From positions 19,224 to 83,223 of the forward strand of contig JAZLBV010000006.1 in the NCBI GenBank assembly GCA_045613925.1: a stretch of DNA of 64,000 nucleotides, in the 5' to 3' direction. Shown here one piece after another: positions 1-64,000 of this stretch. The stretch is from Candidatus Enterousia sp. Lineage in GTDB: Bacteria; Pseudomonadota; Alphaproteobacteria; Rs-D84. The position numbers and the translations under genes are program-made. Each line of letters starts with the position of its first letter. Positions within the stretch are counted from its first letter, which is position 1. The notes under the pieces were generated by a model. It was given only the letters and a program-made list of their open reading frames with translations. It was not told the DNA's origin and ran no database searches.

Positions 1-46
1 TTAAAAAGGTCGCCAATATCGCAGAAAGTTGTACAAAGGTTTTGAA

Positions 47-1537
47 ATGATAAAAAAATATTTAATATATTTATCATTTATTTTCTTTGCCACAAATGTT
101 TGTGCGGGATTTGCAGGCGATAGATTATACCGTTTTCCCAATGAAGATTTTGTTTATAAAACTATGATTGATTTTTTTGGCAATCGTTATGTTGATGCCT
201 ATGCGCTTTATTATGACAGATTATCACAAAATAGATTTCTTGGGATAACTGCCGAAGATATCTGGGATATTTGTCAGGCAGGTGGTTTGAACATAGAAAT
301 TATGACCGACAAAGGCAGATGTAATCAATTTAAAAATGAACTTATTAAAGGAAAATACAAATATTATGACGTTTGCAAAAACAAAGGTGTATCAAAGGGA
401 ACAGAACATTGTATAGATGTGTTTTCGGGTATAGAAGTTCAATACGCCCAGGCAAAAAATTTAGCCGCAACCTATGCCAAAGAAAAATTCAATGACAGCA
501 TAATTTGTAATCCGAATATTCGTCCAGAAGTTGTATATGCTAGTTATATGGGGGCGGTAATTTACGAACACGACTATATACAGTGTACATCAGTACAGCA
601 AAAAAATACCTATTACGAATTTGAATTTCGCGATGCAACGGAATCTGATGTTTCAAAAAATCAATATGTGTGGCGTGAATTTGCACGCGGTCTTTGCCTA
701 ATATACGACGGCCAACCGGAACCTGCTCCTTTAAAGGCTCAACAAACGATTCTTGATGAACGTGGACGTGCGGATTTTGATGTAAAATGTAATGGAATTT
801 CATCGTGCGATTGGTTGCAATCAAAAATTAGCCATTTTGGATATAGTGTAAATCCACAGCAAGATACGTGTGTAATATCACATAATCTGGATAACATAGA
901 ACATTCAGACAAAGGTTTTTCCGATGATTATTATGCTTTGTTTGATGGGCATAATTTTACAATATTTTATAAAAACAATGTATTAAAATCGTGGCCGGCT
1001 GTATCTGGTCGTGGAAAAACGCCAAAGGATTCACGTCCTACTATATGTCAAAGACCTGAATATCAATCGTGCGAAAAAGTTGGGCCTATACCGGCTGGGG
1101 AATATTATATCAATCAAAACGATATTGAATATTGGGAAAACATCAAAATAGGAAACTATAATACAAATACTAGAAAAATCGCCATTGGCTCTAGGGGAAT
1201 AGGCGTTCCATATCGCCGTCCAGACCACAGTGAATCGTGGGGTGATGCGCGCGTGTTGCTGAATCCTTTTGATGAAACAAATCTTTACGGACGTAAACCA
1301 GATATGTATATTCACGGCGGAGATTATGCCGGCAGCGCAGGCTGTATAGATTTAATTGGTCGCATTATGGATTTTATGAATTGGTTTGATGTCCAGACAG
1401 ATTTTTCATCACTAAAGGTTATTGTTGATTATGGTTCAAATGTAAATGTTTGCAAATATTGTGATGAAAACGAACCGTGCTATCCGTGCCGTTGTATCAA
1501 AGACGAAGAAGTCGAAGAAAAATGCGAATACACATAA
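47..1537 (+). CDS. secreted protein with C-terminal Tlde1/DUF2778-like (L,D-transpeptidase-fold) domain
   Basis: ORF 29..1537. The ATG at 47 gives a signal-like N-terminus (MIKKYLIYLSFIFFATNVCAG). The C-terminal GPIPAGEYYI ... MYIHGGDYAGSAGCIDL resembles the HGG..S.GC catalytic signature of YkuD/Tlde1-type domains. The tail is Cys-rich. Confidence 0.55.
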   Translation: MIKKYLIYLSFIFFATNVCAGFAGDRLYRFPNEDFVYKTMIDFFGNRYVDAYALYYDRLSQNRFLGITAEDIWDICQAGGLNIEIMTDKGRCNQFKNELIKGKYKYYDVCKNKGVSKGTEHCIDVFSGIEVQYAQAKNLAATYAKEKFNDSIICNPNIRPEVVYASYMGAVIYEHDYIQCTSVQQKNTYYEFEFRDATESDVSKNQYVWREFARGLCLIYDGQPEPAPLKAQQTILDERGRADFDVKCNGISSCDWLQSKISHFGYSVNPQQDTCVISHNLDNIEHSDKGFSDDYYALFDGHNFTIFYKNNVLKSWPAVSGRGKTPKDSRPTICQRPEYQSCEKVGPIPAGEYYINQNDIEYWENIKIGNYNTNTRKIAIGSRGIGVPYRRPDHSESWGDARVLLNPFDETNLYGRKPDMYIHGGDYAGSAGCIDLIGRIMDFMNWFDVQTDFSSLKVIVDYGSNVNVCKYCDENEPCYPCRCIKDEEVEEKCEYT

Positions 1538-1544
1538 AAACAAA

Positions 1545-1571
1545 AAACCGTCGAATTCGACGGTTTTTTAT
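1545..1571. terminator. bidirectional intrinsic terminator hairpin
   Basis: accgtcgaattcgacggt stem-loop flanked by an A-run and a T-run, between convergent genes. Confidence 0.7.
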
Positions 1572-1574
1572 ATC

Positions 1575-1781
1575 TTAGAATCCGAAAACCATACGTTGTT
1601 TGGATTGACGTTTCTTTTCGTTGCGAACCGCTTCTTCCTTTAAACGTTTACGTTTCGTAGTTGGTTTTTCGAAACGTTGGCGTTCTTTCATTTCGCGATA
1701 AAGGCCTTCTTTTTGCGATTTACGTTTTGCGACACGCAAAGCCTGTTCAACGTTATTATCACGAACCAAAACTTTTACCAT
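1575..1781 (-). CDS. rpsU: 30S ribosomal protein S21
   Basis: [46 protein letters not shown] is typical S21. The ATG at 1781 is preceded by an AAAGGGGG RBS. Confidence 0.9.
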
Positions 1782-1821
1782 ATTGTTATTCACCCCCTTT
1801 GGCGAATGTTAGTTTATTTTC

Positions 1822-1897
1822 TGGTGGAGCTGATCAGGCTCGAACTGACGACCCCCTGCTTGCAAAGCAGGTGCTCTACCAACTGAGCTACAACCCC
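1822..1897 (-). tRNA. tRNA-Ala (anticodon UGC)
   Basis: Reverse complement GGGGTTGTAGCTCAGTTGGTAGAGCACCTGCTTTGCAAGCAGGGGGTCGTCAGTTCGAGCCTGATCAGCTCCACCA. It has the G3:U70 pair, anticodon loop UUUGCAA and an encoded CCA. Confidence 0.95.
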
Positions 1898-1961
1898 AGA
1901 ACTTTGCACATTTCTATCGAAAGCCAGCATATTTTATATATTTATTTTCCGAAAGTCAATA

Positions 1962-2780
1962 TTATTTTTTCACGTGAACATCCATTTGTGGAAACGGGAA
2001 GTTTAATTTTTGCTTTGGAAATTCGGTGTATATTTTTTCTAAAACATCTGCCCGCACAGCCAACAAATCAGCAAAACTGGTCCAATAGCGTACGGTTAGT
2101 GTAACAGCACTATCATCTAAAGATGACAAAAATACTTCTGGTTCTGGCTTTTTCAGAACACGTTTGTCATTTTTTAATATCTTCTGTGCCACATCACGAG
2201 CTTTTTCGATATTATCCCCATATGATATAGCCACATTTATATCGGTTCTGCGGTTTTCACCTTGGGAAAGATTTGTTATCACGCCATTAGACAATGCACC
2301 ATTTGGCAGAAAAACAACCTGGTTATCAAAAGTATTTATTTGTGTTGTGAAAATCATAATTTTTTTGACTATACCTGTTTTACCGTCAGCTGTTATAATA
2401 GCATCACCCACGCGAAACGGTTTAAAAAATAAAATTACCATACCACCTGCGAAATTCTGCAAAGTCCCAGACAAAGCCATACCGACCGCCAATGACGCCG
2501 CCCCCAACACAGCGACAATAGATGTCATTTGCACGCCCAGAGTTGTTAAAATAACGATAATAACAAAAACTTTTAATGTAACATTTAAAAATGACACTAT
2601 GAAAGAATTAAGCGACGGTTCAACATTATGTTTTTTCATACCAAAACCGATTGAAGCAACGATTTTTCTTACCAACCAAAAACCAATTATCCATATAGCA
2701 ATCGCGGCAATTAATTTCATACCAAAATCGGCCACTATGCCACCCAAAGTTGTTATCAAAGAATTAATAGTTGCATTCAT
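1962..2780 (-). CDS. small-conductance mechanosensitive channel (MscS family)
   Basis: 272 aa with N-terminal TM helices followed by a PFRVGDAI..GKTGIVKKI..TTQI MscS beta-domain pattern. Confidence 0.8.
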   Translation of the reverse strand: MNATINSLITTLGGIVADFGMKLIAAIAIWIIGFWLVRKIVASIGFGMKKHNVEPSLNSFIVSFLNVTLKVFVIIVILTTLGVQMTSIVAVLGAASLAVGMALSGTLQNFAGGMVILFFKPFRVGDAIITADGKTGIVKKIMIFTTQINTFDNQVVFLPNGALSNGVITNLSQGENRRTDINVAISYGDNIEKARDVAQKILKNDKRVLKKPEPEVFLSSLDDSAVTLTVRYWTSFADLLAVRADVLEKIYTEFPKQKLNFPFPQMDVHVKK

Positions 2781-2934
2781 AATTGTTTCCTTTTGTTTTT
2801 TTCAGAATAAATTTACACAAAAATTATCGGTTTATACAAGCGGAAAAAAATTTTTACCTGAAAAGCTGATATTTCTTGACAAATAAATCAATCGTATTAG
2901 TATGTAAACACAACAAGAATATAAGGAATTTAAA

Positions 2935-3609
2935 ATGACGTATAATCGTTCACAAATCGCAGAAATTGTAAAACAACAAATCAAAAGCAATTGTAAATCT
3001 CCTAGTCTTATTGATTCACTTGATTTAACAAAGCACAGTTTAGCTTATTTGGGTTTTGAACAAAATGATGTTTTTGACCTTGTCTTACAAATAGAAGATG
3101 TCCTTGGTGTTTCTTTTGATGACAAAGATTTTAAGAAAAAATATTCAGATATTACGTTTAACGATATTGTTGACATAGCAACCAAAAAATACAATCGGAA
3201 AATGAATCGTTCTGAATCAATCGGAAATACAAAACCAGTATCCGGACAAGGTAAAATCATTAATTACGCAACTATAGAACAATCTGTAAGAAATGTATTT
3301 GGTGCCTATGGCATTACAGATAAACAAATTGTTCCAACAAAATCTTTGAAATCGTTTAATTTTGATTTTATGGATGCCTTAGATTTGATGGCTGATTTAG
3401 AACACGAGTTTAATCTGCCTTTGAATCATATAAGCGGCAAAATCGAGAAAAAGTATCAACCAAAAGCAAAAAGATTTATTAACGGAATTTACGATTTTTA
3501 TAGCGAAGCTTCTTATAACGATATAATAAATATCTTGTGTGAAAAGTTCAAAATTGTAAGACCACAGGCCTTTATTGTTAAAGCTTTGATTGATTCAAAA
3601 ACGATTTAA
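2935..3609 (+). CDS. tandem acyl-carrier-protein-like domain protein lacking both phosphopantetheine serines
   Basis: Two ACP-like helical units. LGFEQNDVFDLVLQIEDVLGV and FNFDFMDALDLMADLEHEFNL align to the ACP motif LGADSLDTVELVMALEEEF, with the DS serine replaced by N and F. Confidence 0.5.
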   Translation: MTYNRSQIAEIVKQQIKSNCKSPSLIDSLDLTKHSLAYLGFEQNDVFDLVLQIEDVLGVSFDDKDFKKKYSDITFNDIVDIATKKYNRKMNRSESIGNTKPVSGQGKIINYATIEQSVRNVFGAYGITDKQIVPTKSLKSFNFDFMDALDLMADLEHEFNLPLNHISGKIEKKYQPKAKRFINGIYDFYSEASYNDIINILCEKFKIVRPQAFIVKALIDSKTI

Positions 3610-3626
3610 TAAAATAAAAAACAAAA

Positions 3627-3656
3627 CACCCCGCATTCAAAGCGGGGTATTTTTTT
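3627..3656. terminator. bidirectional intrinsic terminator hairpin
   Basis: accccgc-attcaaa-gcggggt stem-loop followed by a T-run, between convergent genes. Confidence 0.7.
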
Positions 3657-3669
3657 ATCATATATCATT

Positions 3670-5727
3670 TTATTTTACAGTTAATTCTTTGCCGTGAACG
3701 TCAACATCAACGGTTGAACCTTCGCCTATGGCACCAGATAATATCAAATCAGCGATTTTATCTTCCACAGCGGTTGTAATTAAACGCTTTAGTGGACGTG
3801 CGCCAAAGACTGCATCATATCCATTATCGCCCAACCATTTAATTGCCGCATCAGACACATGCATTGATATTTGTCGTTCGCCTAACCGTTTTTCTAATAT
3901 CTTCAATTGGATTTTTACTATGTCCCCCATAACATCTTTGCCCAATTGATTAAAGAATACTATTTCGTCGATTCGGTTGATAAATTCAGGTCTGAATTGT
4001 TTTTTCACTGCATCCATAGATGGCAAATTACTTGTCATTATGATAATAGTATTTGTGAAATTTACTATGCGACCCTGACCATCTGTTAATCGACCGTCAT
4101 CCAATATCTGTAAAAAGACATTAAATACATCTGGATATGCCTTTTCAATTTCATCAAACAATAAAACCTGATATGGTCTGCGACGTACAGATTCTGTCAA
4201 TTCCCCACCTGATTCATATCCCACGTATCCCGGAGGTGCCCCAATTAAACGCGCAACTGAATGCGGTTCCATATATTCAGACATATCTATACGTGTCATT
4301 GCTGTATCATCGTTAAACAAATATTGCGCCAAGGCTTTTGCTACCTCTGTCTTGCCAACGCCGGTAGGCCCCAAGAACATAAAAGAACCAGATGGACGAT
4401 GCGGATCAGACAACCCAGCACGCGAACGACGGATAGCGCGCGCAACAACTGACAATGCGTGATCTTGACCAACAACACGCTTACGAAGTTCGTCTTCGAT
4501 GTTTAATAATTTGGATTGTTCTTCAATCGACAATCTGTCTGCTGGAACCCCAGTCCATTTACTTACCACTGCCGCGATATGTTCTGGCAACACAGTTTTA
4601 TATTCTTTGGATTCGGTATTTTGTTTTTTGATTTTTTCTTCTAATTCTGGGATTTTACCGTATTGCAAAGCTGATGCTTTTTCATAATCCCCATTACGCA
4701 TAGCGATTGCAACTTCTGCCCGTGCTGCATCCAAAGCCGCCATAGAATCGGAAAGTCCGCGCATTTTTTCTTGTTCGTCTTTCCATTCGGCTGTCATTTT
4801 ATCGGATTCGTTTTGCAGTTTCGCAATTAAAGATTCCAAATCTTTTAACCGTTTTTGGGATTCGGTATCTTTTTCTTTTTTCAATGCCTGTTGTTCTATT
4901 TTTAATTGCATTAAATGACGATCTAATTCATCCAATTTTTCCGGCTTAGACGCTATTTCAATACGAACACGCGCAGCAGCTTCATCAATTAAATCAATTG
5001 CTTTGTCTGGTAAAAATCTGTCTGTGATATAACGATTAGACAATTTAACTGCCGCAACCAGCGCAGCATCCGCAATACGAACACCGTGATGTCCTTCGTA
5101 TTTATCTTTTAAACCACGCAATATGGATATAGTATCTTCAACCGTCGGTTCGTCCACATATACAGGTTGAAAACGACGTGCCAATGCAGGATCTTTTTCA
5201 ATATACTGACGATATTCATCTAAAGTTGTTGCACCTACACAATGTAATTCTCCGCGTGCCAACATAGGTTTTAATAAATTGCCAGCATCCATAGAACCTT
5301 CACCTTTACCTGCACCAACCATAGTATGCAATTCATCTATGAATAAAATAATTTCACCGTTTGAATCTTTAACAGCTTTAAGAATCGCTTTAAGACGTCC
5401 TTCGAATTGGCCACGAAACATTGCACCTGCCATCAAAGCGCCCATATCCAACGACAACAATTTTTTATTTAATAAATTCTCTGGCATATCACCAGATACA
5501 ATCCGCTGGGCCAAACCTTCTACTATAGCAGTTTTACCAACCCCAGGATTTCCAATTAACACAGGATTATTCTTGGTGCGACGTGACAAAACCTGAATCG
5601 TTCTGCGAATTTCTTCTTCACGTCCGATAACAGGGTCTAATTTTCCGTCTGCCGCCAATTTTGTAAAATCTGTTGTATATTTTTCAATTGCCTGTTGCGG
5701 TGTTTCTTGAACTTCTTCTGGATTCAT
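3670..5727 (-). CDS. clpB: ClpB-type AAA+ disaggregase lacking the N-terminal domain
   Basis: Two AAA+ modules ([18 protein letters not shown]; [17 protein letters not shown]) flank a coiled-coil middle region. The likely start is MNPEEVQ at 5727. The first Walker A begins about 60 aa from that start. Confidence 0.85.
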
Positions 5728-5893
5728 TTTTGATTCCTTTTTGATTTGTTTTTTCTTGTGCTTTTTATATAGTCGCATTTTTTTTAAATTCAAGCCATCG
5801 GACAATAAACCCAACAGATTCAAATTATAAATTGTATTGCGCAAATTTCTTTTTTAGTCTAGAATCAAAGGGAATATAATCAAAAGGTCTACA

Positions 5894-7342
5894 ATGATTT
5901 TTTCAGACAAAGATATTAAACAAATAAAAAACCACGGATTAAGCCTGGATGAAGTTAACGCACAAATAGAAAACTTTAATACAGGTTTTCCTGTTTTAGA
6001 TATTGTAAAACCTGCAGTTGCAGGCGATGGTGTCATACGGTGTACCCCGTTGGATTGTGAAAGATATATTGATACATATGAAAAATATGCTTTGTCTCAT
6101 AAAATTGTGAAATTTGTTCCTGCGTCTGGGGCTGCGACACGTATGTTCAAAGATTTGTTCGATTTTATCGCAACAAATATGCCAAATACGGTATCCAGAA
6201 TGACCGCAAATAATATTACAAAGTTCGCTTTTTGGGATGATTTAAAACAATATTTGCCGCAAAATGCATCTGATATGAATATCGCAGAATGTATTGTGAC
6301 CGCTTCAGGACTAAATTACGGCAATTATCCAAAAGGTCTTATCAAATTCCATAAATACCCAGAATATACAAGAACCCCTGTCGAAGAGCATCTTGACGAA
6401 GGCGCACAATACGCGATGTCTGGACGATCTGTGAATATTCATTTCACTATATCCCCAGAATATAGGGCTGGGTTCGAAGCTTTAATCAACAGCGTAATTC
6501 CGCAATATGAATCCAAATATGGTATGAAATACAACGTATCATTGTCAGAACAAAAATCATCTACGGATACAATTGCACTTCAAATGGATAAAAAACCGTT
6601 CAGAAACCCGGATGGCTCTTTGTTGTTCAGACCTGCGGGACATGGGGCTTTGATTGAAAATCTTAATGAAATTGATGCAGATTTGGTATTTATAAAAAAT
6701 ATTGATAATGTGATAATTGAACCTTTGCGTGGCGATACAATAAAACATAAAAAAATGTTGGCGGGGATGCTGGTTGACGTTCAAAAACAAATCTTTGATT
6801 TTGTTTCATATATAGATTCCGGCATAAATGTTGATACGGACAGAATCCATAATTTCATTGTCAATAATATCGGAATAAAATTAAAGAATAAATTGTCTTT
6901 GGGTGAATATAGAAATATTTTAAATCGCCCATTACGTGTTTGTGGCATGGTGAAAAATACTGGCGCACCAGGCGGTGGCCCGTTCTGGGTTCGTGAAAAT
7001 AATGATGTTATTAGTTTGCAGATTCTTGAATCCAGTCAAATTCCCAAAGATTCTAAAAACATGATGGACAGTGCTGAATATTTTAATCCTGTGGATTTAG
7101 TATGCGGCATCAAAGATTTCAGAAATGGAAAATTTAATCTTGCAGATTTCATTGATGGCAAGGCTGGTTTTATATCTGAAAAATCCAGAAACGGTATCGC
7201 GTTATTGGCAATGGAAAAACCGGGTTTGTGGAACGGTGCAATGGCAAAATGGAACACTATATTTGTAGAGGTTCCTGCTGATACATTTACGCCAGTAAAG
7301 GTTGTAACTGATTTATTATTGCCACCACATCAACCAAAATAA
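5894..7342 (+). CDS. DUF4301-like / UDP-sugar pyrophosphorylase-related protein
   Basis: 482 aa. KFVPASGAATRMFKDLF and RPAGHGALIENLN are reminiscent of UDPGP-type nucleotidyltransferases. The family assignment is from memory only. Confidence 0.4.
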   Translation: MIFSDKDIKQIKNHGLSLDEVNAQIENFNTGFPVLDIVKPAVAGDGVIRCTPLDCERYIDTYEKYALSHKIVKFVPASGAATRMFKDLFDFIATNMPNTVSRMTANNITKFAFWDDLKQYLPQNASDMNIAECIVTASGLNYGNYPKGLIKFHKYPEYTRTPVEEHLDEGAQYAMSGRSVNIHFTISPEYRAGFEALINSVIPQYESKYGMKYNVSLSEQKSSTDTIALQMDKKPFRNPDGSLLFRPAGHGALIENLNEIDADLVFIKNIDNVIIEPLRGDTIKHKKMLAGMLVDVQKQIFDFVSYIDSGINVDTDRIHNFIVNNIGIKLKNKLSLGEYRNILNRPLRVCGMVKNTGAPGGGPFWVRENNDVISLQILESSQIPKDSKNMMDSAEYFNPVDLVCGIKDFRNGKFNLADFIDGKAGFISEKSRNGIALLAMEKPGLWNGAMAKWNTIFVEVPADTFTPVKVVTDLLLPPHQPK

Positions 7343-7418
7343 TGCAAAAATAAAATCAGGACTTGACTTTTTACAATTTATATTATAAATTATTGCCCAG
7401 TAATTAAAGGATTTAGAT

Positions 7419-7793
7419 ATGCCTCGTGTATGTAAAGTAACTGGAAAAAAAACAATGGTAGGAATGAACGTTTCGCATTCTGAACGTCATACGAAGCGCA
7501 CATTTTTGCCAAATTTACAAAAATTATCCTTCCACAGTGATGCTTTGGCACGCGATTTCAGTTTGCGTATTTCGACTGCTGGGTTGCGTACATTGACAAA
7601 GCACGGTGGATTGGATGAATATGTTATGTCAAAACCTATATCGCGTTTGACACCTGAAATGGCTGCAATTAAGAAGGCCATTGAAAAGAAACAAGGCAAA
7701 GCTGCAAAACCTGCAAAAAAACCGGTTCATAAACCGACACGCAGTGCACGCCTTGTCAAAAAGGTTGAATCCAAGAAAGCGGCCGCTAAATAA
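7419..7793 (+). CDS. rpmB: 50S ribosomal protein L28 with Lys/Ala-rich C-terminal extension
   Basis: MPRVCKVTGKKTMVGMNVSHSERHTKRTFLPNLQ is the L28 core. About 45 extra K/A-rich residues follow at the C-terminus. Confidence 0.9.
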   Translation: MPRVCKVTGKKTMVGMNVSHSERHTKRTFLPNLQKLSFHSDALARDFSLRISTAGLRTLTKHGGLDEYVMSKPISRLTPEMAAIKKAIEKKQGKAAKPAKKPVHKPTRSARLVKKVESKKAAAK

Positions 7794-7815
7794 TCTGGCT
7801 GTTTGATTGTGTCCT

Positions 7816-7900
7816 GGCTCTGTGGCGGAACTGGTAGACGCGCTTGACTCAAAATCAAGTTCTGCAAGGAGTATCGGTTCGATTCCGATCAGAGCCACCA
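7816..7900 (+). tRNA. tRNA-Leu (anticodon CAA)
   Basis: GGCTCTG acceptor stem pairs with CAGAGCC. Anticodon loop is CUCAAAA. It has a long variable arm, a TTCGATT T-loop and an encoded CCA. Confidence 0.95.
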
Positions 7901-7908
7901 AAAATAAA

Positions 7909-7930
7909 ATGCCCTTTTGGGCATTTTTTG
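7909..7930 (+). terminator. intrinsic terminator
   Basis: atgccc-tttt-gggcat hairpin followed by a T-run after tRNA-Leu. Confidence 0.7.
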
Positions 7931-8035
7931 TTTTTCAAGTATCTTCTTTACCGTAATTATTTCAATTTATTAAAATAACATTGATTTTTGCGCACACTGT
8001 AATACACTGTCAAATAACCAAACAAAGGATTTTCA

Positions 8036-8599
8036 ATGAATTTTATCAAAACAGATATAGATGGTGTTGTTATTATTGAACCAAGAATATTTCCTGATTC
8101 GCGTGGATATTTTTTTGAAAGCTATAACGAACAAGAATTTATAAAAAACGGTATTCCGAATCGCTTTGTCCAAGATAACCAATCAAAATCATCATACGGT
8201 GTTGTGCGTGGTTTGCATTGCCAATTAGTTGCACAAGCCCAGGCTAAATTAGTTCGCGTATTGCAGGGCAAAGTTTTAGACGTCGCAGTTGATGTTCGCA
8301 AAGGTTCCCCAACCTTTGGAAAACACGTTGCCGTTGAATTATCCGACGAGAATATGCGACAATTGTTTATACCACGCGATTTTCTGCACGGATTTTCCGT
8401 TTTAAGCGACACCGCTGTTTTCGCCTATAAGGTAGACAATTTTTATAACAAAGAATCAGAATTTGGAATTCGTTATAATGACCCTGAAATCAATGTAAAT
8501 TGGCGTGTTCCTGTGAACAAAATAATAACGTCAGACAAAGACAGAATCGCAAATAGTTTGCAGGATTTGATAATAAAAAACTATCAATTTGAAAAATAG
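8036..8599 (+). CDS. rfbC: dTDP-4-dehydrorhamnose 3,5-epimerase
   Basis: DGVVIIEPRIFPDSRGYFFESYN ... VRGLHCQ ... GKVLDVAVDVRKGSPTFG is the RmlC cupin signature. Confidence 0.85.
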   Translation: MNFIKTDIDGVVIIEPRIFPDSRGYFFESYNEQEFIKNGIPNRFVQDNQSKSSYGVVRGLHCQLVAQAQAKLVRVLQGKVLDVAVDVRKGSPTFGKHVAVELSDENMRQLFIPRDFLHGFSVLSDTAVFAYKVDNFYNKESEFGIRYNDPEINVNWRVPVNKIITSDKDRIANSLQDLIIKNYQFEK

Positions 8600-8610
8600 G
8601 AAAAAAATAT

Positions 8611-8639
8611 TTGTAAAATCAATAAAAAACAGCTATAAC
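8611..8639 (+). promoter_or_regulatory. candidate sigma70 promoter for the TR-containing RNA
   Basis: TTGTAA (8611-8616), a 17-nt spacer, then TATAAC (8634-8639), immediately after the rfbC stop. Confidence 0.4.
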
Positions 8640-8645
8640 ACTTAT

Positions 8646-9100
8646 AAGGCAACAAAGTTTCCACGCCAAAACGTGGAAAAGGTCGCATTGTCGTACAGTT
8701 GTGTGTAGCGGTTTACGAGGCAGTTTTCTTGCGGTTTCGTTGTGGGTGTTCAACAACTCGAACAGCTCTACGTCCGAATGTGCGTCGAATTGCACGAACA
8801 ACTGTGGCAACAACGTCCAGAACAACTCGGACTTTCGCGCCGGCCTCTTCGGCTCTGTCGCTCCTTTGAAGGTGATAACTTTGACCAAAGGACAAAGTTT
8901 GGCTAACCTGCAGGACAAAGTGTAGATATAGACACTTTTCGGGTGTCAAGAAAACGACATCTGTTTTAAGGCCTTTCACATCAAAGGCGGGACGGTGTGA
9001 CCTGTCTTAACAAGACGAATACAAAACGCAGGGGATGTCTGGACTAGTAGTTTGCTCTGTATCACGACGAACGTCCTGGATATCCGATTAAACAAAGGAC
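8646..9100 (+). ncRNA. candidate DGR template RNA (TR plus structured spacer)
   Basis: About 450 nt that is markedly GC-richer than its surroundings, with no convincing CDS. Hairpins at 8658-8679 (tttccacg/cgtggaaa), about 8931-8947 (gacac/gtgtc) and ccttt/aaagg near 8970-8985. It lies directly upstream of ORF108 and the RT. Confidence 0.5.
8701..8870 (+). other. template-repeat (TR)-like segment; AAC-rich core at 8752-8826
   Basis: In the open frame starting at 8701, codons 18-42 hold 9 AAC and 1 AAT (FNNSNSSTSECASNCTNNCGNNVQNNSDFRAGL). The true boundaries cannot be set without a VR. Confidence 0.55.
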
Positions 9101-9104
9101 AAAT

Positions 9105-9431
9105 ATGACACTGGATGAAATTAAGCAATTAAACGAAAAAAATTATCCTAAATTTTCTTCGTTTGCAAAGAATCAGATGCCTATGCCCGGGAATAAAAAA
9201 CATCTGGATGATGTTTTAAACCGTGAAATCACGATTATCGATTACAGAATGCGACGTTCGACAAAACGTGATGGCACAGAGTGTCTGCAACTACAATTTA
9301 TACTGGATAACGAGGTTTGTGTTTTATTTACAGGCTCAAGTGTATTGACTAATCAAATCAAAGAAAGCAAAGATAATATCCCGTTTGTGACAACGATTGT
9401 TAAAATCGACAGATATTACTCTTTCTCTTAG
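9105..9431 (+). CDS. DGR-associated accessory protein, not Avd-like
   Basis: 108 aa with an AAAGGA RBS. The sequence looks beta-strand-rich (ITIIDYRM, CLQLQFILDNEVCVLFTG, FVTTIVKIDRYYSF). It sits between the TR-like RNA and the RT. Confidence 0.6.
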   Translation: MTLDEIKQLNEKNYPKFSSFAKNQMPMPGNKKHLDDVLNREITIIDYRMRRSTKRDGTECLQLQFILDNEVCVLFTGSSVLTNQIKESKDNIPFVTTIVKIDRYYSFS

Positions 9432-9451
9432 AACCAGTATAAAATTGTGTT

Positions 9452-10486
9452 ATGAAGACATATAAAAATCTTTGGGATAAATTTATCTCGAAAGAAAACT
9501 TTGATTTAGCAGCAAAGAAAGCGATAAAAAGTAAAAAATCTAAGAAATCAGTAAGGTTCTTTTTAAGAAATCGTGAAAAATTCTTAGAAAAATTACGAAA
9601 ATCTTTAATAAATGGCACTTTTAAAACATCGCCATATAAAACTTTTGTTATTTATGAGCCCAAAAGGCGAATAATTTACAAATTACCGCTTTATCCAGAC
9701 CACGTGTTGCATCACGCGCTTATCAATGTTCTGGGGCCGATTTGGCAAAGCTTCTTTATCAAAGACTCTTTTTCGTGCATTCCAGGGCGTGGTTTGTTGT
9801 ATGCTTCACGCCGTACGATGCGGTTTATCAAACGAAACAAATATGTTTTGCAATGTGATATTCGGAAATTTTATCCTTCCATAGATCATACTGTTATTAT
9901 GGATATAATCGCACATAAAATCCATGACAGACGCATGTTAAAAATATTAAATGAAGTCATCTGCTCTGTGGGTGGGCAAACTAATTTGCCGATTGGTAAT
10001 CTCACATCTCAGTGGTTGGGTAACGTTTATATGAATGAACTTGACCATTTTATAAAACAAGATTTACATTGGCGCGATTATATCAGATATTGTGATGATT
10101 TTTGTCTTTATGGGAATAACAAACAAGATTTGCACGATGCGGCTCAAAAAATAAAAACATTCGTCAGAGAACGACTAAAAATGGAATTTTCTAAATGCAA
10201 CCTGCGCAGGACATCAAACGGTGTTACCTTCATAGGATACAGGCATTTCAGAAAATTTATATTACTGCGTCATCTTACTGCGTGTAAATTACGCAGACGA
10301 ATCGTAAACATAATCGTGCACAGCGACTTCAGTGATCGTTCTGTTGCTCAATTGGCATCAGCATATGGATGGACCAAGTGGTGCAACAGTTATCATTTTC
10401 GAAAAACAATTCAGGTATTTGCGCGCAAAATTTCGCGGAAAGCTGGCGCTTTTATAAAAAGCAACCTTTTTTTTGACAAAAAATGA
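9452..10486 (+). CDS. DGR-type reverse transcriptase
   Basis: NLWDKFISKENFDLAAKKA, YEPKRRIIYKLPLYPDHVLHHAL, DIRKFYPSIDH, LPIGNLTSQWLGNVYMNELDHF, YIRYCDDF and FIGYR. It is colinear with Bordetella phage BPP-1 Brt as I recall it. Confidence 0.85.
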   Translation: MKTYKNLWDKFISKENFDLAAKKAIKSKKSKKSVRFFLRNREKFLEKLRKSLINGTFKTSPYKTFVIYEPKRRIIYKLPLYPDHVLHHALINVLGPIWQSFFIKDSFSCIPGRGLLYASRRTMRFIKRNKYVLQCDIRKFYPSIDHTVIMDIIAHKIHDRRMLKILNEVICSVGGQTNLPIGNLTSQWLGNVYMNELDHFIKQDLHWRDYIRYCDDFCLYGNNKQDLHDAAQKIKTFVRERLKMEFSKCNLRRTSNGVTFIGYRHFRKFILLRHLTACKLRRRIVNIIVHSDFSDRSVAQLASAYGWTKWCNSYHFRKTIQVFARKISRKAGAFIKSNLFFDKK

Positions 10487-10526
10487 AAAATTTTTTTAAA
10501 TGTTGTTTGGCTTTGAAAAAAAAATA

Positions 10527-10535
10527 TGATATAAT
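10527..10535 (+). promoter_or_regulatory. extended -10 promoter element (TGATATAAT)
   Basis: An exact TGnTATAAT about 20 nt upstream of the 10556 start codon. Confidence 0.45.
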
Positions 10536-10555
10536 GCATAGCAAGAGAAAGGGAA

Positions 10556-11329
10556 ATGCGTCATTTTAATAGGCAATTTTCATTGGTTGCGGCGGTTTTG
10601 TGTTTCGGCCTGGTATCTGGTGCGGATGCTGCGCCGTCTGTCCGTGTATTAGGATCATCTGCTGGCTCTTCGGTTGGAAAAACCACAGGGACTAAGGTTT
10701 CTGGGGCTAAGACTGGGAACACCATAAAATCATCTGTTTTGAACGCCAATACCGGTGTAAAGAAATCTGCGTCTGTAAAAACTATGTCGCCGACCACCAC
10801 AACTATGCAACCTGTGGCACGTACGTCGTCTGGTCGTGCTGGGACTGCTGGCACAGGAACCGTTGCGACTGTTGGTGGCGCGAATCGTTTCCCAGGAATT
10901 GCATCCAAAACCAACGTACAAAAATCTTATAGTCCGTCTGCAACAGGAACCATAATATCTACCGATCCAAATGCACGTAGCTATAATATGCAGGAAATGA
11001 GTGAACGTTTGGAAGTTTTGGAAGAAGACATCGTGTCTAAGGCGAAAAAAAACGATTTAGATAATTATTATACAAAAGACGAAATCAATGAAGGTTATTA
11101 CACTACGACCCAGGTTGATGAAAAAATAAACAGTATCAACACAGACATGTCGTCGCCGTATATGCAGGCATTGACTGAAAGTGTGCAAAGAAACACCGCA
11201 GATATTCTTACTCTTAAAGGTCAATATCAGTATATTTACGATATGGGCACTGGCGAAAAGAAATCTGTTTATCTGATAACTAATTTTGATGAAAGTTTGT
11301 TCTCTGACGAGACTGTTGTGGGGGATTAA
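10556..11329 (+). CDS. secreted fibre-like protein (Gly/Ser/Thr/Ala-rich N-terminal half, coiled-coil C-terminal half)
   Basis: Signal peptide MRHFNRQFSLVAAVLCFGLVSGADA. Low-complexity region. YYTKDEINEGYYTTTQVDEKI resembles tail-fibre motifs. Confidence 0.6.
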   Translation: MRHFNRQFSLVAAVLCFGLVSGADAAPSVRVLGSSAGSSVGKTTGTKVSGAKTGNTIKSSVLNANTGVKKSASVKTMSPTTTTMQPVARTSSGRAGTAGTGTVATVGGANRFPGIASKTNVQKSYSPSATGTIISTDPNARSYNMQEMSERLEVLEEDIVSKAKKNDLDNYYTKDEINEGYYTTTQVDEKINSINTDMSSPYMQALTESVQRNTADILTLKGQYQYIYDMGTGEKKSVYLITNFDESLFSDETVVGD

Positions 11330-11348
11330 GAAAACAAGGTAAAACGAA

Positions 11349-11771
11349 ATGAAAAAGATATTGTTTTCTTGTATGGCTTTATCAATTCTGACTGCGACTT
11401 CCGCGTTTGCAGATGGTGTTGCGTATGTCGTGACAAAACCTTATGTTGATGCAGGACTTCAGAGTGTGTATAACAAAATCAAATCCGCACAAAGCGATAT
11501 CGACGAATTAACTGTTTTTGTTGGTGCACCAACTGTTGGTGATATTCCTGGCACAGGGTTGGCGAAACGAATTGAACAATTAGAAGTTGGCTTGGTAAAT
11601 GCTAATAATCAATATTCTGGTGATGGTCGTGGTGTAATTGTCACGGACGATAATAAAATCGGAATTATTGGATTAAGTCAGTCTACGGGTGTTAACAATA
11701 AAATGTATGTTTTCCAAAATAATATCGCCACAGAACTTGAAGTAAAGGACACCTGGACCATAGATAACTAA
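11349..11771 (+). CDS. small secreted fibre-like protein
   Basis: Signal peptide MKKILFSCMALSILTATSAFA. VVTKPYVDAGLQSVYNKI is related to the YVKGAYN motif of the downstream paralogs. Confidence 0.6.
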   Translation: MKKILFSCMALSILTATSAFADGVAYVVTKPYVDAGLQSVYNKIKSAQSDIDELTVFVGAPTVGDIPGTGLAKRIEQLEVGLVNANNQYSGDGRGVIVTDDNKIGIIGLSQSTGVNNKMYVFQNNIATELEVKDTWTIDN

Positions 11772-11777
11772 GATTAA

Positions 11778-11801
11778 AATCCCACACATGGGATTTTTTT
11801 T
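11778..11801 (+). terminator. intrinsic terminator
   Basis: atccc-acacat-gggat hairpin followed by a T-run. Confidence 0.65.
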
Positions 11802-11808
11802 ATTTAAA

Positions 11809-11838
11809 ACCGATTCGTTTAACAGAATCGGTTTTTTT
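11809..11838 (+). terminator. second intrinsic terminator (accgattc family)
   Basis: accgattc-gtttaaca-gaatcggt hairpin followed by a T-run. A related hairpin recurs at 13072. Confidence 0.65.
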
Positions 11839-11973
11839 ATGCATCAATGCTATAAACTGGGCGATATAGGTTGCCAAGTTATGAAAGACCGAAAAATTCT
11901 GCATTTTTTCAAAAGTCAAGCAAAAAAATATTATAAATATAGTTTGACTGGACATAAAAAACAAAAAATTTTA

Positions 11974-11982
11974 TGATATAAT
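11974..11982 (+). promoter_or_regulatory. extended -10 promoter element (TGATATAAT)
   Basis: An exact TGnTATAAT about 30 nt upstream of the 12014 start. Confidence 0.45.
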
Positions 11983-12013
11983 AAATGCGTGAGAGAAAAA
12001 AACGAGGCTAAAT

Positions 12014-13051
12014 ATGAAAAGACTGTTAAGTGTTTCAATGTTTGCGATTGTTGCCGCGGCACCTGTTATGGCGCGCGCTGACAAAACAATAACATCGCTT
12101 GAATTGCAAAATGGTGGGAACGTTCCCGCTTCGACCCAGGTTGCAACAACATCATATGTTAAGGGTGCATACAACGCGGTTGCAAATGCGGTCAATGCTG
12201 TGGTCACAGATATGACTGTTGCAGACGGCGAATATACCCACATTAACCCAAACAAAAGCGTTGCTGAAAACTTGGTATTATTGAACAATGCAATTAACAG
12301 TGCGGGCACCACATCAAGCAGCACATATACAACCAAAGAATCTGCAGCTGCATCTTTAGCGACTGGCGCGGATACATTACATTACGTCAGTGCAGATGGC
12401 GAAAAGGTTGGCGCAAACCTTGGTGCATTGGACAAAGCTGTTTATGATAACGAAACTGCAATCGGGTTATTGAATTCTGGCGACACAGTCGAAGGTTCTG
12501 TTGCATATGCGGTTAAAGGCGAAGAAACCCGTGCAATGGCGGCAGAAACAGCGTTAAGCGATCGTATTGGAACATTGGATACGAATAAAAATTATTTACG
12601 GACTACAAACGACGTCTATACAAATATGACTGCGCTTGACACCCAGGTTCACAATAATGAATTAAGCATTGGTTCTTTAAGTTCGTTAAGCTCTGCTGGC
12701 AGTATGAACACAATTGAAAGTCGTGCAACATTGGTATCTGCAATCAATACATTGGATGCTGCGATTTCCAGCGCGGGAACTGCATCTAATGTGACGACCG
12801 GACACTATATCGGAACAGCAAACGGAAAAACATCTGTTTCTGCTAATTTAACGGCTTTGGATAACGAAGTCTATGATATTAACACCAACAAAATTGGTTC
12901 AGTTGATATGGGTACGACTGCAACAACCGTTACTGGCGCAATCAAGGAAATGCACGATCAACAGATTGAGGTTGCGACCACTTGGAACAGCAGTACTACT
13001 CAAAAGATTAATTTATTCCCAACTGCATCTGGCGATGACGATGGCGAATAA
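12014..13051 (+). CDS. secreted fibre-like surface protein paralog
   Basis: Signal peptide. VATTSYVKGAYNAVANAVNAV motif. The NLxALDxxV..N...IG motif occurs 4-5 times. Confidence 0.65.
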   Translation: MKRLLSVSMFAIVAAAPVMARADKTITSLELQNGGNVPASTQVATTSYVKGAYNAVANAVNAVVTDMTVADGEYTHINPNKSVAENLVLLNNAINSAGTTSSSTYTTKESAAASLATGADTLHYVSADGEKVGANLGALDKAVYDNETAIGLLNSGDTVEGSVAYAVKGEETRAMAAETALSDRIGTLDTNKNYLRTTNDVYTNMTALDTQVHNNELSIGSLSSLSSAGSMNTIESRATLVSAINTLDAAISSAGTASNVTTGHYIGTANGKTSVSANLTALDNEVYDINTNKIGSVDMGTTATTVTGAIKEMHDQQIEVATTWNSSTTQKINLFPTASGDDDGE

Positions 13052-13071
13052 TCTTTTGTAAAAGAAATAAA

Positions 13072-13103
13072 AAACCGATTCGTTCAACCGAGTCGGTTTT
13101 TTT
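13072..13103. terminator. intrinsic terminator hairpin
   Basis: aaccgattcg-ttcaac-cgagtcggtt flanked by an A-run and a T-run. Confidence 0.65.
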
Positions 13104-13343
13104 ATACATGAAAAAAAATTAAGCACCAATCTCTGTTTTTGATTCGCGGAACACAGCATATTCTGCCCCTTGGGGAAGTGGCACGTAGTGCCGAAGGGTG
13201 TTCACCGAATTGCGAATACACCGGAACACCCCACTCCGGCTGCGCCCACCCCCAACCATAAAAAACATACGAAAAAAAATAAAAAGTCAAGAGAAAATTT
13301 TCATAAAAAAATGTTTGACAAGCGTAAAAACACCCTTTTTTTG

Positions 13344-13352
13344 TGATATAAT
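13344..13352 (+). promoter_or_regulatory. extended -10 promoter element (TGATATAAT)
   Basis: Lies within cacccttttttTGTGATATAAT, about 55 nt upstream of the 13407 start. Confidence 0.45.
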
Positions 13353-13406
13353 ATGGTTATAAAATTGCTTAGCTTAGGGACGGCTATTTAAATGAGAGAG
13401 AAAACA

Positions 13407-14036
13407 ATGAAAAAATTATTAGGTATTTCTATCGTCGCTATGTTAGCCGTCACACCTATGATGGCAAACGCAGCGCAGACGGCTGCTAATTTAGCGGCAA
13501 CATCTGGTACCGAACAAAATGCTATTGCAACAACATCGTATGTTAAGGGTGCCTATAACGCAGTAAAAGCAGCGCACGATGCCGTTGTTTCCGATATTAC
13601 TGTTGGCAGTGGCACACATTATCATATTACAGCTGGCAACAGTGTTGCTGAAAATTTGGGAGAATTAGATACAGCAGTTCACCAAAATGATGAGAAAATT
13701 GGTACTATAACAACTTTACAGAGCAGCACCACATTTGGTCAGGACGAAGACCACAGCGACGTCGTTAATGCAATCATCAGTACAAAAACACAAGCTAACG
13801 CGACAGATGCTTTGGTTGGCAGTTCTGCATCATCATTGACAACCGAATTTGGTTCAGGTGTTGACACTGTTGATAAGGCTTTGAAAAAATTGAAAGAAGG
13901 GCTTGGTGCAACAGATAGCAAAGGCGTTGTTGTTTATAATGGTTGGAATGGCGGTGGCACACCAAATGGTAATGGTTGGGTCGGTTTGACAGCAGAACCT
14001 CAACAAACTGGTAGTGGTGAACAAACTGGTAACTAA
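13407..14036 (+). CDS. secreted fibre-like surface protein paralog
   Basis: The start at MKKLLGISIVAMLAVTPMMANA was chosen by identity with the 14434 paralog. IATTSYVKGAYNAVKAAHDAV motif. Gly/Asn/Trp-rich C-terminus. Confidence 0.65.
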   Translation: MKKLLGISIVAMLAVTPMMANAAQTAANLAATSGTEQNAIATTSYVKGAYNAVKAAHDAVVSDITVGSGTHYHITAGNSVAENLGELDTAVHQNDEKIGTITTLQSSTTFGQDEDHSDVVNAIISTKTQANATDALVGSSASSLTTEFGSGVDTVDKALKKLKEGLGATDSKGVVVYNGWNGGGTPNGNGWVGLTAEPQQTGSGEQTGN

Positions 14037-14057
14037 TCATTTAGATACAAATTTAAA

Positions 14058-14081
14058 ACGACCCATTTGGGTCGTTTTTTT
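14058..14081 (+). terminator. intrinsic terminator
   Basis: acgaccca-tt-tgggtcgt hairpin followed by a T-run. Confidence 0.7.
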
Positions 14082-14370
14082 GTTGTACCTGGCTTTGAAT
14101 CCTGTCCAAAAGAAAAAGCATCGGTATTTGTTTCTATTTTGCGATGCACCGCAACACAAAAACCAAACCAAAGTGCTTTATAATTAGAAACGAAATGCGT
14201 TTTATTGTCGCAGGGCTGGAAATAAAAAACAAAAATTTCTTTTCGTCGCGCACGCGGGTTCAACCAAGAAAAATCCCATAAAAAAACCGTCAGAAAATAA
14301 AAAAAATATAAAAGTCAAGAGAAAAATTTCATAAAACAACATTTGGCATTGGACTAAATCATAAAAATTA

Positions 14371-14379
14371 TGTTATAAT
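14371..14379 (+). promoter_or_regulatory. extended -10 promoter element (TGTTATAAT)
   Basis: A TGnTATAAT about 55 nt upstream of the 14434 start. Confidence 0.45.
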
Positions 14380-14433
14380 GTCAGAGTAAAAAATACTTGG
14401 CTTAGGGACGGCTATAAAAATGAGAGAAAAACA

Positions 14434-15543
14434 ATGAAGAAATTATTAGGTGTTTCTATCGTCGCGATGCTAGCCGTCACGCCTATGATGGCACACGCCG
14501 TGGGAAGTGCCCCAACGGCGGCGACCACATCGTCCGAACCATATTTGGGGGTTGATGTTGCGACGACTGACCAGGGTCATATTGCATCTACTGCGTATGT
14601 CAAGGGTGCGTATAACGCCGCGATTGGCGCAGTTAACGCGGTTTCAGCTGCAAAACAAAATAATTTGATGAACAACGCAGCAAGCCCTGTTGCCGTATCT
14701 AGCACTGTTAAGACAAGTGTTGGCGCTGCGACTGGTGAAAACGCTGCAGACAATACATCATTGGTAACTGAAAAGGCCGTCCGTGATGCGATTGATGCAA
14801 TTGAGGGCGCCGATGCAATCACAGCAGGTCCAGGTGTTAGCAAAACAAACAACAAGATTTCTGTAGATTTAACATCAAACGGCGGTTTGCAGACAACTGG
14901 TGAGGGTGATGCCGCTACATTGGGTGTAAAGGTTAACACTGGCACTATGGAAGTTGGCGCAGACGGTGTCGGAATCAAAGCCGGCGGTGTGGGCACAACG
15001 CAATTGGCAGATAACGCAGTGACAACTGCTAAGATTCTTGACGCAAATGTTACAGCTAATAAATTAGCAACAGATTCTGTAACGACCGCGAAAATCGCCG
15101 ATGGTAATGTTACAACTGCTAAGTTGGATGCAAGTGCCGTAACAACTGCGAAAATCGCTGACGCAAATGTAACGACTGGTAAGTTGGCGGATAGTGCTGT
15201 AGAAACAGCAAAAATCGCTAATGGGGCTGTGACATATAGCAAGTTGGATTCAGACTTGGTTCAAACTTCAGTTCGTTCATCGGTGGATAGTAATGCCGAA
15301 GGTTATAGTGCTTGGAATTCTGATCAAACTGTCGCATCTGAAAAAGCGGTCGCGACTGCGATTTCTACGGCTACAACAGGTATGGCGACACAAACTGGTG
15401 TGAATTCTGCTATTGCAGCGTCCAGCGTTTCTGTAACATCTGCAACTGTGGATGTCTATAACGCTTGGGGTGCAGAAACTACAACCCCTGTTAATGCCAA
15501 TGTGACCGTAGACTTTACAGCGGGTACATATCCAAATAATTAA
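14434..15543 (+). CDS. secreted fibre-like surface protein paralog with 11-residue tandem repeats
   Basis: Signal peptide MKKLLGVSIVAMLAVTPMMAHA. IASTAYVKGAYNAAIGAVNAV motif. About 8 copies of an xxVTTAKIADxN-type repeat. Confidence 0.7.
   Translation: MKKLLGVSIVAMLAVTPMMAHAVGSAPTAATTSSEPYLGVDVATTDQGHIASTAYVKGAYNAAIGAVNAVSAAKQNNLMNNAASPVAVSSTVKTSVGAATGENAADNTSLVTEKAVRDAIDAIEGADAITAGPGVSKTNNKISVDLTSNGGLQTTGEGDAATLGVKVNTGTMEVGADGVGIKAGGVGTTQLADNAVTTAKILDANVTANKLATDSVTTAKIADGNVTTAKLDASAVTTAKIADANVTTGKLADSAVETAKIANGAVTYSKLDSDLVQTSVRSSVDSNAEGYSAWNSDQTVASEKAVATAISTATTGMATQTGVNSAIAASSVSVTSATVDVYNAWGAETTTPVNANVTVDFTAGTYPNN
14983..15252 (+). repeat. in-frame 33-bp tandem repeats (about 8 units) encoding (A/N)VTTAK(I/L)ADxN
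   Basis: GVGTTQLADNAVTTAKILDANVTANKLATDSVTTAKIADGNVTTAKLDASAVTTAKIADANVTTGKLADSAVETAKIANGAVTYSKLD. Confidence 0.8.
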
Positions 15544-15553
15544 CATAAAATTT

Positions 15554-15598
15554 GGTCTGGACAATTATGTTGTATTCGTATAACATAATTGTCAGACC
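15554..15598. repeat. long imperfect inverted repeat (about 17-bp arms)
   Basis: ggtctggacaattatgtt ... aacataattgtcagacc between two paralogs. No T-run follows it. Confidence 0.6.
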
Positions 15599-15651
15599 GG
15601 GTGGGAAAGGAAAAAATTCAATCTTTATCAAAAAAAATTAATAAAAATTAC

Positions 15652-16224
15652 ATGAAAAAACTTTTATTCATTTTTCTTGGTTCGATCTTAGTTACACCTG
15701 CGTTCGCATTGGGCGAAGAGCAGGAAACGCCGGCAATTACTCAGTTTATAAGCCCGACGACTGCAAGCGTCCAGGATTCTGCATCTGTGTCTGCAAACGC
15801 GCCTAAGTATGATTTGAATACTATTACTACAACCGACCAGGAACATATTGCGTCGGCTGCGTATGTTAAGGGCGCACACAACAGCGCACTTTCCGCTATC
15901 AATTATTTACAGGGTTCTAAACAGGCGCAATTGGTTAATGATGCCGCGTCGCCTGCTAATGTTTCCAATACAGTGAAAACAACGTTGGGAACAACATCCA
16001 CCGCCAGTGATACTGCGTTGGCATCCGAGTTAGCGGTGGCGACTGCGTTGTCTGAGAAACAGGCCACATTGTCAAGCACCAATGTTACAACATCTGGTAC
16101 GGGCGCTGTTGTTACAGGCGTCAGTGCATCCGGTGGTAATGTTACGGTTACAACGGGTCAGGTCACGATTCCGGTGGGCAGTGTTTCGTCGCCTACATCC
16201 CAGGCACAAATTTGGGTACAATAG
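15652..16224 (+). CDS. secreted fibre-like surface protein paralog
   Basis: Likely start MKKLLFIFLGSILVTPAFA. IASAAYVKGAHNSALSAINYL motif. Ser/Thr/Val-rich C-terminus. Confidence 0.6.
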   Translation: MKKLLFIFLGSILVTPAFALGEEQETPAITQFISPTTASVQDSASVSANAPKYDLNTITTTDQEHIASAAYVKGAHNSALSAINYLQGSKQAQLVNDAASPANVSNTVKTTLGTTSTASDTALASELAVATALSEKQATLSSTNVTTSGTGAVVTGVSASGGNVTVTTGQVTIPVGSVSSPTSQAQIWVQ

Positions 16225-16246
16225 AATTATTCTTGAATAAAAAAAA

Positions 16247-16272
16247 GAATCGGATACAAATCCGATTTTTTT
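16247..16272 (+). terminator. intrinsic terminator
   Basis: aatcgga-tacaaa-tccgatt hairpin followed by a T-run. Confidence 0.7.
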
Positions 16273-16385
16273 ATGGTTTGGTTTCAAAAAGTTAAAAAAT
16301 CAATGATAAATTCCACAGAATCATCCATACCTGTTGTATATTTTATCTTGATTTTTTACGATGTTTATGCGCTATAATATTGACA

Positions 16386-17306
16386 ATGAAAATAGAAAAT
16401 TTTGATTTTTTGAAAGTATCTCCGTATGTATCAGATAAAAAAGAGTATTTTGAAGTAAATACTCTTGTGAAATTTGTTGATGCCAGTTATGGCAATTGGA
16501 AAATTACTGATAAGTTTAACGATAAAGGATACAATGGTAATATATATAGGGTGGTAAACAAACGGGGAGTTAAAGGATTGCTAAAACTGCCCCGTATAAG
16601 ATCAATAGATAATGAAAAGACTAGTAAGCAAAACCTGATTACAGAAATAAAAAATTTACTATTACTAACTGGCCACCCTAATATTCAATTGATACTTGAC
16701 AGCGATATAGCTGAAAATAATCCGTTTCTTGTTTACGAAGAAATTGTTGGTTCTACGCTAGACAAAATTGTAAAAAACAAACCAATTGAACCCCAAAAAG
16801 CTATTCTGGCAACAATTAACTTATTGGATACACTGCAATTTTGTCACAGTCAAAACATAGTGCACAGAGATATTAAACCAGATAATATTATTTGCAGAAA
16901 CGATGATATCAACGATATGGTCTTGATAGATTTTGGTTTATCAACAACGGCGAATTCTTCATCTGAAAAAGACTGGAATCGTATATGTTGCAACAGGAGT
17001 ATTGCTCTACCTGAATTATTTTTAGGTACGAACTAGTCAGATCCGCGCTCTGATATTTCATATGTATGCTGCGGGGTGTTATTTTATATGTTATATGGCT
17101 TTTTGCCAAGAATAATGACCGATGGTATGGGTATGTTGCCCACGACAGTAGAACAGGCACGCACAATACATAACAACTGGTCCCCCAGAATACAAGAACC
17201 CATTATGAATTTTTTTAGAAAAGCCTATTATCCAAATATCGACCAACGTTATCAGAATATTAAAGAAGCGCAAAGCGAATTGAAAAACATATTAAAACTG
17301 TTTTGA
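16386..17306 (+). pseudogene. Ser/Thr protein kinase interrupted by a single in-frame TAG (17034-17036)
   Basis: HRDIKPDNII catalytic loop and IDFGLS (DFG motif). ORFs 16380..17036 and 17076..17306 share one reading frame. Subdomain IX (SDISYVCCGVLFYMLYGFLP) continues after the stop. Confidence 0.7.
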
Positions 17307-17314
17307 TAAAATTC

Positions 17315-18142
17315 TTATAATTGCACTACCCTAACAACAAACACATTGCTGCTGGGAATCAAATTGCATTGCCGAATATCAATAGTAAATCTATCTGAAA
17401 TTGGTCCACTGGGCAATTCAACAAAATATCCCGCACAATAATCATATTGACCAGGTATCTGCGTAAACAGATTCAATTTTATAATATCAAAAATCTTTGC
17501 TTCGTCATTACGGTTAGACGCTTTTTTTGCTTCTATTACAATTTTATTATTTTTTCTGCCACGCATATGCGCTATTATGTCTGGGAAAACTCGTTTTACA
17601 TATTTTTTTGAATTATTCTTTGACGTAGAAAATTCTAAAAAACTTCCTGCAAAATCCGTTCCCACATCACTTTCGTCGGCAATCCTGACTGGATTATCCA
17701 AATCTTTTGCTAACTCAGAAAATATACCTCTAAGTTCAGATATTTCATTCCACCCAAATGCATACCGTAAGATTTCGAAAATGTTGTTATTCTTTGTTGT
17801 TTCTTTATTTTTATCAACAAAATTTTTAATCTCTTGTACAATATAGTCAAAATCCAGAGTCTTTGTGGTGTTAAGCTTTTTATTATACTCACAATCAACA
17901 TTATAATCAGGTAATAAATGTTGTAAATATTCCGCTATTTTATGTGTCTGTGCCCGCTCATTTAAATCTTTTTCAAATAGGTAAGTATCATCTTTTATAA
18001 AACGATTCAAAGCAGATATTATTAATTTATGATATTGTACCTTACCTGAAAAACAACCACAATGACAACATCTATATTCACAGACAAAATCTAAACAATT
18101 ATGACAGTGTAACATTTTTACTCTTTCGATTTTATCACACAA
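17315..18142 (-). CDS. Cys-rich (Zn-ribbon-like) N-terminus plus PD-(D/E)xK nuclease-fold protein
   Basis: CHNCLDFVCEYRCCHCGC at the N-terminus. FPDIIAHMRGRKNNKIVIEAKK is a canonical PD...ExK arrangement. Confidence 0.5.
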   Translation of the reverse strand: MCDKIERVKMLHCHNCLDFVCEYRCCHCGCFSGKVQYHKLIISALNRFIKDDTYLFEKDLNERAQTHKIAEYLQHLLPDYNVDCEYNKKLNTTKTLDFDYIVQEIKNFVDKNKETTKNNNIFEILRYAFGWNEISELRGIFSELAKDLDNPVRIADESDVGTDFAGSFLEFSTSKNNSKKYVKRVFPDIIAHMRGRKNNKIVIEAKKASNRNDEAKIFDIIKLNLFTQIPGQYDYCAGYFVELPSGPISDRFTIDIRQCNLIPSSNVFVVRVVQL

Positions 18143-18490
18143 TGACTATATTCAGTAATCATTATCAAAAGCTACTTAAGTAAGCGTACCTAAAAATAAA
18201 AGAATAATCAAGTTATTAAAATAAATTAATATATAATCTTGGTAATTAACGCACTTAATTTTTCTATATCACAGAATGTAGTACCGTGTAAATATTTTTC
18301 TTACTCACCTTTATTACCTTACTGACGGATGATTATTCCTAATATTATGCTGTTATTCAATAGTTTTTTTTACAAAACCGGCATTGACAAATCGGGCAAG
18401 GTATATAGTTGTGCTGGACTTGGGCGGATTGGAAACGCGTAGCGATATACACTGGTAATGTCGTGTGTAAAAACTGCCAGAAACCGAGCG

Positions 18491-18525
18491 AAAAAGAACA
18501 TCCTGTGGGATTGCCACGGGATGTT
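18491..18525 (-). terminator. intrinsic terminator downstream of tRNA-Ser
   Basis: aacatcctgtgg-gattg-ccacgggatgtt hairpin, followed on the minus strand by cttttt. Confidence 0.6.
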
Positions 18526-18534
18526 GAATTTTAC

Positions 18535-18624
18535 TGGCGGATGGGGAGGGATTCGAACCCCCGGAAGCCTTACGACTTCAGCGGTTTTCAAGACCGTCGC
18601 ATTCGACCGCTCTGCCACCCATCC
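18535..18624 (-). tRNA. tRNA-Ser (anticodon UGA)
   Basis: Reverse complement GGATGGGTGGCAGAGCGGTCGAATGCGACGGTCTTGAAAACCGCTGAAGTCGTAAGGCTTCCGGGGGTTCGAATCCCTCCCCATCCGCCA, with a long variable arm. Confidence 0.95.
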
Positions 18625-18705
18625 TAAACTTTTTTTCGACGGTTCTTTCAAACCGGCGGTTTTGGTAATGCGCAAACTTTCGTTTGCTCTTACCTCGCTT
18701 CGCAG

Positions 18706-18743
18706 TCAAGACCGTCGTATTCGACCGCGGCTTTCACCCGTCC
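18706..18743 (-). pseudogene. degenerate duplicate of the tRNA-Ser 5' half (acceptor to anticodon stem)
   Basis: Reverse complement GGACGGGTGAAAGCCGCGGTCGAATACGACGGTCTTGA against GGATGGGTGGCAGAGCGGTCGAATGCGACGGTCTTGA. The upstream flank aaagtttag is also duplicated. Confidence 0.7.
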
Positions 18744-18793
18744 TAAACTTTTCTGGCATTTTATATGTTAGCATAAAAAATGTCAAACTTTAT

Positions 18794-19639
18794 TTAATTA
18801 CTTCTTATAATATGTTCCCTATTTTGTTTTGATGCATAATACAAAACACCAGCACCAAGGATGAATATTCCCACAGATAATAACTGTCCCATGGTCAATC
18901 CCCATGATGTCAAAAATCCTATTTGTGCGTCTGGTTGACGAAATTGTTCACAAAAAATCCTGAACACCGCATAAATCATACATAATATTCCGCCCAGCGC
19001 ACCTGGGTATTTCTTTAAATTCGTTTTGGTATAAAGAGTTATCATTATAATGAATAAGACCAATCCTTCAAGAACAGCTTCGTAAATTGGGCTTGGGTGA
19101 CGGGGAAAATCTGGTCCCCCACGAAAAATCACACCAAAAATCGAATCGGTTGGACGTCCCATAATTTCCATATTTACAAAATTAGCTATGCGCCCCAACC
19201 CCAATCCCACCGGTGTAACAACCGCCAGCAAATCCAAAAGACGCAGAGAATTTCGAACAACTGATTTATCGTTGGTAAATTTTTGGGTTAAAACATATAT
19301 TACCACAGCAGCTATGACACCGATTAAACCGCCGTGAAAGCTCATTCCACCGTGCCAAACAGCAAAAATTTCCAATGGGTGCACCATAAAATATGAAAAA
19401 TTATAAAACAAAACATAACCGATTCGTCCGCCCAATATAACACCAAAAACAATTGCAGTTAAAAAATCATCCATTTGTTTATTGGTTAATTTTATCTGGG
19501 AATTTTTCGACATAACAAGTCGCTTAAATAGCCAAAAACCAAATACAAAGCCCGCTATGTACGCCAATGCGTACCAGCGCACAGGCACACCAAACACTGA
19601 AAAAGCAACCGGTGATATTGGATTTAAGACTATTGCCAT
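18794..19639 (-). CDS. lgt: prolipoprotein diacylglyceryl transferase
   Basis: VRWYALAYIAGF, GGRIGYVLFYN, HGGMSFHGGLIG, GRIANFVNMEIMGRPT and RHPSPIYEAVLEG motifs. Likely start MAIVLNP. Confidence 0.9.
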   Translation of the reverse strand: MAIVLNPISPVAFSVFGVPVRWYALAYIAGFVFGFWLFKRLVMSKNSQIKLTNKQMDDFLTAIVFGVILGGRIGYVLFYNFSYFMVHPLEIFAVWHGGMSFHGGLIGVIAAVVIYVLTQKFTNDKSVVRNSLRLLDLLAVVTPVGLGLGRIANFVNMEIMGRPTDSIFGVIFRGGPDFPRHPSPIYEAVLEGLVLFIIMITLYTKTNLKKYPGALGGILCMIYAVFRIFCEQFRQPDAQIGFLTSWGLTMGQLLSVGIFILGAGVLYYASKQNREHIIRSN

Positions 19640-19744
19640 TATAGACCCCTTTGGCGATATTTTATTATTTTGAATAGAATCTTTGCAATAAAAATATAAA
19701 AGGCCGCACAAAAAATGTGCGACCTTTTATGAATGTGTGTGCTT

Positions 19745-20230
19745 TTATATTTGATTACTGATTTGATTTAGGCACCATATATCTCTGGATTGTTGCGCAA
19801 CCATCACTTTAACATTAATCGATTGAATTCTTTCTCTGTCTTTTTTGCGACTTTTTTGTTGTTTGTTAAATTCTTGTTTGGACATACATATCACAAGACC
19901 GTCTGAGCGTCTTGCAAGTACCAACCCAGTGCGTTCTTGTTGCATAATCAAGGTATCTTTTAACGTATTAATTTTTTCTGCCAATCGTTTGGCTGAATCT
20001 ACATCAAATTTACTTGGTTCTTGACCTGCACTTGTTGATGCGTTAATTTTTTCAGCTGTTTCGTTGAAAGTTTGTATTTTCTTATACATTGTTTCACAGG
20101 TTTTAATTAAAAAATCTTTTTTGTCTTCCATACAACCATATCTGCTTATCAATTCAGCATTTTGCCCATTTTTGTCATATCTGAATAAATATGCAATCGG
20201 CAATTCTTTTCCAAAAATATCATCTGCCAT
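19745..20230 (-). CDS. hypothetical protein
   Basis: 161-aa ORF with no recognisable motif and a basic C-terminal region. Confidence 0.4.
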   Translation of the reverse strand: MADDIFGKELPIAYLFRYDKNGQNAELISRYGCMEDKKDFLIKTCETMYKKIQTFNETAEKINASTSAGQEPSKFDVDSAKRLAEKINTLKDTLIMQQERTGLVLARRSDGLVICMSKQEFNKQQKSRKKDRERIQSINVKVMVAQQSRDIWCLNQISNQI

Positions 20231-20392
20231 CTTTATACTCCCTTGGTTTGATTTTTTGTATTTCTGAGCCGATTATATATTGACAAAAAAAAAATGTCAA
20301 CTAAAAAATAAGAATTTATGTTCTGGTTTCGTCTTGAATTATTATTTGACCTGTATTATATTTGGTTTAACCAGAATCAAAAGGAGAAAAAA

Positions 20393-21103
20393 ATGGTTGC
20401 GAAGAAACGTTTATCACCGGTTAAACAAAAAACAGGCGGTATCGAAATTTATCTTAAACGTGTATTTGGGTTAATGACGGGTGCCGTTGGGGTTACCGCG
20501 TTGACGACTATATTTATGATAATAACAGGCACGTGGCGTGGTCTGATTCATAATGGCGGATTGTCTGCGGCATACTATATTATCGCATTTGGTGGTTTGG
20601 CGTTATCTATTTGGGCCCAGGCACGTGCGTTTTCTATGAAACCATCGACAGCTAAATGGTTGTTGGCTTTGTATTCAATCTTGATGGGTATTGCCATAAC
20701 ACCATTGGTGTTGATGTCAAGTCCTGTGTCAATAATGCTTGCAATAATATTGGCGACCATTATGTTCGGCTGTATGGCATTGTTCGGATATAAAACAGTC
20801 AAAGATTTGTCTTTTTTGGGTGTGTTTTTGTTTTTAGGTATGATAGGTTTAATTTTGGTTGGCGTTGTGTCTATGTTTATCCCATTGGGTGCAACGTTTA
20901 ATACGGTTGTTTGCTTGATTGGCGTCCTGGTGTTTGCTTTGTTCACTGCATACGATATGCAGACATTGAAAAATGCATATTATATGTTAGGCAACAACAC
21001 AGAACAAAAAGATCAGCTGGCGGTATTGGGTGCTTTACATATGTACGTGTCATTTATCGCTTTGTTTGAATATATATTAAGTTTGTTAAACAGCAGAAAT
21101 TAA
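20393..21103 (+). CDS. Bax inhibitor-1/YccA family membrane protein
   Basis: AAAGGAG RBS before MVAKKRLSP. It has seven hydrophobic segments, and the C-terminal part contains FTAYDMQTLKN. Confidence 0.8.
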   Translation: MVAKKRLSPVKQKTGGIEIYLKRVFGLMTGAVGVTALTTIFMIITGTWRGLIHNGGLSAAYYIIAFGGLALSIWAQARAFSMKPSTAKWLLALYSILMGIAITPLVLMSSPVSIMLAIILATIMFGCMALFGYKTVKDLSFLGVFLFLGMIGLILVGVVSMFIPLGATFNTVVCLIGVLVFALFTAYDMQTLKNAYYMLGNNTEQKDQLAVLGALHMYVSFIALFEYILSLLNSRN

Positions 21104-21122
21104 AAATATAAAAGGAAAAAAA

Positions 21123-21302
21123 ATGGCTTATAAAATAGATGCTAACAGATGTATAGGTTGCCACGCGTGTATGGGTGCGTGTCCTGCGATGGCTATTGTT
21201 GATGCACAAAATGGCAAATGTATGATTGATAAAACAAAATGTATGGGATGTGGAACATGTGCACAAGTGTGCCCTATGTCTGCAATTGAACCAGATTTAT
21301 AA
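21123..21302 (+). CDS. 2x[4Fe-4S] ferredoxin (59 aa, below the ORF-track cut-off)
   Basis: My translation is MAYKIDANRCIGCHACMGACPAMAIVDAQNGKCMIDKTKCMGCGTCAQVCPMSAIEPDL, with two CxxCxxCxxxCP motifs. Confidence 0.85.
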   Translation: MAYKIDANRCIGCHACMGACPAMAIVDAQNGKCMIDKTKCMGCGTCAQVCPMSAIEPDL

Positions 21303-21322
21303 AGAAAGCACGGGGGTTAAAA

Positions 21323-22684
21323 ATGCCTGCAAAATCAGTAAATGATATTATAGCACTTTGCAAAAGACGCGGTTTTATTTTCACAGGTTCCGAAATTTAT
21401 GGCGGCCTTGGTGGTGCGTATGATTACGGTCCGTACGGTGTTGAAATGATGCGCAACATTCGCAATGCCTGGTGGAATACTATGATTTATTCCCGCAACG
21501 ATATTGAAGGTTTAGATGCTGCATTAATAACCAATCGTTTAATGTGGAAATATTCTGGCCACGAAGGTAGTTTTTCTGATCCACTGGTTGAATGTAAAAA
21601 ATGTGGTGCACGTATGCGCCAAGATAAAATGAAAGACCCAACAAAATGTGACAACTGTGGCAGCACAGAAATAACCGAACCACGTGCATATCAGTTAATG
21701 ATGGGGCTGTCTATTGGTGCAACGGCAGATGGCGCGATAAACGCATATTTGCGTCCTGAAACCGCAACCACTACGTATGTGAATTTTAAAAATGTTTTGG
21801 ATTCTAAACCACACAAATTGCCTTTTGGAATTGCCCAGATTGGCAAGGCTTTTCGTAATGAAATTTCCCCGCGTGGTTTTGTTTTCCGTATGCGTGAATT
21901 TGAACAGGCTGAAATGCAATATTTTGTAAATCCTGTTGATGATGAAAAATATTTTGAATATTGGAAAAATGCGCGCCTGGCGTGGTGGATAAATGTATTA
22001 GGTATCCCAGCCGAAAAATTGCGTTTCACCCCACACGAAAAATTGGCGCACTATGCCAAAGCAGCTGTGGATATAGAATATGAATTCCCAGACGGATTTG
22101 ATGAAGTCGAAGGTGTTCATAATCGCCAAGATTTTGATTTGGGTTCGCATACTAAATCGCAAAGCGAATTTAAATTGGCTGCGAATGTTATGGAAAACAA
22201 AGATTCCACAATTAAATTGTCATATAGCGATGCACAAACTGGTGAAAATTTTGTTCCGTATGTTATTGAAACTGCAATGGGTGTAAATCGTGCTATGTTT
22301 GCAGTGATGCTGGAAGCATATAACGAAGAAGACCTGGGCGATGGAAAAACGCGTACAGTATTGAAACTGAAACCGTGGTTAGCACCTGTTAAAGCGGCGG
22401 TTATTCCGCTGGTTCGCAATGTTCCAGAAATTGTTGATTTATCAAATGAAATCGTAGATAGTTTGCGCAAATTGGGTATTGGTAAAATAGAATTAGAAAA
22501 TTCTGGGAACATTGGCAAGAACTATCGTCGCCACGATGAAATTGGGACACCTGTGTGTATAACAATCGATCATCAAACGTTGGAAGATGGTACACTTACA
22601 TTACGTCATCGTGATACGATGGAACAAGAACGAATCCACAAAGATGATTTGATAAAACGAATTCTTGAAATCGTTAATCAATAA
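21323..22684 (+). CDS. glyQS: glycine--tRNA ligase (homodimeric GlyQS type)
   Basis: RRGFIFTGSEIYGGLGGAYDYGPYGVEM ... GIAQIGKAFRNEISPR ... FRMREFEQAEMQYF. Confidence 0.9.
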   Translation: MPAKSVNDIIALCKRRGFIFTGSEIYGGLGGAYDYGPYGVEMMRNIRNAWWNTMIYSRNDIEGLDAALITNRLMWKYSGHEGSFSDPLVECKKCGARMRQDKMKDPTKCDNCGSTEITEPRAYQLMMGLSIGATADGAINAYLRPETATTTYVNFKNVLDSKPHKLPFGIAQIGKAFRNEISPRGFVFRMREFEQAEMQYFVNPVDDEKYFEYWKNARLAWWINVLGIPAEKLRFTPHEKLAHYAKAAVDIEYEFPDGFDEVEGVHNRQDFDLGSHTKSQSEFKLAANVMENKDSTIKLSYSDAQTGENFVPYVIETAMGVNRAMFAVMLEAYNEEDLGDGKTRTVLKLKPWLAPVKAAVIPLVRNVPEIVDLSNEIVDSLRKLGIGKIELENSGNIGKNYRRHDEIGTPVCITIDHQTLEDGTLTLRHRDTMEQERIHKDDLIKRILEIVNQ

Positions 22685-22691
22685 CAACAAA

Positions 22692-22716
22692 AACCGCCAA
22701 AACGGCGGTTTTTTTT
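22692..22716 (+). terminator. intrinsic terminator
   Basis: accgcc-aaaac-ggcggt hairpin followed by a T-run. Confidence 0.75.
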
Positions 22717-22825
22717 ATACTGCAAATCTCTTTTCATATTTGCATAAATATGTCAAGATAATTTATATTTTGACTTATGTTATGATATGTATCACAATAC
22801 GCACGTTATATCGCAAAGCATACTA

Positions 22826-22875
22826 TTGCCAATAATGGGTGGTATGGGTATAGCACCGATCTTGCCAATAATGGG
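22826..22875 (+). repeat. two 14-nt direct repeats TTGCCAATAATGGG, 36 bp apart, upstream of an OMP gene
   Basis: Exact copies at 22826-22839 and 22862-22875. Confidence 0.8.
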
Positions 22876-22912
22876 GGTTGGTTATTTCATCAAGTTAACA
22901 AAGGAGTTTTAG

Positions 22913-23926
22913 ATGAAAAAAACTTTGAAACATTTGATTGCCGCGACAGCATCTGTTGTGTCTACGGGCGCGTTTGCTGCATCAAATATTGAAAGTCCGC
23001 TTTATATGCCACAAAATCGCGAAGTTTATTTAAGAACTGGTGCCGCGATGATGTATAAAACGGTTGAAAAGACTGATGCTACCATAGCGAAAGATACAGA
23101 TGGGAACTGGGAATTTCCTGTATGGCGTTTTACTGGTGATATTGGATATGGTATTACGGACAGATTAGATGTTCACGGCCATTTCGGATACACCAAAGAC
23201 GGTAAAATTGACCGCAAGGGTATGCACCGTGGACGTGTTGGTTTAATGTATCGTGTTTTAACTGACGAAGATCCTTTTGTTTTGGATTTTTATGCCGACG
23301 GTTATTTATCTGGCATCACACCTATGAAGGGAACTTACACTGCCAGAGGTTTTAATTTTGACAATTATTCCAATGGTCGTTGGGGCGCAATTGCTGGAAC
23401 ACGTTTTGGTAAAACATTGGGTGATTTCACGTTGGGTGCACACGTTGAATATTTACAAACATTTGGAAATCATAATAACAAGATTGCGATTGATCGTAAT
23501 GTTCCTGTTACTGGTACTCCATACAATATGGGGCAAATTGGGTTTCCAGATGAAATTTCTGTGGATTTAAAATCTACACACGAAACAACTGCTGGATTTG
23601 ATGTAATGTATCAAATGAACACAAAGTGGTCTTTTGGTGCTGGATTTGAATATATTGAACACGCAAATAATGGTGTAAAGGGTGTTCATACACAAATGCC
23701 TAATGCGGCATCAGAACAAGTTGCTGCAGGCTTGGTAGAACTGACCAAAGATATGAAAGATGGTTGGGATGAATATGTTATAAAAACCAGTGCTGCATAT
23801 CAAATGACAGAAGATATTCAATTTGCAATATTTGGTGAATATACGATGGATGATTCTAATTCTAAATCGCAGAATGCCACTAATTGTAAAATTGAATTCG
23901 GTGCTCGTTTGAATGCACGTTTCTAA
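22913..23926 (+). CDS. outer-membrane beta-barrel protein
   Basis: Signal peptide ending AFA-AS. It shows an alternating beta-strand pattern, and its C-terminal residue is Phe (NARF). Confidence 0.65.
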   Translation: MKKTLKHLIAATASVVSTGAFAASNIESPLYMPQNREVYLRTGAAMMYKTVEKTDATIAKDTDGNWEFPVWRFTGDIGYGITDRLDVHGHFGYTKDGKIDRKGMHRGRVGLMYRVLTDEDPFVLDFYADGYLSGITPMKGTYTARGFNFDNYSNGRWGAIAGTRFGKTLGDFTLGAHVEYLQTFGNHNNKIAIDRNVPVTGTPYNMGQIGFPDEISVDLKSTHETTAGFDVMYQMNTKWSFGAGFEYIEHANNGVKGVHTQMPNAASEQVAAGLVELTKDMKDGWDEYVIKTSAAYQMTEDIQFAIFGEYTMDDSNSKSQNATNCKIEFGARLNARF

Positions 23927-23958
23927 AATTAAATAAAAAATAACTTTATATTGGACAA

Positions 23959-23985
23959 TTTGCACCCGAAAGGGTGCAATTTTTA
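23959..23985 (+). terminator. intrinsic terminator
   Basis: ttgcaccc-gaaa-gggtgcaa hairpin followed by a T-run. Confidence 0.75.
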
Positions 23986-24033
23986 TTTTATAATATAAAA
24001 ATGTTTTTAGGGCTTTTTTTGAACCCCAATTTA

Positions 24034-24042
24034 TGATATAAT
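24034..24042 (+). promoter_or_regulatory. extended -10 promoter element (TGATATAAT)
   Basis: An exact TGnTATAAT about 25 nt upstream of the 24068 start. Confidence 0.45.
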
Positions 24043-24067
24043 ATTCACAAAGGGATTTAGGAGAAAA

Positions 24068-25210
24068 ATGAAAAAAGCCTGCTTTTTTGCGACTTTCATT
24101 GGCATTATGTCGTCATTGCCGTTTGGGGTAGATGCCGCATATCCTGTATATAATCCACAGCAATTAGCACGCCAGGGGTATGTTATAAACACACAACAAT
24201 ATCCAACACAAAACGTGCAAACACAGTATCAACAGCGCACAAACATTATGCCCCAACAATTGGCGGCTGCATCTGCGGTTAATGGGCGTCCTATGGTGGC
24301 GGCTTCTAATCCAAATCGTGTAACAGGTTCGTTGCCACGCGTGGGGTCATCTGCAACAAATGCAGGACGTCAATATTACCAATCTGCTGATTATAACAGA
24401 TTGGCAGATAGTGGTTTATATGTTGGCTTGTCCGCCGGATATAATGTTATGACTAAGGGTTCAATGTCTGCTGATTATGCAAACGAAGAAAAGGCATTTT
24501 TGGCACCGGGTTCATTTGAACCGTCTGATTTTCAAAAAGATAGCGTAATTCCATTACAGGTATCTGTGGGTGCCGCGATAAATAGCGATGTTCGTGTTGA
24601 TTTTTCATTTTTGCGCTATTCTGGGCTTTCATACGCTAGCAACGTTCAAACATCCACAGGTGATGGCCTTACTGATGCGACGGTCAGTGGTGGTGCGATA
24701 ACATCAAATTCCACTATGTTAAACGTTTATTATAATGTGGATTCTTTCACTGGAAATATGGCGGGCGGTTCGTTGCGTCCATATGTTGGTGCTGGTGTTG
24801 GGTTGGCATTGAATACAATTGCTGATTATGTTGTATTTGATAATCATTTCTATGATGAAACAGATGGTTTGGGGCCAGGTTCCATTGCAGCAGGTTATTT
24901 GACCGCGGTTTCTGATATTTACGGTTATCATAATGGCGGAACTATGGAACAAATCGCATTTAATTTAGAAGCTGGTGTAACGACTGCTATGAACGATGGT
25001 TTAAAGCTTGATTTCTTCGTGCGTTATGCAAATTTGGGTAAAGTAAGAACTTCTGGTTCTATTGTTGTATCCCAGACCGAATGGTTAAGTGATGGTGCCG
25101 GCGATGAATATGAAGCCCCATACGATAGTGTATTTCATTATACTAATTGGTTTGAAAGCGGCAGATTAAATATGATGGATGTCGGTGTCAGATTAAGATT
25201 AGAATTTTAA
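24068..25210 (+). CDS. outer-membrane beta-barrel protein (Omp25/porin-family-like) with Gln/Pro-rich N-terminal extension
   Basis: Signal peptide. Beta-barrel repeats such as PYVGAGVGLA. The C-terminus is VRLRLEF. Confidence 0.65.
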   Translation: MKKACFFATFIGIMSSLPFGVDAAYPVYNPQQLARQGYVINTQQYPTQNVQTQYQQRTNIMPQQLAAASAVNGRPMVAASNPNRVTGSLPRVGSSATNAGRQYYQSADYNRLADSGLYVGLSAGYNVMTKGSMSADYANEEKAFLAPGSFEPSDFQKDSVIPLQVSVGAAINSDVRVDFSFLRYSGLSYASNVQTSTGDGLTDATVSGGAITSNSTMLNVYYNVDSFTGNMAGGSLRPYVGAGVGLALNTIADYVVFDNHFYDETDGLGPGSIAAGYLTAVSDIYGYHNGGTMEQIAFNLEAGVTTAMNDGLKLDFFVRYANLGKVRTSGSIVVSQTEWLSDGAGDEYEAPYDSVFHYTNWFESGRLNMMDVGVRLRLEF

Positions 25211-25244
25211 TCGTGGCGTGATATTTATCTGAAATATTACAAAA

Positions 25245-26954
25245 ATGATAAATAAAATATGTAAAATATCTTTGTTTTCTGCGATTTTGGCATCTGTTAT
25301 GAATATGCCGGCTGATGCGCGTGTAACGGTCAAAAAAGCGGGAAGCTATGCCAACGCATACAACCAGGTTATGAATGTTCGTCAACAGGCAGAATATATG
25401 TCTGCTAATCAAATTACTGCAACAACGAACAGTGCAACATCAATATTGCCTGTGGCGGTTGATGATGCAGATTTAGCGCAAGAGATTTTTAACAATACCG
25501 CAACAAATGTGAATACTGACGATTTGGAAATGTGTTCTATGATTTATCCAACTGGCATTTTTAGATGGGGTGTGCCAGAGGCGGGTATTCGCAGAAATCC
25601 ATCTCAGCAATGCATCGCTGTGGTTGAGCTGCGTGATGCAAATACAAATGCTGTGTTAGCCCAGACAACATTGGCATCTGGGGATGCAATGAAATGCAAT
25701 ATTGATATGTTCCCTGAATCTGGGTGGATGAACGTATTGGGCAATGTGATATTGCCTGCTGATGCTGCGCCTACTTTGGCCCAAGTTGAACAGGTTATGA
25801 ATATCGAACAGAAACAGAATGCCGGATTAAAGATTGCCGCTGCTGCGATAATAAGCGGTGTTGCAGGCAATATGTTGGCACCAAAAGAAGCGGGCGACAC
25901 AAAATTATTAGGCACTGGTAAAACACAGTTAATTGATACCGCAATTGGTGCAACCGCAGGTGCAGGCATTATGGCAGCCAGTACTTATACAGGCAAAGTT
26001 GCTGGCGATACTATCAAATCTACGGCTGTGAATGCTGCTGCTGGTATGGTTGTGGGAAATATGGCTGCGGGTATGTCGGGTGGAAATGGTATTTTATATA
26101 CTGCAAAATGTTCAGTTGACGGTATTGAACAAGATTGTGTCATCGGCAAGGTCAGAATTACAGACAAAACAGAAAAGTACGAATACACAAAAAGCAATGA
26201 CATTTATTTGATAAACAGAAAAAAAGAAATTCTTAAATGTAAACGTGATGTATGTATGGATATGGAAGCAGAAGATTGTTTAAAATCTTGCTATTCCCAG
26301 AGATACAATGAATTGATAAATATGAAGGTATCTTTGTTAAATAACAGAGGTATCAAAATGGTGTCGCAGCTGGAAAGTAATGATTGGCAGAATATCGCCC
26401 TTAAATACAGAAAAACAGATAAAAAATTTGAACAAACGTCTAATTTCGGTGATGAAACTGATGTGGATGTTTATTATGTAGTCCAAGAAGGTATCCCATC
26501 TGGTAAAACTGGCGACAGGCCTGCGTATGCCGTATTTGGTTCATTGCCAAAAAAATTGAGTGGTTATAAAGTTTCTGAATGGGATTATCTGTATGCTCAG
26601 GGGCCGCAAATCTATTACCGCAACACAGACGGCAGTGTTGGTGATATTGTAAGGATAGAAGATGGACAAACATCATATTTTACTCCATCTGAACGTGATG
26701 CAAGCGACGGCGCATTAGTTGACTTATCAAACGAAGCACGTGCCAAAGCAACAATTACTGGTGCGGTTGCAGGTGGTGCATTGGGTGGTTTTTCTGGATA
26801 CCAAGGCGCGAAACAGGAGGTGTCTGAACGTTGGACTGCGGCTGTGCGAGAATATGAAGATTCTTTGTCTATTTTCTATTGTGCAACTGGAACACGCTTT
26901 TTATCCAAATATAATGATTATTTTGAAATTCCAGAGGCACGAAAGGCAGAATAA
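25245..26954 (+). CDS. secreted/membrane protein with glycine-zipper-like segments
   Basis: Signal-like N-terminus. Gly/Ala-rich stretches (AIGATAGAGIMAAS, AAAGMVVGNMAAGMSGG, GAVAGGALGGFSG). Confidence 0.45.
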   Translation: MINKICKISLFSAILASVMNMPADARVTVKKAGSYANAYNQVMNVRQQAEYMSANQITATTNSATSILPVAVDDADLAQEIFNNTATNVNTDDLEMCSMIYPTGIFRWGVPEAGIRRNPSQQCIAVVELRDANTNAVLAQTTLASGDAMKCNIDMFPESGWMNVLGNVILPADAAPTLAQVEQVMNIEQKQNAGLKIAAAAIISGVAGNMLAPKEAGDTKLLGTGKTQLIDTAIGATAGAGIMAASTYTGKVAGDTIKSTAVNAAAGMVVGNMAAGMSGGNGILYTAKCSVDGIEQDCVIGKVRITDKTEKYEYTKSNDIYLINRKKEILKCKRDVCMDMEAEDCLKSCYSQRYNELINMKVSLLNNRGIKMVSQLESNDWQNIALKYRKTDKKFEQTSNFGDETDVDVYYVVQEGIPSGKTGDRPAYAVFGSLPKKLSGYKVSEWDYLYAQGPQIYYRNTDGSVGDIVRIEDGQTSYFTPSERDASDGALVDLSNEARAKATITGAVAGGALGGFSGYQGAKQEVSERWTAAVREYEDSLSIFYCATGTRFLSKYNDYFEIPEARKAE

Positions 26955-26961
26955 ACAAAAA

Positions 26962-26983
26962 AACGCCGATTGGCGTTTTTTTT
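26962..26983. terminator. bidirectional intrinsic terminator
   Basis: aacgcc-gattg-gcgtt hairpin flanked by an A-run and a T-run, between convergent genes. Confidence 0.7.
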
Positions 26984-28226
26984 ATTTGTGTTTATATGCC
27001 AAAACCAACGGAACAAATTTATCGCGATATTGCGGTGGTATTTTTTCTGTTGGTATTAAAATAGAATTATGCTGTCCAGCAGATAATTTCGGCAAATGTT
27101 CGCCATTTTTTGCGTTTATAACCTTGTCAACGACCACAGGAATTTTTTCATTTATGTTCGGTAAAATAAATTTGATTTCGTCGCCTGGCCCTATTTCATT
27201 GCGCAATTCCAATGTAATATTTTTATCATTAACGTCTGTTATAACGCCCGCGGCGTGCCAATCTGATGAAGAACGCGTTGTATTATAATCGTGCGCATCT
27301 GGTGGCACAGGCCCATCAAAAAACGCCGTAGTATATCCACGTGATTCCAATACATTTAAATCATCCATAAAAGGTTTCGGGTCAAAATTGTCCGGATTGC
27401 GCGCATATTCATCCAGCGCATTTCTGTACGCGCGCGTAACAGAACCAACGTAATATTCACTGCGATTGCGACCTTCTATTTTTAAACTATCAGGTCCCGA
27501 TTCTATTACTTCCTTTAACCGTGGCATTAAACATAAATCTTTGGAATTCATAATGTATGCGCCACGTTCATCTTCTTGTATTGGCATTTCGATACCAGAT
27601 TCAACTTCGCGTAAAATAACATCATATTTCCAACGGCATAATTGTGCACACGCACCACGATTAGATGGCCGCCCGGTAATAAAATTAGACAATAAACACC
27701 GCCCAGAATAAGACATACACATTGCACCGTGAATAAATATTTCTAAACCAATATCTGGACATTGTTGCCGGATAGATTTGAATTCATTATGAGAAACTTC
27801 GCGCGCCAAAACACATTGCACAGCACCAGCATTTTGCCAGAATTTAACAGTTTTTGCCGAACAAATATTCGCCTGGGTCGATATATGAATCGGGATGTCA
27901 GGATGATTTTCACGCACCCACATCAAAATACCTGCATCAGAAACTATCAACGCATCTGGGCGCAAATAATCCAAAATCTGGGACACTCGTGGCATATTTT
28001 CATAATCTTTGTCGTGTGCGAACAGATTAAAAGCCAAATAAACACGTTTGCCATTTGCGTGCGCTAAATCTATGCCCGCTTTTACTTCATCCACACTGAT
28101 TTTTGCCCGTGCCCGCATAGAAAAACCTGGTAAACCTGCATAAATTGCATCTGCACCGTAAAGAATCGCTGTTTTAAAAGCATCCAATGTTCCACCTGGC
28201 GCTAAAAGTTCAGGTAATTTTATCAT
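26982..28226 (-). CDS. peptidase U32 family protein (YegQ/TrhP-like)
   Basis: ELLAPGGTLDAFKTAILYGADAIYAG ... IHGAMCMSYSGRCLLSN is the U32 signature. Confidence 0.75.
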   Translation of the reverse strand: MIKLPELLAPGGTLDAFKTAILYGADAIYAGLPGFSMRARAKISVDEVKAGIDLAHANGKRVYLAFNLFAHDKDYENMPRVSQILDYLRPDALIVSDAGILMWVRENHPDIPIHISTQANICSAKTVKFWQNAGAVQCVLAREVSHNEFKSIRQQCPDIGLEIFIHGAMCMSYSGRCLLSNFITGRPSNRGACAQLCRWKYDVILREVESGIEMPIQEDERGAYIMNSKDLCLMPRLKEVIESGPDSLKIEGRNRSEYYVGSVTRAYRNALDEYARNPDNFDPKPFMDDLNVLESRGYTTAFFDGPVPPDAHDYNTTRSSSDWHAAGVITDVNDKNITLELRNEIGPGDEIKFILPNINEKIPVVVDKVINAKNGEHLPKLSAGQHNSILIPTEKIPPQYRDKFVPLVLAYKHK

Positions 28227-28346
28227 AAATGTCCCCTATGGTATGTATTACGTATATATTTTTAGTGTATTTTTAACAAAAGCAAGTTTTTTATCATTTT
28301 TTACTTGAAAAAAATTTCAATTCCATATAATATATGCGTTGCGTTG

Positions 28347-28422
28347 GCCGGTTTAGCTCAGCTGGTAGAGCATCTGATTTGTAATCAGAGGGTCGGGGGT
28401 CCGAGTCCCTCAACCGGCACCA
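28347..28422 (+). tRNA. tRNA-Thr (anticodon UGU) with atypical T-loop (C at position 55)
   Basis: GCCGGTTTAGCTCAGCTGGTAGAGCATCTGATTTGTAATCAGAGGGTCGGGGGTCCGAGTCCCTCAACCGGCACCA. The cloverleaf fits, and the T-loop reads TCCGAGT. Confidence 0.85.
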
Positions 28423-28432
28423 CAGATTTAAA

Positions 28433-28456
28433 ACACCGACATTTGTCGGTGTTTTA
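28433..28456 (+). terminator. intrinsic terminator
   Basis: acaccgac-atttg-tcggtgt hairpin followed by a T-run. Confidence 0.7.
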
Positions 28457-28464
28457 TTTTGTAT

Positions 28465-28911
28465 TCATTTGTAAATTCTCTTCCATTTTTTATATTTATC
28501 GGCAAAATTTATATGTGCAGCAGGGCTACTTGATGGCAGTACTTGCTTTTCAGATACTTTGAAATCAGTATGCAGTTCTTTTTGTGCTTTCACAAAATAA
28601 TTATATGCTGCTTTGCCGTTAAAAAATATCGTTTTGCCCTTTAATGCAGACAAATTATTATATTTAGGATTTTTAATATTTTTATCTGAACTGCCATCAC
28701 GTTCACAGGATTCGATTACATCCCATAAACCAATATTCAATTTCTTCAATCCGTTAAAATCCTGTTTTTCCAATCCCAACAATCTCCAAAATTGATTATT
28801 GTTGTTTGCATAATACTCTTTCTTGCACAACGACATTTCGCCAGGAAAAGTCCCCAATATAACAATATCAGCGTTTTTAAGGTTAAAGGCGGGTAATCCT
28901 TGTATTTTCAT
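28465..28911 (-). CDS. DNA-deoxyinosine (hypoxanthine) glycosylase, UDG superfamily
   Basis: IVILGTFPGEMSLCKKEYYANNNNQFWRLLG ... IFFNGKAAYNYF ... LPSSSPA. Confidence 0.65.
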   Translation of the reverse strand: MKIQGLPAFNLKNADIVILGTFPGEMSLCKKEYYANNNNQFWRLLGLEKQDFNGLKKLNIGLWDVIESCERDGSSDKNIKNPKYNNLSALKGKTIFFNGKAAYNYFVKAQKELHTDFKVSEKQVLPSSSPAAHINFADKYKKWKRIYK

Positions 28912-28926
28912 AATATTTCTCCTTTT

Positions 28927-30063
28927 TTATTTATTTCTATCTCGTTCTTCCATTTCTTTTCTTAATTCTGTTGTTTTCTTATGCGTATAGGCGGCATTTT
29001 CTATAACTTCAATAAGGAAATTACCAATAATCTCTTCGCTATTGTCTTTTGGGCTTGCTTCGCCATATCTCAATTGCTCTGTTTTAACCCGTTGCTTTTC
29101 CATTTTTTGTTTGCAATTATCTATAATCGAAGCAAGTTCTATCAATTTAGATTCTGGAATTTTGTATTTTTCAACTATATAAATTAAATTTTTATAGGAA
29201 ATTTTTTGATAAGAATCGCGCGTAAAACAAAGACACTCTGTATCTGGAGCATAAATATTATAACGACAAAAATCATATAATACCTTTATAACGTTTAGTT
29301 TAGTTACTATTTTTGTTTCAACATCACATAATCTACTATCATAACATTCATCGTCATATACCCCAAGTATCGCATTATTTGCGCTTACTAATTCACTTGG
29401 TTTAAATACTTGTAATAAATTATCCGTATTAGTTGGTATCGGAAAAATCGTACGAATTTTATCTTTCACATTTTGCTTTAATGCTTGTTTATCTATGTTC
29501 GTTTTACAACCTTCTTTACCACAAATAGATTCCGTTAAATATTTTTCACAATCTAACTCTTTTTGACACATTATTGGATGAAGTCCCGATTCCAAACCAC
29601 AACTATGCATTGAAAAGGGTATTGCACCAACAATTGTAATCATTGATGCAAAAGATACTAATCTAAAAGGAAAATAAACTAATGTTTCCCAACCATATTC
29701 GTCGTAATATTTATTCCTACAATATTGTTTTTCTTCTTCTAATAAACTTGCAGCATTATCTACACAATTGTACTTATCTATCACCGATAAATCTAGTTTA
29801 TATAATTTATCTATATCTGTTGAATCAACAGATTTTAAACCTAATATTGGCATAATTTCAGCCAAATCATCCTTGGTTGGTGATTGTTTTTGTGAAAACG
29901 CATATAACAGCCCCAATTTATCACAATCAGAATTTCTGTCATGTTTGTTCGTTAATTCTATAAATTTATCGGCATTTTGATTATCCTGCAAAAATTCTTG
30001 TTTTGTAAAACCACCACACCCACCAACTACCAAAGCAATCAGCACCAGTAAATAACGTTTCAT
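28927..30063 (-). CDS. hypothetical lipoprotein
   Basis: MKRYLLVLIALVVGGCGG has a lipobox. AGGGGGA RBS. Cys-rich, with no recognisable domain. Confidence 0.55.
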   Translation of the reverse strand: MKRYLLVLIALVVGGCGGFTKQEFLQDNQNADKFIELTNKHDRNSDCDKLGLLYAFSQKQSPTKDDLAEIMPILGLKSVDSTDIDKLYKLDLSVIDKYNCVDNAASLLEEEKQYCRNKYYDEYGWETLVYFPFRLVSFASMITIVGAIPFSMHSCGLESGLHPIMCQKELDCEKYLTESICGKEGCKTNIDKQALKQNVKDKIRTIFPIPTNTDNLLQVFKPSELVSANNAILGVYDDECYDSRLCDVETKIVTKLNVIKVLYDFCRYNIYAPDTECLCFTRDSYQKISYKNLIYIVEKYKIPESKLIELASIIDNCKQKMEKQRVKTEQLRYGEASPKDNSEEIIGNFLIEVIENAAYTHKKTTELRKEMEERDRNK

Positions 30064-30085
30064 TTATTTATCCCCCTATTTTCAA

Positions 30086-30273
30086 TAAAAAAAACCGCTG
30101 AACCATAAGATTGAGCGGTTGGAGGTTAGAAACAATCATATGAGTTGTGCGGTTTATTAGACAAAATGTCATATTCACCAGCCCTCCAACCATAACAGTT
30201 GTAGGGCTTTTTAACGTCAACCCTGACGCATATGATAGGTTTCTACACCCAGAACCACATTGATTATGATTCA
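30086..30273 (-). promoter_or_regulatory. structured leader or sRNA of about 190 nt with its own promoter, intrinsic terminator and alternative (anti-terminator-like) pairing
   Basis: Minus-strand TGTTATAAT at 30280-30288. Terminator aaccgct...agcggtt plus a U-run (30086-30120). Perfectly complementary 9-mers at 30117-30125 and 30183-30191 compete with both the terminator and an internal hairpin. Confidence 0.5.
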
Positions 30274-30279
30274 GATGCA

Positions 30280-30288
30280 ATTATAACA
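30280..30288 (-). promoter_or_regulatory. extended -10 promoter element (TGTTATAAT on the minus strand)
   Basis: Plus-strand attataaca, just downstream of the stop of the 30317 gene. Confidence 0.45.
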
Positions 30289-30316
30289 TCTAAATTCAAA
30301 TAACGCAAGAATAGCC

Positions 30317-30778
30317 CTATTTTTTTGTTTTTTTCTTATTAGAATTTTGCATTGCTGTTAAAATCTCATCAAATACAGCTGTCGTTTTTGGGTGTTTTTT
30401 AGAAAATTTTTGTATTCCCATTATTACAAGTGTCGTTATAAAACGTTCTATATCTTTTTTTGATATTATTTCACTTAAAACATCACCAGATGATTTTGGC
30501 TGTGGCTGGATTGTGGCATTGCACGCACGCGGACAAAACAGACGTGATATTTCTGGAATCCACCAGAAAAAAATGCACGATATAATTGGCAGCATTATAC
30601 AAAATAGAAAATATTTAAATGTTGTATGGGCGCAAAAATTTACATTAAAAACACCAACGCAATAACTTGGTATTTGTAATATGGTCAACATCGTAAATTC
30701 GTACAGTGTGAACACTGAAATAAATATTTTAAACTTTCGCATATAATTATTATATTGAAACGTATGACTGTTAACCAC
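30317..30778 (-). CDS. hypothetical membrane protein
   Basis: 153 aa with 3-4 hydrophobic segments and no recognisable motif. Confidence 0.4.
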   Translation of the reverse strand: MVNSHTFQYNNYMRKFKIFISVFTLYEFTMLTILQIPSYCVGVFNVNFCAHTTFKYFLFCIMLPIISCIFFWWIPEISRLFCPRACNATIQPQPKSSGDVLSEIISKKDIERFITTLVIMGIQKFSKKHPKTTAVFDEILTAMQNSNKKKTKK

Positions 30779-30791
30779 AGGACGTTATTCC

Positions 30792-30817
30792 ATAAAAAAA
30801 CCGCCGAATTGGCGGTT
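30792..30817 (-). terminator. intrinsic terminator after cvpA
   Basis: aaccgcc-gaatt-ggcggtt hairpin with a minus-strand T-run. Confidence 0.7.
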
Positions 30818-30838
30818 ATCTTTTTGATAAAATCAAAT

Positions 30839-31555
30839 TTATTCTTGGGATTCTTGAATCGAATTAGCAACAGATTCAATTTGCAATAATTGATTTTCCA
30901 ATGCCGCCCTTTCAGAATTTTTATACCCCGTTTCTGGTTCTGGCTGTGGTGCACCTTCTTGTTTCACAGGTTTTCTTTCTATTGCCGGATTTATAAGATT
31001 ATCAAGAATTTCTTTGGCTTCTTTTGCGCCTGTCATATCGCGTTGCAACAATTTATTATTACCGAAAAAGAACCATTCGTCCAACTTTACCGCGGTCAAT
31101 TGCATAACTGGGCGTGTTCTGGCGTTTTCAACCCAACCAGGTAAACCCTGGGGCATATCAGAATAGTACCACAACAATCCCCAATATACAAAACCCATAA
31201 CAACAATACTGCGGATTATGCCGAATATCACACCCAATGTTTTATCTGTAACCGATAAAATACTATCTTGGATACGGTCGCGGATTTTCTGATTGATAAA
31301 TCCAACAAGCACCAAAATAACAAAAAACACTATGAAATACGAAGCAACCAAAGTCCCAACAGTTGACGACGATAAATCAAACCATTTTTGCAATAAACCG
31401 TCCAGATATGGTGATATAAAGCGCGCTGCAAACGCCGCAACCACCCACGATAATGTTGCGATAGTTTCATATATTCCACCACGAACAGTTGCCCAGATGG
31501 TTGAACCTATGACCATCGCTATGTATATGTAATCTAATATTGTTAAGTTAAACAT
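30839..31555 (-). CDS. cvpA: CvpA family membrane protein with hydrophilic C-terminal extension
   Basis: ILDYIYIAMVIGSTIWATVRGGIYETIATLSWVVAAFAARF is a CvpA-like N-terminus. It has four TM segments. Confidence 0.7.
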   Translation of the reverse strand: MFNLTILDYIYIAMVIGSTIWATVRGGIYETIATLSWVVAAFAARFISPYLDGLLQKWFDLSSSTVGTLVASYFIVFFVILVLVGFINQKIRDRIQDSILSVTDKTLGVIFGIIRSIVVMGFVYWGLLWYYSDMPQGLPGWVENARTRPVMQLTAVKLDEWFFFGNNKLLQRDMTGAKEAKEILDNLINPAIERKPVKQEGAPQPEPETGYKNSERAALENQLLQIESVANSIQESQE

Positions 31556-31655
31556 AATATTGCCTATTTTTGTCTTTTGAATTTAATAACACCGATTATT
31601 AACAACAAAACTAAAATTCCAACCAGAATATTTGTTGTATTTAATGTGCCATTAT

Positions 31656-32117
31656 TTACTTTTTTTTTGATTCATCTGAATTTGTTATGGCGTTCAATCT
31701 GTCCGAATGTGCAGAAACAAACGCATTTTTGTTCTTAGCCATTTCTGTTCTATTTGATTGTGCAGATTTTTTCTGGGCATCTGTTAAATCAGATTCAACC
31801 GATGCACGTATTGCATCACGCAAAGAATCACCATATCCCTGGAAACAATCTTCACCAATAACCATAACCGGCACACCACCAGATTTATATTTACATTTGT
31901 TCAGTGCATCAATAAAACCTTGTCTGTTATCTGCAATAGTTGCATTAATTTCTACAACTTTTAAATCATCATATTCATAAATCAATTCATTTTTAATAAA
32001 ATCGCGTGCGCGATGACAATGCGGGCAAGATGGCGAATAAAAAATAGTTATATCTGCAGCATTTGCAACCGACAGTAAACCAACAAATAAAAACAAAGCG
32101 CTTTGTAATATTTTCAT
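31656..32117 (-). CDS. secreted glutaredoxin/thioredoxin-fold protein
   Basis: Signal peptide, then ITIFYSPSCPHCHRARDFI (CPHC motif) and GGVPVMVIGE. Confidence 0.7.
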   Translation of the reverse strand: MKILQSALFLFVGLLSVANAADITIFYSPSCPHCHRARDFIKNELIYEYDDLKVVEINATIADNRQGFIDALNKCKYKSGGVPVMVIGEDCFQGYGDSLRDAIRASVESDLTDAQKKSAQSNRTEMAKNKNAFVSAHSDRLNAITNSDESKKK

Positions 32118-32194
32118 AAAAAATCTCCTTTCTACTTAGCCAGCAAATTATAGAAACAATGAACATACAAAATCAAGTGTTTTTTATTTTTTTC

Positions 32195-32223
32195 TTGAGT
32201 AAAAAAATCAAAGTGTCTAGAAT
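32195..32223 (+). promoter_or_regulatory. candidate sigma70 promoter
   Basis: TTGAGT, a 17-nt spacer, then TAGAAT, about 18 nt upstream of the 32241 start. Confidence 0.4.
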
Positions 32224-32240
32224 ATTTTTGAAGGAATCAT

Positions 32241-32975
32241 ATGAATAAACTTAGCAATATTTTATGGAAAATTTTTACCAGTTTAGTGGTGTTTTCTTGT
32301 CGTACACCGACGGACGCAAATGCCGAAGAATATGCGCAAACACACACATTATGTCGGGCCGGGTATTATGTGTCAAAATGTGGTGATTATAATGTCGGAA
32401 CAAATTGGTTAAAGGGTTATCCTGAATCTGAAAACAGTGTTGCAATTAGTGCCGCATTGGAAAATTCTGCTACCGTTGTATCTTCGCGTGTTGGGATTCG
32501 AAATTCTCTTATTTCTGGCGTTGTAAACAGTCCTAATTATTACGATTATTCTGGGATAAACAATCTTAAAAATTTACGGTATTTTTTTTCTGATGATGGT
32601 TCTGAAATAATATATACTACATCGTCTGGTACGCGTCAGGTGGTTCGATATGACACTTATAAAATTATGAGAAATGATTTACTTACTGCAACTTGTAATC
32701 CAGTGGATGTCCAGATAACCTGTTCACAATGTCCAGGAATTGGTACTGTGCCTGCGTCAAGTGTGGATATAACCTATGATTCTGGATTATTGGTTTCTGG
32801 ATCGTGGAATTTTCATACTATTGCCGATTGTTATATGCAAGAATTTTCTGATTCTACTGGGATTTATGAATATGTTGATAACAACAACAATACGGAAAAT
32901 TGTTATTATGCTAATGATGTTTCTGGTGATGTACTGATAAGGGAAAATACCGCTACTAGTTCGCAATATGATTAA
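32241..32975 (+). CDS. secreted Cys-containing hypothetical protein
   Basis: Signal-like N-terminus. The CRAGYYVSKC and CSQCPGIG motifs are shared with the C-terminus of the 48274 protein. Confidence 0.45.
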   Translation: MNKLSNILWKIFTSLVVFSCRTPTDANAEEYAQTHTLCRAGYYVSKCGDYNVGTNWLKGYPESENSVAISAALENSATVVSSRVGIRNSLISGVVNSPNYYDYSGINNLKNLRYFFSDDGSEIIYTTSSGTRQVVRYDTYKIMRNDLLTATCNPVDVQITCSQCPGIGTVPASSVDITYDSGLLVSGSWNFHTIADCYMQEFSDSTGIYEYVDNNNNTENCYYANDVSGDVLIRENTATSSQYD

Positions 32976-32978
32976 AAA

Positions 32979-33791
32979 ATGAAAGACATTTTTTTTACTA
33001 TTATTATCAAAGACTCAGATAACCTTGCGGCGTTGGATGCAGTAAACCGACAAAATTGGAACAATTACGAATGCTTTATCGTTAATAATTCCATAAAAGA
33101 TTTAGAAAAATACATCGTTTCAAACAATCGTTTTCATATAATAGAAAACAAATCTGATGATAAATATAAGAACATAAATACTGCCATAGAACAGGGAAAC
33201 GGGGAATATTTTATCATTCTGAATTCAAGCGACATTTTAACACAAAATTCGTTGGCTGATATTTCCAGAATTGCAAATTTAACAGATGCACAAATAATAG
33301 AATATAACACAATGTATGTTCAAAATGTTTCTGGGGTATCTTTGGACGAACAACAATGTATTTTTAATTATTTAATACGTCGCAAAATAATTATGGAATC
33401 TGTGTTTGATAGTATGTCTGCATTTTGTTTTTCACATAGTATTATAAAAAAACAGATACTGAATTTACCAGAACACGTGTTTATTATGAATTTATTAAAA
33501 GATACACCATCCATTGCAAAAACAAACAATACCTATCTGTTGCAATTGGCAGAACATAATAAAATCAAATCTGAAGAATATATAAAAATTGTAGATAATT
33601 ATAAAAAAATAGAAAACGAATTTGACAATAATTTTTGGCGCAATTATTTTAAAAAAATCATTCCAGGATTAATGATGGCTACAGTATCCGAAAAACGTCG
33701 CGATGCTTTTGTATACTGTTGCAAAAATATACCGTTAAAATTTATACCATTAAAATATAGATTTATGTTTTCTGTAATGAAGACATTTTAA
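32979..33791 (+). CDS. GT2-like glycosyltransferase homolog with degenerate acidic motifs
   Basis: FTIIIKDSDN ... YECFIVNNS ... GEYFIILNSSDIL matches the GT2 layout, but DD is replaced by NN and DxD by SSD. Confidence 0.45.
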   Translation: MKDIFFTIIIKDSDNLAALDAVNRQNWNNYECFIVNNSIKDLEKYIVSNNRFHIIENKSDDKYKNINTAIEQGNGEYFIILNSSDILTQNSLADISRIANLTDAQIIEYNTMYVQNVSGVSLDEQQCIFNYLIRRKIIMESVFDSMSAFCFSHSIIKKQILNLPEHVFIMNLLKDTPSIAKTNNTYLLQLAEHNKIKSEEYIKIVDNYKKIENEFDNNFWRNYFKKIIPGLMMATVSEKRRDAFVYCCKNIPLKFIPLKYRFMFSVMKTF

Positions 33792-33808
33792 ATATCACAG
33801 GAAAAGCA

Positions 33809-34549
33809 ATGTATATAAAGAAACATAAACATCTTGACCGAAAATTATGGACCAATACAAATGAATTAAAACAGCCCGTATCGGAGATGCTGATGTCCAT
33901 AGTTTGGTCGTATATAGACAGCATCCGCGGGTTAAATGCCATAGATGTTTGTAATTCTGATATCAAAGATGTTTTCATATACGGATCGTGTGCTAATTAT
34001 TTTTATACAAACAAATCCGATATAGATATGTGCATTATTCTGGATTTCGATAAAATTTTTAAACGCAATCCTGGATTAAAAAACGAACAGAATTTCAAAT
34101 TATATTATTATAATTGGGCGATGACACATAAATGTAAAATATATGGTCGCAAAATTGATGTTTCGTTTGAAAATGAAAAAAATACTATATCACCAAATGG
34201 ACGCTATCGTTCCGGACCTGTGTTTTCAATTATGCACAACAGGTGGTTGTTTAAACCAATGATTATTTCTGACCGGGAATACAAAAAGATAAAAAAAGAT
34301 TCTGTATCGGTTTGCAAACAAATTTTGCACGATTATAAAATGGTTAAAAAAAATGGTTTTGTATTCAAAGATGTGCAAAAACTTTACAAAGACATTTATG
34401 ATGCAAAAAATATATCACATAAAATGAATCTGGAACAACCTATTACGTATATGTATGTTGCGTTTCGTAAAATTCGCGGTATGGGAATACTAGACAAATT
34501 GCGCGACAAAATGGTTGAATCAGAATCTGAACATTTTGTTTTAAAATGA
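33809..34549 (+). CDS. nucleotidyltransferase (Pol-beta-fold) domain protein
   Basis: VFIYGSCANYFYTNKSDIDMCIILD matches the GS...DxD NTase motif. Confidence 0.5.
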   Translation: MYIKKHKHLDRKLWTNTNELKQPVSEMLMSIVWSYIDSIRGLNAIDVCNSDIKDVFIYGSCANYFYTNKSDIDMCIILDFDKIFKRNPGLKNEQNFKLYYYNWAMTHKCKIYGRKIDVSFENEKNTISPNGRYRSGPVFSIMHNRWLFKPMIISDREYKKIKKDSVSVCKQILHDYKMVKKNGFVFKDVQKLYKDIYDAKNISHKMNLEQPITYMYVAFRKIRGMGILDKLRDKMVESESEHFVLK

Positions 34550-34551
34550 TA

Positions 34552-34878
34552 TTAATGTCCGTGCGACACAAGATGCAAAATTATACTTATAAAAAATAAA
34601 ACCGTTATTATCGATAAAGCTATTTTCTGTTTTCTATGAGATTTTTCTTCATCACATTCTGCACACGGGCAATCACCCAAAACTAAAATCCACGAAAGCC
34701 CCAACATTAAACTTGAAAACACAAAAAGCCACGGTTCAACCCATTCTGGTATCAATGACGAATGAGCGATTTCCGGCGCAAACAAACCAATAACAGACAA
34801 AACAATAGGTAAAACACAACAAAACAAATGTGGCAGAATTGATGCAATTAATCCAAATTTAACAGCTTTGTTTTTCAT
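34552..34878 (-). CDS. small membrane protein with CC and CxC/CxxC motifs (MerT/MerC-like?)
   Basis: LPHLFCCVLPIVL lies in TM1. It also carries GDCPCAECDEE and has three TM segments. Confidence 0.35.
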   Translation of the reverse strand: MKNKAVKFGLIASILPHLFCCVLPIVLSVIGLFAPEIAHSSLIPEWVEPWLFVFSSLMLGLSWILVLGDCPCAECDEEKSHRKQKIALSIITVLFFISIILHLVSHGH

Positions 34879-35044
34879 TATTTTGTCCTTGTTTATTTAT
34901 GCGTTGCACGCGATAATGAAAACGACCTTTGGTGCTTTCCGTCCGCCTTCGCCGTCCTTAAAAAACAATATATGTTCCAAGAATTTATTGGGCTACGGCG
35001 GGACACTCGATTTTCAATCCTCGCTTCGCTTCGGTGAAAATCGG

Positions 35045-35120
35045 TGGTGTCCCCAGCAGAATTCGAATCTGCATCTAATCCTTAGGAGGGATTTGTTCTA
35101 TCCAATTGAACTATGGGGAC
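35045..35120 (-). tRNA. tRNA-Arg (anticodon CCU)
   Basis: Reverse complement GTCCCCATAGTTCAATTGGATAGAACAAATCCCTCCTAAGGATTAGATGCAGATTCGAATTCTGCTGGGGACACCA. Confidence 0.95.
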
Positions 35121-35267
35121 CGAACGCGGTTGATTCTACATCAATAAAAAAATAAATCAAAATATTTATTACAAAAATACGTGTTCTTGGGCAATCGACA
35201 AAAAACCAGAAAAAATAATTGCAATCTGGCAAAGAACTTTTATAATTATTAAAAACAAGGGTTCTTG

Positions 35268-35555
35268 ATGGCGACCATTACACGTATTGATTTGGCAAAT
35301 GTTTTAAGAAACCGTTTTGGTTTAACTACGTCTGATTCCTATAAAATGGTGGATATTATTTTTGACGAAATCGAACAATCGCTGATTCACGGCGAAGATG
35401 TTAAGATTTCAGGATTTGGAACATTTAAAATATTGGCTAAGTCCGCACGTGTTGGACGTAATCCAAAAACTGGGATTCCGGCGGTGATTTCTGCACGTCG
35501 TGTGGCAACTTTCCGCCCAAGTCGTGAATTCAGAAATATTGTTTCTGGAAAATAA
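35268..35555 (+). CDS. ihfA: integration host factor subunit alpha (HU/IHF family)
   Basis: ITRIDLANVL ... ISGFGTFKILAKSARVGRNPKTGIPAVISARRVATFRPS. Confidence 0.85.
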   Translation: MATITRIDLANVLRNRFGLTTSDSYKMVDIIFDEIEQSLIHGEDVKISGFGTFKILAKSARVGRNPKTGIPAVISARRVATFRPSREFRNIVSGK

Positions 35556-35579
35556 TTAATCTATATCAAGGGGACAAAA

Positions 35580-35846
35580 ATGGCACAAGAATTACAATTA
35601 GACATTTTTGAAGAACAAAGAAAAGATGATATAGCCGAAGAAATCAACAGTTATGAAAAAAAGAAATCTGAATTAACAGCAGAAAGGGATGCAACAGAAC
35701 AAAGGTTGCACGATGATGACCTTTCCTGGCAGGACAGAAAAGAATATCAAGATGACCTGCAAGATTACCAACGGGAACTTGAATCATTGGAAAGATCGCA
35801 CAAAAGAACATTAGATGAACTGTACGCAAAGCAGTATAATATTTAA
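35580..35846 (+). CDS. acidic coiled-coil hypothetical protein
   Basis: 88 aa, rich in Glu, Asp and Gln, with a GGGGA RBS. Confidence 0.45.
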   Translation: MAQELQLDIFEEQRKDDIAEEINSYEKKKSELTAERDATEQRLHDDDLSWQDRKEYQDDLQDYQRELESLERSHKRTLDELYAKQYNI

Positions 35847-35856
35847 AAAAATTTTA

Positions 35857-35875
35857 ACCGCCCGATTGGGCGGTT
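35857..35875. terminator. bidirectional terminator hairpin
   Basis: aaccgccc-gatt-gggcggtt between convergent genes. The same stem sequence recurs at 50675. Confidence 0.6.
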
Positions 35876-35880
35876 CTTAA

Positions 35881-37863
35881 TTACCACAAATTCACACGCT
35901 TTTCAGGGGCGACATACATTTTGTCATTACCTTTTACGTCAAAAGCTTCATACCACGCGTCCACGTGTGGCAATATGCCGTTCACACGCCATCTTGATAA
36001 CGAATGTTCATTTGTTTTTGTTTGACGCAACAAGGCTTCATCTGTGATATTTGATGCTTCGGTCATCGCATAAGCTACAAAAAATCTTTGATCTGGCGTC
36101 ATATCCATCGCATTTTCTGATTTTTCACCAAAGTTTTTATATGCAGTATATGAAATTGTCACACCACCATAATCAGCCAGATTTTCACCCAACGTGAATT
36201 TTCCATTCGCGTGTGTATTCGGTGCAACAATTATGTCATCAAAGAAATCAGACATAACCTTAGCCCGCAATTCAAATTTTTCAGAATCTTGCTGGGTCCA
36301 CCAATCACGCATATTACCTGATTTATCAAAATGACGACCCTGGTCATCAAAACCGTGTGTCATTTCGTGACCGATTATCGAACCGATTGCACCATAGTTA
36401 AATGCATCATCTGCATCCATATCAAAAAATGGATATTGTAAAATACCCGCAGGAAAACAGATTTCATTTGTTGATGGGTCATAATATGCGTTAACTTCGT
36501 GGGCATTCATATACCAAATTGTTGGATCTTTTTCTTTGCCAACTTTTGCCAACCAGAATGCATCTTCAAACGCATCTACGCGCATCATATTCGCAAACAA
36601 AGAATCATTTTTGATTTCTAATTTAGAATAATCACGCCATTTGTCTGGATATCCGATTTTGGCACGAAAAGTATGCAATTTTTCAAGTGCTTGTTTCTTT
36701 GTTTCATCACTCATCCAATTTAAATCTTTGATACGAATTTCATATGCACGCTGTAAGTTTTTGACTAGATTTTCCATACGTTTTTTTGCTGATTCTGGAA
36801 AATATTCTGCAACGTAAAGACGACCTATTTCTTCACCCAAAGAACCATCTAATATTGCCACAGCACGTTTCCAACGTGGTTTTTGTTCTTTCTGACCTGA
36901 CATTACACGATTGTAAAAATCAAAAGATATGTCATAAGTTTTATCATCCAGTAAACCAGATGCAGAATTTATAACCCTTAATTTCAAATAATTTTTTAAC
37001 AATTCTAAATTCGTGTTATTTATAATTGCAATTGATTCTTTGATTGGTTCTATTTGCATAACATTTATAAATTCTGGTTTAACGCCACGTGATTCAAAAT
37101 ATGTATCCCAATCAAACCCGGCAAATTCATCTTTGAATTCAGCAAATGATTTTTTATGATAATTTGCCAATGGATCACGCAATTTTTCTTTTTTATAGAA
37201 AGATTTTGCCATACGTTCTTCCAATGCATACAATTTATCAACATCTACAGAAACACCGAAATTGGCCATCATATCGTGAATATATTGTTTATATTTTGTA
37301 CGAACTTCCACAGATTTTGCATCATCATCAAAATAGTAATCTCGTGATAGTCCTGTACCACCTTGGCCCATAACAAATATATAGTGTGTACTGTCTTTAT
37401 CATCCAGCGCAACACCATCAGACCAAAAAGCAGATGAAAAAGTATGCATTTTCCCAAGATATTTTGGTAAATCTGCGATTGATTTTATATTATCTATTTC
37501 ATCTAAATACGGTTTCACAGGTTGTGTTTTATCAGCGTTTAATTTTTCTGAATCCATCGCAATTTTATAAAGAGTGCCTATTTTCCCAGTATCATTTTCA
37601 GCAATTTTGCGAACGCGTTCATTATTCATCTTGTCAATTGTTTCAAATGAACCAAATCTTGTATAATCGTTTGGCAACGGATTATTTTTGCGCCATCCAG
37701 CCGTCGCAAAATCGTAAAAATCATTTCCTGGTTTTACAGACAAATCCATATTTTCAGATTTTATTCCACTTTGCATTGTTTTCTCCTTGGTTAAAAAAAT
37801 TGCAAAAACAGCCGCGATACATACGGCCAAAATTCCAATTATATTCAATATTTTGTTTTTCAT
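35881..37863 (-). CDS. M13 family zinc metallopeptidase (PepO/endothelin-converting-enzyme-like)
   Basis: The zinc-binding HExxH motif occurs as IIGHEMTHGFDDQG. It also has NAYY and GENLADYGG, plus an N-terminal membrane anchor. Confidence 0.85.
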   Translation of the reverse strand: MKNKILNIIGILAVCIAAVFAIFLTKEKTMQSGIKSENMDLSVKPGNDFYDFATAGWRKNNPLPNDYTRFGSFETIDKMNNERVRKIAENDTGKIGTLYKIAMDSEKLNADKTQPVKPYLDEIDNIKSIADLPKYLGKMHTFSSAFWSDGVALDDKDSTHYIFVMGQGGTGLSRDYYFDDDAKSVEVRTKYKQYIHDMMANFGVSVDVDKLYALEERMAKSFYKKEKLRDPLANYHKKSFAEFKDEFAGFDWDTYFESRGVKPEFINVMQIEPIKESIAIINNTNLELLKNYLKLRVINSASGLLDDKTYDISFDFYNRVMSGQKEQKPRWKRAVAILDGSLGEEIGRLYVAEYFPESAKKRMENLVKNLQRAYEIRIKDLNWMSDETKKQALEKLHTFRAKIGYPDKWRDYSKLEIKNDSLFANMMRVDAFEDAFWLAKVGKEKDPTIWYMNAHEVNAYYDPSTNEICFPAGILQYPFFDMDADDAFNYGAIGSIIGHEMTHGFDDQGRHFDKSGNMRDWWTQQDSEKFELRAKVMSDFFDDIIVAPNTHANGKFTLGENLADYGGVTISYTAYKNFGEKSENAMDMTPDQRFFVAYAMTEASNITDEALLRQTKTNEHSLSRWRVNGILPHVDAWYEAFDVKGNDKMYVAPEKRVNLW

Positions 37864-38915
37864 TTTATTAAATCCAATACTATGTCATCCAATATCAACA
37901 TACCACGATCTGTAGCACGTAAATAATTATCAGATTGAATAACCAGTTCAGGATGTGATTTTACCCAATCATTATTTATTTTTTGCGTTACATCGTTCGA
38001 CAACATTACACCAGAAATTGTTCTGATGCCAGTAATAATTTTTTCAATTGCGCGTGTTTCATTACTTAATTTTTCAAATTTTTCATTTGCACCACGTTGT
38101 TCGTACCAAACATCGTTAATATATACCCTGCCCGCAGCGCCACGACCAATACCAACATATGCGTCGCCCATCCAAACATTTTTGTTATGCCGACATTGTT
38201 CATCTGGGGTCGAATAATTAGATACCTCATACCGCAGCAAAGACAAAAATTCAGGAATTGCCGTGTACATATTTGCCATATTTTCATTAGTCGGCATTTG
38301 CAAATTCATTTTTCCAAACGGTGTATTTTCTTCTATGGTTAATTCGTATAAAGATACGTGCTTTAATCCTAAATTGTTTATGCTTTTACATAAATCAATA
38401 ACAGATTGAACATTATGCCCCGGCAAACCATATATAAAATCCCCAGAAAGGCGTAAATTCATATTCTGGGCAACGTTCAATAAATCCAGCGCCTGTTTTG
38501 CATTATGTTTTCGACCTAAAAATTCTAATTCTTTATCTTTTAAAGATTGAACACCAACCGACAAACGATTTACACCATTTGATACAAAGTCTTTTAATTT
38601 TTCGACTGTCAAAGTTCCTGGGTTAGATTCCATTGTTATTTCACAATCTTTATCAACATCAAAATTTTTGTAAATGCAATTCATAATTTGTTCGAAAATA
38701 CTAACCGGCATTAAAGACGGTGTACCACCACCAAAAAATATCGTAGGAACCGAACAATGACATAGTTTTTCAGCCCAAAATTGTAATTCGCCACAAATAT
38801 CATCTGAATATTTTTGCCAATTTGGATTTAGTATTGCATTTGAATAAAATGCACAATATTTGCATTTTGACATACAAAAAGGAACATGAATATAAATATT
38901 ATGCGGATAATTCAT
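37860..38915 (-). CDS. hemW: radical SAM heme chaperone HemW
   Basis: IYIHVPFCMSKCKYCAFYS (CxxxCxxC) and GGGTPSL. Its stop overlaps the pepO-like start by 4 nt. Confidence 0.8.
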   Translation of the reverse strand: MNYPHNIYIHVPFCMSKCKYCAFYSNAILNPNWQKYSDDICGELQFWAEKLCHCSVPTIFFGGGTPSLMPVSIFEQIMNCIYKNFDVDKDCEITMESNPGTLTVEKLKDFVSNGVNRLSVGVQSLKDKELEFLGRKHNAKQALDLLNVAQNMNLRLSGDFIYGLPGHNVQSVIDLCKSINNLGLKHVSLYELTIEENTPFGKMNLQMPTNENMANMYTAIPEFLSLLRYEVSNYSTPDEQCRHNKNVWMGDAYVGIGRGAAGRVYINDVWYEQRGANEKFEKLSNETRAIEKIITGIRTISGVMLSNDVTQKINNDWVKSHPELVIQSDNYLRATDRGMLILDDIVLDLIK

Positions 38916-38983
38916 AGAAATTATGATAATTCACCAAAAAAGAAAATCAATATAAACAAACACTTTTTTTAATACCCTTTTTG

Positions 38984-38992
38984 TGGTATAAT
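38984..38992 (+). promoter_or_regulatory. extended -10 promoter element (TGGTATAAT)
   Basis: Lies within aatacccttttTGTGGTATAAT, about 20 nt upstream of the 39011 start. Confidence 0.45.
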
Positions 38993-39010
38993 AAGGGGGA
39001 TTAAGGAAAG

Positions 39011-40504
39011 ATGAGAACAAAATTTTTGTCTGTTTTTTGCGGGATTGCTATACCTTTGTCGTGTTGGGCATCTAACGAAGGGGTGCCGTCGTATTATTCA
39101 AGCGGTCCGACAATTAATGCAAATCGTGCGGCGTATAGCAAATATCAACGCCAGGGTTATACCAAGTATGTTGGGAACACCGGAAAAAAACAGGTTTTAT
39201 CCAGAAACACCTATTCTTATGATGTTCCACGTCCAACCTATGAAACCATCAGCACAACAACAACTGGTACTATGACAACAAATGGTATTGCTAGACCAGC
39301 TGATGAACATAAAACATCTATATACGCTGGGTATTCACGTCGTTTTGCTGATTTTGAATTTAAAACAGGCGTTAATTCCATCCTTGAATGGGACGATATG
39401 TTGTTTAATGAAATCAATTTCGGGCTTAAACACGTTTTTGATATTAACGGTTTTTATTTAAGTGTATTTGGTGATTATACACGTGGCGAAATGGCCGGTG
39501 GCGGGTTGTCTATGGATTATGATTTAGAACCATATGATTATTCGTATCCAACCGACGGTATATTCACTATTTCTATGGGTGATCAAAGTGGCAGCACAGA
39601 CCGGTTGCGCTTTGGGATTGGTGCACACCATATTTGGAATTTGGGTGGCTGGAAATTAACACCTTATATAGGTTATGAAATCTTTAAACACAATTTAAAT
39701 ATGGGCAACCATTTGTATCCAAACCCAGGGGTATATTTGCCTTTGATGACAAGTGCTGGGGATTATGTATTCGGCGATTTAGAAGGAAACTATTATGCTG
39801 TATCGCCAACTGTTGCGGTGGATGATGATTCTGGGTTGTATCAAATTTGTATGGGCCCCGAAGATATCAAGGTTGTTCCTGCGAATTACAGCGGCGGCAG
39901 TGTTAATGGTATGTTATACCCATTGGGAAACACATTAACCACAGTAGATTATAATTCTTCTATGGGGGATTTGCCCTGGGGCGTTCCAGAGGGCGACTGT
40001 GTTGTTATCGGTGGTGATGGGATAGTAAGGGTCGACGGAACAACACATATTTACAATACAACTTGGTCTGGATTTTATCTGGGGTTAGAGGTTGAAAAAC
40101 AAATGACACTGGCAGATAAATTGCGTTTCTATGTCCAGGTCAGTATGCCGAAGTATTCATCCGAAGGAACATGGCCTAATCGTGATGATTGGCAACAAAA
40201 TCCGTCATTCCTTGACGAAGGCGACAACGGTGCGTTTGCGTACAGCGCAGAAATGGAATATACGTACAATTTGTCCGACCGCATGGCATTATCATTAAAA
40301 GCAGACACTAATTATTTCCACGTTGGGAAAATACCTGGTGAATTATATGTTGCAGAATCCCTTATATACGTAGAAGATGAAAACAATCCTGGGAATTTCA
40401 TAGTCCAAACACAACCCGCGTATACAGAATACGTCGCAGTATCATTGGAAGAAGCAACTTGGCGTTCTTTTGGGTTGCACGTCGGGGTAAAATATGCTTT
40501 TTAA
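39011..40504 (+). CDS. large outer-membrane beta-barrel protein
   Basis: Signal peptide, amphipathic beta-strands, and a C-terminus of GVKYAF. Confidence 0.6.
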   Translation: MRTKFLSVFCGIAIPLSCWASNEGVPSYYSSGPTINANRAAYSKYQRQGYTKYVGNTGKKQVLSRNTYSYDVPRPTYETISTTTTGTMTTNGIARPADEHKTSIYAGYSRRFADFEFKTGVNSILEWDDMLFNEINFGLKHVFDINGFYLSVFGDYTRGEMAGGGLSMDYDLEPYDYSYPTDGIFTISMGDQSGSTDRLRFGIGAHHIWNLGGWKLTPYIGYEIFKHNLNMGNHLYPNPGVYLPLMTSAGDYVFGDLEGNYYAVSPTVAVDDDSGLYQICMGPEDIKVVPANYSGGSVNGMLYPLGNTLTTVDYNSSMGDLPWGVPEGDCVVIGGDGIVRVDGTTHIYNTTWSGFYLGLEVEKQMTLADKLRFYVQVSMPKYSSEGTWPNRDDWQQNPSFLDEGDNGAFAYSAEMEYTYNLSDRMALSLKADTNYFHVGKIPGELYVAESLIYVEDENNPGNFIVQTQPAYTEYVAVSLEEATWRSFGLHVGVKYAF

Positions 40505-40521
40505 TACTTTGTGGGTAATGT

Positions 40522-41583
40522 ATGAAATATAGTGCAATTCGTTTTTGCTGTGTGTTTTTGTTATGTGGTATTGTTACGAATCCCGCATTTGCAGAACGTG
40601 GTGTTTTCGATTTCGAACGCTGGGATAGTGTTTTAAACGATATACGCACCAAAGCCTCTGCACAAAATATCAGTAAATCAGTTATAGATGACACTTTGAA
40701 AAATCCTATGTTTATTCCAAACATAGTGAAATCTGATAAAAACCAATCTGAATTTACTTTGACTTTGGATCAATATTTAAACAGAACTGTTACAAATGAT
40801 CGCATTGTCCAGGGCCGCAAAAAACGTGCACAATACCCAACTATGTTAAATCAAATAGAAAACAAATTTGATGTTCCTCACAATGTTATTTTGGCGTTTT
40901 GGGGACTTGAATCTAATTATGGGGTTGTCAAATCAAAATATCAATTGACCAATTCGTTTTTGACATTGATTTACGAAGGTCGCCGCGCTGAATTTTTCTC
41001 TAAACAATTATTAGCATTGATGAAAATTGCAGATAAAAATAAATTGCAAATAAATAATATTCACGGCAGTTGGGCTGGCGCAATGGGGCATTTTCAATTC
41101 ATACCAACGACATTGGTTCAATACGGTGTTGACGGCAATAACGACGGCCATATTGATATTATAAACAGTGTTGGCGACGCGATGTACAGCGCCGCAAATT
41201 ACCTGCATAAATTAGGTTGGAATAAAAACGAAAAGATAGTGCGCCGTGTTATTGTTCCCGCTGATTTTGATAGAACATTATTAAACGGCGACGTTAAAAA
41301 AACTTTGCCAGAATGGTCGGATTTAGGCGTTGTAAATGTTGACGGAACACCAATACCACAATCTGAAATGGTGGCAGGTTTAATTGCAGACACCAAAGAA
41401 ATCGCAAAACAGGATTTATACAACACAAAACCTGATTTTCCCGATGATTCAGACACTGACATTGCACCAAAACCGGTTATTTATGCATATTTGACATATC
41501 CTAATTTTTACAGAATAAAAAAATGGAATAATTCATCGTGGTATGCAATTGCAATCGCCGAATTAGCCGATAAATTAAAATAA
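40522..41583 (+). CDS. lytic murein transglycosylase (MltB family)
   Basis: ILAFWGLESNYG and GSWAGAMGHFQFIPTT ... DGNNDGHIDI motifs. Confidence 0.8.
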   Translation: MKYSAIRFCCVFLLCGIVTNPAFAERGVFDFERWDSVLNDIRTKASAQNISKSVIDDTLKNPMFIPNIVKSDKNQSEFTLTLDQYLNRTVTNDRIVQGRKKRAQYPTMLNQIENKFDVPHNVILAFWGLESNYGVVKSKYQLTNSFLTLIYEGRRAEFFSKQLLALMKIADKNKLQINNIHGSWAGAMGHFQFIPTTLVQYGVDGNNDGHIDIINSVGDAMYSAANYLHKLGWNKNEKIVRRVIVPADFDRTLLNGDVKKTLPEWSDLGVVNVDGTPIPQSEMVAGLIADTKEIAKQDLYNTKPDFPDDSDTDIAPKPVIYAYLTYPNFYRIKKWNNSSWYAIAIAELADKLK

Positions 41584-41693
41584 AAATTCACCTTTCGTTA
41601 AAAAAATAAAAACTTCAGCCAAAATAAAAATAAATTGCTTATGGTTATTTTCTTTGGTACCATTTGTTCTATGTTATACAAAGGAAATATATT

Positions 41694-42653
41694 ATGGCTA
41701 TAAAAGTTCGTGATTTTGAGGTCCGTTTAACCAGAACCAAAGAAGAACGCAAGCAAGTGCGCCAATTGCGCTATGATGTTTTCTGTTTGGAAGAAAATGC
41801 GACTCCTACTGAAGAACAAAAAAATCTGGGCGAAGAATACGATGCATATGATACCTATGCCGATTATATGGCGGTTTTTCATCAAAATAAGATTGTTGGG
41901 ACTTATCGTATTATTGACCGGGATGCCGCAGAAAAAATGGGCGGATTTTATACCGAACGCGAATTCAATTTATCAAAAATAAAGAAAGTAAAAGGAAATA
42001 TTGCAGAAATGTCGCGCGCCTGTGTCAAAGCGGACTATCGCGAAAATGGATTGGTTATGCGATTGCTTTGGGCTGGGCTTTGTGAATACGTTGTGAAACG
42101 CAAAATTTCTATATTGTTTGGTGTGCCATCTTTCGTTGGAACAAAACCAGCGCAATCTGCCCAAGCTTTGTCTTATCTTTATTACAACTGTTTATCGCCG
42201 TATCATTTGCGTGCTACTGTGATGAAGGAAAACCTGGACCCAAGTATTGATCCACGTATGACACAGATGAATATTTTGCCACGTGTTTTCGTTGACGAAG
42301 CAGAGGCAAAAAAACAAATGACCCCGTTGATTAAGGGATATTTGCGACTTGGCGCGACGTTCGGTCGTGGTGTATTTATAGACAAAGGTTTTGGCACATA
42401 CGACGTATTTGTGTTGGTACAAACAAAGAACGTTGATAAAACGTATCAAAAACATTTTACCGGGTCTGAAAACGCGTTCGATGAATTGGGTGTCAAAGAA
42501 GGACCTTTGCATATACTTGGTAAAATTATTATGTCGCCAATTACTGGTACTGCAAAGGCAATCCGCGCGTTTGGTGAATTATTTATGCGTGAAGATGCTG
42601 ATGACATTGAATACATAGACAAAGAAGAAGAATCTGTTAAAGATGAAGAATAA
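41694..42653 (+). CDS. olsB: OlsB-like GNAT N-acyltransferase (ornithine/amino-acid lipid synthesis)
   Basis: QLRYDVFCLEENA ... IVGTYRIID ... EMSRACV. Adjacent to a PlsC-type acyltransferase gene. Confidence 0.6.
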   Translation: MAIKVRDFEVRLTRTKEERKQVRQLRYDVFCLEENATPTEEQKNLGEEYDAYDTYADYMAVFHQNKIVGTYRIIDRDAAEKMGGFYTEREFNLSKIKKVKGNIAEMSRACVKADYRENGLVMRLLWAGLCEYVVKRKISILFGVPSFVGTKPAQSAQALSYLYYNCLSPYHLRATVMKENLDPSIDPRMTQMNILPRVFVDEAEAKKQMTPLIKGYLRLGATFGRGVFIDKGFGTYDVFVLVQTKNVDKTYQKHFTGSENAFDELGVKEGPLHILGKIIMSPITGTAKAIRAFGELFMREDADDIEYIDKEEESVKDEE

Positions 42654-42655
42654 AA

Positions 42656-43465
42656 ATGAAAATTCGTAAACAAAACATTTTTAACACTATGTGGGCGGTT
42701 TTGCGTATGACAATTGCGTGTTTAATGGTTGCATTAAACGCATTGGTTTTGTGTTTTATACCATATGGGAAATTGTCTGTAAAATATATGCAGTTTTTTA
42801 TGCGCCAATTTAATTTACTGACCGGGACACGGTTCAAAGTGAACGGAAAATTGTCATCAAAGCGACCCTTGCTTTGTGTCTGTAATCATATATCTATATT
42901 TGAATTGACGACTATGCCTGTCGCATTTGGTGGTTCGTTCTTTGGCAAAAAAGAAATCTCACGCTGGCCGCTGGTTGGTTGGATTGCAAAAAAATTTGGT
43001 GTCATTTTCATAGATCGTCGTCCGTCGCACGCTATGGATGCATTGGATGCGGTAAAAAACGAATTAGACCGTGTTGATTATCCTATGTTTATATTTCCAG
43101 AGGGTACATCCACAAATGGTGCGTATGTGAAAAAATTTAAAAGTTCGCTTTTTGATGTCGTAGAAAAAACGGGGGCCACGGTACAACCTGTGGTAATTCA
43201 TTATCGTTTGCGCGACGGCACAAAGATAAATGATGAAGATATGGCAAATCATTTTGCATATTTTGATAATAAAAAAATGGACTGTGGTCCGTTCTGCAAA
43301 AAAGAACGCAACGCATTTATGCAGGTTTTTCACATAATGGTTCTTGGCGGTTTCTTGGTAGAAATCAAAGTTTTACCCTGCCCCGATTTGGACGGGCTGG
43401 ACAGAAAACAAATTGCAGATAAACTTTATGAAATAATTTCAAATGAATATATGAAAAATAAATAA
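42656..43465 (+). CDS. olsA: PlsC-family lysolipid O-acyltransferase (OlsA-like)
   Basis: CNHISIFE (HX4D/E box) and FPEGTSTNG motifs. It starts 3 nt after the olsB-like stop. Confidence 0.6.
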   Translation: MKIRKQNIFNTMWAVLRMTIACLMVALNALVLCFIPYGKLSVKYMQFFMRQFNLLTGTRFKVNGKLSSKRPLLCVCNHISIFELTTMPVAFGGSFFGKKEISRWPLVGWIAKKFGVIFIDRRPSHAMDALDAVKNELDRVDYPMFIFPEGTSTNGAYVKKFKSSLFDVVEKTGATVQPVVIHYRLRDGTKINDEDMANHFAYFDNKKMDCGPFCKKERNAFMQVFHIMVLGGFLVEIKVLPCPDLDGLDRKQIADKLYEIISNEYMKNK

Positions 43466-43485
43466 TAAAATGAAGAGTTATAAAA

Positions 43486-44766
43486 ATGAGAATAGAAAAA
43501 TTATGTGTTAACAGGTTGTACGGTGATGTTGCAGGCGCAACAACACGTGGACATAAAATCGCAGTCAAAGGCGGATATATTTATCAAACTTTTCAAGGTG
43601 GATATACCTTGACACCTTTGGGCTGGAGTGTTGTTCACAAAATCGAAAATATTATTCGTGATGAAATGAACGCTATTGACGGACAGGAAATTTTGATGCC
43701 TGTTGTATGCACTGCTGATTTATGGCAAGAAACAGGTCGTTATGATGCAATGTCTGTTCTGGCAAAGTTCAAAGGTTCTTCGGGTGCAGATTATGTAATT
43801 TGTCCAACACATGAAGAAGTTGTGACAGATTATGCGCGTTCTGTGGTTACATCGTATCGTCAGTTGCCTTTTATGTTATATCAAATTCAAACTAAATTCC
43901 GCGATGAATTGCGTGTACGCGCAGGCTTGATAAGAACGCGTGAATTTATTATGAAAGATGGTTATTCTTTCCACGAAACCCAGGAAGATTTGGAACAATA
44001 TTATCAACGTTGTTTCGATGCATATTACAAAATATTCAGACGCTGTGGTTTAAAAAATTTCACAGACGTAATGTCATCTACTGGCGATATGGGTGGAAAA
44101 ATTGCGCACGAGTTTCAATTGATAAACGAAATGGGCGAAGATACTTTGTACATTTGTGATTGCGGTTTTCGTGCAAACAAAGAATTAGAAGATACCGATT
44201 CCACAGTATGTCCAAAATGCGGAAAACCTTTGAACAAAGTTCGCGGTATTGAAATCGGTAATATTTTCCAATTGGGTAAAAAATATACTGAATCAATGAA
44301 TATGAAATATACAGCCGCAGACGGTTCTGAAAAGACACCTATTATGGGTTGTTATGGAATTGGTGTTGGACGTACCATGGCAGCAATTATAGAAGAAAGC
44401 GCAGATGACAATGGCCCGATTTGGAATATGGAAACTGCGCCTTTTGCTGTTGAAGTAATTGGATTGGTCGACAAAGAAAATAAAACTTTGCCATTGGCTG
44501 AAACAATTTATGACGAATTAAAGGCACATCACATTGAAACTTTGTTGGATAATCGCGATTGTCGCGCAGGCGAAAAATTTGCAGATGCTGATTTAATCGC
44601 AGCACCAATTCGTTTGATTGTTTCGCAAAAAAATCTGGAACAAAATAAAATCGAAATTAAATATCGTGTCAACAATTATGACACGTCTGAATTGCCAACA
44701 TCCGTGGCGGTTGATGATTATATGAACACGATATTAGATTTGATAAAAAAACTTAGTGAACATTAA
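43486..44766 (+). CDS. proS: proline--tRNA ligase (short form without insertion/editing domain)
   Basis: The class II motifs are present: FRDELRVRAGLIRTREFIMKDGYSF and GCYGIGVGR. The protein is 426 aa. Confidence 0.85.
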   Translation: MRIEKLCVNRLYGDVAGATTRGHKIAVKGGYIYQTFQGGYTLTPLGWSVVHKIENIIRDEMNAIDGQEILMPVVCTADLWQETGRYDAMSVLAKFKGSSGADYVICPTHEEVVTDYARSVVTSYRQLPFMLYQIQTKFRDELRVRAGLIRTREFIMKDGYSFHETQEDLEQYYQRCFDAYYKIFRRCGLKNFTDVMSSTGDMGGKIAHEFQLINEMGEDTLYICDCGFRANKELEDTDSTVCPKCGKPLNKVRGIEIGNIFQLGKKYTESMNMKYTAADGSEKTPIMGCYGIGVGRTMAAIIEESADDNGPIWNMETAPFAVEVIGLVDKENKTLPLAETIYDELKAHHIETLLDNRDCRAGEKFADADLIAAPIRLIVSQKNLEQNKIEIKYRVNNYDTSELPTSVAVDDYMNTILDLIKKLSEH

Positions 44767-44770
44767 AAAA

Positions 44771-44794
44771 AATCGCCCAAATGGGCGATTTTTA
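44771..44794. terminator. bidirectional intrinsic terminator
   Basis: aatcgccc-aaat-gggcgatt hairpin flanked by an A-run and a T-run. Confidence 0.7.
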
Positions 44795-45544
44795 ATTTCT
44801 GCATATTAATGCGATATTTTTAGTCAGCACAGATTCTGTAGCGCTGCGTGAATTTAATATTACCGTGTTTTTTGTACCCGTTAAAAAACACGATGGTTCC
44901 CAATTATTACTTAACACCGACAATGATTTAAATATTGCATTACTGGTGTTGATATTGTCGCCGACTATGATATCTGCCAATTCCCCAGACAAATGTTTTT
45001 CAACGCGCACATCTTTGTCCAGCGCAACATCCAACTGTTCAATTCGTAATGTTCCTGCCGGAAAATCGTTGACGTGCGCATTATGCCACGAATGCAAAGT
45101 TGGAGATAATTTAGTATTTGTATCACCACCCGCAGAAATAAGAGATATAAACGGTGGACGCGCATAATCAAATATTTGAGAAAACAAAGATACTGCGTGT
45201 TCCACAATATGTGTTAACTGGTTTTCATCTGGCAATGGAATACATGCAGAATCTGTCAGAATAAACGGCGGACGTTTTCCCGACACATCACGAAATAAAG
45301 CACAATGTGTTAAATAAAATTTTTCACCGTTTGTTAGTTTTTTATTAATTGCGATAACACGCCGCAAAAAATCATCAGAATGAATATCGCATTTCATCAA
45401 AACATATTCGTCATCAGACGCCGGCAGTTCGTCCACATCTGGCGCGCGTTCCCAAGCAACTATATTAGGACATTCACGCATAGCGTTTTCTATGGCATTT
45501 TTATATTTTTCATTAACATTACCGAAACATAAAATTTTTTTCAT
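44792..45544 (-). CDS. divergent phosphate acetyl/butyryl-transferase (PTA_PTB) family protein
   Basis: LMKCDIHS, LTDSACIPLP, ISLISAGG and ADIIVGDNINTSNAIFKSL are colinear with the PTA_PTB conserved blocks, but several consensus residues differ. Confidence 0.4.
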   Translation of the reverse strand: MKKILCFGNVNEKYKNAIENAMRECPNIVAWERAPDVDELPASDDEYVLMKCDIHSDDFLRRVIAINKKLTNGEKFYLTHCALFRDVSGKRPPFILTDSACIPLPDENQLTHIVEHAVSLFSQIFDYARPPFISLISAGGDTNTKLSPTLHSWHNAHVNDFPAGTLRIEQLDVALDKDVRVEKHLSGELADIIVGDNINTSNAIFKSLSVLSNNWEPSCFLTGTKNTVILNSRSATESVLTKNIALICRN

Positions 45545-45614
45545 AAGTTATTTCCTGTGTTTGTATTTTTGTGAATACTAGCAAAACATAAATGTTTTTA
45601 TCAAATACTTTTTG

Positions 45615-45623
45615 TGATATAAT
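45615..45623 (+). promoter_or_regulatory. extended -10 promoter element (TGATATAAT)
   Basis: Lies within actttttGTGATATAAT, about 30 nt upstream of ldh. Confidence 0.45.
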
Positions 45624-45653
45624 TAATTCATAAATTTGTATAGGGAGAATTAA

Positions 45654-46583
45654 ATGAAAATCGCAATTATTGGTATTGGTTCTGTGGGTTCTGCAGTAGC
45701 GACCGCTGTTAAAAGTACAGGGTTGGCACATGAAATAGTTTTATACGACAGAGACGGTATGCGCGCACGCGCCGCAGCTGAAGATTTGGGACACGCATCT
45801 GCATTTTCATATGATATAAAAATCACCGCAGCAAGCAATTATCGCGCGGTTCGTGGTTCAGATATAGTTATTATCGCAGCGGGCGCAAATCAAAAACCTG
45901 GGGAAACTCGTATGGATTTATTACATAAAAACGCTCTTGTTATCCAAGACATTATCCCACGTGTTATGGAAGTTGTAGATACAAAGACTGTAAAAATCGT
46001 AGTTGTCACAAACCCTCTGGATGTGATGGTTATGTTGGCACAAAAATTATCAAAGTTGCCTGCATCGCGCGTCATAGGCACAGGAACTATGTTGGATTCT
46101 GCGCGATTCAAAATTATATTGTCGCGCCAACTTGGGATTTCTACACGTTCGATAACTTCATACGTGTTGGGTGAACACGGCGATTCATCCGTGGTTAATT
46201 GGTCATCTGTGTGCATCGGTGGCATAGGTCTGGATGATTTTTGCAAACAATCTAAAATCACTCTGCCTGCAACAACACGAAAGACAATTGAACATCGTGT
46301 AAAAAATGCAGCATATGAAATTATCCAAGGACGCGGCGCAACTTGGGACGGCATAGGCGCTGCAGTTGCAGATTTATTATATGCAATTATAAATGATGAA
46401 CGTCGCATATTGACAACATCTATCATTGATGGTATTGGCAAAAATGCGGTGGCTATGTCTTTGCCACGCGTTGTTGGAAATGCAGGTGTGTTAATGAATC
46501 TTAAATCTAAGATGAGTGCAGAAGAATCTGCAAACCTGCGCAAAAGCGGTAAAATCATCCGTCGCAATTTTGATTTAATTTAA
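45654..46583 (+). CDS. ldh: L-lactate dehydrogenase
   Basis: MKIAIIGIGSVGSA, GANQKPGETRMDLL (Gln at the LDH-specifying position), VVTNPLDV and LGEHGDS. Confidence 0.8.
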   Translation: MKIAIIGIGSVGSAVATAVKSTGLAHEIVLYDRDGMRARAAAEDLGHASAFSYDIKITAASNYRAVRGSDIVIIAAGANQKPGETRMDLLHKNALVIQDIIPRVMEVVDTKTVKIVVVTNPLDVMVMLAQKLSKLPASRVIGTGTMLDSARFKIILSRQLGISTRSITSYVLGEHGDSSVVNWSSVCIGGIGLDDFCKQSKITLPATTRKTIEHRVKNAAYEIIQGRGATWDGIGAAVADLLYAIINDERRILTTSIIDGIGKNAVAMSLPRVVGNAGVLMNLKSKMSAEESANLRKSGKIIRRNFDLI

Positions 46584-46618
46584 AAAGAAATCAATCTTAT
46601 AGTCAAAAAAATATCCTT

Positions 46619-46627
46619 TGGTATAGT
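46619..46627 (+). promoter_or_regulatory. extended -10-like promoter element (TGGTATAGT)
   Basis: About 30 nt upstream of the 46658 start. Confidence 0.35.
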
Positions 46628-46657
46628 CCTTTTGAAAGAACAGCCAAAGGATTTTTT

Positions 46658-46963
46658 ATGCAGAAACAAGACATAACTTTTAAAATTGCAGATGATGGCT
46701 GTAGAATATGTGCGATATGCCACGAAAAAGAAATTGGTAGTATTTTTTTTATCAAAATTGGTGTTGATAAAATTATGATTTCAGATGCCGAAATAGAACC
46801 AGATTATCAAAATGATAATGTTGAATTATACCTTATTGAAGAAATAATAAAAATAGCACGCAGTCAACACAGAAAAATTATGTCTATATGTCCATATATT
46901 TCCAATATATTCAAACAACATCCAGAATTTGATGACGTCCGATTATTAAACCAAGGACGATGA
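46658..46963 (+). CDS. small GNAT-like acetyltransferase (YjdJ-like)
   Basis: 101 aa. The C-terminal ICPYISNIFKQHPEFDDV resembles the YjdJ-type GNAT family. Confidence 0.5.
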   Translation: MQKQDITFKIADDGCRICAICHEKEIGSIFFIKIGVDKIMISDAEIEPDYQNDNVELYLIEEIIKIARSQHRKIMSICPYISNIFKQHPEFDDVRLLNQGR

Positions 46964-46983
46964 TGCCCGGCATAAAAAAAGTG

Positions 46984-47009
46984 CCGCCACAGAAAATTAT
47001 CTGTGGCGG
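46984..47009 (-). terminator. intrinsic terminator for the 47044 gene
   Basis: ccgccacag-aaaattat-ctgtggcgg hairpin with a minus-strand T-run. Confidence 0.65.
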
Positions 47010-47043
47010 GACTCCCTTCCTTCCGTTAATCACGGAAACTTTG

Positions 47044-47379
47044 TTATGCGGCCATACGGTTTGTAGATTTTTCTTCCGTTTCACCTGCATCCATAATCTT
47101 TTTAGCTTCAGCAAAAACCATTTCTTTAACTTTCTGTGCCAATACTGATGTATCCAAAGTTTCAGCTGCAACATCAAAATTATCTGTTCTTATTTGCAAA
47201 GAAACATACGCCCCAATAAGAGATGAACGTGACAAATCTTCAATAGAACGTGGCGCATTGTTTTTACCAATATGCAATTCATCGCTTAAAGAAACGATTT
47301 GGCGTTCGGCATTTACCCAAACAGTCGTAGTCAATACTTTGTTAAGGGCAATCATTATTTCTTTTATATTTTTTGGCAT
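47044..47379 (-). CDS. hypothetical protein
   Basis: 111-aa ORF with a GGGGGGA RBS and no recognised motif. Confidence 0.45.
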   Translation of the reverse strand: MPKNIKEIMIALNKVLTTTVWVNAERQIVSLSDELHIGKNNAPRSIEDLSRSSLIGAYVSLQIRTDNFDVAAETLDTSVLAQKVKEMVFAEAKKIMDAGETEEKSTNRMAA

Positions 47380-47672
47380 TCGGTCCCCCCTTTCAATTTA
47401 TTTTTGTATAAAAAATTCAATTTTTTTGTATTTACCAGTGTATTTACAATTTTTTATTTTGAACTTTTTAGTTTTTTTATTTTTTTCCAGAATTCCAATT
47501 TTATTTGGTTTTCTGCTGTTTTACTATATCCTTTCCCTTGTCTATACAAACATCTTAGAACAAAAACGAATCGCACGTCAAGCAGAAATTTTATTTACTA
47601 TAAAAATATTTTTAAAATTACAGTTTTTATATCAAAAACCACAAAATACCACAAATTAACAACAACTTGTCA

Positions 47673-47701
47673 TTGACAACCATAAAAGACTGTGCTAGAT
47701 T
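47673..47701 (+). promoter_or_regulatory. mraZ promoter (sigma70 -35/-10)
   Basis: TTGACA, a 17-nt spacer, then TAGATT preceded by TGc. Confidence 0.55.
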
Positions 47702-47704
47702 CAC

Positions 47705-47718
47705 GAACGAAGAACGAA
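47705..47718 (+). promoter_or_regulatory. tandem heptamer GAACGAA-GAACGAA just downstream of the mraZ promoter (possible operator)
   Basis: Two exact adjacent copies at the predicted transcription start region. Confidence 0.3.
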
Positions 47719-47750
47719 AACAACACAAAAAATCAAAAAGAATAATCACA

Positions 47751-48200
47751 ATGGGTTTATTTCTTTCTTGTTATGAAAATCGTTTGGATACCAAGGGACG
47801 TATTTCTGTACCTGTCGCTTTTCGTTCTTCATTAAATAATGAAAATTTTGCAGGCGTGGTTTTATATCGTTCTTTCACCCATAATTGTATCGAAGGCCTA
47901 TCTATGTCCCGCATGGAAAAAATAGCAACAGCAACCGATCAAATGGGAATTTTCGATGGTGATTTGGATGATGTTAGCGCACTTGTATTTGCAGATGCGC
48001 GCCCATTAGCATTTGATGTAACCGGCCGAATTGTCATACCTGATGATTTATTAAAACACGCAAATATAACCGAACGCGCACTTTTCGTTGGGCGCGGAAA
48101 CAGTTTTCAAATTTGGAATCCTGATGATTTTTCAGCTATTCAAAAAACATCATTGAATAAATTAAAACAAATTCGTCCATCTATAAAAATTAACGTATAG
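47751..48200 (+). CDS. mraZ: transcriptional regulator MraZ
   Basis: MGLFLSCYENRLDTKGRISVPVAFR and a second repeat with DVTGRIVIPDDLL ... FQIWNP. Confidence 0.85.
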   Translation: MGLFLSCYENRLDTKGRISVPVAFRSSLNNENFAGVVLYRSFTHNCIEGLSMSRMEKIATATDQMGIFDGDLDDVSALVFADARPLAFDVTGRIVIPDDLLKHANITERALFVGRGNSFQIWNPDDFSAIQKTSLNKLKQIRPSIKINV

Positions 48201-48236
48201 TTTACCCTTTTTGTGCTTGTAAAAAAATCCACTTTG

Positions 48237-48245
48237 TGATAAAAT
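48237..48245 (+). promoter_or_regulatory. extended -10-like promoter element (TGATAAAAT)
   Basis: About 30 nt upstream of the 48274 start. Confidence 0.35.
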
Positions 48246-48273
48246 TAAATCAATAAGGAAGGATGATTTTACA

Positions 48274-50664
48274 ATGAAAAGATTTATTGCTGTATTAAGT
48301 AGTTTGTTAGTGTTGCCCGCTTTTGCAGAGGTTGCACCGGTATATTACGAAGAAATCGTCGAATATACTGATGATATGATTGATGCGATTGATACAAAAA
48401 ACGCGGATGAAACACCTGTTGAACAAACACAAAAAACTGTTGCACCGCGCACAACGACGATTAATCGTTCAACATCGCGCGCAGTGTCTACGGCAACTGC
48501 TAATAATCAACAACGTTCTAATACTTCCACGCGCGCAACCGCTTCATCACAGCGGAATGCTCAGAAAGTAAGTCGTTCTACCGTGTCTCGCAATACGAAA
48601 AATGCTGCAACCGCTACAAATGTTCAACCACGTAATGTTTCGCGTTCTGTGGCTACATCCAGAACAACCCAGGCAACAAAACCAACGACTGCACGTGTTA
48701 GCGTAAATAATTCTACAGTTGCTGCTGTACGTAATACAAACACGTATGGTTCATCGTCTCCTGTGACGGTTTTGGAAGATTCTGGTTTACCAATATACAA
48801 TTCTAATACGGCGGGAAATGTAGAAACCGCACGTATTGGTGTGGGCAGTCGCCGTTCAACCGCGCGCATATCGACTCCGGCGATAACAACACCTGTAATA
48901 ACAGAAGAAGACATTTCTTCAACTACGTCGAATTTATCTGCTCTTGCTGAATTGACCGATTATTGCAAGGCACAATATGCAGCCTGTATGGATAATTATT
49001 GTAATGTTTTGGACGATAACCAGGGCAGATGTTCTTGTTCTAAAAACCTTAAAAATTATGAAAAAACAGAACAAGCATTGGCAACTGCGACGGAAGAATT
49101 CAAAGACGTTGTTCAAAAAATCAAATATATTGGTTTGACCGGCGACCAGGTAAGTGCCTTGTTCGCTGAAACAGAAGCTGAATTAACAATGAAATCCAAA
49201 ACAGATTCTTCACAGATAAAGAATAGTTTGGATAACATAAAAAAACAGATTATTGATGCATCAGCACCGACGTCGTCTATAAGTTCAAATAATATATCTA
49301 TGGATTTGACAGGGTTATTGAATGCTGATTTCACATCTAATTTCGATTTAAGTGAATTTTTAGGCAGTTGGGCCACTACAGGCAGCACTGCTAATAATGT
49401 TTCAAATCAACGTGGTGAAACTTTGTACAAGACAGCTATGCAACGTTGCAAGGTTTCGGTGTTGAATTCCTGTACTGCCCAGGGTATTGATGCAAACCTT
49501 ATTACAAATTCCTATGATTTAGAGATTGATAAACAGTGCATAATTTATGAACGCAATCTTAATGAAGCTAACTCTGAAATGAGAAGCAATGTCGCAAACG
49601 CTTCGACAATTTTACAACAAGCACGTTTGCTTTTGATGCAAAACAAAAATTCGTATGATTTACGCAGCTGTGTTGCAGCGATTGATGCCTGTATGCAGGA
49701 TGAATATGTTTGCGGTTCTGATTATGAATTATGTTTGGACCCGACCGGAAAATATCTATCAGGTGGTGAAATTGTCAAAGGTGGAACACCGGGGGTTTCT
49801 GGTGGTTGGGTTGCAAATCGCGACGATATTACGCAAACGAACATAAATACTTGGACAAGTAAGGGTATGTATGAATTATATGCAACCTGGAATTATGATG
49901 AAGATGGGCTTTCTGCAACACCGGGTAATTCGGGTACGTTGAATGCGTGGGGTGGTGGCCGCGATGAAAACTTGGGTGCATATATTGACAAGGCTTTGGC
50001 AAATTGGAAAACAAATTACACAAAATCCATTGTATCAAATGATATGGCAACCTATATCTTACAAAAGGTTGGATATATCGACAGAGATGACAAAGTTCAC
50101 GGTATGTGCGCATCTATTATGAAACAATGCCAGGATTACACATTTGAAGATGGTGCCAAAGCAACCAGAAACAAAAGATATAAACCAGACAGTGAAGTTG
50201 TTCGTCAGTATTTGGCATCTGCATTAACAAAAATCAAATTGCAGCAAGATTCGATTTTATCTGATTATGCAGAAGGTTGCCGCAGTGATGTGTCGTCTTG
50301 TTTATCTACAAATGGCTATGATGAAACAAATACGACAACTACTGCATCAACGACAGCTGTTAATGCGTGTCGCGCAGAAATTGCAACTTGTATGTCAGTT
50401 GGTGGGTACAAGCCATCTGATTCTTCGAACTTAACATTACGTGTAATGCGTGATTGGGTTGATAGTATGTTAAGAACTTGCCCGGTGAATTATTACCTGA
50501 ATGATACCGGAACGGGTTCTGTATCGTGCCAGTCGTGCCCGACATTGGGTGGTGTTCAAACAGAATCTGCCGGTGGCCAGGTGACCAGATGCTCATGTCC
50601 AGACGGGTATTCGGATGTGACGGATTCTTCTGGTAATCTGACAAGTTGCCGCCGCAATAGTTAA
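48274..50664 (+). CDS. large secreted protein: Thr/Ser/Arg/Asn-rich disordered N-terminal region plus Cys-rich C-terminal region
   Basis: Signal peptide MKRFIAVLSSLLVLPAFA. About 200 aa of low complexity. Many paired cysteines (CKAQYAACMDNYCNVLDDNQGRCSC ... CQSCPTLGG ... CSCPDGY). Confidence 0.6.
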   Translation: MKRFIAVLSSLLVLPAFAEVAPVYYEEIVEYTDDMIDAIDTKNADETPVEQTQKTVAPRTTTINRSTSRAVSTATANNQQRSNTSTRATASSQRNAQKVSRSTVSRNTKNAATATNVQPRNVSRSVATSRTTQATKPTTARVSVNNSTVAAVRNTNTYGSSSPVTVLEDSGLPIYNSNTAGNVETARIGVGSRRSTARISTPAITTPVITEEDISSTTSNLSALAELTDYCKAQYAACMDNYCNVLDDNQGRCSCSKNLKNYEKTEQALATATEEFKDVVQKIKYIGLTGDQVSALFAETEAELTMKSKTDSSQIKNSLDNIKKQIIDASAPTSSISSNNISMDLTGLLNADFTSNFDLSEFLGSWATTGSTANNVSNQRGETLYKTAMQRCKVSVLNSCTAQGIDANLITNSYDLEIDKQCIIYERNLNEANSEMRSNVANASTILQQARLLLMQNKNSYDLRSCVAAIDACMQDEYVCGSDYELCLDPTGKYLSGGEIVKGGTPGVSGGWVANRDDITQTNINTWTSKGMYELYATWNYDEDGLSATPGNSGTLNAWGGGRDENLGAYIDKALANWKTNYTKSIVSNDMATYILQKVGYIDRDDKVHGMCASIMKQCQDYTFEDGAKATRNKRYKPDSEVVRQYLASALTKIKLQQDSILSDYAEGCRSDVSSCLSTNGYDETNTTTTASTTAVNACRAEIATCMSVGGYKPSDSSNLTLRVMRDWVDSMLRTCPVNYYLNDTGTGSVSCQSCPTLGGVQTESAGGQVTRCSCPDGYSDVTDSSGNLTSCRRNS

Positions 50665-50674
50665 CATAACAAAC

Positions 50675-50700
50675 AACCGCCCAATCGGGCGGTTTATTTT
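50675..50700. terminator. bidirectional intrinsic terminator
   Basis: aaccgccc-aatc-gggcggtt hairpin followed by a T-run, between convergent genes. Confidence 0.7.
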
Positions 50701-50728
50701 TCTGTTTCGAAAATTTATTTTATTAATT

Positions 50729-51802
50729 TTATTCCGCTGTTTCCGGGGATTTTAATTCTTTCTTGATATTGGCCAATGCGTTTGTACGCTCGCGGATTTT
50801 GCCGTAAAAATCAGAACGTGATAAATTCGCCGCATATTCTAACGCGTGCGACCAAGCCAGCGCATCAGAATTACCGTGCGTTTTTATCGAAAACCCATTA
50901 AGACCTAAAAATACAGCCCCTGCATAAGAACGTGGGTCTATTTTATGTTTCAATCTTTTGAACAAATGAATAAGGAAAAACGTTCCTAAAATAGCCAGCA
51001 TAGAGCGTTTATAATTTGCCTTTACAATGCGTGAAATCATTTTGGCGGTACCTTCGACCGTTTTTAACATAACATTGCCTGTAAAGCCATCTGTGACAAC
51101 AACCTGGACATTACCAGCCGTAACATCGTTTCCTTCTACAAATCCGATATATTCATACGGTAATTCGCCCACGTGGTCGGTTAACACTTTATTCAATCGT
51201 TGCAGTGTTTCGCTGCCCTTGGTTTCTTCTTCGCCGATATTCAAAATGCCAACGCGGGGGCGTTTCATTCCACCGATAATTTCTGCATAAACACTGCCTA
51301 AGATAGAGAAATCAAATAAAATCTCTTCATCACATTGGACGTTGGCACCCAAATCCAAACCAACTACGCGTGTGTCGCCATTTCCAGACGGCAACATAGT
51401 CGTTATTGCAGGACGTGATATACCATCAACCGTTTTCAATGCTAATTTTGACAATGCCATTAATACACCTGTATTCCCAGCAGAAACAATCGCGGAAGAG
51501 TTGCCTTCGCGAACGTCTTTAATCGCCATATACATTGATGTGTCTTGTGCGTGTCGAATAACATCGCGAACTTTGTCAGCACTTGATATTTTTCCAGCGC
51601 AATGGATGATTTCACAATTACGTGCAACACGCGGAAATTTCTTTAAAAGTGGACGTAAAATTTCTTCGTTCCCAAAAACGCGAAAAAACACCGTGTCTTC
51701 ACCATATTGGTAAAGAAACTGGTTCATACCGCCCAACACAGCACCAGGCGCGTGATCACCGCCCATTGCATCTATGGAAATAAATCTTTTTTGTTGCGAC
51801 AT
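50729..51802 (-). CDS. plsX: phosphate acyltransferase PlsX
   Basis: ISIDAMGGDHAPGAV ... GFVEGNDV ... VVTDGFTGNVMLKT. Confidence 0.9.
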   Translation of the reverse strand: MSQQKRFISIDAMGGDHAPGAVLGGMNQFLYQYGEDTVFFRVFGNEEILRPLLKKFPRVARNCEIIHCAGKISSADKVRDVIRHAQDTSMYMAIKDVREGNSSAIVSAGNTGVLMALSKLALKTVDGISRPAITTMLPSGNGDTRVVGLDLGANVQCDEEILFDFSILGSVYAEIIGGMKRPRVGILNIGEEETKGSETLQRLNKVLTDHVGELPYEYIGFVEGNDVTAGNVQVVVTDGFTGNVMLKTVEGTAKMISRIVKANYKRSMLAILGTFFLIHLFKRLKHKIDPRSYAGAVFLGLNGFSIKTHGNSDALAWSHALEYAANLSRSDFYGKIRERTNALANIKKELKSPETAE

Positions 51803-51870
51803 CTTTACAATACAAAGGGGGGCTTTGGATAAAAAATCCGCGCCCCCTTAATCCCTTTTAAATAACAAGA

Positions 51871-52020
51871 TTATTTTGAACCGCACGCAGGGCAAATATG
51901 ATGCGGACGTTTCTTTTCGCCACATTTTTTGCACACACCCACTGGCATAGCAGACAACGCATCGTGTGAACGACGTTGTGCAGAACGTGCTTTGCTTGTT
52001 TTACTTCTTGGAACTGCCAT
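51871..52020 (-). CDS. rpmF: 50S ribosomal protein L32 (49 aa, below the ORF-track cut-off)
   Basis: My translation is MAVPRSKTSKARSAQRRSHDALSAMPVGVCKKCGEKKRPHHICPACGSK. It lies upstream of plsX, as is typical. Confidence 0.9.
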   Translation of the reverse strand: MAVPRSKTSKARSAQRRSHDALSAMPVGVCKKCGEKKRPHHICPACGSK

Positions 52021-52157
52021 TTTACAATCCTTTTTATTTAACGGTCTTTTATTCTAGTCAAATATTACTTATTTGCAAGTAAAAAATTACCTGACTTACA
52101 ATCAATGCCCGGCATTTGTAGCAACAAAGTACCGGGCATTTGATAGTTTATACATTG

Positions 52158-55100
52158 TTAAATATCTAACAATTGTTGTTGATTGCCACCTTCACGAGCC
52201 AATTTTTCAGCCTGTTCTTCTTCTTTGGCAATTTCACGGACACGACGAACATATGCACCTGTTCCAATCGGTATCAAACGACCAACAACTAAGTTTTCAT
52301 TAACACCTATTAATTTATCTGTCGAACCACTTATTGCAGCATCAACCAAAACTTTTGTTGTTTGTTGGAACGCTGCATTTGATATGAACGAACGAGATGT
52401 CAATGACGCACGTGTTAAACCAACCAAAACCTGGGTAGCTTGGGCAATTTTTCCGCCATCACGCGCAACACGTGCATTTTCTTCTTCGAAATCGACACGA
52501 TCAACAACAGAACCGCTGATAAAACAAGTATCACCTGGATCGCTGATTTCAACACGACGAGTCATCTCACGTATCAAAATTTCGATATGTTTATCATTGA
52601 TGGACACACCCTGCAAACGATAAACTTGTTGCACTTGTTCCACCATAAATTGCGCCAATGCTTTTTGACCCAATATACGCAAAATGTCTTGCGGCACTGG
52701 ATCTCCGTCGACCAATTTATCAGCTTTGTGAACCACATCCCCGCTGCGAACTAACAAATTAGTTCCCTTTGGTACAGCGTATTCCACAGGCGCAGACCCG
52801 TCTGTTGGTTCAATACGGATGATGATTTTAGATTTTGCATCTTCCAAATCAATCGTTCCGTCAATTTCTGCCAACAATGCAGGATTTGCAGGACGACGAA
52901 TTTCAAGCAATTCTTCAACACGTGGAAGCCCCCCGGTAATATCGCCTGTCTTCTTGGTTTGCACAGGAATACGCGCCAAAATATCACCTGCAGATATTTT
53001 ATCACCATTTGACACATTTAAGGTCGAATATGTCGGCAACAAATATTCTGCTATCTTTTTGCCACCCAAAGAAATCACATTTCCTTTGTCATCAACCAAA
53101 CGGATAGATGGGCTTAAAGCCTTTTTGGTATTTGTTTTCCAATTAATAACTTTGCGGGAAACAATACCAGTCATAGAATCGACTTCTTCTTGGTAAGAAA
53201 CATTTTCAATCAAATCGTTGAACGAAACGATACCGTCTTTTTCAGCGATAATTGTATTTGAATATGGATCCCATTCTGCAACTTTTTGTCCCTTTTCAAC
53301 CTTGTCGCCTTCGTTAACAACCAACATAGACGCATAAGGCAATGCACAACTAAATTGTTCTTTACCATCTTTGTTAACAACTGCGATTTTTCCATTACGT
53401 GATAAAACAACTACACGACCAGCAGAATTCGTAATTGTGTTAACATTTTCTAATTTGATTGTTCCTGCAACAGGCATTTCAATAAAGTGAGATTCAGAAC
53501 CACCTTCTGCAATACCACCAATATGGAAGGTACGCAATGTCAACTGAGTTCCAGGTTCACCAATTGATTGTCCAGCAATTAATCCAACCGGTTCCCCAAC
53601 GTGTACTAATGCGTTTCTGGACAAATCCATACCATAACATTTTGCACACAAACCATCACTCTGACACGTCAATACACTGCGTACATCTACGCTTGGCAAT
53701 CCAGATTCATTGATTTGTTTTGCAGCAGATTTAGTAATTAAATCACCCGCTTTTACAATAACATCTTTGGTCAAAGGATGTACAATGTCGTGTGCCGCAG
53801 TACGTCCCAACACAACATCACCCAATGGAACAGTTAGTGTAGAACCCTGGTACACAGGTTTCGCAGTAATAAATTCATGCGTTCCACAATCATGTTCTGT
53901 GATAACTGTGTTAAGTGCCAAATCAACCAAACGACGTGTCAAATAACCAGCAGACGCTGTTTTCAAAGCCGTATCCGACATACCTTTACGTGCACCGTGG
54001 GTTGATGTAAAGTATTCAGACATTGTAAGACCTTCTTTGAAGTTCGAAATAATAGGAACTTCGATAATAGAACCGTCTGGTTTCTGCATCATACCACGCA
54101 TACCTGCCAACTGCTGAATCTGACCTTTGGATCCACGGGCACCCGACAAAGCCATCATATGAATTGAATTCCAATTATCGCCAGTCGTATTACCCAACGA
54201 AGCGTACGCTTTATCACCCAATTCATCAGTTGTATGTTGCCACAAATCAATCAATTTGTTATGACGTTCACCACTGGATAACAAACCGTTTTGATATTGA
54301 CTTTCGATTTCTGCCGCAGCTTTTTCAGATTTTTCAATCATTGCTTCTTTGTCGCTTGGAACAACAATATCGTCGAATCCGATTGAAATACCACTGCGCA
54401 CAGCTTGTTCAAAACCAGTATCTTTCAATGCATCAGCCAACAAAATCATAGCTTTGTCGCCACACGCTTCATAGGTCGCAGCCAACAATTTTTTGATTTC
54501 TTTAACAGGCATTACTTTGTTCACAGAATCAAATGGCATACCATCAGGCAATAATTCGCCCAACATCATACGACCTGCGGTTGTTGCGTATTTTTGACCT
54601 TTGACACGCGCATAAATTGGTGTGTGTAATGTGATAGTCTTGTTTTCCAACGCAAGCATCACTTCATCCATATTTGCAAATCTTGGTGATTTCTTTTCGT
54701 CGTGTTCACCATTTATCAAAGAAATGTAGTAAACACCCAAAACCATATCTTGTGATGGAACAGTCATAGGTTCACCATTAGCAGGCGATAACACATTGTT
54801 TGTCGACAACATTAATGTACGCGCTTCCAATTGTGCTTCTAAGGAAATTGGCACATGCACAGACATCTGATCGCCGTCAAAGTCCGCATTGAATCCTTTG
54901 CAGACCAACGGGTGCAGACGAATTGCTTTGCCTTCTATCAAAACAGGTTCAAAAGCAATCAATGACAATCTATGCAAAGTTGGTGCACGGTTCAACAACA
55001 CAGGGTGTTGATAGATAACCTTTTCCAAAATTTCCCAAACAATATCTTCACCGTTTTCAACCATCTTACGCGCAGTTTTCAATGTATTTGCGTAATCACC

Positions 55101-56264
55101 AGCCAACAATTTCGCATAAACAAATGGTTTGAATAATTCCAAAGCCATTGTTTTTGGCAAACCAACCTGGTGCATACGAAGTGATGGTCCAGGTGTAATA
55201 ACACTACGTCCAGAATAATCCACACGTTTACCCAACATATTCATACGGAAACGTCCGGTTTTTCCACGTAAAGAATCAGATAAAGATTTCAATGGACGAC
55301 GATTCTGAGAAACCATTGGACGCGCTTTGTGTCCGTTATCAAATAACGAATCAACAGCTTCTTGCAACATGCGTTTTTCGTTACGAACAATAATTTCAGG
55401 TGCATGCATTTCCATAAATCTTTTCAAACGATTATTACGGATAATCACACGACGATATAAATCGTTCAAATCAGACGCAGCAACGTGTCCAGCATCCAAA
55501 GTAACCAATGGACGCATATCTGGTGGAATCACAGGCAAAACATCCGGCAACATCCACGCTGGTTCTGTTTTAGAATCTAAGAATGATTCAACCAATTTCA
55601 ATTGTTTGATGATTGATTTGCGTTTTGCTTCGGATTTTGTTTCGGCCAATTCAGCACGCAAACGTGTTCTTTCATCACCCATATCAAGATTTGCAATAAT
55701 AGAACGAACGCCTTCTGCGCCAATACCAACATGGAAAGCATCTTCGCCAAATTCTTCAATTGCAGCCTGGTATTCATCTTCGCTGATAACGTCATATTGT
55801 TTCAAACTGGTCAAACCTGGTTCAGTTACAATATACGCATCATAAGAGATAACCTGTTCCAATTTCTTTTGTGGTAAATTGTTCAACAATGTGGCAATTT
55901 TACCTTCGCGTAAAAACCAAGTATGTGCTACAGGAATTGCCAATTTGATATGTCCCATACGTTCACGACGCACAGTAGACGAACCAACTTCGACCCCACA
56001 ACGTTCACAAACAACACCACGGAATTTAATACGTTTATATTTTCCGCATGCACATTCGTAATCTTTCACAGGTCCGAAAATTTGCTGACAGAATAAACCT
56101 TCTGCTTCTGGTTTCAAGGAATGATAATTGATGGTTTCTGGTTTTTTCACTTCGCCGTGCGACCAAGACAGAATTTCTTCTGGGGACGCAATAGAAATAC
56201 GCAAAGCATCAAATTGTTCCTTGGTTTCTATTTGTCCAAATATCTTTTGCAACATATTTGTCAT
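52158..56264 (-). CDS. rpoC: DNA-directed RNA polymerase subunit beta'
   Basis: 1368 aa with NADFDGDQM catalytic motif and the typical N-terminal Zn-binding CxCGKY region. Confidence 0.97.
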   Translation of the reverse strand: MTNMLQKIFGQIETKEQFDALRISIASPEEILSWSHGEVKKPETINYHSLKPEAEGLFCQQIFGPVKDYECACGKYKRIKFRGVVCERCGVEVGSSTVRRERMGHIKLAIPVAHTWFLREGKIATLLNNLPQKKLEQVISYDAYIVTEPGLTSLKQYDVISEDEYQAAIEEFGEDAFHVGIGAEGVRSIIANLDMGDERTRLRAELAETKSEAKRKSIIKQLKLVESFLDSKTEPAWMLPDVLPVIPPDMRPLVTLDAGHVAASDLNDLYRRVIIRNNRLKRFMEMHAPEIIVRNEKRMLQEAVDSLFDNGHKARPMVSQNRRPLKSLSDSLRGKTGRFRMNMLGKRVDYSGRSVITPGPSLRMHQVGLPKTMALELFKPFVYAKLLAGDYANTLKTARKMVENGEDIVWEILEKVIYQHPVLLNRAPTLHRLSLIAFEPVLIEGKAIRLHPLVCKGFNADFDGDQMSVHVPISLEAQLEARTLMLSTNNVLSPANGEPMTVPSQDMVLGVYYISLINGEHDEKKSPRFANMDEVMLALENKTITLHTPIYARVKGQKYATTAGRMMLGELLPDGMPFDSVNKVMPVKEIKKLLAATYEACGDKAMILLADALKDTGFEQAVRSGISIGFDDIVVPSDKEAMIEKSEKAAAEIESQYQNGLLSSGERHNKLIDLWQHTTDELGDKAYASLGNTTGDNWNSIHMMALSGARGSKGQIQQLAGMRGMMQKPDGSIIEVPIISNFKEGLTMSEYFTSTHGARKGMSDTALKTASAGYLTRRLVDLALNTVITEHDCGTHEFITAKPVYQGSTLTVPLGDVVLGRTAAHDIVHPLTKDVIVKAGDLITKSAAKQINESGLPSVDVRSVLTCQSDGLCAKCYGMDLSRNALVHVGEPVGLIAGQSIGEPGTQLTLRTFHIGGIAEGGSESHFIEMPVAGTIKLENVNTITNSAGRVVVLSRNGKIAVVNKDGKEQFSCALPYASMLVVNEGDKVEKGQKVAEWDPYSNTIIAEKDGIVSFNDLIENVSYQEEVDSMTGIVSRKVINWKTNTKKALSPSIRLVDDKGNVISLGGKKIAEYLLPTYSTLNVSNGDKISAGDILARIPVQTKKTGDITGGLPRVEELLEIRRPANPALLAEIDGTIDLEDAKSKIIIRIEPTDGSAPVEYAVPKGTNLLVRSGDVVHKADKLVDGDPVPQDILRILGQKALAQFMVEQVQQVYRLQGVSINDKHIEILIREMTRRVEISDPGDTCFISGSVVDRVDFEEENARVARDGGKIAQATQVLVGLTRASLTSRSFISNAAFQQTTKVLVDAAISGSTDKLIGVNENLVVGRLIPIGTGAYVRRVREIAKEEEQAEKLAREGGNQQQLLDI

Positions 56265-56339
56265 TTGTATCTGCTCCTTTTACGTCACTAAAAGTGCCTT
56301 GTGGCCGGCGGGCGAATTTAATCGCCCGTGGCCGGGCCA

Positions 56340-59300
56340 CTAATCAATTTTTTTTGGGTTCAAAGCCAAGCCCAAACCACGCAATTCACGCACCAAAACG
56401 TTGAACGCTTCTGGGGTGCCGGTTTGAATATCAGTATTACCTGAAATAATCGCTTCGTACATCTTGTTTCTGCCGACAATATCGTCTGATTTCACAGTCA
56501 ACATTTCGCGCAACAAGTGTGCTGCACCGTGTGCCTCTAATGCCCAAACTTCCATTTCTCCGAGACGCTGACCACCCATATGTGCCTTTCCAGACAATGG
56601 CTGTTGCGTCACCAAAGAATAATTTCCAGTTGAACGAGCGTGAATCTTTTCATCAACCAAGTGATGCAATTTCATCATATACATCACGCCAACTGTCACA
56701 GGGCGGGCAAATTTTTCACCAGTAATACCATCATACAATGTAAATTGACCAGATTCTGGTAATTTAGCCAATTTCAACATAGCTTTGATTTCTTCTGGTG
56801 TTGCACCATCAAATGTCGGAGTTGCCATTGGAACACCATCTTTTAACAGCGCCGCTTCTGCACGAACATCTGTATCAGTCATTTTTTCCAATTTTTCGGC
56901 AACAGCTTTACCATAAATCTTGCCCATAATTGCACGCAAATCGTCAGTAACGGCGCGTTTTTGTTTAACTTCGTCCAAAACTTCACCGATTTGCTTACCC
57001 AAGCTACGTGCGGCCATTCCAAGGTGTGTTTCGAATATCTGACCGATATTCATACGACTTGGCACACCAAGCGGATTCAACACGATATCAACAGGTGTTC
57101 CATCTTCCATATGTGGCATATCTTCGATTGGAACCACCTTAGAAACGATACCTTTGTTTCCGTGGCGCCCAGCCATTTTATCACCTGGCTGCAATTTCAT
57201 TTTGTGTGCAATGTAAACTTTGACTTCTTTCAAGACACCAGCCGCCAAAGCAGTGCTTTCTGTAGCCTTAGCAATTTCAGCATCAGCACGTTCATTTAAA
57301 TCTTTCAATTTCAAAAGATGTTGTTCACGCAATTCATCAATTGTAGATTGAATTTCTTTGTTTGAAACGACCAATTTTTTCATATCTGCCGGTTTAATAC
57401 CTTCAAACACTTCTGCAGTCAATTTTTTACCTATAAACGGTTTCAAACTGCCAGAACCTGCAGAAATCGTTTGGTTTTCAGCCAACTGATAAACCTGGTC
57501 TGCAAAGCCTTTTTCGATGATAGAAGTTTCTTCATCACGGTCTTTGTTGATTTTTTCAATTTTCTGCAATTCAATCATTTGGGTTCTGTCGTCTTTCTTA
57601 ACACCATGACGAGTCAAAACATTAACGCCGATGACTGTTCCTTCTTCGTTTGGTCCAACCTTTAACGAAGAATCTTTAACGTTCAATGCCTTTTCACCAA
57701 AGATGTTACGCAAAAGTGCTTCTTCTGGGGTCAATAATGTCTCAGATTTCGGAGAAACACGACCAACCAAAATATCACCCTGTTTCACACGTGCACCGAC
57801 ATAGATAATACCGGATTCGTCCAGATTTTTAAGTGCTTCTTCACCGACATTTGGAATATCGCGCGTAAAGCTTTCTGGCCCCAATTGTGTATCACGCAAT
57901 TTGATTTCTTTTTCAACGATTTTAATAGATGTGTAAACATCATCACGTGAAATACGTTCAGAAATCACAATAGCGTCTTCGTAGTTATAACCACGCCACG
58001 GTACAAATGCGACCAAGACATTACGTCCCAATGCCAATTCACCGTAATTCATGGATGAACCGTCAGCGATAATGTCGCCCGCAGAAATTCTGTCGCCTAC
58101 GTGAACCAAAGGTTTCTGATGAATCAAAGTTTCACCGTTTGAACGACCAAATTTTTCAAGATTATAAATATCAACACCTGTCACGACATTTCTTGAATTC
58201 ATACATTTAACCACGATACGATTTGCATCCACAGATTCAACAATACCACTGTGTTTTGCAACCTTACCAGTACGGGAATCACGTGCCACTTCGCGTTCAA
58301 TACCTGTTCCAACCAATGGGGCATCAACACGCATTAATGGAACACCCTGACGTTGCATGTTTGATCCCATCAAAGCACGATTCGCGTCGTCATTAGCAAC
58401 AAACGGTATCAAACCAGTCGCAATAGACACAACTTGGCGCGGGGCCACGTCGATTAAATCGATTTCATCTTTTGGAACCATTGTAAATTCGCCGTCAACA
58501 CGCGCAGTCACCATGTCTTCTGCCAAAATACCAGCTGATGTTGTTGGGGTGTTTCCTTGGGCAATTTTGTGTCCCAATTCTTCATCTGCAGTCAAATATA
58601 CCATTTCATCGGTAATTTTGCTGTTTTTAACAACGTAATATGGTGTTTCAATAAATCCATAAGGATTCACACGCGCATATGCAGACAAGTGAGAAATCAA
58701 CCCAATATTTGCACCTTCGGGTGTATGAATTGGGCACAATCTACCATAATGTGTTGGATGAACGTCGCGGACGTCAATTCCAGCACGTTCACGATTCAAA
58801 CCACCAGGTCCCAAAGCAGATACAAGACGTTTATGTTCAACTTCGGCCAATGGGTTATAAGAATCCATAAACTGTGATAATTGTGATGTTCCTAAGAATT
58901 CAGCAACCAATGACATCAAAGGTTTTGCATTGATAACATCCTGAGGTTGCATAGTTGCAATGTTTGGCGATGTCAAACTTTCGCGTACCAATCTTTCAAT
59001 ACGCAACATACCTGAACGGAATGTTTGTTCAAACAATTCACCAACCGCACGAACACGACGATTAGACAAATTATCAATATCATCTATTACATCTTTGTGA
59101 TTGATAATATTCATCAAAGTCTTTAACACAGCCAAGAAATCTGCCTTGGTCAAAGTGCGTTCGTCTTCTGGTTTTTTACCAGAATCAATCTTCAAACGTT
59201 TGTTCATCTTGAAACGACCAACCGCAGACAAATCATAATATGCAGCATCAAAACCTTGGCGCAAGAACAAATTGATTGCCGCTTCTAATGTTGGACGTTC

Positions 59301-60476
59301 ACCAGGACGAACCAAATCATAAATCGCAATAAGCGCTTCTTCACGTGTAGCAGTTTTATCAGCCATTAATGTATTGCGCATATGTGCGGAAACGGTTGTA
59401 TTATCGATTGCAATCAAAGAAATGTTCTTTACACCCAATTTTTCCAATTCGTTCAGAACTTCTTCGGTTATTTCGGTACCTTCTGGGAATAAAACATCTT
59501 CGCCGTTTTTAATCGCACTAAATAAATATTCACCAATCAAAGAATCACGTTCCAGACCAAATGTCTTGGATTCAGATACAATTTTGGATAAACGTTTAGC
59601 AGTCAAACGATCACCCTTTGATGCCAAAACTTTTTTATCTTTTGGATTAATCAAATCGTAATTCAAACGATATTTATCCAATCCTTCGAAATCAGAGGTG
59701 TTGCCAACCCATAATTTGCCATCAAAAGATAAATTTATACGTTTATAGAAATTAGACAAAATTTCTTCTGGACTCATTCCGGCAATATTAGCCTTGCGCG
59801 GGTCAGCGGCAAATTTCTTTTCATCAGCAGCAGATGGTAAACAACGCAACAAAACTGTTGCAGGTATTTTACGTCTGCGATCTATACGGACATAAATAAT
59901 ACCTTTGGCTTCTTCAAAATCAATCCAAGAACCATGTTCTGGGATAATACGTCCAGTATAAGTTTCTGGATTTCCAGCAAGCTTAGCCTCTTTTGTTGTT
60001 CCAAATACCACACCTTGGGCACGATGCATTTGTGATACGACAACACGTTCCACACCGGCGGCTATAAAACTGCCACGTTCTGTCATCAAAGGAACGTCGC
60101 CCATAAATATTTCTTGTTCTTTGATATCGCGTAATGTTTTTTTGCCATCTTCTGCGACATCCCATAAAATCAATCTCAGCTTCAATTTCAGTTTGCTGGA
60201 ATATGTCATATTGCGCAGCATACATTCTTGCACATTATATACAGGTTTATCCAATGTATATTCAATGAATTCCAAATCTGCAATCCCTGCATAATCTTTG
60301 ATTGGGAACATAGATTTGAAAACATTTTGCAGCCCGATATTTTTTCTGTTTTCTGGGGCTACATCTGCCTGTAAAAAGTCTTTGTAAGAATTGTACTGAA
60401 TTTCAACCAAATCAGGAAGCGGAGTTTGCAAAAAACTTTTACCAAAAGATTTTCTAAGTTTCTGGATAACTGCCAT
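56340..60476 (-). CDS. rpoB: DNA-directed RNA polymerase subunit beta
   Basis: 1378 aa with conserved beta-subunit blocks (GPGGL, NMQRQ, GRHGNKG). Confidence 0.97.
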   Translation of the reverse strand: MAVIQKLRKSFGKSFLQTPLPDLVEIQYNSYKDFLQADVAPENRKNIGLQNVFKSMFPIKDYAGIADLEFIEYTLDKPVYNVQECMLRNMTYSSKLKLKLRLILWDVAEDGKKTLRDIKEQEIFMGDVPLMTERGSFIAAGVERVVVSQMHRAQGVVFGTTKEAKLAGNPETYTGRIIPEHGSWIDFEEAKGIIYVRIDRRRKIPATVLLRCLPSAADEKKFAADPRKANIAGMSPEEILSNFYKRINLSFDGKLWVGNTSDFEGLDKYRLNYDLINPKDKKVLASKGDRLTAKRLSKIVSESKTFGLERDSLIGEYLFSAIKNGEDVLFPEGTEITEEVLNELEKLGVKNISLIAIDNTTVSAHMRNTLMADKTATREEALIAIYDLVRPGERPTLEAAINLFLRQGFDAAYYDLSAVGRFKMNKRLKIDSGKKPEDERTLTKADFLAVLKTLMNIINHKDVIDDIDNLSNRRVRAVGELFEQTFRSGMLRIERLVRESLTSPNIATMQPQDVINAKPLMSLVAEFLGTSQLSQFMDSYNPLAEVEHKRLVSALGPGGLNRERAGIDVRDVHPTHYGRLCPIHTPEGANIGLISHLSAYARVNPYGFIETPYYVVKNSKITDEMVYLTADEELGHKIAQGNTPTTSAGILAEDMVTARVDGEFTMVPKDEIDLIDVAPRQVVSIATGLIPFVANDDANRALMGSNMQRQGVPLMRVDAPLVGTGIEREVARDSRTGKVAKHSGIVESVDANRIVVKCMNSRNVVTGVDIYNLEKFGRSNGETLIHQKPLVHVGDRISAGDIIADGSSMNYGELALGRNVLVAFVPWRGYNYEDAIVISERISRDDVYTSIKIVEKEIKLRDTQLGPESFTRDIPNVGEEALKNLDESGIIYVGARVKQGDILVGRVSPKSETLLTPEEALLRNIFGEKALNVKDSSLKVGPNEEGTVIGVNVLTRHGVKKDDRTQMIELQKIEKINKDRDEETSIIEKGFADQVYQLAENQTISAGSGSLKPFIGKKLTAEVFEGIKPADMKKLVVSNKEIQSTIDELREQHLLKLKDLNERADAEIAKATESTALAAGVLKEVKVYIAHKMKLQPGDKMAGRHGNKGIVSKVVPIEDMPHMEDGTPVDIVLNPLGVPSRMNIGQIFETHLGMAARSLGKQIGEVLDEVKQKRAVTDDLRAIMGKIYGKAVAEKLEKMTDTDVRAEAALLKDGVPMATPTFDGATPEEIKAMLKLAKLPESGQFTLYDGITGEKFARPVTVGVMYMMKLHHLVDEKIHARSTGNYSLVTQQPLSGKAHMGGQRLGEMEVWALEAHGAAHLLREMLTVKSDDIVGRNKMYEAIISGNTDIQTGTPEAFNVLVRELRGLGLALNPKKID

Positions 60477-60645
60477 TTTCTGAATCCTTTTTATTGTTCT
60501 CTTCTGTGTTTTGCAAACGAAAAAAGTTTATCACCTTTTACGCCTGTGTGCCCGCCAAAGATTTTTTCAACCCTGGCGGGCGGCGAAATTGCATAAAATG
60601 CAATTTAAATTTGAATCTTTCGATTCGTGTCAAATTAAATAGAAA

Positions 60646-61014
60646 TTATTTCATTTCTACTTTTGCACCAGCTGCTTCTAATGTAGCTTTCATTTTTTCA
60701 GCTTCATCTTTAGCAACGCCTTCTTTGACAGCTTTTGGTGCAGATTCAACCAAAGCTTTCGCTTCGCCCAAACCTAAACCAGTGATATCTTTAACAGCTT
60801 TGATAACAGCCAATTTGTTCGCGCCAGCATCTGCCAACACAACGTCAAATTCTGTTTTTTCTTCAGCTGCAGCACCGGCAGCAGGACCAGCAGCAACTGC
60901 AACAGCTGCAGCGGCGCTAACGCCCCAAGTTTCTTCCAATGCTTTGGACAATTCGACTGCTTCTTGAACAGTTAATTTTGACAATTCTTCAACTATTTTT
61001 TGAATATCTGCCAT
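60646..61014 (-). CDS. rplL: 50S ribosomal protein L7/L12
   Basis: An Ala-rich hinge, then [24 protein letters not shown]. Confidence 0.95.
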
Positions 61015-61036
61015 TTCTTACTCCTTCGTGAGTTTT

Positions 61037-61516
61037 TTAATTTTGTTTCTTTCCATACTCTGCTGAAACACGTGCTAAACGTGATGCTGGTTCTATCAAT
61101 ATACGTGCGATAGTACCACGAATTTCCAACAAAGACGGAAGCTTGGATAATTGCACAATGCCGTTCACATCCAGAAGTTCTGCATCCATTTTACCGCCGA
61201 CAATAGTCAATTTTTGATGTTCTTCGGCGAATTTTGCCAAAACTTTGGTAACTGCCAACGCGTCAGTTGCAACTGCAACAGCTGTCGGACGTTTCATCAA
61301 TTCGGATACAGCTTCGAAATTAGTATCTTTCAATGCTAATTTCATAAGACGGTTTTTAACAACTTTAAACAAAGAAACCAATGGGCGTAATTCATTACGC
61401 AAGATTTCCATTTCTTTCACTGTTAAACCATGGTTTTCTATGACGAAAACACCGTCTGCTTCCTTCAAGGACGACTGCAACGCTGAAATCAAATCTGATT
61501 TTTCTTCGCGTCTCAT
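61037..61516 (-). CDS. rplJ: 50S ribosomal protein L10
   Basis: Position between rplA and rplL, with an L10-like sequence (GLTVKEMEILRNELR). Confidence 0.9.
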   Translation of the reverse strand: MRREEKSDLISALQSSLKEADGVFVIENHGLTVKEMEILRNELRPLVSLFKVVKNRLMKLALKDTNFEAVSELMKRPTAVAVATDALAVTKVLAKFAEEHQKLTIVGGKMDAELLDVNGIVQLSKLPSLLEIRGTIARILIEPASRLARVSAEYGKKQN

Positions 61517-61698
61517 CTTTATATATCCTTTTAAGCTTCTTTTGTTAAACTTTCCATCTGTGGTTTTTTTCCACGGGTGGGGCTTCGTTCCTGCCCCAAA
61601 GAAATTGTTCTTTGTCTATGATGGAAATTAAGTGATTTTTTTCACACCATCAGTCTTGGACAGAAATCTGTTTTTATGGTGGGAAAACCCACCATATA

Positions 61699-62373
61699 TT
61701 ATTTTACATCAACCTTAAGACCTGGGCCCTGGGTTGTCGCAACAGATGCACCCAAGATATATTGACCCTTAGCCGATGCAGGTTTAACCTTTTTCAATTG
61801 TTCAATCAATGCGTTTGCATTTTCGACCAATTTGTCTGTGGCAAAAGACATTTTACCAATCCCAGCGTGTATGATACCGTTCTTTTCAGCACGATATTCA
61901 ATCTGCCCCGCCTTAGCACTGGCAACAGCTTCTGCAACGTTGTTTGTAACCGTACCCAATTTAGGATTAGGCATCAAACCCTTTGGTCCCAAAACACGTG
62001 CAACCTTAGACATTTTTGGCATCATATCTGGTGTTGCAATAACACGGTCAAATTCCAAAAATCCATTTGCCACTTTGTCGATTAATTCTTCGCCACCAAT
62101 AACATCAGCGCCGGCTTTCTTGGCATCTTCTTGATTATTGACTGTGAATACAGCGACACGGACTTTTTTACCTGTGCCGTTTGGCAAAGATAACATACCA
62201 CGAATATTTTGGTCTGCTTTGGCCACATCAATACCCAATTTGACAGCGATTTCCAAACTTTCGTCGAATTTAGACGAACAAAAACCGCGCAATGTTTCAA
62301 TTGCATCAGACAAAGAATACACTTTGTTTGCTTCCAATGCGGACCAAGTTTTCTTTCTTTTTGTAATTTTCAT
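61699..62373 (-). CDS. rplA: 50S ribosomal protein L1
   Basis: DESLEIAVKLGIDVAKADQNIRG ... LPNGTGK ... GPKGLMPNPK. Confidence 0.95.
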   Translation of the reverse strand: MKITKRKKTWSALEANKVYSLSDAIETLRGFCSSKFDESLEIAVKLGIDVAKADQNIRGMLSLPNGTGKKVRVAVFTVNNQEDAKKAGADVIGGEELIDKVANGFLEFDRVIATPDMMPKMSKVARVLGPKGLMPNPKLGTVTNNVAEAVASAKAGQIEYRAEKNGIIHAGIGKMSFATDKLVENANALIEQLKKVKPASAKGQYILGASVATTQGPGLKVDVK

Positions 62374-62376
62374 AGC

Positions 62377-62808
62377 TTAGTCCTCCACCTTTACACCCAT
62401 AGAACGACATTGCCCCGCAACAATATTCATTGCAGATTCAATTGTTGAACAATTCAAATCAGGCATTTTGTTTTTTGCAATTTCTTCGATTTGCGCTTTG
62501 GTAATATTTCCAACAAAATCGCGACCTGGTTTCTTAGAGCCAGATTTTAATTTTAACGCTTTCTTAATATAATATGACACAGGTGGCAATTTCATAATAA
62601 ATTCAAAACTGCGATCTGTATAAACAGTTATAATGCAAGGAATCGGCATACCCGGTTCTTTGTCAGCTGTTTTGTCGTTAAATTGTTTACAAAATTCTGC
62701 GATGTTAACACCGGCAGCACCCAACGCAGGTCCAATTGGAGGCGCAGGATTCGCCTGTTTCGCAGGGACCACCAATTTGACAATCCCTTTTAATTCTTTC
62801 TTTGCCAT
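62377..62808 (-). CDS. rplK: 50S ribosomal protein L11
   Basis: [34 protein letters not shown]. Confidence 0.95.
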
Positions 62809-62902
62809 TTTTCACTCCATTTTTCAAAGGATGTTTTTTCATCCTAGTTAGTGTTGTGGTACGATGTGGCGCATCTACCACACTTTTATTAGTGGATTAC
62901 CA

Positions 62903-63448
62903 CTAAATTCTTTCAACCTGAGCAAAATCCAGTTCAACACTGGTTTCACGCCCAAACACCAAAATCGTAACTGTCATTTTTTGCTTAACATTATCAACAT
63001 TCGAAGCAATACCATTAAAGTTCGCAAAAGGCCCATCAATAACATGAACTTCTTGCCCTTCTTCGTATACAGTATCTTCTGTGACAACAGAGCCTTCTTC
63101 AACCTGTTTCAAAAGACGGCGCGCTTCAGCTTCTGTGATAGGAATTGGTTTTGGTTGATTTTTAACCTTTTGTCCCAAAAACATAACAACCTGAGGCATC
63201 AACTTAACCAAAGAAAACGTTTCGTTATTCATAACCATTTGAACAACAATGTATCCAGGAAAAAATTTCTTTTCTGTTTTTACACGCTTTCCAGCTTTTA
63301 CCTCTGAAACTTCGCGCGTTGGAACCAAAATTTCACCAAAATACGCATTTAATTTACGTTTATCAATTTGTTCGCGCAATTCACGCGCAACTTTGTCTTC
63401 ACACCCAGTATGAACATTGACAACAAACCATTGCATTTTTTCTTCCAT
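62903..63448 (-). CDS. nusG: transcription termination/antitermination factor NusG
   Basis: WFVVNVHTGCEDKV ... FPGYIVVQM ... KOW motif VIDGPFANFNG. The exact start (63448 or 63436) is uncertain. Confidence 0.9.
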   Translation of the reverse strand: MEEKMQWFVVNVHTGCEDKVARELREQIDKRKLNAYFGEILVPTREVSEVKAGKRVKTEKKFFPGYIVVQMVMNNETFSLVKLMPQVVMFLGQKVKNQPKPIPITEAEARRLLKQVEEGSVVTEDTVYEEGQEVHVIDGPFANFNGIASNVDNVKQKMTVTILVFGRETSVELDFAQVERI

Positions 63449-63469
63449 AGTATCTTTCCTTTGTAATAC

Positions 63470-63649
63470 CTAGAAAATCCAACCAACCAAAGCATTTAAA
63501 ATGCTGTCGACAACAAAAAAGAACAACGCAGCAAGAGCAGAAAATAACAATATCATACCCGTTGTATGAATAACGGTCTGACGATCAGGCCAAATTATTT
63601 TAAACCATTCCGAACGAACTGATTTGATAAATTGTATTACTTTTCTCAT
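63470..63649 (-). CDS. secE: preprotein translocase subunit SecE
   Basis: MRKVIQFIKSVRSEWFKIIWPDRQ followed by a single TM segment. The longer track ORF would overlap tRNA-Trp. Confidence 0.85.
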   Translation of the reverse strand: MRKVIQFIKSVRSEWFKIIWPDRQTVIHTTGMILLFSALAALFFFVVDSILNALVGWIF

Positions 63650-63688
63650 TAATTTTCCGATTTTATTCCATCTATGCCAGCGTTTCTT

Positions 63689-63762
63689 TGGCAGGGGCTG
63701 AAGGAATCGAACCCTCATCCGCGGTTTTGGAGACCGATATTCTACCGTTGAACTAAGCCCCT
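63689..63762 (-). tRNA. tRNA-Trp (anticodon CCA)
   Basis: Reverse complement AGGGGCTTAGTTCAACGGTAGAATATCGGTCTCCAAAACCGCGGATGAGGGTTCGATTCCTTCAGCCCCTGCCA. Confidence 0.95.
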
Positions 63763-64000
63763 CTATCTCATTTTATGCATCTGCCCCCATAAAAACACCC
63801 CAGCATTTTGCCTTTGTTATACTGATAATCGGTGCAAGCATAGCACACCAATACCAAAAATCAAGCGGAAATATTATAATATGTTAAAAAATTTATGGCA
63901 AGCAAAAAAGTTTATGTTTCTATTACAATAAACACACAAAATATTTTTTACAAAATTGTCATTTTTATATTATTTTTTGCTTGCGCTGGGTTAGTAATTT

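Follow-up and report, generated by a model that had tools for sequence, protein, structure and literature searches.

The leader element lies on the minus strand of the 64,000 nt stretch of DNA that was analysed (the window), on which strand all of its coordinates were verified (Table 1). The host is a Candidatus Enterousia-like alphaproteobacterium. An ORF at 30317-30778 precedes the element, with its stop codon 29 nt upstream of the -10 box, and a gene encoding a predicted lipoprotein follows it. The extended -10 just past the upstream stop codon, the intrinsic terminator and the RBS and ATG of the lipoprotein gene, all picked out in an earlier note made from the sequence of this DNA, are present. 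TTGCAA-type hexamers are found in relatives at the same distance from the -10 box as the -35-like hexamer of the window, and a TATAAT-type box precedes the 5' hairpin P1 in relatives at the distance seen in the window. Transcription of the leader would start near 30273, about 7 nt after the extended -10. The resulting RNA of about 187-190 nt is predicted to fold as a rod (z-score of -6.1; none of 200 shuffled sequences folds as well), with about 85 nt of conserved structure located 5' of a three-way junction.

Table 1. Features of the leader element and the downstream gene in the window.
Feature	Positions	Strand	Remarks
-35-like hexamer TTGCGT	30308-30303	-	Spaced 17 nt from the -10; read from sequence
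Extended -10 TGTTATAAT	30288-30280	-	Read from sequence
P1, 5' hairpin GAAUCAUA / UGUGGUUC	30272-30265 with 30259-30252	-	5 nt loop; minimum-free-energy fold
5' G-rich segment, GGGU and block Y (UAGAAAC, 30245-30239)	30236-30251	-	Two alternative pairings
Block X (AUCAUAUG)	30229-30236	-	Partner X' (30142-30135); minimum-free-energy fold
hp1, CGUCA-GGGU-UGACG hairpin	30215-30228	-	Minimum-free-energy fold
Upstream C strand, 5' arm of hp2 (AGCCCUACAACU)	30197-30208	-	Predicted to sequester the G strand; minimum-free-energy fold
G strand GGUUGGAGG (30191-30183) and GCU	30180-30191	-	Two alternative partners: upstream C strand in hp2, downstream C strand in P-AT
hp3, hairpin with conserved GAAUA...AAUAA loop or internal loop	30151-30179	-	AAUA invariant in the family alignment
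hp4 (ACAA / UUGU), loop formed by X' (CAUAUGAU, 30142-30135)	30132-30148	-	Alternative to X:X'
Y' (GUUUCUA)	30127-30133	-	Pairs with Y in the rod; single-stranded junction in the three-way junction
Downstream C strand, A followed by CCUCCAACC (30125-30117)	30117-30126	-	3' strand of P-AT with the G strand
Three-way-junction domain (P-AT, hp3, hp4)	30113-30192	-	sRNA-Xcc1-like core; model R1 59.9 bits, E = 4e-13
Intrinsic terminator AACCGCU (30120-30114) / AGCGGUU (30099-30093)	30086-30120	-	14 nt loop, U8 to 30087; read from sequence
Putatively regulated gene, RBS GGGGGA (30076-30071), ATG 30063-30061	28927-30076	-	ORF of 378 amino acids; lipoprotein-type N-terminus

The terminator stem of the window copy consists of seven base pairs, four of them G-C, and is followed by the run of eight U residues typical of an intrinsic (Rho-independent) terminator. 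Its loop is atypically long (9-11 nt in most relatives), and an automatic terminator scan missed it because the scan was limited to loops of 8 nt. At the matching site a stem of at least 5 bp is found in 74 of 78 family copies; 60 of these 74 have at least five U residues in the next 8 nt, the other 14 having poor U tracts. No Pfam match was obtained for the 378-residue predicted lipoprotein and an exact-protein look-up of its sequence in the collection returned no record.

The minimum-free-energy fold contains a tcatat/atatga helix, hp1 and the AGCCCU..AGGGCU hairpin hp2 with its inner CAAC/GUUG stem, as the earlier note had proposed. The outer closing helix of that note (aatcata/tatgatt) is not the fold of the family, in which the 5' end instead forms the local hairpin P1. 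The segment after P1 either folds back on itself as a local hairpin, 30251-30247 against 30240-30236, or enters long-range helices with Y' and with the ACCU of the downstream C strand, the latter pairing with the 5' GGGU in the OFF state. Two elements vary: hp1 is optional, a compact form of the family lacking it, and hp3 of the window copy carries an inserted GACA/UGUC stem. The 9-mer GGUUGGAGG is complementary to CCUCCAACC, as had been noticed, and the helix P-AT that the two would form shares 4 nt (AACC) with the 5' arm of the terminator. According to the folding model, the upstream C strand acts as an anti-antiterminator by sequestering the G strand.

A search anchored on cvpA gave homologues at three loci among 30 relatives, the element being absent from the syntenic site in the other 27. 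Because the element is not syntenic, synteny was replaced by a DNA pattern scan with GGUUGGAGG and CCUCCAACC, which turned up over 100 related sequences in metagenomes from gut and rumen, with the same architecture and with compensatory changes. The element, regarded as an orphan in the earlier note, is therefore one copy of a large family, whose hosts are AT-rich alphaproteobacteria of the Rs-D84 lineage and which is represented by one to five copies per examined locus. That the G and C strands hardly vary across the metagenome set is imposed by the search pattern and so carries no functional evidence; a reading of this invariance as sequence-specific recognition was withdrawn, the set having been selected with that very pattern.

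In most of 82 members an ORF with a Shine-Dalgarno sequence, in the same orientation, has its start 40-60 nt past the C strand, and the gap between terminator and RBS is only about 10-30 nt. Within this spacing a separate promoter for the downstream genes does not fit. Of 59 downstream proteins compared with Pfam, 14 have Flg_new and at least 11 an XRE-type helix-turn-helix, the remainder being secreted proteins or lipoproteins of no known family; enzymes and transporters were not found among the 59, nor was a single metabolic or transport pathway that would indicate a ligand. The surface-protein and XRE-regulator genes do not suggest a metabolite ligand. From four copies in about 400 kb examined, one RNA family appears, by extrapolation, to control roughly ten promoter-proximal sites per genome.

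Compensatory changes in homologous leaders, by which the earlier note had proposed to judge its helices, were found for both of the folds considered below. For the OFF structure as a whole, 369 cells have both sides changed, a number that none of 500 shuffles reached (shuffle mean 130); controls with slid partners gave 63-116 such cells. P1 covaries strongly, with 20-31 double changes per pair among 60 sequences, and Y:Y', although it occurs in more than 15 sequence versions, is a perfect 7 bp helix in 76 of 80 members. For X:X' the longest helix averages 7.85 bp between cognate partners versus 5.5 bp between non-cognate ones, and double changes occur in all six pairs tested. All four pairs of hp1 covary, as do those of the hp3 stem. 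The ON fold is supported by a pair of the local 5' hairpin (42-55; GC in 32 sequences, AU in 17 and GU in 11) and by an hp4 pair that alternates between AU (30 sequences) and UA (29).

The central helices were followed in copies that had not been selected by the search pattern. There P-AT is kept at 8-10 bp across seven sequence variants, with the upstream strand changing along, so that the G strand varies jointly with both the upstream and the downstream C strands: GGUCAGGAGG occurs with CUCCUGGCC and CCUCCUGGCC, GGGCUGGA with CCAGC and UCCAGCCC, and GGUUGGAAGG with UUCCAAC and ACUUCCAACC. In relatives the upstream arm of hp2 reads CUCCAAC(C) and varies in step with the G strand. Sequence conservation extends to about 20 nucleotides in loops and junctions (GAAUA...AAUAA in hp3, CAC after hp3 and UAAA before hp2). 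The element thus combines a conserved, covarying structured domain with conserved unpaired nucleotides, the combination expected of a riboswitch, and the conservation of unpaired nucleotides points to their being recognized by something.

Covariation supports two mutually exclusive predicted folds. The OFF fold comprises a long rod, the hairpin that sequesters GGUUGGAGG and the terminator, and is the minimum-free-energy structure in 79 of 80 members. The ON fold is a three-way junction closed by GGUUGGAGG:CCUCCAACC (P-AT), which takes 4 nt from the terminator stem. The three exclusive states described in the earlier note, namely a hairpin, a long-range helix and a terminator, thus hold, with the G strand covarying with both C strands; the description was incomplete in that it overlooked two further long-range helices, X:X' and Y:Y', which compete with two local hairpins. 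The terminator and the candidate sensor fold cannot coexist, as in an expression platform. The mean penalty for forcing P-AT is 11.1 kcal/mol in the full-length leader and 6.7 kcal/mol at the point where synthesis of the C strand has just finished. Since stability thus favours the OFF fold over the ON fold by about 7-11 kcal/mol, something must favour the ON fold.

A scan of the whole window against Rfam 15 at the gathering thresholds gave tRNAs only. Permissive scans of the region and 20 relatives yielded nothing besides weak matches to sRNA-Xcc1 (RF02221), and the scans of window, region and relatives bear out the earlier view that no known riboswitch class matches. A full-text literature search for the motifs of the element returned nothing relevant. 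RF02221 has no match on the window region at E <= 10; it scores two relatives (L032 and L147) at 32.3 and 32.5 bits, below its gathering threshold of 53 bits, and has no match in the other 18 of the 20 members scanned at E <= 1. In the reverse direction, model R1, built from the family of the window element, recognizes six sequences that are bona fide members of RF02221, with scores of 28-35 bits (E = 4e-7 to 3e-5) and end-to-end alignment. These reciprocal covariance-model matches show the three-way junction to be a distant relative of sRNA-Xcc1 and a real fold, common to an independent Rfam family. As judged from its sequences, the family is large and previously undescribed, new in itself but of a known kind of regulator.

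sRNA-Xcc1 is known from Xanthomonas integron cassettes, prophages and plasmids, and has reportedly been annotated for 15 years as a trans-acting sRNA. It was described as such in a study in which Northern blots showed it to accumulate as an RNA of about 90-100 nt (PMC2996969). The two families share a three-way junction with a G-rich/C-rich closing helix of 9-10 bp, a first hairpin with AAUA-type loops on both sides, a short second hairpin and about 6 nt of junction sequence (UUUnGA); in both, an R-C-C tail leads into a further hairpin. Both precede a same-strand ORF by 30-60 nt (32-61 nt in bona fide sRNA-Xcc1 members). They differ in that the window family carries an upstream extension of about 85 nt (P1, blocks Y and X, hp1 and the competitor C strand) and has a true intrinsic terminator overlapping the closing helix; neither the 5' extension nor an overlapping terminator was found in the sRNA-Xcc1 members examined. 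The window RNA, unlike sRNA-Xcc1, is not a stand-alone RNA of about 88 nt beginning at the closing helix. The genes downstream of sRNA-Xcc1 are ORF6N, KilA-N, Bro-N and symE and its hosts are GC-rich betaproteobacteria and gammaproteobacteria and phages, whereas the window family precedes XRE regulators, Flg_new surface proteins and lipoproteins in its AT-rich hosts.

We propose, with a probability of slightly below 60%, that the region encodes a cis-acting two-state transcription attenuator that is OFF by default and is flipped by an effector, with a terminated RNA of about 190 nt as a further product. During synthesis the local hairpins would form first, hp2 locking GGUUGGAGG to the upstream C-rich strand, and X:X' and Y:Y' would then zip the leader into the rod. 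With CCUCCAACC left partnerless, its AACC end would enter the AACCGCU/AGCGGUU terminator hairpin and RNA polymerase would halt some 10 nt short of the lipoprotein gene's RBS. In the ON state GGUUGGAGG would instead re-pair with CCUCCAACC, closing the junction of P-AT, hp3 with its GAAUA/AAUAA loop and hp4, while blocks X and Y would revert to single strands or to the local 5' hairpin; the terminator would lose four of its seven pairs and transcription would proceed into the gene. The putative effector, whether a small molecule, a protein or an RNA, would most likely bind the conserved three-way junction. Since the same junction precedes many surface-protein and XRE-regulator genes, its signal would control a regulon. 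The sequences establish the features themselves, the two covarying folds, their overlap with the terminator, the family with its gene associations and the ranking of the energies. Conditional read-through, as well as the existence and the identity of an effector, are what we infer from these features; termination, or alternatively read-through, at the leader could be constitutive. The poor U tracts of 14 copies, terminator loops as large as 9-14 nt, downstream genes that hint at no ligand and the trans-acting role described for sRNA-Xcc1 also count against the proposal. In the strict, metabolite-binding sense the element is a candidate riboswitch.

A stand-alone sRNA gene, in the form of an extended sRNA-Xcc1 relative, is an unlikely reading but the most serious competitor. 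Such an RNA would always terminate and would act in trans or titrate a protein; its adjacency to the lipoprotein gene would have no regulatory meaning and the alternative pairings would serve folding, processing or stability. Some copies form tandem arrays of 3-5 units with no ORF between them, each unit with its own promoter, including the TATAAT-type box, and its own terminator. Related contigs also contain 'mini' units without the 5' competitor half (e.g. L106:857-942 and L101:8497-8566), and both the arrays and the 'mini' units look more like stand-alone sRNA genes. The near-universal preference for the terminator fold, the discrete RNA seen for sRNA-Xcc1 and the variation of the downstream genes between homologues agree with this reading. 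However, orientation and start-codon spacing are kept in most of the 82 copies, with no room for another promoter, and the spacing recurs in bona fide sRNA-Xcc1 members. A G strand that covaries with two C strands, one of them overlapping a terminator, is moreover the signature of an expression platform.

It is less likely still that the attenuator works without an effector, its folds partitioning kinetically or by temperature to give fixed, low and noisy expression of surface proteins. The lack of a ligand-suggestive gene association would be expected under such a scheme, the large energy gap toward OFF could simply mean leaky termination, and the host lives at constant gut temperature with a genome below 1 Mb and few regulators. 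The conserved loop and junction nucleotides speak against it, all the more as the hp3 loops also occur in the distant sRNA-Xcc1, and an elaborate ON fold kept by compensatory change is hard to explain if it is never stabilized.

We consider it very improbable that the element is an antisense RNA of the phage immunity type (C4 of P1/P7, CI of P4), with junction loops that pair in trans or in cis over the downstream RBS. The ORF6N, KilA-N and Bro-N genes downstream of sRNA-Xcc1 are typical of prophages and the layout is similar, with a closing stem and two hairpins, upstream segments complementary to loop and junction, and strands in the order C-G-C, reminiscent of seqA-seqB-seqC in P4. However, the complementarity of X' and Y' to the 115 nt past the terminator is not specific to the copy (5.85 nt for cognate and 5.74 nt for non-cognate combinations), which led us to reject C4-like antisense action on the RBS of the element's own gene, and the Rfam C4 model has no match. 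A 6S RNA or another rod-like housekeeping RNA of about 190 nt, suggested by the length of about 187 nt, the rod-like fold and the strongly negative z-score, can practically be dismissed, as 6S, SRP, tmRNA and RNase P models have no match even at E = 10, several copies (some in tandem) occur per genome, the syntenic locus lacks the element in 27 of 30 relatives and there is no central bubble flanked by a long terminal stem.

Several narrower candidates were rejected. A T-box leader was set aside since there is no Rfam T-box match and no AANNNGGGUGGNACCGCG-like sequence in the alignments, and a leader peptide since candidate starts and frames after GGAGG and after P1 are not conserved. A hammerhead-like core (CUGAUGAGG...GAAAC) is found in one subtype only and, by eye, has no stem II between the motifs. 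A tRNA-like element or RNase P substrate, considered from the R-C-C tail, found no support: the tail varies in pattern-free copies and is fixed by the search pattern in the pattern-derived set. Pairing of the 5' end with the terminator loop, seen in a first fold, depends on the chosen 5' end and does not hold generally. The P1 loop and the terminator loop are only marginally more complementary in cognate than in non-cognate combinations (4.6 versus 4.05 nt), and such pairing may be a feature of a subfamily.

Candidatus Enterousia and the wider order Rs-D84 are uncultured gut bacteria with genomes below 1 Mb. If the effector-dependent attenuator is correct, this RNA family would be a main handle on how these bacteria present themselves to host or partner cells, since all of the presumed sites precede genes for secreted or surface proteins or for small regulators in organisms with few regulators. 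With about 190 nt and both conformations backed by compensatory evolution, the element is also a compact and well defined candidate for RNA biology. The kinship suggests that sRNA-Xcc1, widespread on mobile elements, is not solely an sRNA acting in trans but a 5' leader module that acts in cis. More tentatively, and with more doubt than conviction, the three-way junction may be the sensor of a new riboswitch or effector-binding class common to both families. In the genome-reduced Rs-D84 gut symbionts it would respond to a single global signal, for instance a second messenger or a molecule derived from host or partner, and switch on strain-variable surface proteins and XRE regulators by antitermination. 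On prophages, plasmids and integron cassettes, antirepressor-type and toxin genes would be under the control of the 'mini' form.

The combination of features found here recalls several known systems. C4 and CI, which consist of a closing stem and two hairpins, are likewise structured leaders of regulator operons with segments complementary to a central strand on both sides, but the window family has no copy-specific target over the downstream RBS. Motifs of the RAT, ANTAR, TRAP or PyrR type, which mark protein-dependent antitermination leaders, were not seen in the family. The trp-leader attenuator, with its 1:2, 2:3 and 3:4 pairings, is matched by the succession of C, G and C strands followed by GGCGG and by the anti-antiterminator, antiterminator and terminator states, although the window family has no conserved leader peptide. 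Like terminator/antiterminator riboswitches, the family conserves unpaired nucleotides while its helices covary; unlike them, it matches no class in sequence or structure in the Rfam scans and suggests no ligand, it has an extra anti-antiterminator layer (hp2) and two long-range helices that dismantle the junction, and it includes tandem arrays and stand-alone units with their own promoters. The regulon has an analogue in the c-di-GMP riboswitches, which also precede surface, adhesion and regulator genes. In ON riboswitches of the adenine pbuE type, as here, the 3' strand of the helix closing the junction overlaps the 5' arm of the terminator, so that stabilization of the junction would give read-through.

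The leader RNA that precedes the lipoprotein gene belongs to a new family of a known type, the two-state attenuator leader. The features pointed out in the earlier note (promoter, pair of complementary 9-mers, terminator, ribosome-binding site and ATG) are all present on the minus strand of the window, which holds one copy of the element. The RNA has a predicted folding energy of -65.4 kcal/mol (z-score -6.1), matched by none of 200 shuffles. Its terminator escaped our consensus terminator scan only because the scan was limited to loops of at most 8 nt. The outer 'closing helix' proposed from the sequence gave way to a different arrangement: once the RNA is begun at the likely start site, its 5' end is predicted to form a hairpin of its own, P1, which is common to the family. 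In the window, as in the related locus L017, the terminator loop is complementary to the P1 5' arm (UUAUGGUUC with GAAUCAUAA). Between cvpA and the 153-aa ORF lies a perfect bidirectional terminator-like hairpin (AACCGCCGAATTGGCGGTT, 30799-30817) with T runs on both sides, the arms of which (AACCGCC/GGCGGTT) have the sequence of the family's typical terminator arms.

Positions and sequences of features in the window and in related loci or contigs (L numbers)
Feature	Position	Strand	Sequence or content
Extended -10	30288-30280	minus	TGTTATAAT, read from sequence
Upstream promoter motif	17 nt upstream of TGTTATAAT	minus	TTGCGT, read from sequence
Stop codon of upstream 153-aa ORF	30319-30317	minus	
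G strand	30191-30183	minus	GGUUGGAGG
Perfect complement of GGUUGGAGG	30125-30117	minus	CCUCCAACC
Terminator hairpin	30120-30093	minus	AACCGCU, 14-nt loop, AGCGGUU, then U run
RBS and start codon	ATG at 30063	minus	GGGGGA; 378-aa ORF, lipoprotein-type N-terminus
Variable site, window	28347-30300		RNA, lipoprotein gene, UDG-family gene (28465-28911), tRNA-Thr (28347-28422)
Variable site, closest relative	L001:7214-7395		150-aa ORF directly followed by U32 peptidase gene
Variable site, L017	L017:7131-8560		Copy of same RNA and Flg_new genes
Strand variant	L101:3381		G GGUCAGGAGG; upstream C CUCCUGGCC; downstream C CCUCCUGGCC
Strand variant	L117:500		G GGGCUGGA; upstream C CCAGC; downstream C UCCAGCCC
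Strand variant	L063, L109		G GGUUGGAAGG; upstream C UUCCAAC; downstream C ACUUCCAACC
Strand variant (mini unit)	L106:857		G GGUUGGGGU; upstream C none; downstream C ACCCCAAUC
Strand variant	L106:429		G GGUUGGAGA; downstream C UCUCCAACC
Strand variant	L017, L098		G strand G to U; downstream C strand matching C to A
Bona fide sRNA-Xcc1 copies	L200:1291-1374, L219:2506-2589, L220:2503-2587		
Bona fide sRNA-Xcc1 copies	L191:3534-3621, L195:10873-10957, L201:1794-1883		

The host is related to Candidatus Enterousia and belongs to the alphaproteobacterial order Rs-D84, whose uncultured members come from gut and rumen and have genomes of less than 1 Mb. The RNA is not the orphan suggested earlier. 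Copies occur in three of 30 cvpA-anchored loci of relatives (L017, L023 and L026, with different genes 3' of the RNA in each), and a DNA pattern scan of metagenome contigs returned at least 120 stretches, with about 80 clear family members among the matches listed. The window copy obtains 59.9 bits from R1, a covariance model built on the 3' domain; R1 also found extra copies in the same loci, including tandem arrays of 3-5 units (L101, L106, L098 and L117). The site of the leader and its gene is flanked by a conserved 150-aa ORF for a membrane protein on one side and a U32 peptidase gene on the other, and its contents differ among L001, the window and L017, so the leader travels with its gene in a variable part of the genome; cassettes of variable surface proteins seem to have a hot spot here. 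Low-complexity arrays of GGTTGGAGG- or CCTCCAACC-like decamers (TTGGAGGTTAGAGG-type repeats) in L035, L040, L042, L049 and L138 are chance matches to the pattern and have no relation to the family. At least ten unrelated soil and wetland contigs (L038, L039, L062, L102, L114, L134, L136, L140, L144 and L151) share a separate conserved element, about 120 nt long (..CAGCCATCCCACAGAAAA..GGTTGGAAGCCTGACG..GTCACACGACAG..AAACTTCCAACCGC..GCAACTA.ATTCC), of which only the ends fitted the search pattern. R1 gives L102 a score of 28 bits, and the element could be the end of a mobile element or some other structured RNA.

From 5' to 3', the family order is promoter, P1, a G-rich segment (GRGGU), block Y, CCYC, block X, an optional hairpin hp1, UAAA, the upstream C strand (CUCCAAC), the G strand (GGUUGGAGG), hairpin hp3 with GAAUA...AAUAA loops, CAC, hairpin hp4 with X' as its loop, Y', the downstream C strand (ACCUCCAACC), terminator, RBS and start codon. 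The OFF fold combines a rod, with long-range helices X:X' and Y:Y', and the terminator; the ON fold is a three-way junction. In 76 of 80 members among the matches listed, Y:Y' pairs perfectly over 7 bp, with more than 15 different sequences for Y, and X:X' averages 7.85 bp within a copy vs 5.5 bp when X and X' are taken from different copies. Across P1, Y:Y', X:X' and hp1, a 60-sequence alignment contains 369 cells changed on both sides, compared with a mean of 130 in shuffles (0 of 500 attained 369) and 63-116 in slid-partner controls. For the ON fold, one pair of the local 5' hairpin is GC in 32 sequences, AU in 17 and GU in 11, and one pair of hp4 is AU in 30 and UA in 29. To judge from these comparisons, both folds are under selection. 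The constancy of the antiterminator helix P-AT (G strand with downstream C strand) in the metagenome set is uninformative, because the set was chosen by exactly those two sequences; the informative copies, found without the pattern, retain a P-AT of 8-10 bp across seven sequence variants, with matching shifts in the upstream C strand. The competing helices of the earlier note thus find support and extension in a G strand that co-varies with both C strands, and such co-evolution with two alternative partners, of which one overlaps a terminator, is what marks a true switch. In CUAU-type members (for example L032, L050:4216-4383, L143 and L103), the P1 loop complements the terminator loop over 5-6 nt with apparent compensation (GUGAUA/UAUCAC, UGAUUA/UAAUCA, GUGAC/GUCAC, UGACG/CGUCA); overall, the excess of this complementarity is marginal (4.6 nt cognate vs 4.05 nt non-cognate).

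In ViennaRNA calculations, 79 of 80 members among the matches listed reach their minimum free energy as the rod with terminator, and forcing P-AT costs a mean of 11.1 kcal/mol in the full leader and 6.7 kcal/mol when the downstream C strand has just been transcribed; the two folds of the window copy have energies of -64.2 vs -52.8 kcal/mol. This ranking, together with local hairpins that would be the first to form during transcription, argues that termination would be the default and that read-through would require help. The element would then act as a default-OFF terminator/antiterminator switch, with read-through promoted by an effector favouring the three-way junction. The conserved unpaired GAAUA/AAUAA of hp3, CAC and UAAA are likely to form the recognition surface, and the effector may be a metabolite, a protein or an RNA.

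The genomic arrangement favours a cis-acting leader. A same-strand ORF with a Shine-Dalgarno sequence begins 40-60 nt past the C strand in most of 82 members, and the gap between terminator and RBS in the window is only about 10 nt, so that the genes would depend on read-through from the leader's promoter. Among 74 copies in which a stem could be recognised, 60 have at least five U residues within the 8 nt that follow it. Of 59 downstream proteins compared with Pfam, there were 14 with Flg_new (Listeria-Bacteroides repeat), at least 11 with an XRE-type HTH, and secreted proteins or lipoproteins of unknown function, with no enzymes or transporters; the regulons of second-messenger riboswitches resemble this set of surface proteins and regulators. 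Tandem arrays of 2-5 units about 190-400 nt apart (L101:8450-9400, L106:429-942, L098:498-802, L117:500-805 and L074:2325-2595) have a TATAAT box, hairpin and U run in each unit and no ORF between units. The last unit in L101 is followed by two small genes, the first with no Pfam match and the second with weak XRE-type HTH matches. 'Mini' units pass directly from promoter to three-way junction. These arrays and mini units show that the junction can also stand alone as a small RNA, and such units would fit decoys for a protein.

C4-like antisense pairing with the gene's own RBS was rejected, since complementarity does not differ between cognate (5.85 nt) and non-cognate (5.74 nt) pairs. Leader-peptide attenuation lacks a conserved ORF, a hammerhead lacks stem II, a T-box has no model match, and 6S or another housekeeping RNA is excluded because no model matches, by copy number and by absent synteny. 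The earlier note could match the element to no known riboswitch class; Rfam 15 at gathering thresholds gave six tRNAs and nothing else over the whole 64-kb window, and a permissive scan of 29900-30500 gave no meaningful match. A full-text literature search for the motifs found nothing relevant.

In permissive Rfam scans of relatives, the sole recurring weak match is sRNA-Xcc1 (RF02221), which falls exactly on the 3' domain with 32 bits against a threshold of 53 bits. Six sRNA-Xcc1 candidates taken from viral contigs and plasmids exceed that threshold (65-84 bits), and R1, run with filters off, recovers these six and a seventh candidate (26-35 bits, E = 4e-7 to 8e-5), aligning end to end; the similarity is therefore reciprocal. 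The layout common to both RNAs comprises a G/C-rich closing helix of 9 bp, a hairpin whose AAUA-type loops correspond to the hp3 loops, another hairpin and a junction of 6 nt, and an Aeromonas copy of sRNA-Xcc1 is especially near the family (UGGCCGGGAGGG..GAAUAAA..GAAUAA..UUUCGAACCUCCCGGCCACCA). The family has a distant, previously unrecognised link to sRNA-Xcc1. All six copies lie 32-71 nt upstream of a same-strand ORF, encoding ORF6N, KilA-N or Bro-N domains or small unknown proteins, in agreement with reports that place sRNA-Xcc1 before symE in Xanthomonas integron cassettes and before an ORF6N gene in the APSE phage. A further hairpin abuts or overlaps the closing helix after each copy. 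Together these positions suggest that sRNA-Xcc1 acts in cis as a leader module. The window element falls below the RF02221 membership threshold and is therefore not filed as a member. The sRNA-Xcc1 members examined differ from the family in having neither its 5' competitor region nor a U-tract terminator, and the best description of the window element is a three-way junction of the sRNA-Xcc1 type that carries, in addition, a dismantling module upstream and a terminator.
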